Of a DNA stretch of 64,000 nt, positions 1-64,000 are shown one piece after another. Both the position numbers and the translations under genes were made by a program. The notes under the pieces are model-generated. The model worked only from the letters and a program-made list of their open reading frames with translations, had not been told where the DNA came from and made no database searches. This DNA comes from Candidatus Marinacidobacterales bacterium (lineage in GTDB: Bacteria > Acidobacteriota > Vicinamibacteria > Marinacidobacterales > SMYC01): positions 960,001 to 1,024,000 of the forward strand of contig CBDCYI010000004.1 in assembly GCA_965224085.1 (NCBI GenBank). Reading direction: 5' to 3'. How positions within the stretch are numbered: the first letter of the stretch is position 1; the number at the start of each line of letters is the position of its first letter.

Positions 1-48
1 AACCAAAACCGTGCAGCCGAGCTCGTCTCGCTCAAGCTTCCTTAGTGC

Positions 49-1386
49 TCACCGTACGAGGTGGAAATTCTCCTGCCGCCTGAGGATCCACTCCATCTTC
101 CCGTCCGCATTCATCGCCGCGTCTTCTTCGAGCGCCATGCGCACCACCTGGTCGTCCCATTCCGGAACCGGCGTCTGCGCGTAGAGCTCGATCGAGTGCC
201 ACATGTTTTGGATGAGCTTCACGTCGCCTCGACCGGGCACGCCCTGCTGCCGATCCCATAGACCAATGAGAGGACCCGCGCCGTGTCCGTGGTCGCCGAT
301 CGGGTGGTTGTAAATCCGTCCTTCAATGCCTTCTTTGTGCATTTGCGCGAGCGATGCGGCAAGGACTTCGTTTCCCGAGAGCCCGGGCTTCATGTTCTCC
401 GTCACGATGTCCTGCAACCGGTTCGCGTTCGCGAGCGCTTTCATGAGGCCCGCGGGCACGGTCGTCTCACCTTCACGAAGCACGTAGCCCATGTGCTGGG
501 TATCGGTCGCGAGCCCGGTAGCGAAGATCCCGAAGTCGGTGTGGAGCACGTCACCGCGCTCGATGATGACATCACCTTCGAGGGTCTCGCCTTTGCGCTG
601 AGCGCTGACCGAAGGCTGGAACCATGAGTCCATTGCGCGATCGTGCACTTGCTGGCGCAGCCACCAGACCACGTCCTCGGTGGTTGTCTCCCCCGGAGTG
701 ATGACCTCGCTAGAGAACGCGGTCGCGATCAAACCGTGCACGATTTTCATCATGTTCTGGTAGTACGGCAGCATCGACGGCACTCGGATCGCCAGGTAGT
801 AGAGTGGGATGAGCTCGGCGTGCACGAATCGCGCTGTCCATTTGGGTCCTAGCGCTCGCTCGAGAAGCTCTCGCTCGCCCGAAGGCAGACCGTCGGAGAA
901 CGCGTGCGTCTGCGAGACGTTGATCGCGATCGTCTCGGGCGCGCGCTCCTCGACGACCTCGCGCAGCATCCGCCACTGAGCATCGAGATAAAGCTCTCGC
1001 TCGGGGTGCTCGCGCTCACGCACCGAAACATAGGCGCCGCCTTGCGTCCCGCCCCCGAGGGCGAGCTTCTCGAGCCCTTCCTCGGGACCGCGATCATAGA
1101 AAACGAAAATCGAACGGCGCCTCGCTGCGAAGCGCGTCGGTGTAACGAGCGCGCGGAAGACGGGATCTTCGTTGTACTCGCTCATTTGCACAATCCACAT
1201 GTCGACGTTGTTCTCGCGCATGAGCCCCGGCAGCACGTTGTCGAGTCGCTCTTCGAGCCAACCTTGCCGGATCTGCGCCTGCTCGCGCAGGGGAGGTAAG
1301 CTCGGTATCTCCTGACTCAGGGCGGGCAACGCGAGCGAACAAATAAATGCCGCCATCCACCAGCGCGAACCGTGTCGAGATTGCAT
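49..1386 (-). CDS. M24 family (Xaa-Pro) metallopeptidase, secreted
   Basis: 445-aa ORF with a signal peptide and M24-type metal ligands (HTDFG..ATDTQ, HPIGDHGHGAG, SIELY, ALEED). Confidence 0.85.
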   Translation of the reverse strand: MQSRHGSRWWMAAFICSLALPALSQEIPSLPPLREQAQIRQGWLEERLDNVLPGLMRENNVDMWIVQMSEYNEDPVFRALVTPTRFAARRRSIFVFYDRGPEEGLEKLALGGGTQGGAYVSVREREHPERELYLDAQWRMLREVVEERAPETIAINVSQTHAFSDGLPSGERELLERALGPKWTARFVHAELIPLYYLAIRVPSMLPYYQNMMKIVHGLIATAFSSEVITPGETTTEDVVWWLRQQVHDRAMDSWFQPSVSAQRKGETLEGDVIIERGDVLHTDFGIFATGLATDTQHMGYVLREGETTVPAGLMKALANANRLQDIVTENMKPGLSGNEVLAASLAQMHKEGIEGRIYNHPIGDHGHGAGPLIGLWDRQQGVPGRGDVKLIQNMWHSIELYAQTPVPEWDDQVVRMALEEDAAMNADGKMEWILRRQENFHLVR

Positions 1387-1455
1387 CGATCGTCCTCCTA
1401 GACTTTGCGACGGGGATCCTAGCAGAAGGAACTATTTTCTTCTCAATGGTTTTCT

Positions 1456-1677
1456 GTGGGCGTCCTCGACGTCGGTTATTGGGGTGAGCGTCAATATCAA
1501 TGGGGACCCGCGAGCTCGCCCATAATCGGCGATGGACTCGTTTTCGTCCAGAACGACCGGCAGGAGGACTCGTTTCTGGCCGCCTACGATCTCGCCACCG
1601 GTGAAGAGCGGTGGCGAGCCGAACGCGATGAGAAGCCGGCCTGGAGCACGCCGGCTTTGTACCGCATAGTGTGGTGA
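1456..1677 (+). pseudogene. internal fragment of a PQQ-like beta-propeller protein
   Basis: WGPASSPII...FLAAYDLATGEERW...WSTP motifs; no plausible N- or C-terminus. Confidence 0.7.
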
Positions 1678-1741
1678 GCCCGGAAGAGCATCGGATAACA
1701 CCGTGAACCTCGCATCGAGCGAGCGCCCCCCGAAGGCGGGC

Positions 1742-1930
1742 TCAGCGCGACTCGCCGCGAATAGCGTCCAGAGGACGGATCTTCGTCGCCCGCCGGGCCG
1801 GCACGTAGCTTGCGAGCAGTGTGACGCCGACAAGTAGCGCGGGGATGCCGATGAAGGTCACCGGGTCCGTATGAGTAACCTCATCAAGAGGCTCGTCGCC
1901 AAGCGCGCCAACGCGAAGGCCACTGCCAGT
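1742..1930 (-). pseudogene. C-terminal remnant of an ADOP-type ABC transporter permease
   Basis: Manual minus-strand translation: ...EVTHTDPVTFIGIPALLVGVTLLASYVPARRATKIRPLDAIRGESR*, the typical ADOP/MacB-like C-terminus; 5' part absent. Confidence 0.75.
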
Positions 1931-1966
1931 TTCACGAAGACGGTATTCTATCCGGCCGCCCGGAGG

Positions 1967-2422
1967 CTCAAGCAGCCTTCTTTGAAGGAATCAGGCCGCC
2001 CAGCGCAAAGCCGATGAGCCCAGCAACACCCCCGATAATCGAATTCGCGATGATGCCGAACGCTCGCGCGCCGAACGCTTCGCCGAGCAACACTTCCCGG
2101 CTTCACCGACGATCGCCATTGGGTCGTTGAAATGCGTCGAGGCACCGAGCAAATAGGAAAGCATCGTGGCGCTGAAAATAAGAAGTTGAGCCACGATAGC
2201 GATGGAGGCGCCCGTCATGAACGCGGAGCCGGCGCCCTCGCCCCGGAACGCACGCGTCATGGCGCCCCATAAGAGCGCAAGGTGTACTGTCATCGGGACC
2301 ATAGCGAAAAGGCGATTGCCCAAATCGTACGAGCCACCGAGAGCTCCCACAACGAGCTTGCCGATGAAGAACAACACGAGAAGAATAATCGCCAAGCGAA
2401 TGAACTCAATCCTGTCTTTCAC
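1967..2422 (-). CDS. hypothetical multi-pass membrane protein, probable 1-bp frameshift near 2100
   Basis: Hydrophobic ORF 1991-2422. A different frame continues as a further TM helix (EVLLGEAFGARAFGIIANSIIGGVAGLIGFALGGLIPSKKAA*). Confidence 0.55.
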
Positions 2423-2583
2423 AACGCACCTCCAATCCGGTAGATACTACACCTTCACGTCGCCGCTGTCCTCGCGTCCATTCGAAGAGGATCAAATATC
2501 ACTTTGAGCGACTCTGCCCGGACACAGCTCGCCTTATCGACGATTCACCGAAACGTGAGACTTTCGCGCTCGTCGACTGGGCG

Positions 2584-2617
2584 TTGACAGACCGCTATGT
2601 ACTAACATTGTAAGTAC
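2584..2617 (+). promoter_or_regulatory. TA promoter (-35 TTGACA) with palindromic operator
   Basis: TTGACA at 2584-2589; imperfect palindrome GTACTAACA-T-TGTAAGTAC at 2599-2617 just upstream of the antitoxin ATG. Confidence 0.55.
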
Positions 2618-2627
2618 GAGAGAGACC

Positions 2628-2855
2628 ATGACGATTAAGAAACTGACCAAGTTGGGGAACAGCCAGGCATTGGTTATCGACAAGCAAACGATGGCCCAGA
2701 TGGGATTGTCGGAGGCGAGTGAGGTCTCCATGACGTTGCACGGACGCCAACTCGTCATCACACCCGTCAACCCCAGAATTCGAGATGAAGAACTTCGCGA
2801 GTCGATGGAGCGAGTGCTCGACAAGTATGACGACTTGTTCCGGAGATTGGCTTGA
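2628..2855 (+). CDS. AbrB/MazE-type antitoxin
   Basis: KLTKLGNSQALVID swapped-hairpin motif; overlaps the toxin start by 4 nt. Confidence 0.85.
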   Translation: MTIKKLTKLGNSQALVIDKQTMAQMGLSEASEVSMTLHGRQLVITPVNPRIRDEELRESMERVLDKYDDLFRRLA

Positions 2856-3250
2856 GCAAGGAAGCTCGCTTCCTATCGATCGAACAGGTTCTGAAGATTC
2901 ATCGAAGGATGATCGAGCGATACGGAGGCGAGTCAACCGTTAGAGATGTGGGTCTCATCGATTCGGCCGTGATGATGCCGCAGCAGACATTCGATGGCGA
3001 ATATCTACACGCGTCTCTTGCCTCCATGGCCGCCGCCTACCTGTTTCATTTGTGCTCCAATCATGGATTTGCCGATGGCAACAAACGTACGGCCATCGGT
3101 GGGGCTCTGGTGTTTCTCGACGCAAACCATCTTGAGCTTTGTTTAACGATCGACGAACTCAAGCAAATCACGCTGGACTTTGCCCGAAGCGCACTCGACA
3201 AAGAGCACTTGATCAGCTTGTTCGAAGCCTCCATCCGCGCCGTTACATAG
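2852..3250 (+). CDS. doc: Doc (death-on-curing) Fic-family toxin
   Basis: Doc motif HGFADGNKRTA; N-terminal FLSIEQVLKIH...VRDVGLIDSA. Confidence 0.88.
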   Translation: MSKEARFLSIEQVLKIHRRMIERYGGESTVRDVGLIDSAVMMPQQTFDGEYLHASLASMAAAYLFHLCSNHGFADGNKRTAIGGALVFLDANHLELCLTIDELKQITLDFARSALDKEHLISLFEASIRAVT

Positions 3251-3500
3251 ACCACTCAACACCCCCGATCTCCTGCCCTGACTTGGCTGTCAACGATGCC
3301 ATTGCTTCTCGCCTTCCCGCTAACTAGTTCCTGTCCAGAAACACCATAACTTGTGGTGTACGAGAGGCCTATCGAAGATGTGGGTATTATACGTTTTCAG
3401 TCGGCACCTCGTAGGCTCGGAAGCGAATGAAAATCTTGGACGAAACGAGAGGCGAATCGTCAGCAATCCATGGCTATAAACGCAGTAAGAGTAATCATTA

Positions 3501-4865
3501 TTATCGTAATAGGTGCCTTGCCATTACCAACAGGTTGCAGGTGATGATGGAACTCCATACGTAGGATTTGAAAGAAGGCAATGAGCGCCATGTGCATCGG
3601 TCGAGACCAAAGACTCGTTTCAAGAACGAAATGACGCCTTCGATTCCGCAGCGAAATCGCCGTAGGCGTTGATAGACCCAGGAACTCTTGACCATATCGG
3701 TCACCGCGAAGTGAGCCTTGGTAAAGGCAACATCTTCAACTCCCTTGCCTTTGATGGCTTCCAAGTTTGCCTTTGAAGAAAACGCGCCATCGTAGGCAAC
3801 CTGGCGCGGGGCCCGTTCGTAGAGTTCGACTTGACGGTCGATCATGGTTTCCGCGAGAGTTGAATCGGACGGATTCCCATCCAAGATCACGCAATCCAAA
3901 ATCATCGAGGACGAGCCACCAGTCAAACACACCTTGTGACCGTAGAGAGTCTCGCGCCGGTCTTTGCGAATAATGTCGGTGTGTTCTTCGAAGATCGAAA
4001 CGACCTTTTCCTCCGCAGGCACACGCTCTTCATCAATCACTCTACGCCGAGTTTGGTTGATGACTTTTTCGGTGAGGACGAGAAAGTGCTTAAAATCCGC
4101 GGCGATCTTCTCCGCACTCGCTCGCTTCACCGGCTCGGTCAAGCCGGACTCGTCCAACTGGTCTGCAACGCGTTGAGCGGAGCGATAGGTTTCTTCCGAC
4201 ACCTTCAGTAGATCTCGATAGACGCGACGCCTTTGTTCCTTATCCTTCGCGTTTAGAACTCCCAGTCGACGTCTCTTCGCTCGACGCGTTCGATTGCCGA
4301 AGACCACTACTGTACCCAGCAGTTCGCGAGTTCGGCACATGAGGCGAGTGAGAACTCGGACGCAGTCATAAAGAAGCTCGGAGTCCGTAGGAGAATGAAT
4401 ATTCGACTCCACTACCGTGCAGTCCACTCGTACTTTTCTTCCTTTTTCGATCGCGGTCTTCTCGGCAACACTCACCAACTCTCGGTTGATTTTCTCCAGC
4501 GTTTCGAACTTCACGGCTTTGATGTTTGCTGCTAGGGTCGACTTCGACGGGCTCGGCTCTATGATGCCGAGCTGGCAAAACGTCCGATAGCTTCGAGAGT
4601 CTGCCAAGTGAAACGCCAGCTCCCGATAGGTGAACTGATTCAGCTGCTTGACCAACAACGCCCGGAGAACCTGCTCCGCGCTCATTCCCCCACGACCAAC
4701 ATCGCTCCCTGCCGATGGGGTGACCGACCTCAGGTCTTGCAGTACCAGCTCATTCAGCTTAGGATGGGCATCGAGCAGCGATGATATCGTTTCGAGCTCG
4801 CGTGCGTGCTCCAGCTCCAGCCAGGGCTCGCGAAGGCTTGGTTGTGGGTTGATCGTTTTTCGCAT
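3501..4865 (-). CDS. DDE transposase (copy 1)
   Basis: 454 aa; RVDCTVVESNI (D), VAYDGAF (D), RCGIEGVIS (E) motifs. Confidence 0.92.
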   Translation of the reverse strand: MRKTINPQPSLREPWLELEHARELETISSLLDAHPKLNELVLQDLRSVTPSAGSDVGRGGMSAEQVLRALLVKQLNQFTYRELAFHLADSRSYRTFCQLGIIEPSPSKSTLAANIKAVKFETLEKINRELVSVAEKTAIEKGRKVRVDCTVVESNIHSPTDSELLYDCVRVLTRLMCRTRELLGTVVVFGNRTRRAKRRRLGVLNAKDKEQRRRVYRDLLKVSEETYRSAQRVADQLDESGLTEPVKRASAEKIAADFKHFLVLTEKVINQTRRRVIDEERVPAEEKVVSIFEEHTDIIRKDRRETLYGHKVCLTGGSSSMILDCVILDGNPSDSTLAETMIDRQVELYERAPRQVAYDGAFSSKANLEAIKGKGVEDVAFTKAHFAVTDMVKSSWVYQRLRRFRCGIEGVISFLKRVFGLDRCTWRSLPSFKSYVWSSIITCNLLVMARHLLR

Positions 4866-4965
4866 TTAGGGCTGGTCTCCTTTGGAGTTAAGTCGTTTAG
4901 AATCTGCGTTTTTGTCGACTCGATACTAAACGACACTCCCTCAGACGATTAGCCCTAAATTTGCG
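4861..4965 (-). promoter_or_regulatory. long hairpin sequestering the transposase SD and ATG (also 6551-6655)
   Basis: Complementary arms ATTTAGGGCT/AGCCCTAAAT, GGAGT/ACTCC and GTCGTTTAG/CTAAACGAC enclose the AAGGAG SD and reach the start codon. Confidence 0.7.
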
Positions 4966-5016
4966 ATTACCCCTTTTTTCTCAACCTCTTACACCTGTCA
5001 GGACGGGTACTAACTA

Positions 5017-6700
5017 GTTCCTGTCCAGAAACACCATAACTTGTGGTGTACGAGAGGCCTATCGAAGATGTGGGTATTATACGTTTTCAGTCGGCACCTC
5101 GTAGGCTCGGAAGCGAATGAAAATCTTGGACGAAACGAGAGGCGAATCGTCAGCAATCCATGGCTATAAACGCAGTAAGAGTAATCATTATTATCGTAAT
5201 AGGTGCCTTGCCATTACCAACAGGTTGCAGGTGATGATGGAACTCCATACGTAGGATTTGAAAGAAGGCAATGAGCGCCATGTGCATCGGTCGAGACCAA
5301 AGACTCGTTTCAAGAACGAAATGACGCCTTCGATTCCGCAGCGAAATCGCCGTAGGCGTTGATAGACCCAGGAACTCTTGACCATATCGGTCACCGCGAA
5401 GTGAGCCTTGGTAAAGGCAACATCTTCAACTCCCTTGCCTTTGATGGCTTCCAAGTTTGCCTTTGAAGAAAACGCGCCATCGTAGGCAACCTGGCGCGGG
5501 GCCCGTTCGTAGAGTTCGACTTGACGGTCGATCATGGTTTCCGCGAGAGTTGAATCGGACGGATTCCCATCCAAGATCACGCAATCCAAAATCATCGAGG
5601 ACGAGCCACCAGTCAAACACACCTTGTGACCGTAGAGAGTCTCGCGCCGGTCTTTGCGAATAATGTCGGTGTGTTCTTCGAAGATCGAAACGACCTTTTC
5701 CTCCGCAGGCACACGCTCTTCATCAATCACTCTACGCCGAGTTTGGTTGATGACTTTTTCGGTGAGGACGAGAAAGTGCTTAAAATCCGCGGCGATCTTC
5801 TCCGCACTCGCTCGCTTCACCGGCTCGGTCAAGCCGGACTCGTCCAACTGGTCTGCAACGCGTTGAGCGGAGCGATAGGTTTCTTCCGACACCTTCAGTA
5901 GATCTCGATAGACGCGACGCCTTTGTTCCTTATCCTTCGCGTTTAGAACTCCCAGTCGACGTCTCTTCGCTCGACGCGTTCGATTGCCGAAGACCACTAC
6001 TGTACCCAGCAGTTCGCGAGTTCGGCACATGAGGCGAGTGAGAACTCGGACGCAGTCATAAAGAAGCTCGGAGTCCGTAGGAGAATGAATATTCGACTCC
6101 ACTACCGTGCAGTCCACTCGTACTTTTCTTCCTTTTTCGATCGCGGTCTTCTCGGCAACACTCACCAACTCTCGGTTGATTTTCTCCAGCGTTTCGAACT
6201 TCACGGCTTTGATGTTTGCTGCTAGGGTCGACTTCGACGGGCTCGGCTCTATGATGCCGAGCTGGCAAAACGTCCGATAGCTTCGAGAGTCTGCCAAGTG
6301 AAACGCCAGCTCCCGATAGGTGAACTGATTCAGCTGCTTGACCAACAACGCCCGGAGAACCTGCTCCGCGCTCATTCCCCCACGACCAACATCGCTCCCT
6401 GCCGATGGGGTGACCGACCTCAGGTCTTGCAGTACCAGCTCATTCAGCTTAGGATGGGCATCGAGCAGCGATGATATCGTTTCGAGCTCGCGTGCGTGCT
6501 CCAGCTCCAGCCAGGGCTCGCGAAGGCTTGGTTGTGGGTTGATCGTTTTTCGCATTTAGGGCTGGTCTCCTTTGGAGTTAAGTCGTTTAGAATCTGCGTT
6601 TTTGTCGACTCGATACTAAACGACACTCCCTCAGAAGGCTAGCCCTAAATTTGCGATTACCCCTTTTTTCTCAACCTCTTACACCTGTCAGGACGGGTAC
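5017..6700 (-). mobile_element. insertion sequence copy 2, direct tandem with copy 1
   Basis: Block-by-block identical to copy 1 at a 1690-bp offset except 6636-6639; followed by a third TAACTA at 6701-6706. Confidence 0.9.
5191..6555 (-). CDS. DDE transposase (copy 2)
   Basis: Same 454-aa protein as 3501-4865. Confidence 0.92.
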   Translation of the reverse strand: MRKTINPQPSLREPWLELEHARELETISSLLDAHPKLNELVLQDLRSVTPSAGSDVGRGGMSAEQVLRALLVKQLNQFTYRELAFHLADSRSYRTFCQLGIIEPSPSKSTLAANIKAVKFETLEKINRELVSVAEKTAIEKGRKVRVDCTVVESNIHSPTDSELLYDCVRVLTRLMCRTRELLGTVVVFGNRTRRAKRRRLGVLNAKDKEQRRRVYRDLLKVSEETYRSAQRVADQLDESGLTEPVKRASAEKIAADFKHFLVLTEKVINQTRRRVIDEERVPAEEKVVSIFEEHTDIIRKDRRETLYGHKVCLTGGSSSMILDCVILDGNPSDSTLAETMIDRQVELYERAPRQVAYDGAFSSKANLEAIKGKGVEDVAFTKAHFAVTDMVKSSWVYQRLRRFRCGIEGVISFLKRVFGLDRCTWRSLPSFKSYVWSSIITCNLLVMARHLLR

Positions 6701-6769
6701 TAACTAGAATTGGCTCACTTCCACAAGGGAATAACAGATCGGAACGCAATGCAAAACTCAAGAACGTCA

Positions 6770-6990
6770 ACGCGAACGACGCGAAAGGCTCCTCGGACAT
6801 GAGCAGGCTCGGACGAGCGGGAATGCCGGCTCTCAACTTCATGCAGAACTCGAACGACTATATGAAATATCACCACACGCCCAACGACACGTTCGACAAG
6901 ATTATTCCAGAAGACTTGCGCTATCTGACCGCCGCGTACACGACCATGTTCTACATGGCCGCCGAAATGGAAATCGACTTCAGGAAGTGA
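6770..6990 (+). pseudogene. C-terminal fragment of an M28 family peptidase
   Basis: GSSD..AGMPA....YHHTPNDTFDKI motif; the N-terminal bulk is missing, next to the IS. Confidence 0.7.
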
Positions 6991-7018
6991 TGATGCCAGT
7001 ATCCGAAGGACAAAGCTG

Positions 7019-7942
7019 ATGGAAATGCGGCCGATCGGTTCGCTGGAAGTCTCCATTGTTGGTCTCGGCTGCAACAACTTCGGCCGCCGCCTCGACGAGC
7101 CGGGCACGAGCCGTGTCATCCACGCTGCGCTCGATGCGGGCATTAATTTCTTCGATACCGCGGATTCCTATGGCGGCACCGACAGTGAAGTATTCGTTGG
7201 CCGCTGTTTAGGCACGATGCGTCGCGAAGTCCTGGTGGCGACGAAATTCGGTTGGGAGCTCGACGACGAGCGCAAAGGCGCTCACCCCGATTACGTGCGA
7301 CGAGCCGTCGAAGACAGCCTGCGGCGCCTGAATACCGACTATATCGACCTCTATCAGCTTCACAAGCCGGATTCGAGCGTGCCTATCGAAGACACGCTCG
7401 GCGCGCTCGACGAGCTCATCACGGCGGGTAAGGTCCGTGAGATCGGGTGCTCGAATTTTTCTTCGAGCGAGCTGGATGCTGCCGACAAAGCCGCGGAGGG
7501 TCATGCCCGATTCGTGAGCGTACAAAACGAGTACAACCTGCTGCACCGTGAGCCGGAGAAATCTGTATTGCAGGCGTGTGAGCAGCTCGGGCTAGCTTTC
7601 GTGCCCTACTTTCCGCTCGCGAGTGGGCTTCTCACAGGCAAGTACCGCCTGGGTCAACCCGCCCCGGAAGGACGACTGACGACGATCGCGAGGCTTTCGG
7701 ACAAGCTTAACGACGACGCTCTCGCCGTGGTGGAGTCGCTCATCGGGTTCGCGGAGCGGCACGGGCACTCGATTCTCGATCTCGCCTTCGCGTGGCTTCT
7801 CGCGAAACCTTGCGTCACTTCAGTGATCGCGGGTGCTATGTCGGCGGAGCAGCTGCGCCAGAACGTACGCGCGGCATCGTGGCCAATGACGGAAGAGCTT
7901 CTCGTCGACGTCGACCAGCTCGTACCGTCCGCTGCGGGCTGA
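7019..7942 (+). CDS. aldo/keto reductase
   Basis: GLGCNNFG, FFDTADSYG, VATKFG, DYIDLYQLH, PLASGLLTGKY. Confidence 0.93.
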   Translation: MEMRPIGSLEVSIVGLGCNNFGRRLDEPGTSRVIHAALDAGINFFDTADSYGGTDSEVFVGRCLGTMRREVLVATKFGWELDDERKGAHPDYVRRAVEDSLRRLNTDYIDLYQLHKPDSSVPIEDTLGALDELITAGKVREIGCSNFSSSELDAADKAAEGHARFVSVQNEYNLLHREPEKSVLQACEQLGLAFVPYFPLASGLLTGKYRLGQPAPEGRLTTIARLSDKLNDDALAVVESLIGFAERHGHSILDLAFAWLLAKPCVTSVIAGAMSAEQLRQNVRAASWPMTEELLVDVDQLVPSAAG

Positions 7943-7969
7943 GTAACCAGAAGCAAGGCGAAAAAGTAG

Positions 7970-7999
7970 TTGCGGTCACACCTGTGTTATCAGTATACT
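7970..7999 (+). promoter_or_regulatory. sigma-70 promoter, probably leaderless TA transcript
   Basis: TTGCGG-N18-TATACT ending 7 nt before ATG 8007; CACA-CC-TGTG palindrome in the spacer. Confidence 0.55.
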
Positions 8000-8006
8000 A
8001 ATACGT

Positions 8007-8255
8007 ATGAGTAAAAGACTTCAGGTGGTCGTACAAGACGAAGAGCTAGAGCAACTTCGCGACGCCGCCGCAAAAGAGGGGCTCACGTTGAGCGAGTGGG
8101 CCCGACGAGTCCTCCATCGAGCCAGAGAGACCCAAGGCGGTCCCACGCGTGATCGAAAGCTGGCGGCGCTCGACCGAGCGTTGGCGTGCGGCCACCCAAC
8201 CGCGGACGTCGAAGACATGCTAACGGAGATCGAGCTGGGTCGTGATCTTCGTTGA
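8007..8255 (+). CDS. ribbon-helix-helix (CopG/VapB-like) antitoxin
   Basis: MSKRLQVVV..EELEQLRDAA..EGLTLSEW; overlaps a PIN gene. Confidence 0.8.
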   Translation: MSKRLQVVVQDEELEQLRDAAAKEGLTLSEWARRVLHRARETQGGPTRDRKLAALDRALACGHPTADVEDMLTEIELGRDLR

Positions 8256-8631
8256 CTCGAACGTTCCGATGTATCTCGTCGGCCGCTCACATCCTAATAG
8301 AGATTCGGTCGAAGCTTTCCTGCGGTCGCACGTCGACGAGACGTACGTCACGAGCGCCGAAGTCTTCCAGGAAGTCATCCATCGATTCGTCGCCATCGAT
8401 CGAAGGGCCGCTATCGACGATTGCTTTGCGCTACTCGACGAGCTTGTTTCGCAGGTCTTTACCGTAACAAGATCGGACGTGGATCGAGCCAGACAGATTT
8501 CTCATCAGCAGCACCGCCTGTCCGGGCGAGATTGCCTGCACGTTGCCGTGATGGCCCGTCACGACGTCGAACGCATCTTGACCTATGATGAAGACTTCGA
8601 TTATTGGGCCAGCGTTACTCGATTGCCGTAG
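8242..8631 (+). CDS. vapC: VapC PIN-domain toxin
   Basis: IFVDSN, EVFQE, RDCLH, TYDEDF PIN acidic residues. Confidence 0.88.
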   Translation: MIFVDSNVPMYLVGRSHPNRDSVEAFLRSHVDETYVTSAEVFQEVIHRFVAIDRRAAIDDCFALLDELVSQVFTVTRSDVDRARQISHQQHRLSGRDCLHVAVMARHDVERILTYDEDFDYWASVTRLP

Positions 8632-8717
8632 CGCTAGTTCGACCGACGCAACTCACACCGGCCCCCGGGCACTCCCGGCTGTGCTAAGTTTACCGCGCCA
8701 AAAAATGGAGAGATTCG

Positions 8718-9060
8718 ATGTCCTATGAAGTCATTCCGTCGGATATCGATACCTTCTCGCAGGATGGCGTCGTATTCCTGCGAGGCGTATTCGACAAAGA
8801 ATGGTAGGACCGGATTGCCGCTGCGATCGAAGATGATATTCAACAACCCGGCCCGTTCTTCCACGGCTATGAATCAGAGGGTGAGGGAAGCTTCCACGGC
8901 AACCTCAGGATTTGGGAAACCCATCCGACGTTTCGGGACGTGTGCCTGAACTCATGTCTGCCGGCAATAGCCCAGTCTTTTTTTGGTTCACGCAAGATAA
9001 ATTTGCTGTACGACCAGTTGTTCGTCAAAGAGTCCGCAATGACGCAACGCACAGTATCCT
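8718..9060 (+). pseudogene. phytanoyl-CoA dioxygenase (PhyH) family N-terminal remnant
   Basis: Manual translation MSYEVIPSDIDTFSQDGVVFLRGVFDKEW*DRIAAAIE...LRIWETHPTF...LLYDQLFVKE; in-frame TAG, a frameshift, then truncation. Confidence 0.7.
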
Positions 9061-9116
9061 TCAAGGCGGCTCCGACTTGAGACGCCGAGACGGCGGCGCG
9101 GCAGCGTATTAGAGAG

Positions 9117-9982
9117 ATGTTTCGCGGCACGTTCACCGCCCTCGTGACGCCGTTTCGCGCTGATGGCACGCTCGACGAGGACGGTGTCGTCCGGCTTCTC
9201 GAACGCCAGTTGAAGTCGGGCGTTCAGGGCATCGTGCTGTGCGGCACGACGGGTGAAGAGGCGAGCCTCACGCTCGACGAAAGAAAGCGTCTCGTCGAGA
9301 TCGTGCAAAAGCGCGCCGAAGGCCATATCTATACCGTCGCCTCCGCCTCCGACAACATCACCGAACGCACGATCAAGCTCGCTCGAGAAATGGACTGGCT
9401 TGGGGTCGACGCGATCATGTCGGTCGTTCCGTATTTCATCCGACCCAATCAAGCCGGGATCGTCGAGCGCTTCCGCGGCATCGCTGATGCCGTGCAGACG
9501 CCGCTGATCCTTTCGAACGCACCGGGCCGCGCGGGTGAGGGTCTCGAGGCCGACACCGTAGCGCTGCTCGCCGAGCACGACAATATCCGCGGGATCGACG
9601 AATCCTCCGGCGATCTCGAGTTTCTCTCGAACATTCTCGCCGCAACAGACGGGGATTTTGCTATCTTCGCGGGCGAAGACACACTCACGCTCCCGATGAT
9701 CGCGCTCGGGGCCGACGGGGCGTTCTCGCTCATCTCGAACGAAGTGCCCGACAAGATGTCGGCGCTGCGCTCGAAGGCCGCCTCACCGAAGCCCGCGATT
9801 TGCATTACGAGCTCTTCGACCTGATGACTATCAACTACGTCGACCGCAACCCGATCCCCGTCAAAGCCGCGCTCGCAATGATGGGGTTGATCGAAGACCA
9901 CTACCGGCTGCCGCTTCTTGCTATCGACAGCGCCAAACGAGAACAGATCAAGAAAGCTCTCGTGGAGCTCGACGTTATTTAG
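9117..9982 (+). pseudogene. DapA (dihydrodipicolinate synthase)-like protein, frameshifted near 9765, catalytic residues substituted
   Basis: TALVTPF, GTTGE and the C-terminal NPIPVKAALAMMG..RLPL split across two frames; GIDE replaces GIKE and ILSNAP replaces ILYNVP. Confidence 0.8.
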
Positions 9983-10248
9983 TGCCTGCGGCGAACTCTT
10001 TGACCCTTCTTGTGATGACGACGTCGTGTCCAACTTGATCCGCTTGCCATTATTTCGAGCCCGGCGCACCAATGGTCGAGTTCTTTCTTTCCACCGCCGA
10101 GCACCGAGCTGCGCGAAAACGTCCGCAGCGATGAACGAAAATGGCCGCCGCCACGACCGTCCAACGATTGAGTTTCATTCTTTCCTCCCGGGGCGGCGCG
10201 AACCGCAGCCCTGTAGCAATGATGCTTAGTTGTGACTCTCGCGACCCC

Positions 10249-11166
10249 TCAAGAATGTTTCTTGTAATTCTTCTCCCCCGCCTCGATCCGAATCTCCAAT
10301 CGATTCTCTTTCGTCGGCATCGGACAGGTTGTGTGCGGGTTGTACGCACAAGGGGGGTTGTAGGCCTTGTTGAAATCGATCACGACTTGGCCGCTCTCAG
10401 GCGGTTCGGTGCGTAGGAAGCGGGCAGCCGGATAGGATCCTTTGCCGCTCGTCCCATCCCGGAAGATGAACCACAGCGCACCCTCGCGCGCCTTCATCGG
10501 CTCCATACGCACTTTCTGACCTTGAAGCTCGAAATCCACATAGCCTGCGGCTTCGAAGACTTCGATATCGCCCAGAATGTTCAACATCTCGACTTTCTTC
10601 TCTTCCACGTGCGGAACGAACGTCGCCTGGACGCGGAAGCTCGGGTCGACCGGAAACCAATCGAGGCCGGCGAACTCCTTGCGGTAGGACGCGTTCAAGT
10701 CACGGAGCCGAATCGCGAGACGCTCACCGCTATAGTGCAGCCACATCTTCAAGTCGTTGATCGCGATCGCGTGCTTTTCCCCCATCTCGAGCTCGACGCT
10801 CTGGATGGGCTTTCCGTGTCGGGAGATGGTGACGCCGTCCTTGGCATGGAACGTCGCTTTGCGATCGTGAAACTTGAATACGCCCACCGCACAAGGCGCT
10901 GAGCCCTCAGGGAGCACGAAATCGTTGCTGGTAGCCGTCCCGACCCAGTTCTCACCTTCGCGGAGCCAGTAGAGGCCCGCGACCGTCAGCCAACTACTAT
11001 CCTTTCGCAGGTTCTCTTCGCGCTCAGCCTGCCAGCTCTTTACTCTGTCGACATAGCTGGGATCTTCCACGCTCGAAGCACTGACGATCACGAGCATGAA
11101 GGTCAAAAACGCGAGCGAAGCGAGCGCCGCGCCCACAGCGTATATGAGCGTTCTACGAGATTTCAC
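10249..11166 (-). CDS. DUF1684 family protein
   Basis: WLTVAGLYWL, FRDGTSGKGSYPAARFL, DFNKAYNPPCAY...CPMP. Confidence 0.88.
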   Translation of the reverse strand: MKSRRTLIYAVGAALASLAFLTFMLVIVSASSVEDPSYVDRVKSWQAEREENLRKDSSWLTVAGLYWLREGENWVGTATSNDFVLPEGSAPCAVGVFKFHDRKATFHAKDGVTISRHGKPIQSVELEMGEKHAIAINDLKMWLHYSGERLAIRLRDLNASYRKEFAGLDWFPVDPSFRVQATFVPHVEEKKVEMLNILGDIEVFEAAGYVDFELQGQKVRMEPMKAREGALWFIFRDGTSGKGSYPAARFLRTEPPESGQVVIDFNKAYNPPCAYNPHTTCPMPTKENRLEIRIEAGEKNYKKHS

Positions 11167-11246
11167 AGCTCATACCCTAAACTCCGCCCCACGGGCGCAT
11201 TGTAACTTACGAGAAACGACACCGCTAACCGGCCGGCAGGGGCCCA

Positions 11247-12047
11247 CTATTTCTTGTATTCCATGACGTTTACGGGAGCTGGGCTCTCGAAAACGGAGGC
11301 TGGGACGTCCACGAGCACCGCGACGTTCTCGTGCTTTGCTTCACCACGACCCGCGGAGAGCATGATGCCGCCCTTCTGCTGCCAGTCTTGCCAGGGAATT
11401 TGAAAGCGCGGCTCCGGATCGGAGGCCTTCGGATAGTAGTCCCACTGAGTGACGAAGCGGGAATCCTCGTCGACATAGACGTGATACTTGTTTTCTGGAG
11501 TACGGCCGACATCTTTGAAGGTTAGCTCTAAAACGTCGGCTGCCTTTCCATCCGCCGTCTCGCCTTTGCCAAAATATTTCAAAGTGACGCCGCTGTCCTT
11601 GAGCTTGAACGGCATGAAAACCCAGTAGGAGTCGTTGATCCAAGCGCTCTCGGCATTGTGGAGTGCCTCCTCGAGAGCCGCCGACGCGGTGACCTCCTGA
11701 CCATCCTTAAAGGCGCGCCCTCTCTTCGAGTTCAGATTCATCAGAACGAGCATCTCATCGTCATCGAAGCGAAGGTTACCGCTATGTTTGTCCCACACGT
11801 GCGTGCGGCGTCCGAAGAATTTCCACGTCAGATAGCGGCTTTCGTCCCAGGCTCGGCGGCCACCGAGCTTTTCCATGACTTCGTCCGCGACCGCGATGGC
11901 CTCCGAATCCGATCCTTCGGCGTCGAAACCAGGCATGGGCGGATTCTCCGCTTGGGCTCCGAGCGAAATCGAAGCGCCCAGAACGACGACGCCAGTAAAA
12001 CACACTCTTCGCATTGGCCTCTCCGTGTGGCCGAGATTGTACCTCAT
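11247..12047 (-). CDS. secreted hypothetical protein (DUF6503-like); true start may be downstream
   Basis: Signal-like N-terminus; GGRRAW, WINDSYWVFMPFKLKDSGV. Confidence 0.7.
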   Translation of the reverse strand: MRYNLGHTERPMRRVCFTGVVVLGASISLGAQAENPPMPGFDAEGSDSEAIAVADEVMEKLGGRRAWDESRYLTWKFFGRRTHVWDKHSGNLRFDDDEMLVLMNLNSKRGRAFKDGQEVTASAALEEALHNAESAWINDSYWVFMPFKLKDSGVTLKYFGKGETADGKAADVLELTFKDVGRTPENKYHVYVDEDSRFVTQWDYYPKASDPEPRFQIPWQDWQQKGGIMLSAGRGEAKHENVAVLVDVPASVFESPAPVNVMEYKK

Positions 12048-12739
12048 CTGTTGAAGGCACCGTCACGCGCTTTGTCCGTCTGCCGCCGATCGGTCTCTCG
12101 TACGACCATCATGAGAAGAAGGGTTGCGAGAGCTCGGAGAATCTCGAAGACCGTGAGGCTCCAGACCGTGGATTCCGCACCGAGGTTTTGCGAGATAATG
12201 TTCCACACGATGCTCACAAGCCAAAACCCCCACCACATGGGGAGAATGGACGGCACGGGCGCAGAAACCCACTCGCCCCCCGATCGGTTTGGGTCGCTAG
12301 CCTGATAGATTTCCTTCACGGAGCGGTACGGACCGATCAGGTTCGCGACGGGAACAAAAGCGATCCCAGCACTCCATCCGGCCGAGAAAAACATTCCTTT
12401 CGCGCCAAGCGAGCGCGCGTCGCGGTTTGCACGAAAGACCCAGACCGAGAAACTCACGACCACGAGCGCAAGCAGCGGCCACGTCAACGCCCAGCTCAGC
12501 TCGAGCGGGCCCGGAGTAAGGGTCAAAATGGCGTTCTGGTAGCCCTCCCAGCGAAAAAAGACGGCGAGATAGAGCGTGGCCCGAAAAGCACGGAGCGCAA
12601 GCTCGACGAGCAGGACGCCGAGGAGGACGGTCGCGGCCCCCGAGCTTTGCCTCGGCAATGGCCGCACGCCGTCGTCGGGAGGAGAGTAAGGATTCGCCCT
12701 TTTCGCCACCGCGCGTTCCATGCTTGTCTCGGAGCCCAT
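12044..12739 (-). CDS. DUF4328 family membrane protein
   Basis: NPYSPP, WVFRANRDAR, FVPVANLIGPY, MWWGFW. Confidence 0.75.
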   Translation of the reverse strand: MGSETSMERAVAKRANPYSPPDDGVRPLPRQSSGAATVLLGVLLVELALRAFRATLYLAVFFRWEGYQNAILTLTPGPLELSWALTWPLLALVVVSFSVWVFRANRDARSLGAKGMFFSAGWSAGIAFVPVANLIGPYRSVKEIYQASDPNRSGGEWVSAPVPSILPMWWGFWLVSIVWNIISQNLGAESTVWSLTVFEILRALATLLLMMVVRETDRRQTDKARDGAFNR

Positions 12740-12840
12740 CCTAGCAACATTTGCCCGACATAGGCTTGACTTCGCTATCCAAGCGCTGTAGCGTGCGCAG
12801 CGTTCTCAGAATCGGTGCGGCGAGAAACGGTACTTGACTC

Positions 12841-14361
12841 TTGCCAAGCGACGACAATTCGAAGCCTATCGCAAATCCTGACGACTCAGCGTATTTTCGC
12901 CTGCTCGTCGACAACTCCCCCGATAGGATCTTGACCCTCGACCCCGAAGGCACGATCCTCTTCATCAATCACGCGCTTGTGAATCTCTCGACCGAAGAAC
13001 TCATCGGCACCGACGTCATGAGCTACGTCGAAGAGCATGAGCGTGCCGCATATGGGGAAGCTCTCGACGATGTTTTCTCGACCGGCGTCTCCCGCTCCCT
13101 AGAGCTGTCGACAGCCGGGCTGACGTCGTCGTTCACGAGGCTCATCCCCATCAAACATGACCATATCGTCGAGACGGTTCTCGTCATCGCGACAGATCTG
13201 AGCGAGCACGAGCGCAAAAACACCGAGGAGGAGCGTAAGAAGTTCGAAACACAGGTCCGACACGCGCAAAAGCTCGAGAGCCTCGCCGTGCTTACCGAGG
13301 GTATTGCTCACGATTTCAACAATCTCCTGACCGGTATCCTCGGGAGCGCGAGTCTCGCCTCTTCGAAGCTCCCAGAGGGCTCCGCCGTGGACGAGCAGAT
13401 CGACCGCATCCTGCAAGCAGCCGAGAAAGCGGCCGTCCTGACGAACCAAATGCTCGCTTATGCCGGCAAGGAAAATTTCGAAGTGGGCTTCGTCGACTTG
13501 AACCAACTCGTCGGCGATGTCATCCCGCTCGTGCGAACGGCGATCTCCAAGAGTACCCGTATCCGTGAGTCGTGGGCCGCGAACCTACCCAGCATCGAGG
13601 CGGATCCGGTCCAGCTCCGACAAGTTGTCGTCGCGCTCGTGACGAACGCCTCGGAAGCGCTCCAAGACGAACACGGCGAGGTCTCGATCCGCACCGGAGC
13701 GCTCAAAAGCACCGATCACTCGGGAACACGCGTTTTCATCGAGATCGCAGACACCGGGCTAGGCATGGATGCCGATACTTCCAAGAGAATCTTCGAGCCC
13801 TTCTTTACGACCAAACTTGCCGGGCGGGGCCTCGGTCTCGCGGCTGCGCAGGGGATCGTCCGCGCCCATCGCGGCGAAATTAGCGTCCAAAGCCAACTGG
13901 GTCGAGGCACGACCGTGACGGTGCTCCTCCCCGCAACGAGCCCGCGCCGCGCGGTGCTCGACGACGAAGTGCGATCGTCACCCGGCAGCACTCGCACCAT
14001 CCTTGTGATCGATGACGAACAAAGCGTCCGAGAAGTCGCCCAGGCAGCGCTCCAGGAAACGGGCTTCGAAGTGCTGCTCGCCGGTAGCGGCCACGAAGCA
14101 CTCGACATTTTCGTCGAGCGAGCGTCAGAGATCGACGCGGTCCTACTCGACGTGTCGATGCCACGTATGAGCGGAGAGCAAACGTTGGTCAAGCTCCGCC
14201 GTATGCGGCCCCACGTAAAGATCTTGCTCACGAGCGGCCATAGCGAACAGGTAGTTTTGCAGACGTTCGAGGGCAAGAAAGCCTCAGCATTCATTCAAAA
14301 GCCGTTTCGCGCTTCGGAGCTGGTCGATCGGATCCAGCAAGTGGTGAACCCGCGGCTCTGA
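12841..14361 (+). CDS. hybrid PAS-histidine kinase-receiver protein
   Basis: PAS; H-box GIAHDFNNLL; IADTGLGM, FEPFFTTK, GRGLGL; receiver LVIDDE, LLDVSMP, FIQKPF. Confidence 0.93.
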   Translation: MPSDDNSKPIANPDDSAYFRLLVDNSPDRILTLDPEGTILFINHALVNLSTEELIGTDVMSYVEEHERAAYGEALDDVFSTGVSRSLELSTAGLTSSFTRLIPIKHDHIVETVLVIATDLSEHERKNTEEERKKFETQVRHAQKLESLAVLTEGIAHDFNNLLTGILGSASLASSKLPEGSAVDEQIDRILQAAEKAAVLTNQMLAYAGKENFEVGFVDLNQLVGDVIPLVRTAISKSTRIRESWAANLPSIEADPVQLRQVVVALVTNASEALQDEHGEVSIRTGALKSTDHSGTRVFIEIADTGLGMDADTSKRIFEPFFTTKLAGRGLGLAAAQGIVRAHRGEISVQSQLGRGTTVTVLLPATSPRRAVLDDEVRSSPGSTRTILVIDDEQSVREVAQAALQETGFEVLLAGSGHEALDIFVERASEIDAVLLDVSMPRMSGEQTLVKLRRMRPHVKILLTSGHSEQVVLQTFEGKKASAFIQKPFRASELVDRIQQVVNPRL

Positions 14362-14362
14362 G

Positions 14363-14962
14363 TCAAGCCGCGGGACGCATTAGGGACGCCCTAAGCAACA
14401 GGAAATATTCCAAGCTCTCCCAGATATGTAGTCGAGGCATGAGCGGCTCCCACACCGGAATGAACCGCGCGAGCCAATGCGATAAGACTTTCGCACGAAA
14501 ATAGCGCTCGTGCTCCCATTCCGCCTCCGCCATCCGAAGAAGATCCATCGCTAGATGGGGCTCCTCCGCGAGCACCGCGAAGCGAGCCGCGTCCTCATAC
14601 TCTTGAACATTGGCAGCCTCGAGTCTGCCCGCCCCGTACATCGGCGCGAACCAGCCTCCGAAGCGGCAAAAAGCGCTGACTGCCGATCCAATCCAAGACA
14701 TCCTTCGTTCGAGGCGGGCGTCCGGACCGGCGCCGAGTTCCCGCAACATGTTGCCCACATACAGGCGGTGCTCGAGCTCTTCACGCTCGATATTCTGGAT
14801 CTCCGCGACCTCCCGGGCGTCCCGGAGCGAATGCCAGTGCCCGCGATAGGCACGAGCAGCCCCAAGCTCCCCCGCGTGTGCATTCTTCAAAACCGCCACG
14901 AGAGCGATACGGGCCGAGGCCCGGTCAAGCGTGACCGAAGGTCTCATCGTCGGCCTCCTCAC
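14363..14962 (-). CDS. ferritin-like di-iron protein (Coq7/demethoxyubiquinone hydroxylase-like)
   Basis: AHAGELGA..AYRGH, EELEH, GRLE, EWEH ExxH pairs. Confidence 0.75.
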   Translation of the reverse strand: MRRPTMRPSVTLDRASARIALVAVLKNAHAGELGAARAYRGHWHSLRDAREVAEIQNIEREELEHRLYVGNMLRELGAGPDARLERRMSWIGSAVSAFCRFGGWFAPMYGAGRLEAANVQEYEDAARFAVLAEEPHLAMDLLRMAEAEWEHERYFRAKVLSHWLARFIPVWEPLMPRLHIWESLEYFLLLRASLMRPAA

Positions 14963-15137
14963 ACATCATTGTTCGAAAATCGCAGCTTCTTCGCCAGGTT
15001 TCTGCAGCTAGAGCGACCGGTGCCGATCACCTTCTGTGCTACGATCGTCGGATCAGAGAACAGATGCGCAAGGTCCTCTACTTGAACGAGATCGTCCCGC
15101 CGCCCGACCATCGCGAACGCGGACTGGAGCTTCCATA

Positions 15138-16838
15138 GTGTCCGAAGAATGCTCCGACAAAGCGCCATCGCTCGATTTCATCCGAACGATCGTCTCGGAA
15201 GACGTGGCGAACGGGAAACATGACGGCCGCGTCGCCACGCGTTTCCCTCCCGAGCCGAACGGCTATTTGCACATTGGCCACGCTAAATCGATCTACCTCA
15301 ATTTCGGGGTCGCCGAAGAGTATGGCGGGACGTGCAACTTGCGCTTCGACGATACGAACCCGACGAAAGAAGACGTGGAATATGTCGACGCCATCAAGGA
15401 GGACGTCCGCTGGCTCGGTTTCGACTGGGACGAGCGGTTGTACTATGCCTCCGACTACTTCGAAAAGATCTATGCGCGCGCCGTCAAGCTCATCCGAGAT
15501 GGCAACGCTTATGTCGACAGCCTGAGTGCTGCGGAAATCCGTGAATATCGCGGCACGCTGACAGAGCCGGGCAAGAACAGCCCCTATCGGGAGCGTTCCG
15601 TCGAAGAGAACCTCGACCTGTTCGAGAGAATGCGCGCGGGCGAGTTCGCGGACGGAATGCACGTCCTGCGAGCAAAGATCGACATGGCTTCGGGCAACGT
15701 GAACATGCGCGATCCGACGCTCTATCGGATCCGGAAAGTAGCGCACCATCGCACCGGCGACAAGTGGAACATCTATCCGCTGTATGACTTCACTCACGCC
15801 GTCTCGGACGCCTTCGAGCACATCACGCACTCACTTTGCACCCTCGAGTTCGAGGATCACCGCCCGCTCTACAATTGGTCGATCGACGAGACCGGCGTCG
15901 CGTTCAAGCCGCGGCAAATCGAGTTTGCCCGTTTGAACTTGAGCTACACGATTCTCAGCAAGCGCAAGCTTCTGCGCCTCGTGCAAGAAGGCCACGTCGG
16001 CGGATGGGACGACCCCCGGATGCCGACGCTCTGCGGATTGCGGCGGCGCGGCTACACGCCAGAATCTCTCCGAACGTTTTGCGAGCGGATCGGGCTCGCG
16101 AAGCGTGACAGCCTCGTGGACGTCGCACAGCTCGAGCACGCGGTCCGTGAAGACTTGAACGCCCGCGCCCCTCGTGTGATGGGTGTCCTCCACCCTCTCC
16201 GAGTCGTGCTCGAAAACTGCCCTGAAGGCGAAGTGGACGAGCTCGACGCGGTGAACAACCCCGAGGACGAGAGCGCCGGGACGCGCAAAGTGCCTTTCTC
16301 GCATGTTCTGTATATCGAGCGCGCGGACTTCATGGAGGATCCTCCGAAAAAGTTCTTCCGGCTCGCTCCTGGCCGCGAAGTCCGGCTTCGCTACGCCTAT
16401 CTCATCACGTGCACCGATGTCGTCAAGGACGACGCGGGCGAGATCGTCGAGCTTCGCTGCACCTACGACCCCGAAACGCGCGGCGGTACACCACCCGATG
16501 GACGCCGCGTGCGCGGCACGCTCCATTGGGTATCCGCCGAGCACGCGCTCGATGCGGAAGTGCGCCTCTACGATCGGCTCTTCTCGCGCGAGAGACCCGA
16601 CGACGTGGCAGAAGGTCAGGACTTCACCGCGAGCTTGAATCCCGACTCGCTCGAGATCCTCGAAAGCGCCAAGCTCGAGCCAAGTGTGGCCGGCGCCGCG
16701 CCGGGTACTCGTTATCAGTTCGAGCGGCAGGGTTATTTCGTCGTCGATGCGGACGCATCGGCCGACAAGCTCGTCTTCAATCGCACCGTCTCGCTCAAAG
16801 ACGCGTGGGCGAGGATCGCGGCTCGGGGCTCGCAGTAG
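15138..16838 (+). CDS. glnS: glutamine--tRNA ligase
   Basis: [18 protein letters not shown] (HIGH), [17 protein letters not shown] start at 15138 chosen; the ORF is open from 15036. Confidence 0.96.
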
Positions 16839-16952
16839 CTTCGTTCCGCTACCGGCTACCCCCTACTTTTCTTGCTTTTCACGTCCTCACTTGTTTGAGA
16901 CAATTTAGACATCCGCCACAACCGAATTCCACTTTTCCCAGGAGTTGGTGCT

Positions 16953-18317
16953 ATGACTCGACGCCGGCAGTTTCTCAAAACCGCAGGGCTAGCGGCTTTG
17001 CATTCCATTGTCCAGGGGCGCTACGCGGGCGCTGCGACTCAAGGGGAGCACATCCTCGTCATCGGAGCCGGTATGTCTGGGCTCGCGGCGGCGCGCGAGC
17101 TCCGGGCGCATGGCCACACGGTCACCGTGCTCGAAGGACGCGAGCGCATTGGCGGACGGGTTTGGACAAACTCTGAGCTCGGTTTTCCCATCGACCTCGG
17201 AGCGAGCTGGATCCAGGGTACCGACGGCAATCCGCTCACGAAGCTCGCGCAACAACACGGGGTCGACGTGCATCAGACGAACGCCGACAGTGTTCGGCTA
17301 TGGGGGGCCCCGGACGGCAAGCCCATCCCCGATGCACCCCTCGAAGAAGCTTTTGCGGAGTTCGAAGAGCTCGGCGACGCGCTCGAGGAAATCGCGGCCG
17401 CGCTCGAAGAAAACGAGGACATCTCTGTAGAAGAAGCCACGGAGCTCTTGCTCGCGGACGAGGAGCTCTCGGAACAAGACGAGCTCGCACTCTCGTGGTT
17501 CGCTTCCGCGTTTATGGTGCTCTCCTCTGGAGCCGAGCCCAGGGAGCATTCAGTTATCTACGCCGACGCGGGCGAAGGTTTCGGCGGTGGTGACGTGTTG
17601 TTCCCCGACGGTTATCACCAGCTCATCGAGGCCGTCGGCAGCGGCACCGACATCAAGCTCGGTCACAAAGTCCACCACATCCACTACGGCGGCTCGTCCG
17701 TGCAGGTGGAAACGAATCGCGGGACCTTCCAGGGTGACCGCGTGATCGTGACACTTCCCCTCGGCGTCTTGCGCTCGGGCGCGGTGAAATTCTCACCTGC
17801 TTTGCCTGGCGAAAAGACCGCGGCCACAGGAAGGCTTCGGATGGGGCTTCTCGACAAAGTCGTCCTTCGCTATCCTGAAGCTTTCTGGCCACAAGATCGT
17901 GACTATCTCGCCTATGCGTCGGAAACCCACGGGGAGTTCCCGGTCTTTCTGAACGCGCAGCGCTTCACCGGAAAACCCGTGCTCATGGCTTTCGTGGGCG
18001 GCGATTTCGCCCGCGCGCTCGAGAATGAGAGCGACGAAGCTATCGCGGAACATGCTACCCGCATCTTGAGCCGGATCGCCGGCGACGCCGTTTCCGATCC
18101 TGTCGACGGTGTCGTGAGCCGGTGGGCGTCGGATCCGTTCTCGGGTGGCTCTTACTCCTACCTTCCCGTTGGATCGACACCCCGAGACTATGACGCCATC
18201 GCCGAGCCGGTTTCTGAACGTCTGATGTTCGCGGGCGAGGCAACGATCAAGGAGTACTACGCAACGGTGCACGGCGCCTACCTCTCAGGGATGCGTGAAG
18301 CAAAGCGCATCGGCTGA
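16953..18317 (+). CDS. Tat-exported flavin amine oxidase (polyamine oxidase-like)
   Basis: TRRRQFLK Tat motif; GAGMSGLAAA, DLGASWI, FAGEAT..ATVHGAYLSG. Confidence 0.88.
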   Translation: MTRRRQFLKTAGLAALHSIVQGRYAGAATQGEHILVIGAGMSGLAAARELRAHGHTVTVLEGRERIGGRVWTNSELGFPIDLGASWIQGTDGNPLTKLAQQHGVDVHQTNADSVRLWGAPDGKPIPDAPLEEAFAEFEELGDALEEIAAALEENEDISVEEATELLLADEELSEQDELALSWFASAFMVLSSGAEPREHSVIYADAGEGFGGGDVLFPDGYHQLIEAVGSGTDIKLGHKVHHIHYGGSSVQVETNRGTFQGDRVIVTLPLGVLRSGAVKFSPALPGEKTAATGRLRMGLLDKVVLRYPEAFWPQDRDYLAYASETHGEFPVFLNAQRFTGKPVLMAFVGGDFARALENESDEAIAEHATRILSRIAGDAVSDPVDGVVSRWASDPFSGGSYSYLPVGSTPRDYDAIAEPVSERLMFAGEATIKEYYATVHGAYLSGMREAKRIG

Positions 18318-18375
18318 CTGGTCAAAAGCAAGATCAAAGAAAGAGGACGCTGAGCGCAGCGTTGCGAGACTGCCT

Positions 18376-18773
18376 CACCGCTCGAACGCATTAGCGCCAA
18401 ACAAGCGCGCGTTTCACACGAACATGCCAGGAATGGCCTTCAAAGACGCCAAACCGTGGTTGAGCTACGGAGTGATGGGCGGCGACATGCAGCCGCAGGG
18501 CCACACCCAAGTGCTATTGAACATGATGGAGTTCGGAATGAACGTCCAGGAGGCGGGCGAGATGGCGCGCTTCCGCCATTTTTCCGATCGCGCGGTCGGC
18601 TTCGAGTCCGACATCGGCATCGACGTTGTTCAGGCGCTCATTGAAAAAGGACACCTACCGCGAATATCGATGGGCGCTTATGGCGGCTACCAAGCCATCA
18701 TGTCGATTGGGAGCAAGGTGTTTTGCTTGGCGGATCAGATGTGCGCAAAGACGGCGCAGCAATGGGCTACTGA
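18376..18773 (+). pseudogene. gamma-glutamyltransferase C-terminal fragment
   Basis: PNKRAFHTNMPG, SYGVMGGDMQPQGH, GGYQAI; frameshifted end GGSDVRKDGAAMGY*. Confidence 0.8.
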
Positions 18774-18869
18774 CACCGCTCTCGGATAGTCTGTCGCAAC
18801 TCCCACGCGGTGACGTGACGCCCAGCCGGTCAGAAGGGGGCATCAAGGGCGAAGCCCGATGACCAGCAG

Positions 18870-19874
18870 CTAACTGACTTGCGAGCGGGAGAAAAACGTC
18901 TCTTCCAGCAACCCGTCGGATGCTCTCGTCGTGCGGAAAAAGCCGCTTGCGAGTAGCGAATGGATATGCCGGAGCACCTGGAAATCCGTCAGCTCTGACT
19001 CCTCCATGACGCGGACGATCGTCTGATAGCGGATGAGATACTCGTAAGTCTCCATCTCATCGACGTTGAGTGTACTGACGGCGACGTCGCAAGCGTCGTT
19101 GAGCCCGATCTCGTAAACGAGCGGCGGGAGCTTCGACGTCAGCCGCTCGAGCGCTTCAATTTGTTGCATCGCCTCCAAAATTAGCGGCTCCGTCCGTCCC
19201 CCGATCGTCGTTGGTACGGTCGCATCCGCGGGAAACTCGAAGACTTCGTACCGACCTTTTTGAATCCCGAGCACGCGGTGAAGCGCTTTCTCCTTGCGAA
19301 CGTTGCCACATTGGCAATGTACTATCTGACCGTCCCGCAGGTAGAGCCGACCGTCACCGCTCTGGTTCCGGATGACGATCATCGCCGTCATCCCTTGGTT
19401 GGCGAGCTGCATCAGCAAATCGGGTAGGGTCGTATCGATACGCTCCGGAGACACCGTGAACTGCGTTGCGGACACGGCCTCTTGATACGGAAGGATGTTC
19501 CCGACCGTCCCGATATGAAACGGGCTGGCGAGCTTGGTTTTCGGCCGGCGACGCTGCACGAGCGTGACGCTCAATTGAAAGCTCCCGATGCGGATGCGGT
19601 CCCCGGTGTGCAGACGTTGCCGGCGCACGGATTCGTCGTTCACGTAGGTACCGTTGGCGCTCCCCATATCGCGAATGAGCAGCTCGTCAGCCTCGTTCAA
19701 GATCTCGACGTGATAGTTCGACACGCGGTTCGAGCGAAGCTGGATATCGTTCGTATGGTGGCGCCCAATCGCGACCCGGAAGGTTTCCTGAAGATCGAAG
19801 CTATGGACCTGGCGCTCGGTGCCCAATTGCAGCACCATCTCGTGAAGCGGCAAGTCGTTTTGTACGTGGTCCAT
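18870..19874 (-). CDS. FHA domain + DUF4388-like protein
   Basis: FHA motifs IGRHHTNDI, VSNYH, DMGSANGTYVN; GRLYLRDGQIVHC domain; ATG 19874 lies downstream of a sigma-54 site. Confidence 0.82.
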   Translation of the reverse strand: MDHVQNDLPLHEMVLQLGTERQVHSFDLQETFRVAIGRHHTNDIQLRSNRVSNYHVEILNEADELLIRDMGSANGTYVNDESVRRQRLHTGDRIRIGSFQLSVTLVQRRRPKTKLASPFHIGTVGNILPYQEAVSATQFTVSPERIDTTLPDLLMQLANQGMTAMIVIRNQSGDGRLYLRDGQIVHCQCGNVRKEKALHRVLGIQKGRYEVFEFPADATVPTTIGGRTEPLILEAMQQIEALERLTSKLPPLVYEIGLNDACDVAVSTLNVDEMETYEYLIRYQTIVRVMEESELTDFQVLRHIHSLLASGFFRTTRASDGLLEETFFSRSQVS

Positions 19875-19900
19875 AGACGAAAAGAGCCCCACGCGTTTAA

Positions 19901-19916
19901 AGCAATTGGGGTGCCA
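19901..19916 (-). promoter_or_regulatory. sigma-54 (-24/-12) promoter
   Basis: Minus strand TGGCAC-CCCAA-TTGCT, exact consensus spacing, upstream of the FHA gene. Confidence 0.75.
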
Positions 19917-20004
19917 ACGCGCTATCCGTCAGAGAAAACAGAACTTTTGCCGACGTATACTCTCTGTGTTGTGGGGATTTGCCTGCGGCGAGGCATGCAT
20001 TCTG

Positions 20005-21114
20005 TTATGCGAGCCGTGCCAATCCGAAAAACGGATGGGGAGGGGCCTCGCCCAATACCGCCTCGGCGACGTGCTCTCCTAGTGCAGGTCCGTGTTTGTA
20101 ACCATGCCCCGAACCCCCGCCGACCACCCAAACATTCTCCGCGTCGGGGTGCCGGTCGATGATGAAGTGATGGTCGGAGCTGTTCTCGTATTGACACACG
20201 CGTGCCTCGACGAGCGGGGCGCCCTTCATGCCCGGGAAGCGAAACTCCATGTAGTCGCGCGCCGCCGCGATGGACTCCTCCCGCGGGAGGCGCTCCATCG
20301 TCGTTGGATCAACTGTCTCGCCTGTCGAATCATCTGCGATTTTGAACCCGCGCCAATCACTGCCGGGAATGCCGTAATAAAGCCGAGCCCCGTTGTCGAT
20401 CCAGATGGGGCAGGCGCCCTCGAGGTAGCGCGCATATCCAAGAGGCGTCCCGAAGTAGTAAATCTCTTGCCGCGTCGGTGTGATGAACGTCTCGCCGAGC
20501 TCGGGAAAAAGGCCACCGAGCCAAGGGCCGCAAGCAAAAACGTAATTGTCCGCGCTTAACGTCTCGCCGTCCGAGAGAACAACGCCCTCCGGGCGGCGCC
20601 TCCCGGCGCTCTGAACATAGGTACCGCCGAGCTCGATGCACGCCTCGAGCACGGCTTGGCACCCGCGCCGCGCAAGAAGATAGCCGACGTCCTCTTCGTA
20701 AATCGCCCATTGAACGTCTTCGAAGTTTATCTGGGGGAAGCGTCGGGAGGCTTCACTCACGCTCAGCTTCTCGAAGGGAACCCCGACTTTCCTCAGGACC
20801 TGGACCGCCGATCGCTCAGAGTCATCGTCAGCGCCCGCCATCCAAAGACCGCCCATTCGATGGTAGAGCTTTATGTCCCAACGCTTCTCGTACTCTTTCC
20901 ATAGCTCGAGCGAACGTACTACCCAGCGCGTATAGATCTCGTCGGCGCCGTAGGTCGCGCGGATGACGCGGCTCTCACCGCCCGAGCTCGCTCGCGAATG
21001 GCCCGGCCCCCAGGCGTCGACGAGCGTGACCGAAACACCTTTGCGCAACAAGTGAAGCGCCGTCCAGCCCCCGAAGACACCGGCGCCAACGACGACTGCG
21101 GAAGATTGCGTCAT
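20005..21114 (-). CDS. FAD-dependent oxidoreductase, monomeric sarcosine oxidase-like
   Basis: GAGVFG, SSGGESRVIR, VCQY, GGSGHGYKHGP. Confidence 0.88.
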   Translation of the reverse strand: MTQSSAVVVGAGVFGGWTALHLLRKGVSVTLVDAWGPGHSRASSGGESRVIRATYGADEIYTRWVVRSLELWKEYEKRWDIKLYHRMGGLWMAGADDDSERSAVQVLRKVGVPFEKLSVSEASRRFPQINFEDVQWAIYEEDVGYLLARRGCQAVLEACIELGGTYVQSAGRRRPEGVVLSDGETLSADNYVFACGPWLGGLFPELGETFITPTRQEIYYFGTPLGYARYLEGACPIWIDNGARLYYGIPGSDWRGFKIADDSTGETVDPTTMERLPREESIAAARDYMEFRFPGMKGAPLVEARVCQYENSSDHHFIIDRHPDAENVWVVGGGSGHGYKHGPALGEHVAEAVLGEAPPHPFFGLARLA

Positions 21115-21350
21115 GGCTGTGTCGAGACGCTCATGCCTTTGCGATGCTCAGAGAACCAGTCCAGGATATAGAGCTGCGTTCGGATGAAGCTCGACGGCAT
21201 CGAGCTCGTTCCGTGATATTCCTTGTTGAAGCGAAGAAGCGCGGTCTCAACGCCGAGAATCTTGAGCGCCTGGTAGTACTCCTCGGTCTGGCTCATCGGC
21301 GTGCGCAAATCGAGCTCGCCCGTCATTAGAAGGGTCGGCGCTGTGACGTT
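21111..21350 (-). pseudogene. S9 peptidase C-terminal fragment
   Basis: NVTAPTLLMTGELDLRTP..EYH catalytic Asp/His region only. Confidence 0.8.
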
Positions 21351-21860
21351 GCAAACGCTCACGACCGTGCTCCAAGAGACCGCGCGCATTTTCGAGCCCG
21401 GCGACATCGAGCTTCGCTTCAACGTCTCCCCGAACCAGTCAGCGAGCCGCCCGCTCGTCACGGTGATCGTGCAGCCCCAACCGGCCCGCTTCAAAGTGCA
21501 CGGATGTAGCCGCAACCGCCACGATCACCGACTCGGCCACACTCAACTGCGCTCACGCCGCATTGCCCTCTGGTCGGAGCAAGTGGCGCGCGCCGTAGAC
21601 GGGAACTGGGACCGCAAGGAGCTCCCTAATATCGACGATCACACCTATGCCCGTGCGTTAGGACGGGTCCTTGCCCATGAGCTCGGCCACTTGCTCCTGC
21701 GCCTGAACGGACATCGCGACCGAGGTCTGATGCGGTCCGCTTTCTCGCATCGAAGCCTGACCGCGCGCGGACGCCGTGCGTTCCGCCTCGCCGAAGAAGA
21801 TCTGCAGGCGATCCGCGAGACGCTTCTGCAAGCGGTCGCCAAAAACAAAAGCGCCTCTTT
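21345..21860 (+). pseudogene. 5'-truncated HExxH-motif hypothetical protein
   Basis: LGRVLAHELGHLLL..GH...GLMR zincin-like motif; the 5' end abuts the S9 fragment. Confidence 0.55.
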
Positions 21861-21869
21861 TGGTTCGAC

Positions 21870-22728
21870 ACGATCTTCAAGGGACGCGCGCCGCAGAGCG
21901 ACCCGCCCGTCAAGCTCTTCGTCATGGGCAACGGCGATGGGACAAAGACGGCAGACGGCCACCTCGATCACGGAGGCGAGTGGACCTCTGTGGCGAGCTG
22001 GCCCCCGCCGGAGTCCAGCCCGAGCTCATTCTACTTGCATGGCGATGGACCGCTCAGCCTGGAACGTCCCGCCACCGAAGCCGAGCCGACGCATTTCGTG
22101 TACGACCCCGTCGACCCGGTCCCGAGCATCGGCGGCAATATCAATTCGGGAGATGCTCTCGTCCCGTCCGGCCCCTGGAATCAGAGATGCGTCGTGGGAC
22201 GCGTTACCGGCTGCAAAAACGATCTCCCGCTATCGGCGCGACGCGATGTCCTCGTCTTCCAAACACCGCTTCTTGAAGAGGACGTGGCGGCGATGGGCAT
22301 GATGACCGTCAAGCATTTGGGTTGCGTCTTCAGCGAAAGATACCGACTTCACTGCCAAGCTCGTGGATGTGTATCCCCCGAGCGAAGACTACCCCGAGGG
22401 ATACGACCTCCTAATCGCCAACCGCATCCAGCGCGCCCGTTTCCGCAACGGGCTCGAAAAAGAGGAGCTTTTGGAGCCAGGGCAAGAGTACGAGCTCACC
22501 ATCGACCTTCTCGGCGTCGCCAATCGCTTCGTAAAAGGCCACCGCATTCGGGTCGACATCTCGAGCAGCAACTTCCCATTCTTCGACGTCAATCCGAACA
22601 CGGGCGAGCGTTTGGGTCACCACACGCATATCGTGAAGGCTCAAAACACCGTCTATCACGATGCCGAGAGACCATCGCACATCGTGTTGCCATTGGTACC
22701 GGCTACGAATGCGACCGATCAACCGTGA
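21870..22728 (+). pseudogene. CocE/NonD hydrolase C-terminal fragment, frameshifted
   Basis: PVKLFVMG, FVYDPVDPVPSIGG, RRDVLVFQT, then in another frame GHRIRVDISSSNFP. Confidence 0.82.
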
Positions 22729-22744
22729 CAAAAGCGCAAAGCGG

Positions 22745-23392
22745 TTAGGCTAGCTCTTTCTTGTAATCCAATCGAGGCGCCGTGCGTCCATCGGACCAGA
22801 GTCCAAACACGAAGAGCACCTGGCCCGACGCGACCGCGATGTGTTGTTTGCCGTCAATCTCGAAGGCGATGGGGTTCGAGCGAACGTCGTCGCCGGTTTG
22901 GAAATGCCACAAGGGCTCCCCGCTCTCGGCGTCGAGAGCAAAGAAGTTTCCCTCTTCCGTTCCCGCAAAAAACGAGGTCGCCCGAGGTCGAAAGCACGCC
23001 GGCCCACAGCGGCGAGTGCTGGCGGAACTCCCACTTCGTTTCGCCGGTCGAGATGTCGAGGGCACGGATCGCGCCCGCGGCGTCATCACCTTGAAGCGCG
23101 CGCTCGCCTCCGCCGAGAAAGCTCGTGCCGGGCTCGTACTCGGCTTCCGACTTGAAGTAGTAAGAAGCTGGGTAATGTACATGATGCCATCGACAACGAT
23201 CGGCGACGTTTCGAGCGAGCCTCCGCCCCCCGTCTGAAAGACCCAGACGGGGCGGAGGGACGCGACGTTGTCCCGCGTGATCGCGTTCAGAGGCGAGTAG
23301 CGGTGCGAGCTGTAGTTGCCCGAATAGGTCAACCAGTTTCCGGGCTCCTTTTCCGCGTTGAGGATCCGCTCATAGAGAACAAGATGTCTCAC
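22745..23392 (-). pseudogene. PQQ-dependent dehydrogenase with large internal deletion
   Basis: N-terminus WLTYSGNYSSHRYSPL..ETSPIVVDGIMY joined near 23170 directly to the C-terminal blades (IRALDISTGETKW, FFALDAESGEPLW, GKQHIAV). Confidence 0.85.
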
Positions 23393-24122
23393 GGCTCACC
23401 TCTCATGCTACTGAGATAGGAAACGATGTCGTCGAGCTCTTCGGACGTGAACTCCCGTCGTAGCTCGGCATCAAACTTTCGCCAATCTTCTTTTCGAAAA
23501 AGGCGAGCTCCAACTTGTTGAGCGAGTGATAACGCCCGGACTCGTCCCTCAGTTGAACCGTGAACGAATCCTCGTTGACGCGGAGGCCTGTCAGCTCCTC
23601 GCCGTCCTTGGTTCGCGCATTTACAACGACATAGTTCAAAGCTACGTTCTCGCCGGGTGCCACGAGAGCTTCGCGCAAATGAGCGGGCCCGCGCACGACG
23701 CCGATATTCGACAAGTCGGGTCCGATGACGCCGCCTTCGCCCGCAATGATGCGACAAACGTTGCACCCACCTTTACCTTCGTAGAGGCGCCGGCCATTTT
23801 CGGAGTCACCGGGAAGCGGTTCCTCTTCGGCACGACCCAACGAGCGCACATATTTTGCGACCGCTTTCACCTCGTTCGTGCCCAACATCCAGTTTCCGGG
23901 CATGTCGGTATTGGGAATGCCGTTTATGATGACCGCCCTCAGCGCTTCATCGTCCCCCGCGTGCTGGAGAACGACGCGCGTCAGGCTCGCCCCCTCCCCT
24001 CCCGTACCGCCGATGCCGTGACAACGCGCGCAGTGACTCTCGAACAGTTGCTTGCCGGACGTCTGCGCTCACGCGGAGGCTGCCAGCATCAGGAAAAACG
24101 CCAGTAGAACAGTATTTCGCAT
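23389..24122 (-). pseudogene. di-heme-type cytochrome c partner of the PQQ dehydrogenase, inactivated
   Basis: MRNTVLLAFFLMLAASA*AQ..HCARCHG with an in-frame TGA; frameshift near 23995; second motif reads CNVCR (His lost); further C-terminal frameshift. Confidence 0.8.
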
Positions 24123-24191
24123 GAAAAGGCCCCCAAAAGACTGGTGTTTCAGCGTGCGCAAGCCTAACATTCGACTCGTAGAAGCAGCAAA

Positions 24192-25244
24192 TTGGGAGGT
24201 ATGAGCTTGCGTCCACTGTACTTCGTCCTCGGCACGACCCTCACCGTCGCTTGCACGCAGCCCGCGCCAGAGCTGTCCTCCACCCCAGGAGAGCTCGTCT
24301 TCGTCACGAACGAAGACTCCGGCGATCTCACCGTCATCGCAACGAGCACCTACGAGGTCATTGCGACCATCCCCGTCGGCAAGCGCCCGAGGGGCGTGCG
24401 CCTAAGCAAGAACGGCCGGATCGCCTACGTCGCGCTGAGCGGCTCGCCCAAATGTCCACCCTGGATGTCGGATGAGGATTGCGCGGCACAAGTCACGGAC
24501 AAGACCCTCGACGGGGTCGCGGTTGTCGACGTCGCGGCGGCACGCGTCACGAAGGTGCTTCCCGGCGGGTCGGACCCAGAACAGTTCGACCTCAGTCTGG
24601 ACGGAAAACAGATGTGCGTGGCCAACGAGGATGCCAGCGTCGCGACCATCGTCGATCTGGATTCCGGAGAGATCCTTCATGAGGTAAGCGTCGGAGAAGA
24701 GCCCGAGGGTGTGCGCACGAGCCCGGACGGAAAGTACTACTATGTGACCGGAGAGACCGATCACAACATCACCGTCATCGACGCCGCGACCGGCGAGGCC
24801 GTGACCCAAATCACCGTGGGCCACCGCCCGCGCGACGCTGACTTTTCTTCGGACAGCACACGCGCCTACGTGACTTCGGAGATCGACGGAGCCGTCTCGG
24901 TCATCGACGTTTCAGCCCACGAGGTCATTGATACTATCGCCCTTCCCGAAGGGTCACGGACAATGGGAGTGCTCGTCTCGCCAGACGACCACCGACTCTA
25001 TGTCAGCAATGGGCGCAGCAGGACGGTTTCGGTCATCGACGTCGCAACAGGCGCAGTAACAGGCTCGGTCGAGGTCGGTCCGCGACCTTGGGGCATCGGG
25101 CTGAGCGCCGATGGCAAAAGACTCTATACGGCCAACGGCCCTTCGAACGACGTCGCGGTCGTGGACACGGAGACGCTCGAGGTGATCCAGACGATTCCCG
25201 TCGGCGAGACACCGTGGGGGATCGCGATCGGGCCCGCGCCGTGA
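24192..25244 (+). CDS. YVTN beta-propeller lipoprotein (PQQ-catabolism associated type)
   Basis: Repeated FVTNE/YVTGE/YVSNG/YTANG and IPVG.RP motifs; lipobox TVAC. Confidence 0.88.
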   Translation: MGGMSLRPLYFVLGTTLTVACTQPAPELSSTPGELVFVTNEDSGDLTVIATSTYEVIATIPVGKRPRGVRLSKNGRIAYVALSGSPKCPPWMSDEDCAAQVTDKTLDGVAVVDVAAARVTKVLPGGSDPEQFDLSLDGKQMCVANEDASVATIVDLDSGEILHEVSVGEEPEGVRTSPDGKYYYVTGETDHNITVIDAATGEAVTQITVGHRPRDADFSSDSTRAYVTSEIDGAVSVIDVSAHEVIDTIALPEGSRTMGVLVSPDDHRLYVSNGRSRTVSVIDVATGAVTGSVEVGPRPWGIGLSADGKRLYTANGPSNDVAVVDTETLEVIQTIPVGETPWGIAIGPAP

Positions 25245-25716
25245 CGAGCGGGTCCGGCAAACCCGTTTACTCCATCGGCCATAGCAGCCGTTCCGCGGAA
25301 AGCTTTCTCGCACTGCTTCGTCGCTACGGCATCGGGTGGACGTACGCCGCTATCCCGGCAGCCGGCGCCACCCGCAGTTCAACCTGGGCACGCTCGAGAC
25401 GAGCTTGAAGCAGGTGGGGATCGAGTACCTGCATTTGGGCGAAACGCTCGGAGGCTATCGCGATGTCGATTACGGTGAGTATCAAGAAAGCGACGCCTTC
25501 GCTGCAGGTCTAGCAGCGCTCGAAGAGCAAGCGGCGCGATCGCGGTGCGCGTTCATGTGTGCGGAGAAGGTCCCGTGGCAATGTCACCGGCGATTCATCG
25601 CCGAGGCGCTCGTGAAGCGTGACTGGAAGGTCCGGCACATTCTAGATGTAGACACGCTCTGGGATCCGGAAGAGCTCTTGCTCGGAAGTGCAAGCGTCAC
25701 CTCAGAGGGTACATGA
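25241..25716 (+). pseudogene. DUF488 family protein, frameshifted near 25335
   Basis: YSIGHSSRS in one frame; VDVRRYPGSRRHPQF, MCAEKVPWQCHR in another. Confidence 0.8.
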
Positions 25717-25724
25717 CATACAGG

Positions 25725-25848
25725 TCGGAGGCCGTCCTCAGAAAAGCCCGGTCTTCGCGCTTGATGCTTTCAGCAACTTCCATCTGTGCTGTAAACTCGC
25801 GATCATAAGGTGTCAGCTCCTGCCGTTCGAGGTCTCGAGTAAGAGTTG
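25725..25848 (-). pseudogene. C-terminal remnant of an AbrB-type (Doc-associated) antitoxin
   Basis: Manual translation LLETSNG/ELTPYDREFTAQMEVAESIKREDRAFLR with a 1-bp shift; similarity judged by eye. Confidence 0.55.
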
Positions 25849-25869
25849 ATGGCGGGTGCACACAGTTAA

Positions 25870-26058
25870 CCCTAATCGCAAATAAACGTCACCGTGTCTG
25901 AGGTCTTTGGCCCCGTGAATAGCACCTTTTCCAGGTTCTGCATACACCGTGCAGAATCACCTATAGTGGCGGCGAGCGGGTGCCCCAGCACGAGCTTCTC
26001 GCCTGCGCCCAGTGCGGCTGTTTCGCGTTTTCGTGCTTCGAAGATTTTGCGATTAGGG
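25870..26058. mobile_element. MITE-like element, 189 bp, flanked by TTAA
   Basis: Perfect 17-bp inverted repeat TTAACCCTAATCGCAAA (25866-25882) / TTTGCGATTAGGGTTAA (26046-26062); no transposase inside. Confidence 0.7.
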
Positions 26059-26323
26059 TTAATTTGGCCTTTCTCCATGCCTGCGCACGACGCCGACTGC
26101 GTTCTGGTTTCGCGCATCCGCACAAGAGAGATTTCCGTTCTGACTACTGGCTCGATACCATGGCGTCTTTGTGACTGGATCTTGTTACGAATCTGTGCGA
26201 GCCTCTGGAGGCTTTTTGGGCCGGTAGTCGATGAACGTCTGATGCTGCACCGTGGCGCCTCTCCTACATCCTCGGGGGCTGGACCATCGACCGGCAAAAT
26301 CGTCAGCGAAAGGGAACAGTACT

Positions 26324-28429
26324 ATGAATCATCACCAGTGCGGGCGGTCTTTGCGACTCCCATCCTTGCTTCGGCTCACGCTAGCACTCGGCGCGCTGCT
26401 TTGCGCGCCGTGGGCGTCCATAGCTCAGGGTCCGGGTACCCAAGGGGGTCAATGGACCTTCCTGGGTGGGGACGCGTGGCACACGCGGTATACGCAGGCC
26501 GATCAAATCAACGCGTCCAACTTCGGAGATCTCGAGCTCGCCTGGCAATTCGATGCCGCAAGCTTCGGCCCTAGCACCTCCAGGGCAACGGCCAGCTATA
26601 TGGATGGCAAGCTGATCACGGTCACGGGCGATCGTCGGCACGTCATCGCCCTCGACCCGGCTACGGGAGAGCTGCGTTGGAGCTTCACCGAGCCCAACAC
26701 ATTCCGCTACGAGTACTCGATGCGGAAGGGATACGGCAAGGGGATCGCCTACGGTGAGATCGATGGGCGTGGGGTGGTGTACATCACCACGCCGGGCTTT
26801 TTCTTGCACGCTTTGGACGCCGAGACCGGGCGGCCCCTCGAAAATTGGGGCAAAGCCGTGGATGTGGCCGGGTTTCCGAAGTCCGGTACCGTCGACCTGG
26901 TCTGGGATCTAATCCAGGACTGGGGTCCGTGGCAGGCATGGAAAAAGCCCTATGACGCCTATCAGGGGATTCCCCTCGAGCTCGGCTACATCACCAGCTC
27001 CTCGCCGCCGATCGTGGTCAACGACGTCGTGGTGGTGGGCAACTCCGCCGAGCAGGGCTACAACCAGACGCGGAAGGAAATGGTCCCCGGAGACATCCTC
27101 GCCTATGACGCCCGCACCGGGAAGTCCAAGTGGAAGTTCCACGTCATCCCGCGTCCCGGTGAAGCCGGGCACGAGACGTGGGAGAACGACGCTTGGAAAT
27201 GGACGGGGGACATCTCGTCCTGGGCGCCGATGGCGGCAGATCCGGAGCTGGGCCTCGTCTACATTCCGACCAACGGGGCCACCATCGACTACTACGGAGG
27301 CTTCCATCCGGGTGACAACCTCTACGGCACGAGCTTGATCGCGCTGGACGTCGAAACCGGCGAGCGAAAGTGGCACTACCAGATGGTCCATCACGACATC
27401 TGGAACTACGACACGCCCACAGCTCCGCTGCTGATGGACGTCACAGTGGACGGTAAGGCGATCAAGGGCATCTTTCAGATTACCAAGCAATCGTTCGTGT
27501 ACGCGCTGAACCGGGAGACGGGCGAGCCGATCTGGCCTATCGAGGAGCGTCCCGTGCAAGCGTCGACTGTCCCTGGCGAGAAGCTGTCGCCCACGCAACC
27601 TTTCCCGACCAAGCCGGCACCGTTCGACTTACAGGGACGGACGGAGGAACATCTGATCGACTACACGCCGGAGATTCGACAGAAAGCACTCGAATACGCG
27701 CGGGAAAACAACTTTTTCGTACCGTTCTTTAATCCGCCCGTCGTCGCGGACAGCCCGGACGCCAACTGGCCGGGTGCGGGCCTGAACTGCCCCGGAGGCG
27801 GAGGCGGCGCCAACATTTACAGTCCTTCCGTAGCGGACCCGGTGGCGGGCGTGATGTACGTTGCGTCGGGCAGCGGGTGCTCACGGTATAACCTCATGCC
27901 GGGCGCAGAATCCCCGCTCGACACAGCCACCGTGCAGACGGGCACGAGCCACTCCGAGTGGTCGCGTGCGGCAGGCGGTGGCGCTGGCCGACGAGGTGCT
28001 GCAGGGCGCCCAGACCGCGCCAACATCGATGGTCTTTCCATCTGGAAGGGGCCGATGAGCCGCATTACCGCCATTGACATGAACACGGGCGAGCATCTTT
28101 GGGTGATCCCCAACGGCGATGCCGATGAGGAAGACCAGGAGGAAATTCGGAATCACCCCTTGCTGCAGGGCTTGGCCGATGTCCCGACCAACCCCGGCCG
28201 CCGCGGAGTTTCTGTAATGGTCGCCACGCCAACTTTGCTCATGGCCTCCGGCCAAACCAGCGACGGCACCTGGAACCTCTTCGCCATCGACAAGCGAACC
28301 GGCGAACGCGTGGGGTCCGTCGAGATTCCCGGAGCGACGCGGTATGGCATGTCGAGCTGGGCGCACGAGGGTAAGCAGTATGTGATGATCCAGCTCGCGG
28401 ACGGCCTAGCGGCGATGGCGCTGCCGTGA
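26324..28429 (+). CDS. PQQ-binding quinoprotein (glucose dehydrogenase-like)
   Basis: Signal peptide; SSPPIVVNDVVVVG, WHYQMVHHDIWNYD, PTQPFPTKPAPF, GKQYV. Confidence 0.88.
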   Translation: MNHHQCGRSLRLPSLLRLTLALGALLCAPWASIAQGPGTQGGQWTFLGGDAWHTRYTQADQINASNFGDLELAWQFDAASFGPSTSRATASYMDGKLITVTGDRRHVIALDPATGELRWSFTEPNTFRYEYSMRKGYGKGIAYGEIDGRGVVYITTPGFFLHALDAETGRPLENWGKAVDVAGFPKSGTVDLVWDLIQDWGPWQAWKKPYDAYQGIPLELGYITSSSPPIVVNDVVVVGNSAEQGYNQTRKEMVPGDILAYDARTGKSKWKFHVIPRPGEAGHETWENDAWKWTGDISSWAPMAADPELGLVYIPTNGATIDYYGGFHPGDNLYGTSLIALDVETGERKWHYQMVHHDIWNYDTPTAPLLMDVTVDGKAIKGIFQITKQSFVYALNRETGEPIWPIEERPVQASTVPGEKLSPTQPFPTKPAPFDLQGRTEEHLIDYTPEIRQKALEYARENNFFVPFFNPPVVADSPDANWPGAGLNCPGGGGGANIYSPSVADPVAGVMYVASGSGCSRYNLMPGAESPLDTATVQTGTSHSEWSRAAGGGAGRRGAAGRPDRANIDGLSIWKGPMSRITAIDMNTGEHLWVIPNGDADEEDQEEIRNHPLLQGLADVPTNPGRRGVSVMVATPTLLMASGQTSDGTWNLFAIDKRTGERVGSVEIPGATRYGMSSWAHEGKQYVMIQLADGLAAMALP

Positions 28430-28587
28430 ATTTCGCGTAGCCGGCGAGAGAACCGCCGAGAGACCGTGGCAGAGCGCCGAGATGATGGAGGAATCGACCG
28501 TCGAGAAACGCCGAGCACGACAGAAGCAAGCGACGCCGGACTCGGAAACGTCGAGAACGCTTGTCCTGGGCGGCTAAGAAGGCTTGA

Positions 28588-28700
28588 GTGTCGCTCCAAA
28601 TCGGTCACAAACTCGCCCACTACGAAATCCTCGAGCCCATCGGCAAGGGCGGGATGGGTGAAGTTTATCGAGCGAAAGACGGGAAGCTCGGTCGCAACGT
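28588..28700 (+). pseudogene. Ser/Thr kinase N-terminal remnant
   Basis: LAHYEILEPIGKGGMGEVYRAKDGKLGRNV (subdomain I), then the homology stops. Confidence 0.8.
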
Positions 28701-28997
28701 TCGTACAACGCCGAAGGAACCAAAGGCCTCATCAGGGACGGCGGCGTCACACGCCGGGAAGCCGCCAAAGGGCTGATCGAAAGTTTGGGCGGCACGATGG
28801 TGAGCTTCTACTACGCGCTCGGAGAGGATGACGCCCTCGTCATCGTTGAGATGCCGGATCATTCATCGCTCGTAGCTGCCATGTTGGCCATCGGCGCGAG
28901 CGGGCTCGTGACCGGGAGAACGACGGCGCTCTTCAGCGCCGAAGAAATGGACGCAGCGACGAAGAAGACGGCCAATTACCGAGGTCCCGGACAGTAA
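28701..28997 (+). pseudogene. GYD-domain protein lacking its first residues
   Basis: SYNAEGTKGLIRDGGVTRREAAKGLIESLGG..SFYYALGEDD..YRGPGQ. Confidence 0.75.
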
Positions 28998-29222
28998 CCC
29001 TCGGACATCCCGCTCGCGAACGCTAGCACAGAGCACGCATCCGCAGCGAAGCTTTGTGCAGGAGTGCTTCAGTAAAATCGCGAGCTACTTCGCAGGGTGG
29101 AGCGTCAGGATCTGGTCGATGCACCCGACCTACGACGTGGCGTCAAAAGTCGATATCTGGGCGCTCTACGAAGGCTTCGTCGTCTTCATTTAGAAGCTGA
29201 ACCTCAAATACGCTCTTACGTA

Positions 29223-29251
29223 TTGACTAAGTCGTAAAACTAAGCTAATCT
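29223..29251 (+). promoter_or_regulatory. sigma-70 promoter, probably leaderless TA transcript
   Basis: TTGACT-N17-TAATCT ending 6 nt before GTG 29258; ACTAAG repeated twice within it. Confidence 0.6.
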
Positions 29252-29257
29252 ACTGGC

Positions 29258-29482
29258 GTGAACAAAGTAAATATTCACGAGGCGAAGACCCATCTCTCTC
29301 GACTTGTCCAAGAGGTGCTGGACGGTGGTGAAGTCGTCATCGCTCGAGACAACGTGCCGCTCGTCAAGCTCGTGCTTCTCGACAGTGCCAAGAGCGCGCG
29401 CATCCTGGGAACGGCCAAAGGGAAGGTTACGTTAGCGGCCGACTTCGATGAACCGCTGGCTGACTTCGATGACTACCGCTGA
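29258..29482 (+). CDS. Phd/YefM family antitoxin
   Basis: VNIHEAKTHLSRLV..GEVVIAR..PLVKLV. Confidence 0.9.
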   Translation: MNKVNIHEAKTHLSRLVQEVLDGGEVVIARDNVPLVKLVLLDSAKSARILGTAKGKVTLAADFDEPLADFDDYR

Positions 29483-29876
29483 TCCGTCACATAATCTACT
29501 ACTCGACACGCACACCTTGATCTGGCTTGCGACCGACGATGCTCGAATATCCGAGCAAGCGCGGACTCTGGTCGGAGATCTGAAAAACGATCTCTATCTG
29601 AGCGTCGCTTCGGTGTGGGAGCTCGCTATCAAGAAGAGCCTGGGGAAGATCGATTTACAGATGCCGCTGGCGGCTTTCGTCAAGAGCCAGACCGGGGCGC
29701 TCAACCTTCGGCGCCTGGAGATCCATAGCGAACATGCTTTGCTGGTCGAGGGGCTACCGTTCCATCACCGGGACCCCTTCGACCGAATGCTAGTGGCGCA
29801 GGCCCTTCACAAGGGCTTGAGCATTCTCGGCGCGGACTCCGTTTTCGACTCCTACTCGGTCAAGCGACTCTGGTAG
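29469..29876 (+). CDS. vapC: VapC PIN-domain toxin
   Basis: LLLDTHTLIW, SVASVWELAIK, HHRDPFDRMLVAQA. Confidence 0.9.
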   Translation: MTTADPSHNLLLDTHTLIWLATDDARISEQARTLVGDLKNDLYLSVASVWELAIKKSLGKIDLQMPLAAFVKSQTGALNLRRLEIHSEHALLVEGLPFHHRDPFDRMLVAQALHKGLSILGADSVFDSYSVKRLW

Positions 29877-29936
29877 CGCGTCGCGTATTCGGATGCGGCG
29901 ACACCGATCGTCGTTTGGATGCCATAATGCGCGATC

Positions 29937-30310
29937 ATGACCGAATAGCTATTTCCTCGCGGTGGATATCGGCGGCACTTTTACCGATGTCGTGCTGCGC
30001 GATGGCCGTGGGAGCACATGGGTCGACAAGACGCTCACAACGCACGCGGATCTTCTCGAGGGGTTCTTTCGCGTCGTCGAGCTCGGCCTCGAAAAAGCGG
30101 GGGTGCAGCCCGCGGACGTCGACGACGTCATCGTCCATGCGACAACGATCGTGACCAACGCGATCATCGAGCGCAAAGGCCCCCACATAGCGCTCCTCGT
30201 GACCGAGGGCTTTGCCGACGTCCTCTCCATTCGCAACGAGTACCGCTACGACATGTACGACCCGCAGATCGAGTTCGTAGAACCGCTCGTCCCGCACGCG
30301 CTCACCTGGT
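29937..30310 (+). pseudogene. hydantoinase A/5-oxoprolinase N-terminal fragment
   Basis: AVDIGGTFTD, HATTIVTNAIIERKG, LLVTEGFADVL; truncated after about 120 aa. Confidence 0.85.
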
Positions 30311-30382
30311 ACTTCCGCCATCAAGAGGCCATTTACCCCTGCCGAATATTGCACGATCGAACAACACGATGACACTCTTATT

Positions 30383-31710
30383 TCAAGTAGGATACTCGCT
30401 TTTGGCAGCGCTGTTCACGTACCAGTCGACGTTGCGTGTCAAGAACATCACGCTCGCGAGCACCAGGAACAGGCCGAGCGATCCCATGAGAAGCGAGTAG
30501 TCCTGAAGCGCGAGCAAGACGAACAAGAAGCCGTAGACGAGTGAAAGCGTGGCGCCCACGATCGCCGCGTGGGCACCTTCGGCGAACATCGCGCGCGCGT
30601 AGAACGACACGAGGAGGACCACGCCTGTGGCCGCAAGTGCATAGGCGGCAGCAAACGTGATGTGCTCGGACAAGGACAAGATCAGAAGATAGAACATGAC
30701 GAGAGCGCTGCCGACCATCAAGTATTGTATGGGATGTATCCGGTAGCGTCCGAAGACCTCGATTAGAAAGAAGATCCCGAGCGTCAACGCGGTGAACAAG
30801 AACTCGTATTTGATGGAGCGCCGGGTCATGCGGTACGCGTCTACGGGCTGGATGAGCTCTACGCCGTAGGTGGGCTCCTCGGGCTCGCGCCGGGGCGGCC
30901 AGCTCTCGAGGCGAGGCCCGAGAGGCCCGTTCACCTCCCACGTGGACGTGAAGCCATCGGCGCGAACGTCTCGCGTTACCGGAAGATGGTTCCCTACGAA
31001 CTTCGGGTGCGGCCAGGTCGAGTCGAGCTCGACGTAAGTGGTGCCCGCCGTTGCGTCGAAGGCGAACCGCTCGCTTCCGTCGATGTCGAGGTCGTAAGCT
31101 ATCTGGAGCGGCTAGGACGCGGTGGTCCCGTCCGCCACATTGGGAAGAGGCGCAGCGATATAAGGCTCGAGACTCGACGGTGTGGGCAAAACACTCACAT
31201 CCTGGATGGAAATGCTTTCCGGCAACGACGGCCTGGAAGGGAGCGCGACTTCAATCGCGTCCCACAAGATCGATTCCTCCTCAACGCCAAGCTCCTCCGG
31301 ATCGGGCCGTGCGAACGTGCCTTCGAAGCGGATCGCAGCACGATACAAGAGCACGTCGAAGATCCCACGCGCGCGGACGATCGGCGACAAGGTCGCTCGG
31401 ATGCGAAGCTCGCGGGGTCTCAGATAAGCGTAGGCGACGCCCACCGAGTTCTCGTACGGATCGATCCAGGGTGTCGCAGCACTTCGATACGGTACGACGA
31501 GCACCGGGACCTGAGGCAGCTGCGAGCCGCCCCAACTCTCCTGAACTTCGGCGATCGCGGCGACGCGATTCTCCTCGCGCTCACCGACGAGGCCTTGGAT
31601 CCAAATGATGGGTATTTGAAGTGCAAGAATCAGCGCTCCGAGGAGCACCATACGTCCCAACACCGAGTCCCGAAACCATAACGCTATATCGCCAATTACT
31701 TCGCTCATAG
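30383..31710 (-). pseudogene. creD: inner membrane protein CreD, split by a single in-frame TAG (31112-31114)
   Basis: GERE..SWGGSQ, WPHPKFVG.HLP, YGVELIQPVDAY, IHPIQYLMVG, LSLSEHI; the two ORFs are in the same frame. Confidence 0.85.
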
Positions 31711-31809
31711 TGTCCATTTCGCCTGAGCGAGGTGGCACGAATGTGGCGAGATAAAGGAATTGTCGTGAGATGTTGCTTCTCCCGCATCATTCCCCCCCTT
31801 GTTCCCGCC

Positions 31810-32280
31810 CTATTCCCAATGCAGCGCTACGATCGGGTCCACACGGCTTGCGCGCGCTGCAGGAAGGTATCCCGACACGCTCGCGACCGTGAGCAGCAAT
31901 ATCTGATCCATCAAAGTGAAGATGGAGCTGTTGGCGCCAATGCCCATCGCGAGCGTTAGGACGACGATAGCGGTGAACCCAGGGTTCGAGCGGGAAGAAC
32001 GGAGCGCGTAGCGAAAATCCTGCGCGATCGAGCTCGGGAGCTCACGTCTCGGTCGCGGCGTCTCGAAAACGCGACGCGGACGGCGAAGTGTCCACGTCGA
32101 GCGGGCGAGGCCCCAAAGCTCCCGCGCTCGGCCGTATTGCCGTTTCAACCACGTGAGCCGCGCGCGGTCGGCTTCCCACTCCGCTACCGTCTGCAACAAG
32201 TCGTCGCCATACTTTTCGCGGAAAGCTCGCGGGCAGAAACGGAGCAGCCAACGGTAAAGGTGACAAAATCGCGACATCAT
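31810..32280 (-). pseudogene. ADOP-type ABC permease collapsed by an in-frame internal deletion (156 aa)
   Basis: Prefix domain FREKYGDD, QDFRYALRS..PGFTAIVVLTLAMGIGANSSIF joined directly to GYLPAARASRVDPIVAL. Confidence 0.82.
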
Positions 32281-32645
32281 GACGCAGTCCCCGGAAGCAC
32301 CTTCTTGGCGCGGGCGGCTTCGACGAGTTCGAGGAGCCTCTCCGACTCTCGGCGCAAGACTTGGCGGCCGAAGCTCGTCAGACGGTAGTAGCGGCGCCGG
32401 CTATCGCCGCTCCTCCCCCGCTTCGGCCCCGGCTTCGGTGATGCCGCGACGTCGATGAGCTCTTCACCCCGCAGCCGTTTGATGGCCGCGTAGAGCGTTC
32501 CTGCCTCGAGCTCGATCTTCCCCGCGGTGCGGGCCGAAATTTCCTTGATCACGCCGTAGCCGTGCAGAGGCCCATCGGCCATGGCGAGAAGCACTTGATA
32601 GGTGAGCGGCGTGAGCGGCAAGAGCGCGTCTGGCTTCGATTTCAT
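32277..32645 (-). CDS. PadR family transcriptional regulator
   Basis: LPLTP..VLLAMADGPLHGY, GTLYAAIKRL, RRRYYRLT. Confidence 0.9.
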   Translation of the reverse strand: MKSKPDALLPLTPLTYQVLLAMADGPLHGYGVIKEISARTAGKIELEAGTLYAAIKRLRGEELIDVAASPKPGPKRGRSGDSRRRYYRLTSFGRQVLRRESERLLELVEAARAKKVLPGTAS

Positions 32646-32649
32646 CCCA

Positions 32650-33713
32650 GTGTCCTCAGGTCGTGCTCACATTATCTACTCGGAGAGCACTGCAGCTCGG
32701 TTCCCATGAGCTTGCTCGAGCGTGACTGGCGCAGAACGGCTCGCGACCTCGTCTCGCTCGCGCGCGTTCAACCCAGCGAAGCTAAAGCGCACTTGCCGCG
32801 CTTCGCGAGCCACGACGTCTGGCAGGCGCGCGTGTACGCGGCGCGCGCGGCTCGCATTCTCGAAGACGACAGGACGCTAGAAAAACTCCGCTCCGACAGC
32901 CACCCGAACGTTGTCGGTGCCGCGCTCGTCACGCCGGCGCAAGCGCTCGCGACGCTCGGAAGCGATCATTACGGACTTCTCGTGAGAGCACTTGGGCTGC
33001 TCAAAGGGGGCGTCATTCGTTTTGACATCCCGACCTTGCTGACCGCGTTGAAGCGAGTCACGAACGAGGGCCGAGCTACGTCGCGCGACCCGCGGCGCTT
33101 GATGCTCGAGCGGCTAAGCGAGTTCGGTGTCGCGAACGAGCTCGAGTTCCTTCTCTCGGACTTCGATCCGTTCATCGCCGAGCTCGCGGCACGCATCATG
33201 CGAGAAAACGGCGAAACGGCAGCATCGAAGACAACGCTTTTCGCACCCACAGTCGCACCTTCGGAGGCGCTCCTCCAAAAGATCGCTGGTGCAAAGGCGC
33301 GCATCCGCATGAAGGAAGCAGGCAGCTTCGTGCTCGTGCTATTGCCAGAGGCCGCCCCATTCACGGTGGCGCAATTCGTCAAACTCGCCGAGGCCGGCTA
33401 TTACGACGGCCTCACCTTCCATCGCATCGCGCCGAACTTCGTCCTTCAGGGCGGAAGCCCCGGGGCCAACGAGTTCGTGGGAACGGACGGCTACATTCGT
33501 GACGAAGTCGGCCGTCTATCACATGAACGCGGGACGCTCGGCATCTCGACGCGCGGGCGCGACACCGGAGACAGCCAACTCTTCATCAACCTCGTCGACA
33601 ACTATCGACTCGATCACAACTATACGGTCTTCGCACGCGTTGTCGAAGGACTCGACAACGTCGACAAGATCCAAGAAGGCGACGTGATGGTCTCTGTGAC
33701 GATCGAGCGTTGA
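32650..33713 (+). pseudogene. HEAT-repeat + cyclophilin peptidyl-prolyl isomerase, probably 5'-truncated
   Basis: GYYDGLTFHRIAPNFVLQGG, STRGRDTGDSQLFINL; no signal peptide or credible upstream start. Confidence 0.7.
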
Positions 33714-33718
33714 GGGCA

Positions 33719-34591
33719 CTAAGTCGCGGATTGCATCCAGCGGAAGCCTTTTTCCATCTCTGCGCGCATGCGTTCACGCTCGAAGTGGCACCGTCGCCCG
33801 TGACCGGGCAGGATCCACTCGAAATCATAGGCGCGTAGTAGCTCCGTAGAGCGCACGAGCTCACTCCAGTCGTACCAGCACACGCTGCGGAACGCATATA
33901 TATGGCCCCTCGTGTCACTCCACGCGATGTGGTCTCCGGTGAACAAGAATTTGTCCCGGTAGAGCAAACAAGACGAGCCCGACGTGTGGCCCGGCGTGGG
34001 GATGACGAGCGTATCTTCATCGAGGCGCACCGGTTCGAAGCCGGAGATAGGTCGCTCGATAGCGCGCGTTCCCGCGCCTATCTCGTCTTCGTGCAACACG
34101 CGCTCGCAGCCGAAGTGGTCGCGGAACTTGGCGTGATCCGCCACGTCGTCCCTATGCGTCAGGAACATCGTGCGCACGCCGCCGAGCGCTTCGAGCCGGC
34201 GGACGAGCGGACGGTTGAAGCGCGGGGAATCCACGAGGATGTTCCCCGCCTCGCGGACAATCAGATAGCTCGTAGCCCCGTAGCTCGACTCGGAATGGTA
34301 GCCGCAGTGATAGACGCCGTCATCGATGCGGTCCGGAAGCGCCATGCCTGCTTCGGTGACATCGTGCTTCCGCTCGGTCCCGATCGAGACCGTGGGACAC
34401 GAGAGCAAGGCCATGAGGGCCCGCAGCCGTTCGTCGTCGCGGACGGGCTGGCGATGGACACTCGCCTGCCCCTGACGCTGCATGAACGTGTCGGGCGCCA
34501 TCCACCGGCAAGTATCGCAGTCGATGCAGCTCGCATCGACGAAGAAATCTCCCGAGGCATTATGTTCTAGCCGGCGCTCCAACTGGGCCAT
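33719..34591 (-). CDS. ferredoxin-fused metallo-beta-lactamase fold hydrolase
   Basis: CIDCDTC...SCP ferredoxin; THRDDVADH, TPGHT, FTGDH, PGHG. Confidence 0.88.
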   Translation of the reverse strand: MAQLERRLEHNASGDFFVDASCIDCDTCRWMAPDTFMQRQGQASVHRQPVRDDERLRALMALLSCPTVSIGTERKHDVTEAGMALPDRIDDGVYHCGYHSESSYGATSYLIVREAGNILVDSPRFNRPLVRRLEALGGVRTMFLTHRDDVADHAKFRDHFGCERVLHEDEIGAGTRAIERPISGFEPVRLDEDTLVIPTPGHTSGSSCLLYRDKFLFTGDHIAWSDTRGHIYAFRSVCWYDWSELVRSTELLRAYDFEWILPGHGRRCHFERERMRAEMEKGFRWMQSAT

Positions 34592-34851
34592 GCCCCAGTA
34601 TAACTTGGCCTCAGACCAAGGCCCCGGATGAAACGCAACAGAAAGAGAAGAATCAGCGGGGAAAAATCGAGGCCGCCCATCGGGGGCAGAAGCTTCCGAA
34701 TCGGCGCAAGAAAAGGCTCCGTCAACATCCTCGAATAGTGCACGATGGGGTTATTGGGCGGAAGCTGCATCCAACTCGTTATGACCGCGACGAGCACCAC
34801 GAGAAAGTAGAGATCGAGGAACTGCGCGAAGGGACTGCCGCCGCCGGACAC
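34567..34851 (-). CDS. YggT family membrane protein
   Basis: NNPIV...LTEPFLAPIRKLLPPMGGLDFSP. Confidence 0.82.
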   Translation of the reverse strand: MSGGGSPFAQFLDLYFLVVLVAVITSWMQLPPNNPIVHYSRMLTEPFLAPIRKLLPPMGGLDFSPLILLFLLRFIRGLGLRPSYTGAWPSWSAG

Positions 34852-34871
34852 GCGAAGATGCTAACACAGGC

Positions 34872-36434
34872 TCAGTGTGCGCTCACCTTCGTCGTCACGT
34901 GAAGCTCGAAAAGAGCCGCCTCGGCGTCGTTACGCACCAGAAGGTAGCGACCAGCGAGCGCCGGACTGTTCCAGATCTTCCCATCTAGGGCCCGAAAGCG
35001 CGTCAGCTCCCGAAGCTCGTCGGGCGACGGCTCCACGAGCATGATCGCGCCGTGCTCGCCTTGAACGATCAGCAGCCCGTCGTCCTCACCCCGCGCTCGT
35101 ACGAGAAGAAGCTGCCCATGCCCGTAACGCCCCCCTTTCCACTTTCGCTGCCCGTTCTCCGGGTCGATGCAAACCATGATGCCATCGTCGATTCCATAGA
35201 CGAAGCCGTCGTAATAGATGAAGTTGGCGAACTTGGATTTCAGTCGCAGGCTCTCCCAAACGAGCTCTGCGGCGAGGGTATCGTCCGAGCGCTTGTCGAC
35301 GCGGAAGAGCTTCGCGCCCACGCCGTATCCGGCTGATGCCAAGAGCCGGTCGCCCGAAAGTAGAAGCGGCTGGGCAACGTTGGGCTGTCGCCGCGGCCAT
35401 GCCTGCGTCCATAAAACGTGTCCCGTTTGAATGTCATGACCCGTCAAGCTCGCGCCGTTGAAAGCAACGATCTGCTCGACGCCGGCGAGCGTTGCAATGA
35501 TGGGTGAGGCATAGCCAGCGCCGTCGTCACCCGAGCGCCAGATCTCATGCCCGTTCTCCGCGTCGTAGGCGACCAACGTCGCGGACTTGCCGCCGGCGAC
35601 GATGACGCGTCCCTCCGAAACGAGCGGAGAGTCGCTCTTTCCCCAAACCGGGACACCGGACGCGCGGTCTCGAATCACGTCTCGCTTCCAAAGCGTCGTT
35701 CCCGAATCGAGCTCGATAACCGTAAGGAGTCCCGTACCGCCCATCGCGTAAACCCGCCCGCCGTGAATCGTGGGTGTCGCCCGAGGTCCCTCGCCCGCAA
35801 GCGCGTTCTGATAGTGAGCGACTTCACGCGTCGCCCACTCGACCCGTCCGGTCGAAAGCTCGTAGCGCACGACGCGTTCTTCAGCGCTGTGCTGCTCCTG
35901 CGTGAGCGCTGCGTTACCCGACACGGAGAACCCGGACCAACCGCGCCCGACGGGCCGTCGCCACAAGAGCTTGGGTGGCTCGGCCGCCCAATCTCGGGAA
36001 AGACGATCGCCTTTGATCTCGCCGTTACGGTCCGGGCCAAGGAATTGCGGAAAGTCCGCGACCCCCGGAAGCGACGCGAGGTTGTCGGAAGCGAGATTCG
36101 CGGCACTCGAGCGAAATCGTAGCTCGAACCAAGGGACGAGGTCGCCACTCACGCCGCGGTACTCAAACAGCGCAAGAAAGGCGACTAGAAGAGAGAAGAA
36201 ACCTCCGACGAACAAAACACGAGAGCGCCGAGGCAGCCGAGAAAACAAGACGCCCCAGAAGAGCAGGAGTAAGGACGCCAGGAGGAGGACCCCCGTGGTC
36301 ATCACGACTTTCTCTTGACGGATCCGCTCACTGGAGTCGGAAGCTCCGAGCCATGTCATCGTGACGAGCACGACGGCAAGGATTCCGATCAGATAGACAG
36401 GCCACCAACGGGGACGAGAACTCGATTCCGGCAT
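34872..36434 (-). CDS. membrane-anchored PQQ-like (BamB-type) beta-propeller protein
   Basis: Three TM helices, then FPQFLGPDRNG, GPRATPTI, GYASPI, WNSPALAG. Confidence 0.85.
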   Translation of the reverse strand: MPESSSRPRWWPVYLIGILAVVLVTMTWLGASDSSERIRQEKVVMTTGVLLLASLLLLFWGVLFSRLPRRSRVLFVGGFFSLLVAFLALFEYRGVSGDLVPWFELRFRSSAANLASDNLASLPGVADFPQFLGPDRNGEIKGDRLSRDWAAEPPKLLWRRPVGRGWSGFSVSGNAALTQEQHSAEERVVRYELSTGRVEWATREVAHYQNALAGEGPRATPTIHGGRVYAMGGTGLLTVIELDSGTTLWKRDVIRDRASGVPVWGKSDSPLVSEGRVIVAGGKSATLVAYDAENGHEIWRSGDDGAGYASPIIATLAGVEQIVAFNGASLTGHDIQTGHVLWTQAWPRRQPNVAQPLLLSGDRLLASAGYGVGAKLFRVDKRSDDTLAAELVWESLRLKSKFANFIYYDGFVYGIDDGIMVCIDPENGQRKWKGGRYGHGQLLLVRARGEDDGLLIVQGEHGAIMLVEPSPDELRELTRFRALDGKIWNSPALAGRYLLVRNDAEAALFELHVTTKVSAH

Positions 36435-36494
36435 GTAAGGAGCAGCGTAGCCCATCGAGCGGAGGAGGTCCATACGATTGCTACAATAGGTTCG

Positions 36495-37235
36495 ATGGTG
36501 TCGCCCCCTGTTCAAAACCCCAACGAATCGCGATGGCCGCTCGCGCTCACGGTGCTAGGGCTCGGCTTGCTCAGCCTCGCCGGCTATTTCTTCCACAGCA
36601 CGCGCAGCCTACCCGGAGACCTGATCGAACAGGGACGCTCCCTCCTCGGCGAAGCGCGCTCGGTGGCGGAAGGCTTCAAGAAGGGCACGGTCACGACGCG
36701 TTTCATCAGCTACGCCGCCGAGATGAGCGGCAGCCACTATTTACAATTCGCCACTCTCAAGGAAATGGAGGTTTTCGAGCGCAAAGACTCGGCCACGGTT
36801 CTTTGGGGTCAGTTGGCGCTACCGGACATCGTCGTGCGCGCGGAAGCTCCCGTCGAGTACACGTACTATCTCGACCTCGACGAGCCGTGGGAGCTTGTGC
36901 TCGAGGAGCACGCCGTCGTCGTGCGCGCACCCGCCATCCACTACAACACGCCCGCGATCGACGTCTCCAATATCCGCTATGAAGTGGCCGATCGAAGTCT
37001 CTGGCGTAATGAAGAAGAAGCGCTCGAGAGTCTGCGACGCGGGCTCTCGCAGTTGTCGCAGCAGCGCGCCGCGGAGAATGTAACTCTCGTCCGGGAGCTA
37101 GGGCGCAAGCAAACCGCCGAATTCATCCGCACCTGGCTCATGGCCTCTTACGACGATGCCGACGCTTACCGTGTCGATGTGATCTTCGCGGACGAGGCGC
37201 GGTCCGAGCCTACGTTTACCGAGCTCCCGCGCTGA
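36495..37235 (+). CDS. hypothetical membrane-anchored protein
   Basis: N-terminal TM helix, host-like codon usage; TACAAT at 36482-36487 lies 7 nt before the ATG. Confidence 0.7.
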   Translation: MVSPPVQNPNESRWPLALTVLGLGLLSLAGYFFHSTRSLPGDLIEQGRSLLGEARSVAEGFKKGTVTTRFISYAAEMSGSHYLQFATLKEMEVFERKDSATVLWGQLALPDIVVRAEAPVEYTYYLDLDEPWELVLEEHAVVVRAPAIHYNTPAIDVSNIRYEVADRSLWRNEEEALESLRRGLSQLSQQRAAENVTLVRELGRKQTAEFIRTWLMASYDDADAYRVDVIFADEARSEPTFTELPR

Positions 37236-37240
37236 GCTAG

Positions 37241-39243
37241 CCCATGTTTACCCTTTATGGGCACCCTAACGCTCGTAAGTGACTGAATTCAAAGGAACGG
37301 GGGTTGAATTTTGCCCAAAACGTAGAGACAGATATTGTGCTTTGAGCGCCATTAATACGTTGTAATCGTGGACAATGATATGTAGTATGCGTGAGGACAG
37401 GTTATGTTCTTCCGCATCGTTCGGGCCGCAGGCGGCAAAGGGGTTCAACATGAGTATGTCCGCCTGGTCGAGTCGTATCGGGAGCACGGCAAGCCGAAGC
37501 AACGCGTAGTGTGCAACTTGGGGCGCAAGGATCTCCTAGTTGCCAATCTCGACTCCCTCAATCGGTTGCTTGGGGCCGGTGAACCGGCCGACACCGAGCG
37601 AGCAGCCGAGCAGATCGCGGGGGCAGACGCGTGGGATTGGGGTCCGATGGTGGTGACGGCGACGCTGTGGCGCGAGCTCGGACTGGAGCAGATTCTCGAC
37701 CGGCTCGGAGGCCGCGGCAAGCGCGACGGAGTGGCGCTAAGCGAGCGAGCTTTGGTGCTGGTCGCCAACCGGCTATGTGCTCCGTCAAGCGAGCACGGTC
37801 TGGCGCGCTGGCTCGAGACCGACTTCGTCTGCGACCGGCAGGGGCGGCGGTGGGTGCCGCAGTGGCGCGATGATGGGGAGCGGCGAGCGAGTCGCTCCCC
37901 GCGGGTTCGCGTGGAGTTTTGCCAACTCAAGCAATGGTACCGAACGCTCGACCAGCTGCATGCCCGCAAAGAACAGATCGAGAAAGAGCTGTTTTTGCGC
38001 TTGCGGGATCTGTTTTCGCTTGAGGTTGACATGGTGTTTTACGACCTGACGTCGACGTACTTCGAAGGTCAAGGCCCTCCGGGGCTCGGCGCCCACGGCT
38101 ACAGTCGCGACCGCAGACCGCGTAACCGGCAAGTGCTTGTCGGTCTGGTGATGGTGGACGGTTGGCCGATCGCCCACCATGTTTTCGCCGGCAACTGGCG
38201 TGACGCGAAAACGGTGCCGCAGGTGCTCAACGATCTCAACGAACGATTCGGTTTGCACCGCGTGGTTTTTGTCGGCGACCGAGGGATGGTAACGAGCGAC
38301 AGCCTGGCGGTGGTGCGCTCGCGCAAGCAGGGCTATCTCGTCGGGCTGCAAAGACGACGGCGCGAGGAGGTCTATCGTTACATCGAGCGCGCCAGCGGAG
38401 AGTGGATCGACTGCCCTGGTGGCATCACGGTGAGCGAAAAAGCCGAGCCACCTAAGACTCGTGTGCAAGAAGTCCGCTCCGAGCAGTCTGGCGTGCGCAT
38501 CTTCGTCGTTCACAGCGACGAAAGGCTCGCCTACGAGCGCGGGCAGAGGCTGCGGGCCATGGGACGTGCCCGTGCGGCATTCGAGGCCCTCGAGCGCCGC
38601 GTGCGCGAGGGACGATTGAAAGCCCCCGAGAAAATCGGTGCCGCCGCCGCGCGCATACAGGCACGCCACCACGGTCACCGTTACTACGACTGGGAGTACA
38701 AAAACGCTCGCTTCCGCTTCTTCGAGCACCCGGTCAACCTCAAGCGCGAGCAAGCCTACGAGGGTAAGTACGTTATTCAAACCGAGGAGCAAAACCTCTC
38801 TCCGGTCGACGCCGTGCGCCTTTACAAGGACCTAAACGAGGTCGAGCGAGCCTTCTCATGCCTTAAGGATGTCATTGAGATGCGTCCCGTTTACCACCAG
38901 ACCGATGAGCGTGTGGGGGCACATCTTTTCGTAGCTACGCTGGCCTTCCTTGTGCATCGGGCTCTTGAGAAAAAGCTCAAGGTCGCCGAACTCGACCTGT
39001 CCGCAACCGAGGCACTACAAGCGCTACGCTCGGTCCGGCTCGTCGACTTACAGCTGGGTTCTGGGCGGACCAAGCGCGTCGTCACGCGCGGCACCGCTCG
39101 CGCCAACTCGATCCTGACTGCACTCGGAATCGTTGAACGCGACCCGCCAGCCTTCTCCGAGGAGGTGCTGTCAGCGTAGAGACAAACCGCGGATCTCAGT
39201 CCTTTGTTTATGATGACTTAGAGACCTAAAAGGGAAACATGGG
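37241..39243 (+). mobile_element. IS1634 family element, CTAG target duplication
   Basis: IRs CCCATGTTTACCCTTT / revcomp CCCATGTTTCCCTTTT; CTAG at 37237-37240 and 39244-39247. Confidence 0.88.
37404..39179 (+). CDS. IS1634 family transposase
   Basis: YVRLVESYR..GKPKQR, FYDLTSTYFEG, GYSRDRR, FVGDRGM, VERAFSCLK..RPVYH. Confidence 0.92.
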   Translation: MFFRIVRAAGGKGVQHEYVRLVESYREHGKPKQRVVCNLGRKDLLVANLDSLNRLLGAGEPADTERAAEQIAGADAWDWGPMVVTATLWRELGLEQILDRLGGRGKRDGVALSERALVLVANRLCAPSSEHGLARWLETDFVCDRQGRRWVPQWRDDGERRASRSPRVRVEFCQLKQWYRTLDQLHARKEQIEKELFLRLRDLFSLEVDMVFYDLTSTYFEGQGPPGLGAHGYSRDRRPRNRQVLVGLVMVDGWPIAHHVFAGNWRDAKTVPQVLNDLNERFGLHRVVFVGDRGMVTSDSLAVVRSRKQGYLVGLQRRRREEVYRYIERASGEWIDCPGGITVSEKAEPPKTRVQEVRSEQSGVRIFVVHSDERLAYERGQRLRAMGRARAAFEALERRVREGRLKAPEKIGAAAARIQARHHGHRYYDWEYKNARFRFFEHPVNLKREQAYEGKYVIQTEEQNLSPVDAVRLYKDLNEVERAFSCLKDVIEMRPVYHQTDERVGAHLFVATLAFLVHRALEKKLKVAELDLSATEALQALRSVRLVDLQLGSGRTKRVVTRGTARANSILTALGIVERDPPAFSEEVLSA

Positions 39244-39270
39244 CTAGCAGCTTACTTATCTGGACTCCTC

Positions 39271-39556
39271 AATCAACACCTTTCTCAAAAAAGTCTTCCT
39301 CAGAGCTGCTCGTCCAAATCGGTGACGAGTGGGTCAGACTGCAAACATATCTACGGCCTCAGTGAGGAGCGTCTTGGGTGCTCCGGGCCATGACGGAAAA
39401 TCCGCGCGCGAGGAGCCAATCACTTTGAGCGACCTCTGAGGGCCAGTGTTGCTATCGGCTTGACCCCGCGCCGGTCCGACCGGTACGCCATCAGTTGGAT
39501 GGGTATCGTCGCAGCCTCTGTTGGAAGGGAAGAAGGAAAACACGAAAGTGGAGCCT
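39271..39556 (-). ncRNA. candidate seekRNA/bridge RNA of the IS1111-type element
   Basis: About 290-nt non-coding region 3' of the transposase with stems and segments matching the target and the circle junction; RNA ends are not determinable from sequence. Confidence 0.65.
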
Positions 39557-40591
39557 CTATGCGGCCGCGGGCACCGACTGGAATTCACTCTCGCGGGTGG
39601 AGACGGCCCAGACTATCCGGGCGAGTTTGTTGGCGACAGCAATCGCGGCTTTGTTGTGTCCCCGCGAGCGGTGGACCTTCCGCGCCCAGGCGCGGAGCTT
39701 GTCGGGCGGGCTCTTGCTGACGTTGGCCGCTCGGAGCACGGCGCGTCCGCCCTGCGTGAGGAGCGTACGGAGGTAGGAGTCGCCACGCTTGGTGATGCGC
39801 CCGAGGCGGCGAATGTCACCACTGGAGTTCTCTTTGGGAACGAGGCCGAGGTAACTCGAGAAGCGGCGTCCCGATGGGAAGCGGCGCAGATCCCCAACGA
39901 AGCCGACGATGGCGGTCGCGGTCAGAAGTCCGATGCCGGGAATGGTGAGAAGTCGTTGCACCTCAGGAAGCTGCTTGGCGAGCGCCTTGAGCTCGTGCTC
40001 GATGCCAGCGCACTTGTCCTTGAGCTCTCGAATCTCGGAGCACGCATCACGCAGGTGCGGACGGAGCACGTCGGGCAAATCAGAATCAGCGTCTTCGACG
40101 AGCTCGGAGATGGCGGGCACGACGAAGTGAGCGCCCTTGGGGATGAAGAGTCCGAGCTCGCGCAGGATCCCGCGTACGGCATTGATGCGTGCGGTCCGTG
40201 TGGAGAGCCATCCTGAGCGTAGGCGATGGAGCGCGGCGAGGGTGTGCTGGCGCACGGACTTGATGGGCACCGAAAGAATCTCCTCGTTCCGGTAAGCCTC
40301 GAGCAAAGCTTTGGTGTCCGCGCGGTCGTTCTTGCTCCCGCGTCGATACGGCCTTACGAGGTGAGGTGGGAGCAGGACGACGTCGTGTCCCAACCGTCGC
40401 AACGTCCTTGCCCAAAAGTGAGCCGAGCCGCAGGCTTCGAGAAGCACGGTGGCAGCGCTCTGTTTCGCAAAAAACGACACCAACTTGGGTCGACTCACAC
40501 GGAGTTGCTTGGACACTTTCCCCGCTTCGCGCGAGATGGCAATCTCGAAGACGTTCTTTGCAAGATCCACAGCGATCGTCGTATCTTTCAT
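39557..40591 (-). CDS. IS110 family DEDD recombinase/transposase
   Basis: IAVDLAK, LLEACG, KNDRAD, TIPGIG, LGLVPKENSSG, AVANKLAR; GGAGGAG SD upstream of ATG 40591. Confidence 0.93.
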   Translation of the reverse strand: MKDTTIAVDLAKNVFEIAISREAGKVSKQLRVSRPKLVSFFAKQSAATVLLEACGSAHFWARTLRRLGHDVVLLPPHLVRPYRRGSKNDRADTKALLEAYRNEEILSVPIKSVRQHTLAALHRLRSGWLSTRTARINAVRGILRELGLFIPKGAHFVVPAISELVEDADSDLPDVLRPHLRDACSEIRELKDKCAGIEHELKALAKQLPEVQRLLTIPGIGLLTATAIVGFVGDLRRFPSGRRFSSYLGLVPKENSSGDIRRLGRITKRGDSYLRTLLTQGGRAVLRAANVSKSPPDKLRAWARKVHRSRGHNKAAIAVANKLARIVWAVSTRESEFQSVPAAA

Positions 40592-40648
40592 TCGGACTCC
40601 TCCTTTTTCGATGCGTTCTTTCGACTGACTTTGGCACATCGATGCCGT

Positions 40649-41050
40649 CTATGTCAGCGGAGGAGTCCATCCCATCACTTGAAGCGGCTCTACTTTGACG
40701 CTCTTGTAGCGAAAAAGCGTCACTTTCCCCGCCGGAAGCCCATGCGGCTTCCTCACATCCTTGACCCGGGCCACGTGCACGGCCACCTTCCCCGCGTGCT
40801 TGGCCTTCGAATAGCGGGCTGCGAGCGCAGCCGCAAAACGAAGCGTATCCCGCGGAAGCGTGTCGAGTCCGTCAGGGTTCCGGATCACCACGTGTGAGCC
40901 GGACTCGCCCGCAACATGCATCCAAAAATCTTTTTGCGCCGCGATCTTGAAAGTCAGGACGTCGTTGTCCGAAGCGGTTCTCCCAACGAGGATTTCCATC
41001 CCGTCGGGCGAGTCAAAGCTCCGCGCAACGTCTTCTACGCCCTTGGCCAT
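40649..41050 (-). CDS. NFACT RNA-binding domain protein (DUF814); last codons replaced by IS sequence
   Basis: ILVGRTASDNDVLT, DFWMHV....GSHVVI, AAALAARYSK. Confidence 0.85.
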   Translation of the reverse strand: MAKGVEDVARSFDSPDGMEILVGRTASDNDVLTFKIAAQKDFWMHVAGESGSHVVIRNPDGLDTLPRDTLRFAAALAARYSKAKHAGKVAVHVARVKDVRKPHGLPAGKVTLFRYKSVKVEPLQVMGWTPPLT

Positions 41051-41230
41051 CGGCCTAATCATGCCGGTAGGCGCACCGCTCCGACAGTCGTCCGCTCTCG
41101 TGCTGGTGGATGGCAACGTTGAAAGGGGGACATGTAGGACAGTCCCCGGTTCTTTTGCGCCGGAGGAATCTTTGTCGCGGTCATTGCGCCCGCCCGGATC
41201 GCTACCGCCCGTCCTCGACTGGCAACGGGA

Positions 41231-42954
41231 CTATTCGTCCGCTTCCTTGACGATGGTGACGGTCAGCGGCGATTTGAGCTGAACATAGAGCTCGGTGCCT
41301 GCGGCGAGGACGACCTCTTCACCTTTGGTCGCCATCACCGCGGCGCCACCGGCGGAGCCGCCGACCGCGCCGCCTATCGCTGCGCCTTTCTTTCCGCCCA
41401 AGAGTCCTCCGACAAAGGCTCCTATCCCCGCCGCACCGCCGAGTTTTGCCGCGTCTTTCTTTCTCGTCGTGCGAGCTTTTTGATGGTGCGGCTCGGACTC
41501 GATCGCGAGCGTCTGGCCGTCCGCGGTGACGATCCGATCGAATTCGAGAGTGAGCTCACCGGTGCCGGAGACCTTGCCGGCTTTCGCCGCACGGGCAACG
41601 TGGCCTTCGATACGGCTTCCCGAGCCGATCGCCTCGTAACCTTCGATGATGATGGGGCTCTTCAAAGTTGCCGAAAAGTCGTCTCCGGCCGCAGCCGTCT
41701 CCGACGTGAGCGCGGCGTCGAGCTCGACCGCGGCCGCGGTGCCGGCTGGAACGGTAATGTTGAGCTTCGCGTCCGCGCCGATGAGCCGCCCGAAAAATCC
41801 CACCTCTTCCACTTCGACGAGAGATGTGCCCGGAGCCGCGGAAACGTCGGAATCGGGTGGGGCATCGCTGCGCGAACCGCTGACGCTCCACAACAGGACG
41901 ACCGCGACTAGAGCGAGCGAGGCAACGGCAACGACCGGAAGGGACCGCCTGCTCGTCGAAAGCTCGGCCGCGCGTATCGTTGCGGGGGCGCTTGCGGGAC
42001 TGGGCTTCGGCGCGGAAATGGAGTGCGCGACGCCCATCGTCCCAGGTGCGGCGGCCACGGTAGGCGGTGCCGCATCGTGGCTCGGTGAGCGCAAAGCGTC
42101 GATGAGCTCTGCCCCGCTCGCGTACCTTTGAGCTCGGTCTTTGGCGAGCGCGCGTTTCAGCACCGGTTCCGCGCTCTCGGGAAGGCCGAGGCTCGAATGC
42201 TCGATCGGCGGCGGATCCTCGTTGACGATTTTGAGCAGAATGGCGGTTATTTGATCACCATGGAAAGGCCGGTGCCCGTCAGACACTCATAGGCAACGCA
42301 CGCCAAGGAGAACAAATCCGATCGGCCGTCCACTTCCTTCCCCATGGCTTGCTCGGGTGACATGTAGTTCGGCGTCCCGAGTATCGTACCGGTCGCGGTG
42401 ATCTGTCCCGATGACTCGGCTTTGGCGATGCCGAAATCCATCACTTTGACATGCCCGGACGATTCGACCATGAGGTTGGCGGGTTTGACGTCGCGATGAA
42501 CGACCTTGTTGGCGTGCGCATGGTCGAGCGCGCTTGCCGCTTGAGTGAGGATGTTCAGCGTCTCGTCGAGGCTCAGACGGCCTTTTTGCCGCAGGAGCTC
42601 GGAAAGGGTTTGGCCTTCCACCATCTCCATCACGATGAAGCTCGAATCCAAGGATTCGACGATGTCGTGCGTTGTCACGATGTTGGGGTGGCGGAGGTGC
42701 GCCGCGACCTGAGCTTCGCGAACGAAACGCTTCTTGACGTCCTCGAGCTGCTTGCCATCGGCGAAAGCGTCGAGACGTATACGCTTGATCGCGACCCTTC
42801 GCCCGAGCGTCGTGTCGTTCGCCTCGTAAACTTCCCCCATGGCGCCCGCACCGAGCTTTTTGACGATCTCGTAGCGGCTGCCAAGAACTTCGACGAGCGC
42901 GTCGCGCCCGCCGCTCGAAACCCCATCCTGATCGTTCTGGTTCGACGTGGTCAT
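41231..42954 (-). pseudogene. Ser/Thr protein kinase with TM and C-terminal glycine-zipper domain; 1-bp frameshift near 42275
   Basis: GAGAMGEVY, VHRDVKPAN, DFGIAK, GTPNYMSPEQ; continues in another frame as HRPFHGDQITAILLKI. May be a sequencing error. Confidence 0.8.
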
Positions 42955-43227
42955 GGCATACTCCCGAGTTTTTCTTTGAGTCTACACCCCGGTTCGGCTC
43001 GGCGCGAGTGATCTGGGACGACTCTAGACAGTCTTCGCGACTTGAAAGCCATCGAGGTTTCGCGATAAGGTCCCAGCTATCCCGTCGGCCGGTTCACATC
43101 CCACGAACGCCCTCAGGGCTGACGCACTCCTAGTTTCAAAACGACAAGCCGCTAGAAGGAACTACATCCAATGTCAACGACGATTTCGTTGATTGGTCGA
43201 TAACGGCGGGCACTCCCTATTGGGAAG

Positions 43228-43254
43228 GAGGCGCTGAGGTTCCCCCAGCGCCTC
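43228..43254 (-). terminator. GC-rich hairpin downstream of the VPS10 gene
   Basis: GAGGCGCTG-aggttcccc-CAGCGCCTC; no clear U-tract. Confidence 0.45.
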
Positions 43255-43274
43255 GTCGACAAAAGCGGCAACCG

Positions 43275-46200
43275 CTAACGATCTTCCGTCGCCGTCGCCC
43301 GGGTAAGGATTACCGGAGGGAGGTTCAATCCAGCAACGAGCTGGTTGAACGCCACCAAGTCACCCGCGACCACCTCGTCGAACTGCGCTTTGAGGCTCGC
43401 GAGATCGGGCTTCAAGTCATCGAACCGCTCATAGGCCCCCGCGGTCGGCTGGTAATCCGCCATCACGACGTAGCTGTAGAGCGTCGTGAGCTGGTTGTCG
43501 ATCATCGGTGGGAAGTTGATGGGATCCTGCCCCGACTTGCTCTTCACCTGCGTAATCTGTTCTTCGATCTCGGTGAGCTTTTCGTCGAGAGCTTTCGCGG
43601 CGTCTGCAATCGCCTCGTTCTCCTCGCCAGCCTTCTTCATTCGGGCAACGATCTCTTTCGACTGCGCTTTCACGTCGCGAAGATCTCCGAGCGTTCCGAA
43701 CAGCGACTCGATCGCAGCAGCAACATCCTTCGCCATCTTGCGCTGCTCTTCGAACTCGGCCACGGTCGTGCTGAGGTTCGGGTTGAGCCTCACTTCGAGC
43801 AGGCGCGTCTCGGTCCATTCGGAAGCGCTCAAACGCACCTGGAACGTACCCGGCACCACTTGCATGCCTGGCGTTCCGCCCCAATGGACGACGCCTTTAG
43901 GCATCTCGGGACCTTTTTCCCGAAGACTCCAATTGAAGCGATTGAGTCCCTTCTTCACCGGAAGACGCGTGTTCCTGCCGCCGAACAATCGCGCAGAGAA
44001 ACCTCCTCCTCCTTCCGGAGCCGTGTCGCCGGTTTTACCCTTGAACGTCTGGATGACATTGTCACCGCTATCGAGCACTTCGAGCGTGAGCTCTTCTTCA
44101 TTTTCTGGGGGCGCGTCCTTCAAGTAGTAGTCGATAGTCGCGGCCCCGAGGGATCTCCCGCGATAAGCTGTGCGTGGCGCATAGAGCCACATGTCAGCCG
44201 ATTCGACCTCGTCCGTGACTTGGTGGAGCGGGGTCACGTTGTCGAGCACCCAGAACGAGCGACCTTGTGTCGCGACGACCAGGTCTTTCCGGTGAACCCG
44301 AAGATCGGTCACGGGTGTCACGGGTAAGTTGAGCTGGAAGCGCTGCCAATGCGCGCCGTCATCGACCGAGAGATACAAGCCGACCTCGGTCCCGGCGTAG
44401 AGCAGGCCTTTCCGATCGGGATCCTCGCGTATTGCGCGCGTGAAGTGCGTGCTCGGGATCCCGTTGGTGCCATCGGTCAGCAGATCCCAGTTCTTCCCGT
44501 AGTCGTTCGTTCGGAAGATGTAGGGATTAAAATCGTCTTCTCGGTAACGATAGACTGCGATGAAGGCACGCCCAGGCGCATGAGCCGAGAGCTCGACGAC
44601 GTTGACGGTGCCGCCTTCCGGCATCCCGTCCGGCGTGATCTCTTCCCAGCTCCCCCCGCGGTCGCGCGAGATGTGCACGCGACCATCATCCGAGCCTGCC
44701 CAGAGCTCGCCCGGCGTATGGGGCGACTCTTCGAGCGCGAAGACGGTGTTGTAGACTTCGACACCCGTGCTGTCATGAGTGATCGGGCCGCCCGCATAGT
44801 CTTGGTGCTCGGGATTGTTCGACGTCAGATCGGGGCTGATGACGCTCCAGCTCTGGCCGTGATCGCGCGACATGTGGACGACCTGTGAGGCGTGATACAG
44901 GATGTCCGGATCGTGCGGCGACAGCCGGATGGGCGCGTTCCACTGGAAACGGTACGACAGGTCGCGCGCCGCCGCTCCCAGCTGCAGCTGGGGGTAAGCG
45001 AGAATCTGGCGGTGCTCTCCCGTCTTGCGGTTGACTCTCGAAATGCTGCCGCCGTAGCAGCCCGCATAGATAATGTCGGGGTCGCGGGGGTCCACGGCAA
45101 TGTGGCCGCTCTCACACCCGCCGACGGAGTACCAATCGGGAACGACTTGACCGAAGCTGGTAGCGCCGCGGCTCGGGACGGAGATCGTGCTGTTGTCTTG
45201 TTGCGAGCCATAGATGCGGTAGGGCCACTGGTCGTCGACGAAGACACGGTAGATCTCGGACGTCTCTTGATTCCGCTGCGTCGACCACGAGCCACCGCCG
45301 TCGAAGGATACGTTCGCGCCGCCGTCATTGGCGTTAATAATGTTCATTGGGTTGTCGGGATTGAGCCACAGATCGTGGTTGTCACCGTGCGGGACGCGGA
45401 TGCGCTGGTCGAAAGTCTTGCCGCCGTCGATCGATTTGTAAAAGGCGGTGTTCAACGCATAGACCGTGTTCTCATCCTTCGGGTCGGCGTAGATGTGGAT
45501 GTAGTACCACGGACGCTGGCGGAGGTTCGCCTCGCCGTTGATACGAGTCCAGCTATCACCCCCATCGTCCGAGCGGTAGACGCCGCCTTTCTCACCTTCG
45601 GCCTCGAGAAGGACCCAAACGCGGTCTGAGTTCGCGGGCGACACGGCAACGCTCGTTTTGCCGACCATACCTTCGGGAAGCCCGCCCTCGAGACGGTCCC
45701 AGGTGTCGCCGCCATCGGTCGAGCGATAGATGCCACCGGCCTCGCTTCCCGAGATCAACGACCACGGCTTGCGCTCGGCGGCCCAGGCACCCGCGTAGAG
45801 AATGCGCGGGTTGTTGGCGTCCATCGAGAGATCGACGACGCCTGTCCGCTCGTCGATAAAGAGGACCTTTTCCCAAGTCTCGCCGCCATCGGTGGAGCGG
45901 AAGACGCCCCGCTCTTCGTTGGGGCCGAAAATATGCCCGAGCGCAGCGACGTAGACATGATCGGGGTCGTCCGGGTGGACGCGGATCTTGCCAACTTGTC
46001 CTGCGTCGCGAAGGCCGATGTGCTTCCATGTCTTCCCTGCATCCGTCGAGCGGTAAACGCCGTCACCCGCGGAGATATTGCCTCGAGGACAGGCCGATCC
46101 CGTCCCCACATAGACGACGTTCGGATCCGACGGAGCGACCGCGATAGCACCCACCGAGCCCACGCCGAGAAATCCATCCGTCACGTTGGTCCAGTTGTTG

Positions 46201-46457
46201 CCGGCGTCAGACGTTTTGAAAACTCCGCCTCCTGTGCCGCCAAAATAGTATACGAGCGGCTGTCCGGAAACCCCCGTCGCCGCGGTCGATCGTCCACCGC
46301 GGGAAAAACCAATCGCTCGGAACTCCATCCCTTCGAAAAGCGCGTGGTCCACTTGGACGTTCTCCGCGTTTTCTTCGTAATCGTGATAACTACCCTGCGC
46401 TGCGGAGAGCGCCGCGCTTGCGGGCGCGCAAAGCATTAGAAAAACCAATCGTTTCAT
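43275..46457 (-). CDS. secreted VPS10/BNR (Asp-box) repeat glycosyl hydrolase-like protein
   Basis: Signal peptide; many S/T-D-x-G-x-T-W repeats; RFQWNAPI. Confidence 0.9.
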   Translation of the reverse strand: MKRLVFLMLCAPASAALSAAQGSYHDYEENAENVQVDHALFEGMEFRAIGFSRGGRSTAATGVSGQPLVYYFGGTGGGVFKTSDAGNNWTNVTDGFLGVGSVGAIAVAPSDPNVVYVGTGSACPRGNISAGDGVYRSTDAGKTWKHIGLRDAGQVGKIRVHPDDPDHVYVAALGHIFGPNEERGVFRSTDGGETWEKVLFIDERTGVVDLSMDANNPRILYAGAWAAERKPWSLISGSEAGGIYRSTDGGDTWDRLEGGLPEGMVGKTSVAVSPANSDRVWVLLEAEGEKGGVYRSDDGGDSWTRINGEANLRQRPWYYIHIYADPKDENTVYALNTAFYKSIDGGKTFDQRIRVPHGDNHDLWLNPDNPMNIINANDGGANVSFDGGGSWSTQRNQETSEIYRVFVDDQWPYRIYGSQQDNSTISVPSRGATSFGQVVPDWYSVGGCESGHIAVDPRDPDIIYAGCYGGSISRVNRKTGEHRQILAYPQLQLGAAARDLSYRFQWNAPIRLSPHDPDILYHASQVVHMSRDHGQSWSVISPDLTSNNPEHQDYAGGPITHDSTGVEVYNTVFALEESPHTPGELWAGSDDGRVHISRDRGGSWEEITPDGMPEGGTVNVVELSAHAPGRAFIAVYRYREDDFNPYIFRTNDYGKNWDLLTDGTNGIPSTHFTRAIREDPDRKGLLYAGTEVGLYLSVDDGAHWQRFQLNLPVTPVTDLRVHRKDLVVATQGRSFWVLDNVTPLHQVTDEVESADMWLYAPRTAYRGRSLGAATIDYYLKDAPPENEEELTLEVLDSGDNVIQTFKGKTGDTAPEGGGGFSARLFGGRNTRLPVKKGLNRFNWSLREKGPEMPKGVVHWGGTPGMQVVPGTFQVRLSASEWTETRLLEVRLNPNLSTTVAEFEEQRKMAKDVAAAIESLFGTLGDLRDVKAQSKEIVARMKKAGEENEAIADAAKALDEKLTEIEEQITQVKSKSGQDPINFPPMIDNQLTTLYSYVVMADYQPTAGAYERFDDLKPDLASLKAQFDEVVAGDLVAFNQLVAGLNLPPVILTRATATEDR

Positions 46458-46505
46458 ATCGAACTCTCCATTCCCATCGGTCCCCTCGGCCAGCCGAAGT
46501 CTATT

Positions 46506-46982
46506 TCACGGTGAGAAGCGTAGCAATGACGTCACCGGCCCGCCGGTACCGGTGACGACGATATAGAGGCGGTCATACTCGTCGTCTTCTATGTCCGTAC
46601 CGGGCTCGCCGTCAATGAGACCGATGAGGTCGGGCGTCGTGTTGCTGTGGCCGACGACCAGGATGCGGCCTTCTGCCGCGCGGAGCTTGATCGCGAGGGC
46701 CTCGAGATCCCGCGGATCATACAGTTTGATGGAAAGACCGCGCGCTTCCGCGAGCGGGCGTGCCGTCTCCCGCGTCCGGATGTAGTCCGAGCTGTAAATC
46801 GTGTCGATTTGCATGTCTTTGAGAAGCGCCGCGAGCACCTCGGCACGCGCTCGGCCAGTCCCCGAAAGCTCCGGATCGCAGCTGTCGTCCACTTTTTCAG
46901 CGTGGCGCACGAGCACGTTGTCGAGCGTGACGGCGGTGGACGCGAGTGTCAGCCAGGCGAACAGAATCCGTGCGCATCTCAT
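46506..46982 (-). CDS. histidine phosphatase (phosphoglycerate mutase family)
   Basis: LVRHAEK, YSSDYIRTRETA, LVVGHSNT. Confidence 0.82.
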   Translation of the reverse strand: MRCARILFAWLTLASTAVTLDNVLVRHAEKVDDSCDPELSGTGRARAEVLAALLKDMQIDTIYSSDYIRTRETARPLAEARGLSIKLYDPRDLEALAIKLRAAEGRILVVGHSNTTPDLIGLIDGEPGTDIEDDEYDRLYIVVTGTGGPVTSLLRFSP

Positions 46983-47020
46983 CGTTTGACTCCTTGTTTC
47001 AGCGGGGCTCTAGAATGTTT

Positions 47021-47956
47021 TCATGACGTATCGAATGGAAAGCTCAGAACATCGCGAATCGACGCCGCGCTCGCGGCGATCATGACGAGACGATCGAAGC
47101 CGAGCGCCACGCCGGCGCTTTTCGGGAGGCCAGCGTCGAGCGCATCGAGAAACGCTTCGTCCACGCGCACCGCCGTGAGACCCAAGGCCTCGCGCCGTTT
47201 TCGGTCGTCCTCGAAGCGGGCGCGCTGCTCACGGGGGTCCGTGAGCTCGTGATATCCGTTCGCAAGTTCCATTCCGCGGTAGTAGAGCTCGAATCGCTCA
47301 GCAATGGGGGGCGCATCGGCACGGAGGCGCGAGAGCGCTTTCAAACAAACCGGGTAGTCGTAGACGAAAAACGGCCGTTCCCGGCCGAGCTGCGGCTCTA
47401 TCACCCTCGCCATCAGCAAATTGAGCCAATCGTCCACCTCGAGCTCGGATGCGGCAGAAGGTGCCTCCCCGACTGCCGTTGCCGCGCGCTCGAGCGCGTT
47501 CCGATCCGCCGTGTGAGGATCGAGCCCAATGTGGCGTAGGAAAAGAGCCCTATAAGTTTCGCGTTCCGCAGTCTCGGCTTCGAGTACTTCCTGAAGTAAA
47601 AGGTCCACTTCATCCATCAACGCGTGATGGTCGTATTCGGGCCGGTACCACTCGATCATGGTGAACTCGGGGTTGTGTCGCGTGCCCCATTCGCCCGCAC
47701 GAAAGGCTTTGGAGATCTGGAAGATAGGTCCTGAGCCCGCGGCAAGGAGACGCTTCATCGCGAGCTCGGGTGACGTTTGCAGATAGAGATCTCCACTTCG
47801 AAGGCTCTCGATAAAGGGGTCCGTGACCGACCCGTGCCCCAAGATCGGGGTCTCGATTTCGAGAACGCCGCGCGCTTCGAAAAAGCTCCTGATCCGTGCA
47901 AGGAGACTCGCCCTCAAACGCAAAACCTCGAACGAAGCTTTGGGCTTCCAGGTCAT
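47021..47956 (-). CDS. epmA: EF-P lysine aminoacylase EpmA (GenX/PoxA)
   Basis: YLQTSPELAMKRLLAAG, RHNPEFTMIEWY, ELANGYHEL, GVALGFDRL; adjacent to efp. Confidence 0.93.
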   Translation of the reverse strand: MTWKPKASFEVLRLRASLLARIRSFFEARGVLEIETPILGHGSVTDPFIESLRSGDLYLQTSPELAMKRLLAAGSGPIFQISKAFRAGEWGTRHNPEFTMIEWYRPEYDHHALMDEVDLLLQEVLEAETAERETYRALFLRHIGLDPHTADRNALERAATAVGEAPSAASELEVDDWLNLLMARVIEPQLGRERPFFVYDYPVCLKALSRLRADAPPIAERFELYYRGMELANGYHELTDPREQRARFEDDRKRREALGLTAVRVDEAFLDALDAGLPKSAGVALGFDRLVMIAASAASIRDVLSFPFDTS

Positions 47957-48004
47957 CTCATAAGAACACTCGATCCCGGCGAGCGTCGGCGCCGGCTAAT
48001 TCCG

Positions 48005-48577
48005 CTAGTCTTTCACGCGCCCGACGTACTCGCCGGTTCGGGTGTCGAGCTTGAGCTTTTCGCCCTGTTGAACGAAGAGCGGCACGCGCACGACGGTGCC
48101 GGTCTCGAGCTTCGCGGTCTTGCCGCCCGTCCCGGCCGTGTCCCCGCGGATTCCAGGCTCCGTCTCGACGACTTCGAGCTCAACGAACATCGGCGCGGTG
48201 ACCTGGATGATTAGGTTGTTGTAGAGAGTCACGGAGCACTGCGCTTCTTCCTTCAGCCACTTCGCGGCGTCCCCTACGGCGGCCGCGTCCGCCTGATACT
48301 GCTCATAGCTGTCCGGGTCCATATAGTACCAAAACGCGCCGTCGCTATAGAGGTATTGCATCTCGGTCTCGACGACGTCCGCGCCCTCGATGTTCTCTCC
48401 CGATTTCACGGTCTTCTCCAGCATGCGGCCGGTTTTGAGGTTCCGGTATTTCACGCGCGTGAATGCCTGGCCTTTGCCAGGCTTCACGAGGTCCAAATCG
48501 ACGACCACGCAAGGCGCGTCGTCCACAAGAATCTTGAGCCCCGTGCGGAGCTGGTTGATGCCGTAGGTCTCTGCCAT
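48005..48577 (-). CDS. efp: elongation factor P
   Basis: [27 protein letters not shown]. Confidence 0.96.
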
Positions 48578-48796
48578 GTTCTCTTCGAAAGCTCCTTCGT
48601 TGCCCGCGCCATATTAGCGCCGTTCGGGCAGAAGCTCCACTGTGTCTTCGTGATTCGCTGTTGCTTCCGGCTGCCGTCTATCGGCTTCTCCGCGATGACG
48701 CTGTTATTGCCGTTGAGCTCGTTTCGGCGACTCGGAACTTGCGGGGTAGGGCACGCGCCGTTCGAGTTTGACGCGAGCGGCGCGGCGTGGTCAGGG

Positions 48797-49009
48797 TTAT
48801 GCGGGAGAGCGGCGTGAGCGGCGCAGCCCGATAGCTTGCATGACGCCGACGACGGCGACGATGTCGGCGGCGATTGCGACCGCCCATTTTGCCGAAGTCG
48901 TGATCTCCCCGGGAGACGCGAGAAGCAAGGCGCTCCCGCACACCCAAAGCGCATCGAGCGCGATGACACTGTATCGGTTGATGCGGAAGTTCTCTTTGCC
49001 GTAATTCAC
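48797..49009 (-). pseudogene. small hydrophobic ORF, probably a C-terminal fragment of a membrane protein
   Basis: Two TM-like helices (VIALDALWVCGS, VAIAADIVAVVGVMQ). Confidence 0.4.
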
Positions 49010-49078
49010 CGGTGCGCATGGTTGCCTGCCACCCTCGCTCCTCTTGACATTCTACAGGTCGATCGAGTACATCTATGG

Positions 49079-49424
49079 AATGGCTAGAGTTAAGAGTAAA
49101 GATAAGAGCGACCTGCTTCAGGGGACGCTGGATATGTTGATCCTCAAGACGCTCTCGCTCGAGCACATGCATGGATGGGGTATCTCGCAGCGGATTCATC
49201 AGATCTCGAGGGACGTGCTGCAGGTCAACCAAGGCTCGCTTTATCCCGCGCTGCATCGGTTGGAGCGCCAAGGGTGGATTCGGTCGAGTTGGGGGGCTTC
49301 GGAGAACAATCGACGCGCGAAGTTCTACGAGCTGACCGCGGCGGGACAAAAACAGCTCCGCGAAGAGACCGAGAACTGGGAACGCCTCTCCGGCGCCGTG
49401 ATACGCATATTGCAAACCTCGTAG
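49079..49424 (+). CDS. PadR family regulator (acidobacterial type)
   Basis: DLLQGTLDMLILKTL, HGWGI, GSLYPALHRLE, NNRRAKFY. Confidence 0.92.
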
Positions 49425-49428
49425 CGCC

Positions 49429-50244
49429 ATGTGGGACGGAGTCATCGGCCGGCTGAGATCTCTCTTCGAACGCGATCGCTTCGAGAAAGAGCTCGACGAG
49501 GAGCTGCTCTTCCATTTAGAGATGGAGACGCGGAAGAATATCGAGCTCGGTATGTCTTCGCGCAATGCGCGTGATATGGCGCGACGCACCTTCGGTGGGT
49601 TCGCGCAAACGAAAGAGGACGTACGGCGACTTCGCGGGCTCGAGGTCATCGATACGATTTCCCAGGACGCGCGCTACGCCTGGCGCTCTCTCTCGAACCG
49701 GGCGGTTTCACGACTGCCATCGTCCTGACACTCGCGCTCGGGATCGGCGCGAACACAGGAGCTTGTCGAGGCCGTCTATGCCGTCGACGAGGACCAAGCC
49801 GTCGCGGACATCCAAACGCTCGAACAGGCGCGGCGCGAATCGCTCGCACCGCCGCGGCTGACAACAACGCTTCTGTCGCTTCTCGCTGCGCTCGCCCTGT
49901 GTATCACCGCCGCCGGCGTGAGCGGCGTGCTCGCTTTGAGCGTGAACCAGAGGACGAACGAGATCGGGATCCGCATGGTGCTCGGCGCCAGCCCTTCGGG
50001 CGTCGCCCGCAGCGTGTTGCTCGAAGGATTGAAGCTGGTCGCTCTCGGCCTCGCCATCGGGATCGTCGGATCCGCGGCTTTTAGCGGCTTGATGACGCGA
50101 CATCTCTTTGAGGTTGAGCCGACCGATCCGATTACTTTCGTCACGGTCTCGCTCGTGCTCCTCGCCGTCGCGGCGCTTGCTTGTTGGCTCCCAGCGCGTC
50201 GGGCGACGAGCATCGATCCGCTCGAAGCCCTCCGTCCGGAGTAG
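49429..50244 (+). pseudogene. ADOP-type ABC permease, frameshifted and internally deleted
   Basis: ELDEELLFHLE prefix domain, QDARYA, LTLALGIGANT joined near 49760 to the C-terminal QRTNEIGIRMVLGA...PARRATSIDP. Confidence 0.85.
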
Positions 50245-50247
50245 CGC

Positions 50248-51264
50248 TCAAAACGATACCCACGCGAGCTTCAAAGGCGGCTTTCCGTCGACCGACGGAA
50301 AATCTTCTTCCGGCTCGAAGAGCTCGAGTGACGCAAAAGGACGACCGTGCTTCTCCGCGGTCCGGCGCAGGATCGCGACCCAGTCCTCTCGACCGACTCG
50401 CGGCGCGTTGTGGGTCAAAAGAAGGCTTCCCCCCGGAGCCGTGGCGAGAAGCGCCGGCTTCAGAAGACTCGGGTAGTCGCGCACGATGTCGATGGCACCG
50501 AACGGCCCTTTGGCCCAGCGCGGCGGATCGAGAACGACGAGATCGAAGCTCCGTGGCTCGAAGCTCTGAAAGGCGCGCTTTTGGGCGCCGCGGCCTTTCA
50601 CTTGAAGCCCGGCGAGCTGGCGCAGCACCGGCACGACGTCTTCTCGAACCATATGGACGCGGTCCCCACCGAAACCATTCAACGCGAGATTCTTTTCAGC
50701 CCAGGCGAGCGACGAACGCGCAAAATCCACGTTCCAAACCTCATCGGCGCCGCCGGCAAGAGCACAAAGCCCGACTCCGCCGGTATAGGCGAAGAGATTG
50801 AGAACGCTTTTCCCTCGGGCGTGCTCGCGCACGCGCCGACGCCCCGCACGCAGGTCGAGGAACAAGAGCGGATCTTGTCCGCGATGGCGCGGCGTCACGT
50901 GATAGCGCAAGCCGAGCTCACCCCCGATGGGCTCGACGACGGGCTCAGCGCCTTCGTAGGGAAGCTGGGCTCCGCGGTTACGACCACGATGGTTCCAGAC
51001 CAGCGTGACGTCCAGGCCGCATTGCTCTCGAACCATTCGGCCAAAATGCTCGACGTCCTCGGGCGTGAGCGGCTCGCGCCACGTCTGCAGCAAGAGAACG
51101 GGCCCGTAGCGATCGATGGTGAGGCCGGGGCGTCCTTCGGCCACGCCGTGAAACAGTCGATAGCAGTCGGTCCCCTCCGCGTGCAGCTGCTCGAGCAGGG
51201 CGCGGCGCCTCTCGATCGCTCCGATAAGAAGTTCTTCGAAAGAAGCGTCTATGAGCTCGGGCAC
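50248..51264 (-). CDS. class I SAM-dependent methyltransferase (RlmI-like)
   Basis: YRLFHG..EG.PGLTIDRY, LFLDLR, VLNLFAYTGG, VVLDPP. Confidence 0.85.
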   Translation of the reverse strand: MPELIDASFEELLIGAIERRRALLEQLHAEGTDCYRLFHGVAEGRPGLTIDRYGPVLLLQTWREPLTPEDVEHFGRMVREQCGLDVTLVWNHRGRNRGAQLPYEGAEPVVEPIGGELGLRYHVTPRHRGQDPLLFLDLRAGRRRVREHARGKSVLNLFAYTGGVGLCALAGGADEVWNVDFARSSLAWAEKNLALNGFGGDRVHMVREDVVPVLRQLAGLQVKGRGAQKRAFQSFEPRSFDLVVLDPPRWAKGPFGAIDIVRDYPSLLKPALLATAPGGSLLLTHNAPRVGREDWVAILRRTAEKHGRPFASLELFEPEEDFPSVDGKPPLKLAWVSF

Positions 51265-51517
51265 AGATTTAGGTGCCGGCCCAGTCGGGAGGATATGGGA
51301 CCGCGGTGACTTGATAGGCGATACCGTTCGTCTCAGCCAAGGTGATGCACAAAATCCGCGTCGTCATCGCTCCAGACCGGACCGAGCACGCGCGCCGACA
51401 ACTGGAAGTCGGCGCGCGCTGTGGACGGCGCGGCCGTCGGGGCGATGGGTGAATTCGAGTTGCCGCACGCCGCCACCCAGGCGAGAATGCTCAAAAGCGA
51501 GGGCAAAGGCATAGGAA

Positions 51518-53618
51518 CTACGCCCGCACGAGCCCCGAGTGGCGTAGAAGCGCTTCCGTAGACGGTTCGCGTCCGCGAAAGCGCTTGAAGACTTCCATCG
51601 GCGACTCGCTCCCTCCGAGCGAAAGGATGGTGTCGCGGAAGCGCTTCCCCGTCGCTTCGATCGACCCCGGCTCGTCGAGCCCGGCCTCTTCGAAAGCACC
51701 GAAGGCGTCGGCCGAAAGCACCTCCGCCCATTTGTAGGAATAGTAGCCCGCGGAATAGCCGCCTTGAAAAATGTTCGAGAAGCCGCACAAGAAACGATCT
51801 TCGGGAATCGGCGGAAGCACCGTCGTCTTTTCGGCCACGCGCCTTTGGACGTCGAACACCGTTTCGTCGCCATCCGGTTCATGGCGGTGATGAAGCTCCA
51901 AATCGAGCACGCCGAAATTCAGCTGACGCAGCATGAGGCTTGCGGATCGGAAGGTGCGGGCTGCGACAATCTTGTCGAAAAACGCCTCGGGTAGCTTTTC
52001 CTTCGTTTCGACATTCTCCGACAAGCCGATCAACGTTTCACGATGATAGCACCAGTTCTCCATGAACTGGCTCGGAAGCTCCACCGCGTCCCACTCCACG
52101 TTACGGATGCCGGCGGCGAGCCCGTAATCGACGCGCGTCAGCATGTGCTGAAGCGTGTGGCCGAACTCGTGAAAGAGAGTCTCCATCTCGCGAAACGTCA
52201 TGAGAGACGGCTTGCCGTCGACCGGCGGGGACCCGTTACACACGAGATAGGCCACCGGAAGCCGCGCCTCGCCACTCGCCCGCGGGAAAAGACGGCTTCG
52301 CCCGACGACCTCGTTCATCCACGCGCCGCCGCGCTTTTCCGCGGGCCGGCTGTAGTGGTCCATGTAAAAAGCAGCGAGGTCCTCGCCGTCGCGCGCGCGT
52401 ACACGGAAAAAGCGTACGTCTTCGTGCCACACCGGCACTTCGCCATCCGCGGCGACAACGTCGATGTCGAAGAGCTTCTTCGCGAGCGCGAACAGACCGT
52501 TGAGCACGTGCGGGAGCGGAAAGTACGGTCGGAGCTCTTCCTCGCTGAAGTCGAACCGCGCTTCTCGTAAACGCTCGCTCCAAAACGCGATATCCCACGG
52601 CCTCGTGTCATCGGCCGTTTCGTTGGCGCCGTGCTCCCGCATGAAGTCACGAAGCTCGGTCGAGATCGTTTTGTGCGGCGCCATAAGAAACGACTCGCAG
52701 CTCTTCGAGAAGCTTCTCCGCGCGCTCCACCGACCCCGCCATCTTTCGAGAAAGCGAAAGCTCCGCGTAAGTTTGGAAACCTAGGAGCTTCGATTCTTCG
52801 CGCCTCAATTTCAAAATCGAGTTGATGATAGGACGGTTATCGAGCTCGCCGTCGCTCGCACGACTGACGAGAGCGCGGTATAGGGTCTCGCGCAAGCCCC
52901 GCCGCGCGCTGTGGCTCATGAAACCGAGAAAGCTCGGCGCGTCCAACGAGATGCGCCACGGTCCGGATTCGGCGGTAGCGTCCTCCCTGCCCGCGTCCCT
53001 CGCGCTTTGCGCCGCCAACTTCAAATAGCTCTGCGGCAAACCTTCGATCTCTTCTCGGGACGTCAGCTGCACGCTGAACGCTTTGGTCGCATCCAGAAGG
53101 TGGTTCCCGAAACGTGTCGAAAGCTCCGCGAGCTCGAGCTTTAACGCCCGAAAGCGCTCGCGCTCGTCGCCTTCGAGGCCAACGCCCGCAAGATCGGCCG
53201 CTTCGATGAGCTTTTCCAAGATGCGCTCCTGCGCCGCGTCGAGCTTTCCGTCCCGCCTATCCCGAAGTCCTATCAGCCGCCGATAAATCTCCTGGCTCTG
53301 GGCTATCCTCATCCCCAGCTTCACGACTTCCGGCTCCATGGTTTCGTAGGCTTCGCGCAACGCGTCGCTGTTTTGAACGCTCATCAAATGCTCGACGAGG
53401 CCCCAGCCAAATCCAAGGCGGTCCTGCGTCCGCTCGATCGGCTCGACAATGCCTTCCCAGCTCGACGTCCCGTTCGCTTCAAGCTCTTCGAGCATGGCCT
53501 CGACTTCTGCCAAAAGCGCACGGATACCCGGCGCTACGTGCGCGGGCTCGATGACATCGAAAGGCGGGACGCTCGAGGCGTCTTGCAACAGGGTGTTTTT
53601 TTTCGACTCACTCATCAT
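51518..53618 (-). pseudogene. prlC: oligopeptidase A (M3 family), 1-bp frameshift near 52660
   Basis: LFHEFGH, DAVELPSQFMENW, GYSAGYYSYKWAEVL; the two ORFs join into a full-length protein. Real mutation or sequencing error. Confidence 0.85.
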
Positions 53619-53639
53619 GTCTAGTTTCCATGGTCTATT

Positions 53640-54425
53640 CTACAAATCTAGATCGATTTTTACCGGCGCATGATCCGATGGGAGCTTCCATCCGCGAACT
53701 CGGTCGAGGACGTCCACCGCGAGAAGGCGCTCGCGAAGCTTAGGCGTCACCCAGGCGTGGTCGAGCCGCCGCCCTTTGTTGACACCCTTCCAATCGGGAG
53801 CGCGATAGCTCCACCACGTGTAGAGCTTCTCGGACTCGGGAACGAAATGCCGCGCGGCGTCGACCCAATCCGCCGACGCACGCAGATTCTCGAGCGCCGC
53901 AACCTCGACGGGCGTATGGGTGACGACCCGCAGAAGCTGTTTGTGCGACCAAACGTCATTCGGAAGCGGCGCGATGTTGAGATCCCCGACGAGGATCCCG
54001 CCTGCGCTGTTCACGCCTCGCCGGCGAAACCACCGCGTCATATCGCGAAAAAACTGAAGCTTGTGCGCAAACTTGGGATTCTTGTCGGGGTCGGGCACGT
54101 CTCCCCCGGCCGGCGCATACACATTATGAAGCTCGATGCCACCCGGAAGCGTCGCGAAGATGTGACGGCAATCGGAACGACGGCACCAAGCTTTCGCTCG
54201 GGCGTCAGAGAGCGGCATTCGAGAAAGAATGGCTACCCCGTGATACCCCTTCTGCCCCGAGATGAGCTGATGTATGTACCCAAGCTGACGAAACCGCGCG
54301 GAGGGGAAAAGCTCGTCGACGCATTTGATTTCCTGCAAACAAAGGATGTCCGGCTGATGCTGCCTGAGAACGCGCAAAACCGCCCGAAGCCGCACCGAGT
54401 TGATGTTCCAGCTGATAATTCGCAA
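53640..54425 (-). CDS. xth: exodeoxyribonuclease III
   Basis: ISWNINSVR, LCLQEIK, VGDLNIAP, YTWWSYR, RLDH, PSDHAPV. Confidence 0.93.
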   Translation of the reverse strand: MRIISWNINSVRLRAVLRVLRQHQPDILCLQEIKCVDELFPSARFRQLGYIHQLISGQKGYHGVAILSRMPLSDARAKAWCRRSDCRHIFATLPGGIELHNVYAPAGGDVPDPDKNPKFAHKLQFFRDMTRWFRRRGVNSAGGILVGDLNIAPLPNDVWSHKQLLRVVTHTPVEVAALENLRASADWVDAARHFVPESEKLYTWWSYRAPDWKGVNKGRRLDHAWVTPKLRERLLAVDVLDRVRGWKLPSDHAPVKIDLDL

Positions 54426-54452
54426 AACGGGACACCGAATGTTGGCCGGGAG

Positions 54453-54900
54453 CTACTCCGCTACACGAGGGAGCGGTTCAACTGTGCCTGGACAGAGTTG
54501 AACCTCCGGTTCACCGACGCGGTCAGTTGAACGACGGTACGCGTCCATTTTCTCTTTCCCGTAGTCCAGCTCCGCCATATACAGGTTGTGACAACGACAG
54601 ATGAGTCGAATATTGTTCGCGCTACGATCGCCACCGAGTCCGTATGGATCGTCGTGATAGTACTCTAGCCGGTGGCGCTCCGGACATCGTCTGCCGCTGC
54701 CAGTGACGAACGTGCATTTTCCACCATCGCGTTTCCACACGGCCCGCTTCACCGCGGCAGCGATGCCGCGCACACCCGGTGACGTGTCGGCGTCCTCGAC
54801 ATTCTTTCTCGGATTTTTCGTTTTGCGGAAACGCTTGGCTTCGACCCGCTCGTTCTCCTCGCCCCCTTCTGCTCTGTCTGGACAGAGTTGACGTTCGCAA
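54453..54900 (-). pseudogene. HNH endonuclease C-terminal remnant
   Basis: IAAAVKRAVWKRDGGKCTF...GRRC....LEYYH..P..LGG....NIRLICRCHN. Confidence 0.7.
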
Positions 54901-55042
54901 AGCAGCGCCAGAAATTCGAGTACAATCCGACCCCTGTCACTCGAGCCCGTCACCACTGCCAACGCCCGGCTCGAAATCTTCTATCTGGCACGTGGGACGT
55001 TGATCAATCCTGAATGCTGGTCCGAGCTATACTCCGCCCCCG

Positions 55043-56029
55043 ATGACGGTAGCCGAAGAAACCACCTCCCTCCATGTCGTTCGGGGCGCCATCGGCGGCC
55101 TTCTCATGGGGCTCGCCAACCTCGTTCCCGGCATCAGCGGGGGCACGATGCTGCTCTCGGTCGGTGTCTATCCCGAGTTCATCGGCGCCATCGCGGAAAT
55201 CACAACCCTGCGCTTCAAGCTGCGCTCGATACTTCTTCTTGGCAGCGTCGTGGCCACCGCCGCGCTCGCCATCTTGCTCTTCGCAGGTCCCGTCAAAGAC
55301 CTCGTCGTCGACCACCGCTGGATCATGTACAGCTTGTTCATCGGCCTCACGCTCGGCGGCATCCCGATCGTATGGAAGCTCGCGAAACCGATGAGCTCCG
55401 GTCTTCTCGTGGGCGCCGCGGCCGGATTCGTCGTCATGCTTTTGATGGCGCTCGGCCAGCCGGTCTCGAGTGCCTCTGCCGGACCGGCCTATGGGCTTCT
55501 CTTCGTTGCCGGGCTCGCGGGCGCGAGTGCTATGATCCTACCCGGCGTCAGCGGCGGCTATCTGCTCTTGCTCCTCGGACAATATGTGCCGATTTTGAGC
55601 GCTGTCAGCGATTTCAAACAAGGCCTGACGGGCTCGCCACGCGATTGGGCTCTCTTGATCGAAGCGATGAAAGTGGGCGTCCCCGTCGGCATCGGCGTCG
55701 TAGCCGGCGTTGTCGGAGTCAGCAATCTCTTGCGCTATCTTCTCGATCGCTACCGCAAACCCACCCTCGGTGCCCTCCTGGGCCTCCTTTTCGGCGCCAT
55801 CGTCGGCATCTGGCCGTTCCAAGGAGGCGTGCCGCCCGCGCCCGGCCAGACGATCAAAGGCACGGTCGTCACCGCGGCGAACGCGGGCAGCTTCGACGCC
55901 GAAGACTGGTCCACGGAGCACTTCACGCCCAGCGCGGTGCAAGTGCTTGCCTCAATCGCGCTCATCGGTTCCGGCTTTGCGGCCACACAAGGCGTGAGCC
56001 GTTTCGGAACAAGGCGTAACCATCTCTAA
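55043..56029 (+). CDS. DUF368 family membrane protein
   Basis: MGLANLVPGISGGT and AMILPGVSGG repeated motifs. Confidence 0.88.
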   Translation: MTVAEETTSLHVVRGAIGGLLMGLANLVPGISGGTMLLSVGVYPEFIGAIAEITTLRFKLRSILLLGSVVATAALAILLFAGPVKDLVVDHRWIMYSLFIGLTLGGIPIVWKLAKPMSSGLLVGAAAGFVVMLLMALGQPVSSASAGPAYGLLFVAGLAGASAMILPGVSGGYLLLLLGQYVPILSAVSDFKQGLTGSPRDWALLIEAMKVGVPVGIGVVAGVVGVSNLLRYLLDRYRKPTLGALLGLLFGAIVGIWPFQGGVPPAPGQTIKGTVVTAANAGSFDAEDWSTEHFTPSAVQVLASIALIGSGFAATQGVSRFGTRRNHL

Positions 56030-56038
56030 CGGCTAGAA

Positions 56039-56067
56039 TTGACGGCTCCGCTCGAGCGCTGTAACAT
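56039..56067 (+). promoter_or_regulatory. sigma-70 promoter of ahcY
   Basis: TTGACG-N17-TAACAT; AAGGAG SD before TTG 56107. Confidence 0.7.
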
Positions 56068-56106
56068 GATTTGATTCGAACGATTTCGAGCGAAGGAGTA
56101 AGCATT

Positions 56107-57609
<1,503 letters not shown>

Positions 57610-57620
57610 TACTGATTACT

Positions 57621-57661
57621 GTGAGGTGACCTCCACGGCGGGCGCCGCAAGGTCACCTCAC
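57621..57661. terminator. hairpin between convergent genes
   Basis: GTGAGGTGACCT...AGGTCACCTCAC 12-bp stem. Confidence 0.65.
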
Positions 57662-57673
57662 TCATGGAAACGC

Positions 57674-58177
57674 TTACGAAAGCGCTCCGGCCAAGAACAT
57701 GGTGCCGAAGTGAAGCGTCAAAACGGCCTTGCCTTCGAACTTGCCGTGCCCGGGCGTGATGTCGATGAGCATGTGATCGGCGCTGCCCATGCTCCCGGAA
57801 TACATCGAGTCGAGCTTGATGATGTTCGCCTCGGCCGGGGTGTCCCCACGCGAGAGGCCGCCTTTGTAGAGCGCCATCGTCCAGTCGTTGTCGCCGTTTT
57901 TGATGACGCCGATCGTGTGCTCCCCGGATGGGATCTCGGTGCTGCCAGACATAGCAGCCGCAGACAGCTTCAGCCTCGGACCCCGAGGCGTCACGAAGGT
58001 GCCCGCCGCCGCGCTCTCCGCACGGCTGAGATTCGCCGGCGTCGTGTTGTATGAGATGGTCGCTTCGGCACCACCCGGAAGCTTCGCGGTAACGGTCTTA
58101 TTGAAGTGCGGGTGGGCTAGCGCGAAGCTCGGAGCGAGCAGAAGCACCAGCACGCACAGTACGGAAACAATTTTCAT
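57674..58177 (-). CDS. secreted hypothetical protein (DUF2911-like)
   Basis: Signal peptide ending ALA-H; GGAAGG SD upstream; family is a guess. Confidence 0.7.
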   Translation of the reverse strand: MKIVSVLCVLVLLLAPSFALAHPHFNKTVTAKLPGGAEATISYNTTPANLSRAESAAAGTFVTPRGPRLKLSAAAMSGSTEIPSGEHTIGVIKNGDNDWTMALYKGGLSRGDTPAEANIIKLDSMYSGSMGSADHMLIDITPGHGKFEGKAVLTLHFGTMFLAGALS

Positions 58178-58446
58178 TTGCCTTCCTCCAATTCGGCGGA
58201 TGCTATCGAGCATCGGGTACTAATTGCAAGTGTCTTTGTGGCATTTCTGTGGCGGCAGCATGGCGAGCGAATGGCGCCTCAATCCAAAAGGTTTTTAGAT
58301 CGAGTAAGAAGCGCCCATCGCTCGTAAGAATTACATGCGCGCGCGCCTATCTGTTTTGCCGTTCAACTCCGTCATGTTGAAAAGTAGATTGCGAAACCGC
58401 CGCGCTTCAAGGATGTGCCGTCGGCGCGCTCGTCCTGCCGTCTGCC

Positions 58447-58462
58447 TGGCGCGATATTTGCT
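58447..58462 (+). promoter_or_regulatory. sigma-54 (-24/-12) promoter
   Basis: TGGCGC-GATAT-TTGCT (GG-N10-GC), about 70 bp upstream of the alpha-2-macroglobulin start. Confidence 0.65.
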
Positions 58463-58534
58463 AACCTGATTAAACGTACTTCGATTCAATCAAGAAATCC
58501 GAAACCCCAGGACATTTCCCGAAAGGGGGTCGCC

Positions 58535-61500
58535 GTGAAACTTCGCCGCCGTCTCTTCGTTTGGCTCCTCGTCGCCACAGCCGGAGCCGTCGCTGGATGC
58601 AAACGCGACCAGCCTGCTCCCGTCGATCCGTCGACCCAAGATCCGCTGTGGGCCGATGTCATCGTGTCGCACACGGGCGGCTCGGTCACAAAGAAAACGC
58701 ACGTCCGCGTCCGCTTCGCAGAAGACGCCGTCAACGAAGGGCGCGTCGGGAAAGACGCGAGCTCGGTGCTCTCGATAGAGCCCGCAGTCCCGGGCAGTTT
58801 GACCTTCGTCGACCCGCGCGGGATCGTCCTCGTGCCTTCGGAGGATCTCACCAGTGGTCAGCGCTACCGCGTGACGTTGAACCGCCGTGGATTGCAGAAC
58901 ATCCCCGGAGCTCTTCGGAGCTTTGTTTTCGACTTCGAGGTCATCGAGCAGGCATTCGAGCTCGAGCTTCATGGCTTGCGCGCAAGCGCCGCGGGCGACG
59001 GAAGCATGGTCCTTGGTGGCGTGCTCCGCACCGCGGATACAGAAGACGCCGACCACATCGAACAGGTGCTCGTCGCGCACTTCCTTGGCGAGGAGCAGCC
59101 GATTGCATGGCGCCACCTGGGTGACGGCAAGGCCCACGAGTTCGACGTAGGGGCCATCACCCGACAGGACGAAACGGCCACGCTTCGGCTCGAGTGGGAT
59201 GGCTCGGCTATTGGCCTCGACAACCGAGGCAGGCGGGACGTCGACGTCCCCGCCGCGGGAGTTTTCGAGGTCACCCGTATTCAAACGGTGCGCGAAGCGC
59301 AGCCTTACGTCCAGGTCTATTTTTCGGATCGGCTCGACCCTCAGCAGAATCTCCGCGGGCTCGTCCGTCTCGGCTCGGGCGAGCACACGACACGCGTCGA
59401 AGGGAATATTCTCAAAGTCTATCCCGAGCCCGGTTTCGAAGGCACGGCCACGCTCATTCTCGAGCCCGGCATCCGAAACCGCGACGGCGGCCGCCTCGAG
59501 GACGTGTTCAAGCGCTCGGTCGCTTTCGAGAGGCAGCGGCCGCAAGTGCGCTTCGCCGGCAAAGGCGTCATTTTGCCGGACAACCCCGTCCTTCAGATCC
59601 CTTTCGAAGCCGTCGGGGTCCGCGCGGTGCGCGTCGCGGCGTTCCAGGTCTTCGAGGATAACGTCGGCCAATTTCTGCAATCGAACAAACTAGATGGCGC
59701 GCACGAGCTCAGGCGCGTCGGACGCTACCTCTGGCGAAAGAAGCTCCTTCTCTCTCCCACCGAGCCGAACCGATGGAACCGCTACAGTCTGGATGCGACC
59801 GAGCTCTTCGACAAGCACCCGGGCGGTTTTTTTCAGCTGACGCTCTCCATCACGCGCGCCGATGCGACCGCGACCTGCCCAGGGCAAGCGACGCCAGGGG
59901 ATGTCGAAGCTCCCCTCATGAACAACGAGGACCTGTGGGTGCAGGAGAGCAGCAGCTGGAGCTATGCCGAAGATTATTACGGGCAAAGCGGCGACGGTAG
60001 CAGCTGGCGCGACCGTCACGATCCTTGCAAGGACGCCTACTACCAGTACGAACGGGGCGTGCGCGACGAACGAAATTTTCTCGCATCGAATATCGGCCTT
60101 CTCGTCAAGCGCGAGCCCACCGGGAAGCTTTTCGTCGTGGCCACCGACCTCCGGACCTCGGAGCCGATGCGAAGCGTCGACATCGACCTAATTAATTTCC
60201 AGGACCAGCGCATCGGCGAGGCGAGAACGAACGTCAACGGCTTCGCCGAGATCGACGTCAACGCCACCCCGTTCTATCTCCTCGCCGAGAAAGGCACCGA
60301 TAAGGGCTATCTCAAGCTCTCTCGCGGCACAGCACTTCCCGTGAGCCATCTCGATGTCGGCGGCGAGAAAATCACCCACGGGATCAAGGCGACTATCTAT
60401 GGGGAGCGCAGCGTCTGGCGGCCGGGGGACGATCTTCATCTCACTTTGGTCGTCGAGGACCAGAGCGGCCTCATCCCCCCCAAACACCCAGTCACGATGG
60501 AGCTCATGAGCCCGCGAGGTCAGATCGTCGAGCGCTTGACCAACGCCCTGCCCGTAGGCCGCTTCTACGCCTTCACGATGCAGACCAGGGAGGACGCACC
60601 GGCCGGTATCTGGACCGCGCGCGCACGTCTCGGCGGCGCCACGTTCACGAAAGCGCTGCGTATCGAGACGGTCATGCCCAACCGTCTCAAAGTCGATCTC
60701 GATTTCGGCGCGGAGACGCTCGAGCGGAGCCACATGCCGCTCTCAGCCGAGCTCTTTGGCCAATGGCTGACCGGTGCGACGGCCGCAGGTCTCGATGCGG
60801 ACGTCCAAGTGCGGCTCGCGCCGACACCGACACGGTTGTCGCGCAGCACCGATTTCGTGTTTGACGATCCCGCTCGCACGTTCGCGGGCGAGCCCGAGAC
60901 CCTCTTCGAAGGTCAGCTCGATAGCGACGGCGTCGCCCGATTTCGCGCCAACATCGACGTCGAGCAACAAGCACCCGGTATGTTGCGGGCAAGCTTTAGC
61001 TCGCGTGTTTTCGAGCGCGGCGGTGCCTTCAGCGTGAGCCGCGAGAGCTTTCCCTTTTCACCCTACGACCACTATGTGGGGATCAAGATCCCGAAAGGCG
61101 ACGCGACCCGCAACATGCTTCTCACAGACGTCAACCACACGGTAGAGATCGCGAGCCTCGATAGAGAGGGGCAGCCCGTGTCCCTCGAGAGCGTGCGCAT
61201 CAACCTTTATAAACTTGACTGGCGGTGGTGGTGGGATAAATCCGGAGAGTCGCTCGCCGAGTATGCGAGTGCGCAGCACACCGGCGTCGTGCAGCAAGAC
61301 ACCATCGCGACCACTGACGGCCGCGGCAGATGGACGTTCCAAATCCAATACCCGACTTGGGGCCGCTACATGATCCGCGCCTGCGACACGAACGGCAGCC
61401 ACTGCACTGGCAAAGTCTTCTACATCGACTGGCCCGGATGGGCGGGCCGCGCGCAAGAGCAGTCCGGTCCGGGCGCGAGCACGCTGAGCTTCGTCTCGGA

Positions 61501-63217
61501 CAAGCCGTCCTATCGCGTCGGCGAGGTCGCCGCGATCCAGCTCCCCGAAGCTACTGAGGGGCGGGCGCTTCTCACCATCGAATCGGGCTCTCGCATTCTC
61601 GAGCAACGTTGGCTCGAGTTCCACGGTGACGCCGCCGTCGCGCCGCTTCGCGTCCCCGTCACGGCGTCCATGGCCCCGAACATCTATGTCAGCGTGACCC
61701 TCGTCCAGCCGCATGCGGGAAGGACCAACGATCGTCCGATCCGTCTTTACGGCATCATCCCTCTTCTCGTGGAGGATCCCGAGACCCGTCTCGAGCCCAC
61801 GCTCGAGGCTCCCGAAGAATGGGCACCTCGCTCGACCGCAAGGATCCAGGTCGCGGAAGCATCCGGACGCGCGATGACGTACACCGTTGCGGTCGTCGAC
61901 GAAGGCCTCCTCGGGCTCACGAACTTCAAAACGCCGAAGCTCCACGACCACTTCTTCAAGCGAGAAGCGCTCGGCATCACGACATGGGATCTCTTCGACG
62001 ACGTTGTCGGCGCCTATGGCGGCGAGCTCGAACGACTGCTCGCTCTAGGAGGCGGCAACGCCGCGGATATCGAGCAAGAGACCGAGCGCAAACGCTTCCC
62101 TCCCGTCGTGACGTTTCTCGGACCTTTCGAGCTCCCGGCACGGGCCACAAACGAACACTTGTTCGACATTCCTCAATATGTCGGCGCGGTCCGGGTCATG
62201 GTCGTTGCCGGGAGTAAAGGCGCCTACGGATCGACGGACAAATCCGTCTATGTTCGCAAGCCTCTCATGCTCCTCCCGACCCTCCCTCGTGTGATCGGGC
62301 CGACGGAAGATCTGAAGGTTCCGGTCTCCACGTTCGTCATGGACCCTTCGATCAAAGACGTCGAGTTGACGCTCGAAGTCGACGAACACTTCGAAGTCAT
62401 CGGCGCCAGAACGACGAGCCTCTCTTTCGAGACTCCCGAAGAGAAGCTCGGCTTTTTTTCGTTGAAAGCCGGACGGCGCCTCGGTACTGGGACGGTGAAG
62501 GTCACGGCCACGAGCGGACGCCACCACGCGAGCGCCGAGATCGCCCTCGAGGTTCGAAGCGCTAACCCGCCGACGACCCGAGTCGTGCGGACGACGATCG
62601 ACGCTGGGACGAGTTGGGATACGACGATCGCGCCACACGGCATGCCCGGAACGAATCAAGTGAGCCTCGAAGTCTCGGCCGTGCCTCCGCTCGACCTCGA
62701 GCGACGCGTCGACTATCTCATCCGCTACCCGCATGGCTGCGTCGAGCAGACGACCTCTGCGGCTTTCGCACAGCTCAACTTGCCTCTCTTGACGAAGCTC
62801 GATGACGCCCGGCGCACCGAAATCGAAAGAAACGTTCAGTCCGGAATCGAGAGACTCCGCCGTTTCCAGGTACCGACCGGCGGCTTCGTCTACTGGCCCG
62901 GCGGATTCTGGGTCGTCGACACGCGGAACAACTGGTCCACGAACTATGTCGGGCACTTTCTCATCGAGGCGGACCGGCTCGGCTACTACGTGCCTGCAGC
63001 GATGTTGTCGGATTGGATCAACCATCAGAAATCTGTCGCACATGCGTGGACCGGGGGAAGCGACCACGCGGCGCTCGACCAGGCCTACCGGCTCTACACG
63101 CTCGCCCTCGCGGGGTCCGCCGAGCTCGGCGCCATGAACCGCTTGCGCGAATCGAGCGTGCTGCCGCTCGTAGCGCGCTGGCAGCTCGCAGCCGCTTATC
63201 AGCTAGCCGGAATCTGA
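58535..63217 (+). pseudogene. bacterial alpha-2-macroglobulin lipoprotein, 3'-truncated
   Basis: Lipobox AVAGC; YGERSVWRPGD, VAVVDEG, thioester YPHGCVEQ; ends abruptly within the thioester domain and abuts a nitrilase fragment. Confidence 0.88.
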
Positions 63218-63834
63218 TCTGGGGACAGGGCGACGGTAGCGGCCTCCAGTTGATCGAGACCGCCGTAGGCCGTGTGGGTGCGCTGGCCTGCTGGGAGCAC
63301 TACAACGCCCTCGCCCGCTTTGCGTTGATGAGCGAGCACGAAGAGATCCACTGCGCCCAGTTCCCGGGGTCCATGGTAGGACCGATCTTCGCCGAGCAGA
63401 TGGAAGTCACCATCCGCCACCATGCTCTGGAATCGGGCTGCTTCGTCATCAACGCCACCGGATGGCTCGACGACGAGCAGATTGCCCAAATCACGCCGGA
63501 CGAGAAGCTCCAGAAAAGCCTGCGGGGAGGATGCTGCACCGCCATCATCTCCCCCGAAGGCAAGCATATGTGCGAACCGATCCAAGAAAGTGAAGGCATG
63601 GCAGTGGCCGAGCTCGACGTCTCGCTCATCACCAAGCGGAAGCGGATGCTGGACTCTGTCGGGCACTACGCGCGACCAGATCTTCTGCGCCTCGAAGTTG
63701 ACAAGACCCCGCGAAAGGTCGTTACATCTCATGTGAGCCCGCCTATCCCCCGACAGAAGGAGGAAGCGACAGATGCTGACGGAACGCGATCTTCAATCGA
63801 CCCTGATCAGCCTGAAGCAGCATCTCATCTCTGA
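63215..63834 (+). pseudogene. Nit1C (Nit6803-type) nitrilase, 5'-truncated
   Basis: [52 protein letters not shown]; the catalytic Glu/Lys half is missing. Confidence 0.85.
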
Positions 63835-64000
63835 GCTTCAGACCCACGGGCTCAGGCTGACGGACGCTCCCGTGGGAGTGTCGAGTCGAAAAGGAGGTGC
63901 GGGTCCGTCCGATCACCGCGCCGTCACCGTGATGGGAACGACGGTGATGGTCCCGGTACACACCAGGAGCGCGTCCGACTCACCCTACTCCGCGGAACCG
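63773..64000 (+). CDS. MSMEG_0568-family radical SAM protein (Nit1C cluster), N-terminus, runs off the window
   Basis: Manual translation ...ELQTHGLRL...[28 protein letters not shown]; GGAGG SD; follows the nitrilase. Confidence 0.8.

Follow-up and report, generated by a model that had tools for sequence, protein, structure and literature searches.

The 64,000-nucleotide stretch of DNA analysed here (the window) carries at positions 39257–40677 of its minus strand what we regard with high confidence as an intact copy of an insertion sequence of the IS1111 group of the IS110 family, and a bridge/seek RNA of about 195 nt with four readable guide segments is predicted in the 3′ non-coding region of this element. 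The preferred insertion point of the family, GGTGCTTCCGCCATCAAG-TG-TTGCTACGCC, is at positions 19–20 of the terminal inverted repeat that bounds IS1-family-like elements and miniatures derived from them. The window copy lies off-target at CTTCAAG-AG-TAAGCTG, within the final codon of an NFACT-R gene. The element is of a known kind, closest to ISPa25 and IS5075, and guided recombination is predicted for it from sequence.

The element ends were set by aligning 11 left ends and 14 right ends from the genome, together with 42 unique left junctions, which gives a length of 1421 bp when the TG at the left junction is counted as the element's own copy of the core, with the geometry of ISPa25. The transposase gene (39557–40591; all features described here lie on the minus strand) encodes 344 amino acids and has AAGGAGG 6–14 nt upstream. 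In Pfam the protein matches DEDD_Tnp_IS110 (PF01548, E = 4e-11) in its N-terminal part and Transposase_20 (PF02371, E = 9e-26) in its C-terminal part, and this pairing of an N-terminal DEDD/RuvC-like domain with a C-terminal PF02371 domain places it in the IS110 family; the NCBIfam model NF033542, 'IS110 family RNA-guided transposase', matches with 306.8 bits against a cut-off of 140. Passages of Siddiquee et al. (2024; PMC11187229) give IS1111 transposases a length of 330–350 residues and a GL-P----S(t)G motif, and both the length of the window protein and its GLVPKENSSG agree with this. The 12-bp subterminal inverted repeats, ATGGACTCCTCC on the left (40659–40670) and TGAGGAGTCCAG on the right (39260–39271), are complementary at 10 of 12 positions. 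Outside them lie the left terminal extension TGATGGG (40671–40677; 7 bp including the core, the same length as the TGATGGA of ISPa25) and the 3-bp right extension ATA (39257–39259), the right-end features being placed by copy alignment and by comparison with ISPa25; extensions of 7 bp on the left and 3 bp on the right are the IS1111 rule in the same passages (PMC11187229). A non-coding region of about 300 nt separates the transposase stop (39557) from the right end (39257), with only 86 nt 5′ of the start, and a long non-coding stretch in this position is again characteristic of the IS1111 group. The initial annotation had recognized an intact IS1111-type element, and the Pfam and NCBIfam domains, the subterminal repeats and the 3′ non-coding region all bear this out. 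An IS1634-family element (37237–39247) adjoins the window copy and is not found at this site in relatives.

The core of the element is the dinucleotide TG. The junctions of other copies are ...AAG-TG|ATGGG on the left and CCAGATA|TG-TTGCTAC on the right, with TG alone in common. In the window copy TG stands at the left junction (40676–40677), where it is the sole overlap of left and right junctions in on-target copies, and the core position of the right junction (39255–39256) is occupied by AG, which is derived from the target and mismatched to the donor TG; other copies have TG there. A different crossover had been proposed in the initial annotation, with AAGT as a shared 4-nt core, an empty site CGCTTC-AAGT-AAGCTGCTAG and a right half that pairs by way of a 2-nt bulge. 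The junctions that it quoted, CGCTTC-AAGT-GATGGGA at about 40671–40686 and CCAGAT-AAGT-AAGCTGCTAG at about 39241–39262, are indeed present on the minus strand, so that AAGT does stand at both junctions of the window copy, and TGCTA is displaced rightwards by 2 nt relative to the ideal target. We nevertheless consider a 4-nt crossover very improbable. At the left junction the first position of AAGT can be A or G, at the right junction the sequence beyond CCAGATA is not constant, and uninterrupted on-target sites, CAAG-TG-TTGC, overlap with the junctions by the 2-nt core only. The uninterrupted site in three same-genus genomes is GAGCCGCT[T/A]CAAGAGTGAG, which reads ...E-P-L-Q-E-stop in one of them (G003), and the proposed empty site, CGCTTC-AAGT-AAGCTG, is 2 nt short by comparison; the longer same-genus sites (CTTCAAGAGTGAG) keep the ...EPLQE-stop frame, whereas the shorter site would read CTTCAAGTAAGCTG. 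Part of the TGCTAG, moreover, belongs to the neighbouring IS1634-family element, which is absent here in relatives. Because the core is the 2-nt TG and the empty site is 2 nt longer, the boundaries are 39257–40677, counting one core copy, rather than 39254–40680.

The host gene (40678–41116), which encodes an NFACT-R domain, has had its last codon and stop displaced by the insertion and now ends ...EPLQVMGWTPPLT*, and the insertion is absent from this site in all four same-genus genomes. The empty site is consistent with a 2-nt overlap at which the target has AG, the AG-core site being CTTCAAGAGTAAGCTG. In its left half, 8 of 11 positions agree with the left target guide, but the right half hardly fits, with essentially no match past the first base after the core and with AG, not TG, as the target core. 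The window copy is off-target, as had been guessed in the initial annotation, and the 2-nt bulge that had been invoked for the right half is replaced by plain mismatch and an AG core. A mismatched core, once replicated, would give just this pattern of TG on the left and AG on the right.

Of the 42 unique left junctions, which come from this genome and related MAGs and were counted by eye, 34 lie in an IS1-like terminal inverted repeat; the other eight are six off-target copies in this genome and two that come from other guide families. On the right, the junctions have TG-TTGCTACGCC. The uninterrupted repeat, GGTGCTTCCGCCATCAAGTGTTGCTACGCCGC, is present at six same-genus loci and reads ...CCATCAAG-TG-TTGCTACGCC; the target consensus is also written CCATCAAG-TG-TTGCTAC, and a longer form of the on-target site is GGTGCTTCCGCCATCAAGTGTTGCTACGCC. 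The repeat bounds a 1.2-kb unit with a 368-residue open reading frame that matches DDE_Tnp_IS1, and we use the label 'IS1-family-like' for it as its NCBIfam score of 84.5 is below the cut-off of 100. With 34 of 42 junctions at one repeat position, and with only the 2-nt core shared when uninterrupted sites are compared, insertion is site- and orientation-specific and occurs without target duplication, as in the IS1111 group. Two other identities were considered for the repeat and set aside: the start of a repeated gene (ATGGCGGAAGCACC...), as the downstream open reading frames are short and unrelated, and a 38-bp repeat of the Tn3 type, as the bounded 1.2-kb unit matched IS1 transposase models. 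The target that had been predicted from the window copy, CGCTCAA-AGT-GTTGCTA, is exact in its right half and only approximate in its left.

The predicted bridge/seek RNA corresponds to a covariance-model match of 166 bits at 39322–39516, the limits being those of the model match and not of the RNA ends. Its target-binding internal loop would consist of a right target guide, UAGCAACACU (39445–39454), on the 5′ side, a small hairpin, and a left target guide, GCUCAAAGUG (39421–39430), on the 3′ side. The former is predicted to pair with the target top strand AG-TG-TTGCTA and the latter corresponds in sense to ..TCAAG-TG of the target top strand, so that the two overlap on AGTG, as is found in seekRNAs. 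The donor-binding nucleotides would be arranged round a multi-helix junction and would flank a second hairpin. They comprise a putative right donor guide (about 39391–39398) in the region UUCCGUCAU (39390–39398), in which UUCCGU is able to pair with ATGGGA of the left end and CCGUCAU is also the 3′ strand of a helix that we call H1, and a left donor guide, AGAUAUG (39346–39352), which equals the right end AGATA plus the core TG. All four segments named in the initial annotation (CGCTCAAAGT at 39422–39431, TAGCAACACT at 39445–39454, TTCCGTCAT at 39390–39398 and AGATATGT at 39345–39352) were located where it had placed them, as were the GGCC/GGTC stem at 39431–39444 and the second hairpin at 39355–39389.

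A consensus target was derived independently from other copies and from uninterrupted sites, and the right target guide, read as its reverse complement AGTGTTGCTA, matches this consensus at 10 of 10 positions. The left target guide, as UCAA(A)GUG, agrees with the real target over five contiguous nucleotides (AAGUG) or over seven (UCAA-GUG) with one guide base looped out. Guides and flanks were further compared across 12 distinct guide families. For the right target guide the longest common stretch averaged 6.11 in cognate against 3.95 in non-cognate pairs (reached in 2 of 20000 permutations) and for the left target guide 4.19 against 3.61 (79 of 20000), figures which overstate independence, as do those from shuffles, since the homologues are related. 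The longest common stretch was used because a fixed register fails, the register of the right target guide being shifted by 1–2 nt in L037 and L064; L062, the right end of which was mis-located by the pattern, and L070, which is cut by a contig end, were both kept as cognate misses. Several single-copy homologues (L064, L069, L071, L076 and L088) fit their own guides with one or two mismatches or in a shifted register. The left donor guide varies in step with the right end and core among homologues, in ISPa25 (AUAUACG), in IS5075 (AUAGAUU) and in an Escherichia coli plasmid insertion sequence (AUCUAUG); in the L039 family, with transposases about 95% identical, the guide has ...ACG against ...ATG at the junction. 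At the left end, the base x of ATGGxA is tracked by the guide as A:U, G:U, C:G and T:A (by eye). The individual matches are short, at 5–10 nt, and on that ground they might be attributed to chance, with the protein alone picking the site. We give this reading almost no credence: the 10/10 match of the right target guide is to a target that came to light only after the guide had been proposed, guides vary together with flanks in the 12 families, and the same RNA family has been tied by experiment to targeting in ISEc11, ISKpn4 and ISPa11, according to passages of PMC11187229.

The fold of the RNA is supported by compensatory changes, which had been suggested as a check on the non-coding region. 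Over the whole fold 92.4% of 866 cells are paired, compared with 23–50% in slid controls, and 18 compensatory pairs were counted against 8.5 ± 1.6 in shuffles, none of 500 shuffles reaching 18. The alignment (A3) was fitted to the structure of the model, with the exception of H1. From the 5′ side, the fold has a hairpin CCGG-UCGGA-CCGG (39471–39483; helix 2, 95.8% paired, two compensatory pairs), a stem that closes the target-binding loop (helix 4, 97.6% paired), the 3′ strand AUUGGCU of which (39414–39420) pairs with 39454–39460, and the inner hairpin of that loop, GGCC-CUCAGA-GGUC (39431–39444; helix 5, 76% paired, three compensatory pairs). The second hairpin (GGCC ... GGAGC/GCUCC ... GGCC; 39355–39389) lies between the donor guides and contains helices 6 and 7 (98.9% and 83.8% paired). 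A candidate stem CGGA/UCUG to close the donor-binding loop was rejected at 51.7% paired, and so was the single-sequence minimum free-energy fold of the non-coding region, which is no better than shuffles (z = −1.03) and pairs the guides. An Rfam scan of 39150–40750 at E values up to 10 gave two chance-level matches only, mir-1910 and an L31 leader. Matches to the covariance model lie immediately 3′ of the transposase genes in ISPa25 (94 bits), the E. coli plasmid insertion sequence (46 bits), IS5075 (36.7 bits) and ISShdy1 (15.6 bits); the covariation, taken with the matches to ISPa25 and IS5075, points to a structured RNA homologous to those of characterized members.

The distal bases of the right donor guide covary with the left end, but its seven proximal nucleotides, CCGUCAU, form helix H1 with 39488–39494, and donor pairing there would need H1 to be opened. 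The 5′ strand of H1, CUGAUGG (39488–39494), has the same sequence as the left-end top strand. H1 lay outside the model that built the alignment; 92.5% of its cells are paired, and its pair 27/142 occurs as CG in 12 cases, GC in eight and UA in one. It is possible, though we think it distinctly the less probable reading, that 39390–39398 is no donor guide and is simply the 3′ strand of H1 plus a linker, with the protein recognizing the left end by way of the subterminal repeats and the RNA pairing only with the right end and the target. The high pairing of H1 with its compensatory changes would fit this, as would the behaviour of L062, ISPa25 and the L073 type, which keep pair 27/142 and lose complementarity to the left-end TG; passages of PMC11187229 also report that an 82-nt seekRNA with the target matches alone sufficed for ISEc11. 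Against it, x in ATGGxA and the base facing it change in step in four classes, one of them that of IS5075 (CUCAU opposite ATGAG), and H1 alone needs no such tracking unless its 5′ strand tracks the left end, which it does in part. A right donor guide is the preferred interpretation. Left end, guide and anti-guide vary in concert in elements of the window type, ISPa25, IS5075 and the E. coli plasmid insertion sequence. With CUGAUGG set against GTGATGG of the left-end top strand, and with the right donor guide as its 3′ strand, H1 (39488–39494 with 39390–39396) might conceivably represent a copy of the left end built into the RNA, and might capture the donor by strand swap or serve as an RNA gate, a speculation that we rate as rather unlikely. 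Were it true, the opened strands of H1 could each pair with one left-end strand and so read both strands of the right donor, or H1 as an RNA switch could gate donor binding and hence excision against insertion. The IS621 model has no strand-swap donor capture of this kind.

By analogy with ISEc11 and IS621, the element would excise as a circle with the junction ...CCAGATA-TG-ATGGGA..., the RNA would pair with both strands of the circle junction and both strands of the target around the 2-nt core, and the recombinase would then exchange strands at the core without target duplication.

The closest named transposase found is that of ISPa25, with 47.4% identity over 99% of the protein (tblastn). 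ISPa25 has the left end TGATGGA followed by ATGGACTCCTCC, the right end ..GTCCAT followed by ATA, and hence the same 7/3 extensions, and H1, the target loop and the donor segments of its RNA can all be aligned with those of the window RNA. It differs in its core (CG, against TG in the window family) and in its location, in an integron cassette array beside ..CTTGTTAGCC, whereas the window family, found in uncultured Acidobacteriota, is predicted to be programmed for the IS1-like repeat. IS5075 resembles the window element in layout, in target habit and in a left donor guide that matches its own right end, but its protein is only 34.5% identical, its subterminal repeat and core are unlike those of the window element, and it inserts into the 38-bp repeat found in Tn21-family (Tn3-type) transposons, not into a repeat of the IS1 type. 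In work by Partridge and Hall from 2003, IS4321 and IS5075 are said to insert site- and orientation-specifically in the terminal inverted repeat of another transposon. Some homologues with 45–49% identity carry ..TGTTAGCC flanks like those of ISPa25, for which attC is a candidate identity. An attC-targeting subgroup of IS1111 comprises ISPa25, ISKpn4 and ISPst6 in passages of PMC11187229; the window family inserts in IS1-like inverted repeats and falls outside it.

Passages of Siddiquee et al. (2024; PMC11187229) describe seekRNAs of ISEc11, ISKpn4 and ISPa11 that co-purify with the transposase and are reprogrammable. In the account given there, these elements share with the window element a non-coding region downstream of the transposase gene, a top-strand match 5′ of the bottom-strand match and overlapping it, and the lack of target duplication, and the window guide order, with the top-strand complement 5′ of the bottom-strand complement, is that of IS1111 seekRNAs. 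IS621, to judge from portions of Durrant et al. (2024; PMC11208160) and Hiraizumi et al. (2024), has a bridge RNA with four guides that each include the 2-nt core, tolerates rG:dT wobble and shows discontiguous pairing of the right donor guide. These are features in common with the window element as predicted here, whereas the IS621 RNA lies in the left end, with the guide order reversed, and has simple internal loops in place of the multi-helix donor arrangement predicted here; portions of Durrant et al. (PMC11208160) describe donor nucleotides in a multi-helix junction for many IS1111 members. The IS621 protein matches the window transposase in the C-terminal domain only (E = 6.7e-8). The window element leaves the known picture of RNA-guided recombination unchanged. 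It provides a case in which a predicted guide RNA can be read from the sequence and compared with dozens of insertions that arose independently, with target sites left intact, and with an off-target insertion for which the ancestral empty site is available. The IS1-type terminal repeat in uncultured Acidobacteriota is a new programmed target, and the RNA family to which ISPa25 and IS5075 also belong is seen to have been reprogrammed in nature. The covariance model and H1 bear on how IS1111-type RNAs hold the donor, the solved structures found in the literature being of IS621-type systems.

The same genome holds at least nine full-length copies of the element with 98–100% identity, as well as fragments, and a covariance-model search finds 17 copies of the RNA gene. 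One might suppose that the family is now inactive here, its copies being relics spread by duplication or recombination and its guide matches a record of past activity. In keeping with this, some copies are truncated, nested or tandemly rearranged, and a scan for σ70-like promoters and terminators returned no promoter and one terminator-like site on the wrong strand. We think inactivity quite unlikely, as the full copies have intact open reading frames in different unique flanks, the window insertion is missing from the corresponding site of every same-genus genome compared, and the genome retains no exact free target (three with one mismatch), as expected from recent spread. A promoter formed at the circle junction was also considered and rejected: TATGAT would be created, but the nearest TTGATT is only 12 nt upstream (by eye). 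In contigs from four metatranscriptome runs, pieces of the element occur at a depth of 2–8, with none over 39408–39511 and with DNA carry-over a possible source. These RNA-library pieces have loose ends that match the on-target flanks of other copies.

The 344-residue product of the transposase gene (39557–40591, minus strand) contains the Pfam domains DEDD_Tnp_IS110 and Transposase_20 and matches the NCBIfam model 'IS110 family RNA-guided transposase' with 306.8 bits (cut-off 140). IS1111 transposases are 330–350 residues long with a GL-P----SG motif (PMC11187229, section 6); the protein falls within this length range and carries the motif as GLVPKENSSG. The source genome (6.87 Mb) holds at least nine full-length copies of the element at 98–100% identity, together with fragments, and alignment of 11 left and 14 right ends from this genome gives a constant part running from ATGGGATGGACTCC... 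to ...GGAGTCCAGATA. In copies at the preferred target, TG adjoins the constant part at both ends. Counting one TG as its own, the element reads TGATGGG (7 bp)–ATGGACTCCTCC–body–TGAGGAGTCCAG–ATA (3 bp) and thus occupies 39257–40677 on the minus strand. The boundaries in the initial annotation (39254–40680) were three bases off at each end; every sequence string that it quoted was found in place. The terminal extensions obey the 7/3 rule as stated in PMC11187229, and ISPa25 shares this layout. The element is a further IS1111-type case of an already known RNA-guided kind. A promoter scan of the element found no promoter consensus. We note that in a hypothetical circle junction (39257–39260 joined to 40671–40677) a −10-like hexamer, TATGAT, spans the join, with no −35-like hexamer at usable spacing from it (both by eye).

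AAGT stands on both sides of the window copy and had been taken as the core, but its first A varies at left junctions among copies, and right junctions vary after CCAGATA. Among 42 unique left junctions from the source genome and related MAG loci, 34 read GGTGCTTCCGCCATCAAG-TG|ATGG with a few substitutions allowed (counted by eye); the other eight comprise six off-target copies in the source genome and two homologues with other guides (L037 and L059). On-target right junctions read CCAGATA|TG-TTGCTACGCC..., and the sequence outside the target repeat is different in the flanks of each copy. The exact uninterrupted site, GGTGCTTCCGCCATCAAGTGTTGCTACGCCGC, occurs at six loci in two same-genus genomes. 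As it equals both junctions overlapped on TG, the core is the 2-nt TG. The target repeat without an insertion gives 43 pattern matches in the source genome, where the exact unoccupied 13-nt preferred site is absent and its one-mismatch form occurs three times, once within a rearranged copy of the RNA gene. Off-target insertions account for 6/11 left junctions in this genome, in which preferred sites may be saturated.

The target repeat forms the inverted termini of a 1.2 kb unit with a 368-residue ORF matching Pfam DDE_Tnp_IS1 (35.7 bits, above cut-off; NCBIfam IS1 84.5, below the cut-off of 100), and it also bounds miniature repeat pairs of 110–156 bp. Examples lie in locus L031 (about 3805–5001) and, on the minus strand, at C9:551510 and C5:1945042 of the source genome. 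Across the source genome the IS1-like elements and the miniature pairs share the terminal repeat start GGTGCTTCCGC. Several terminal-repeat subtypes are present (..AAGTGTTGGTGG.., ..GATTGTTGCTACG.., ..AACCCTAATCG..), and the IS1111-type element inserts into the GTTGCTAC subtype alone.

All four guide segments lie on the minus strand in the predicted bridge/seek RNA (39322–39516). The right target guide proposed initially, TAGCAACACT (39445–39454), is supported: its reverse complement, AGTGTTGCTA, equals the target AG-TG-TTGCTA at 10/10 positions, and the flanks of other copies agree, with most left junctions in this one repeat. The left half of the predicted target needed correction. The left target guide, GCUCAAAGUG (39421–39430), runs in the same sense as the top strand of the target and fits ...CATCAAG-TG either ungapped through AAGUG or as UCAA-GUG with one A looped out. 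Reading the RNA 5′ to 3′, the top-strand match comes before the bottom-strand match, and their positions in the target overlap; IS1111 seekRNAs are reported to have this order (PMC11187229, section 9). The left donor guide, AGAUAUG (39346–39352), equals the right end AGATA plus TG. In the right donor guide, UUCCGUCAU (39390–39398), UUCCGU is complementary to the left end ATGGGA if one U:G and one G:T pair are allowed, but the proximal part of this guide is paired in helix H1 in the free RNA. The analysis supports the initial interpretation but corrects its core, its empty site, the left half of its target and its view of the right donor guide.

A covariance model built from 16 sequences finds 17 copies of the RNA gene in the source genome and matches in 4 of the 150 other genomes that were sampled across the phylum; no Rfam family corresponds to it. 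Pairing holds in 92.4% of the 866 cells of a 24-sequence alignment, compared with 23–50% in slid controls. Compensatory change occurs in 18/37 pairs against 8.5 ± 1.6 in shuffles (0/500 reach it), counts that are not probabilities since the sequences are related and the alignment, H1 excepted, is model-fitted. The supported helices are the 5′ hairpin, the long stem, the target-loop closing stem, the small hairpin within the target loop and a second hairpin between the donor guides. A proposed closing stem of the donor loop was rejected (51.7% paired). H1 (39488–39494 with 39390–39396), which was absent from the model behind the alignment, is 92.5% paired, one pair being CG in 12, GC in eight and UA in one. 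With H1 in place of the donor-loop stem, the donor nucleotides lie at a multi-helix junction, as Durrant et al. describe for many IS1111 orthologues.

A scan of species-representative genomes gave 60 homologue loci, 93–99% identical to the query in Marinacidobacterales MAGs and 45–63% identical in other Acidobacteriota, Gemmatimonadota and Actinomycetota MAGs. Their 3′ non-coding regions combine a strongly conserved scaffold with variable tracts exactly at the guide positions. In each homologue the right target guide fits the right flank of the same locus, as in L058 (CGGTTGTTA), L064 (ACCCTGCTA), L066 (GCCGTGTTA), L073 (ACGCTGTTA) and L093 (ACGGTGTTA). Its mean longest common stretch is 6.11 with cognate and 3.95 with non-cognate flanks, and when flanks were permuted among 12 distinct guide families, 2/20000 trials reached the observed sum; for the left target guide the values are 4.19, 3.61 and 79/20000. 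These tests, which bear out the proposed guide–target covariation, kept the misses L062 (right end mis-located by the search pattern) and L070 (contig end), as well as L069, L071, L076 and L088 (1–2 mismatches). The left donor guide likewise tracks the right end (AGAUA with AGATA, AUAUA with ATATA, AUAGAUU with ATAGATT in IS5075 and AUCUAUG with ATCTATG in an E. coli plasmid IS), and at the left end ATGGxA the guide base opposite x changes with it (A:U, G:U, C:G or T:A; by eye). The homologues L065–L073, L076, L083 and L093, with transposases 45–49% identical, have right flanks ..(C/G)TGTTAGCC(GG) and upstream sides ..CGNCGGCTGCA, which resemble the sequence beside ISPa25 in an integron cassette array (CTTGTTAGCC); these homologues may target attC sites in soil Acidobacteriota.

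Comparison with plasmid records by tblastn gave identities of 47.4% for ISPa25, 40.5% for ISShdy1, about 37.5% for IS5708 and 34.5% for IS5075. The RNA model matches directly 3′ of the transposase genes of ISPa25 (94 bits), the E. coli plasmid IS (46), IS5075 (36.7) and ISShdy1 (15.6), which places these RNAs in one family with that of the window element. IS621 and ISCro4, whose structures are solved, resemble the element protein in the C-terminal domain only.

The left flank of the window copy belongs to an NFACT-R domain gene (40649–41116, minus strand), of which it is the 3′ end. The homologous site in the same-genus genome G003 reads GAGCCGCTTCAAGAGTGAG, encoding EPLQE-stop, and in G004 and G001 this site is likewise uninterrupted, though with substitutions. 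In the window the sequence is GAGCCGCTTCAAG-TG-[element]-AG-TAAGCTG, then an IS1634-family element, then CTCAGCGCGG, which carries on the relatives' sequence. The target was thus CTTCAAG-AG-TAAGCTG, which replaces the empty site proposed initially. Its left half agrees with the left target guide at 8/11 positions (CGCU..AAG.G), its right half shares with the ideal site only the first base after the core, and its core, AG, differs from TG in the first base; the suggestion of an off-target insertion is borne out. By analogy with the IS621 mechanism, a mismatched core would, after replication, leave TG on the left and AG on the right. The NFACT-R frame remains open into the element, ending ...EPLQVMGWTPPLT in place of ...EPLQE, so the gene is probably still functional; its protein trades the last residue alone for nine new ones. 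Only 9 bp separate the right end of the IS1111-type element from the IS1634-family element (37237–39247, plus strand; 2012 bp; 591-residue transposase, NF033559 325 bits), whose site is empty in same-genus genomes. Its ends are CTAGCCCATGTT...AACATGGGCTAG; the source genome carries at least 20 full copies that are nearly identical, and eight of them showed no consistent target duplication.

Partial copies of the right part of the element, in tandem or nested, also occur in the source genome (C5:1163413–1163743, C4:1232216–1232926, C9:514575–515896 and C9:653254–653818), joined exactly at TG to internal sites such as CTC-TG-AGGAAG at around position 1370 of the element and CAG-TG-GTGAC at around 860. 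They resemble products of the recombinase acting at pseudo-targets within the element, with deletion afterwards, but they may instead be an assembly artefact. The sponge-metagenome RNA libraries X1–X4 contain contigs of the element (window 39200–40730); these are pieces of it, none crossing the guide region, and may reflect DNA carry-over. The loose ends of these contigs agree with the flanking sequence of other, on-target copies, which indicates that close relatives of the source genome are present in the sponge samples.
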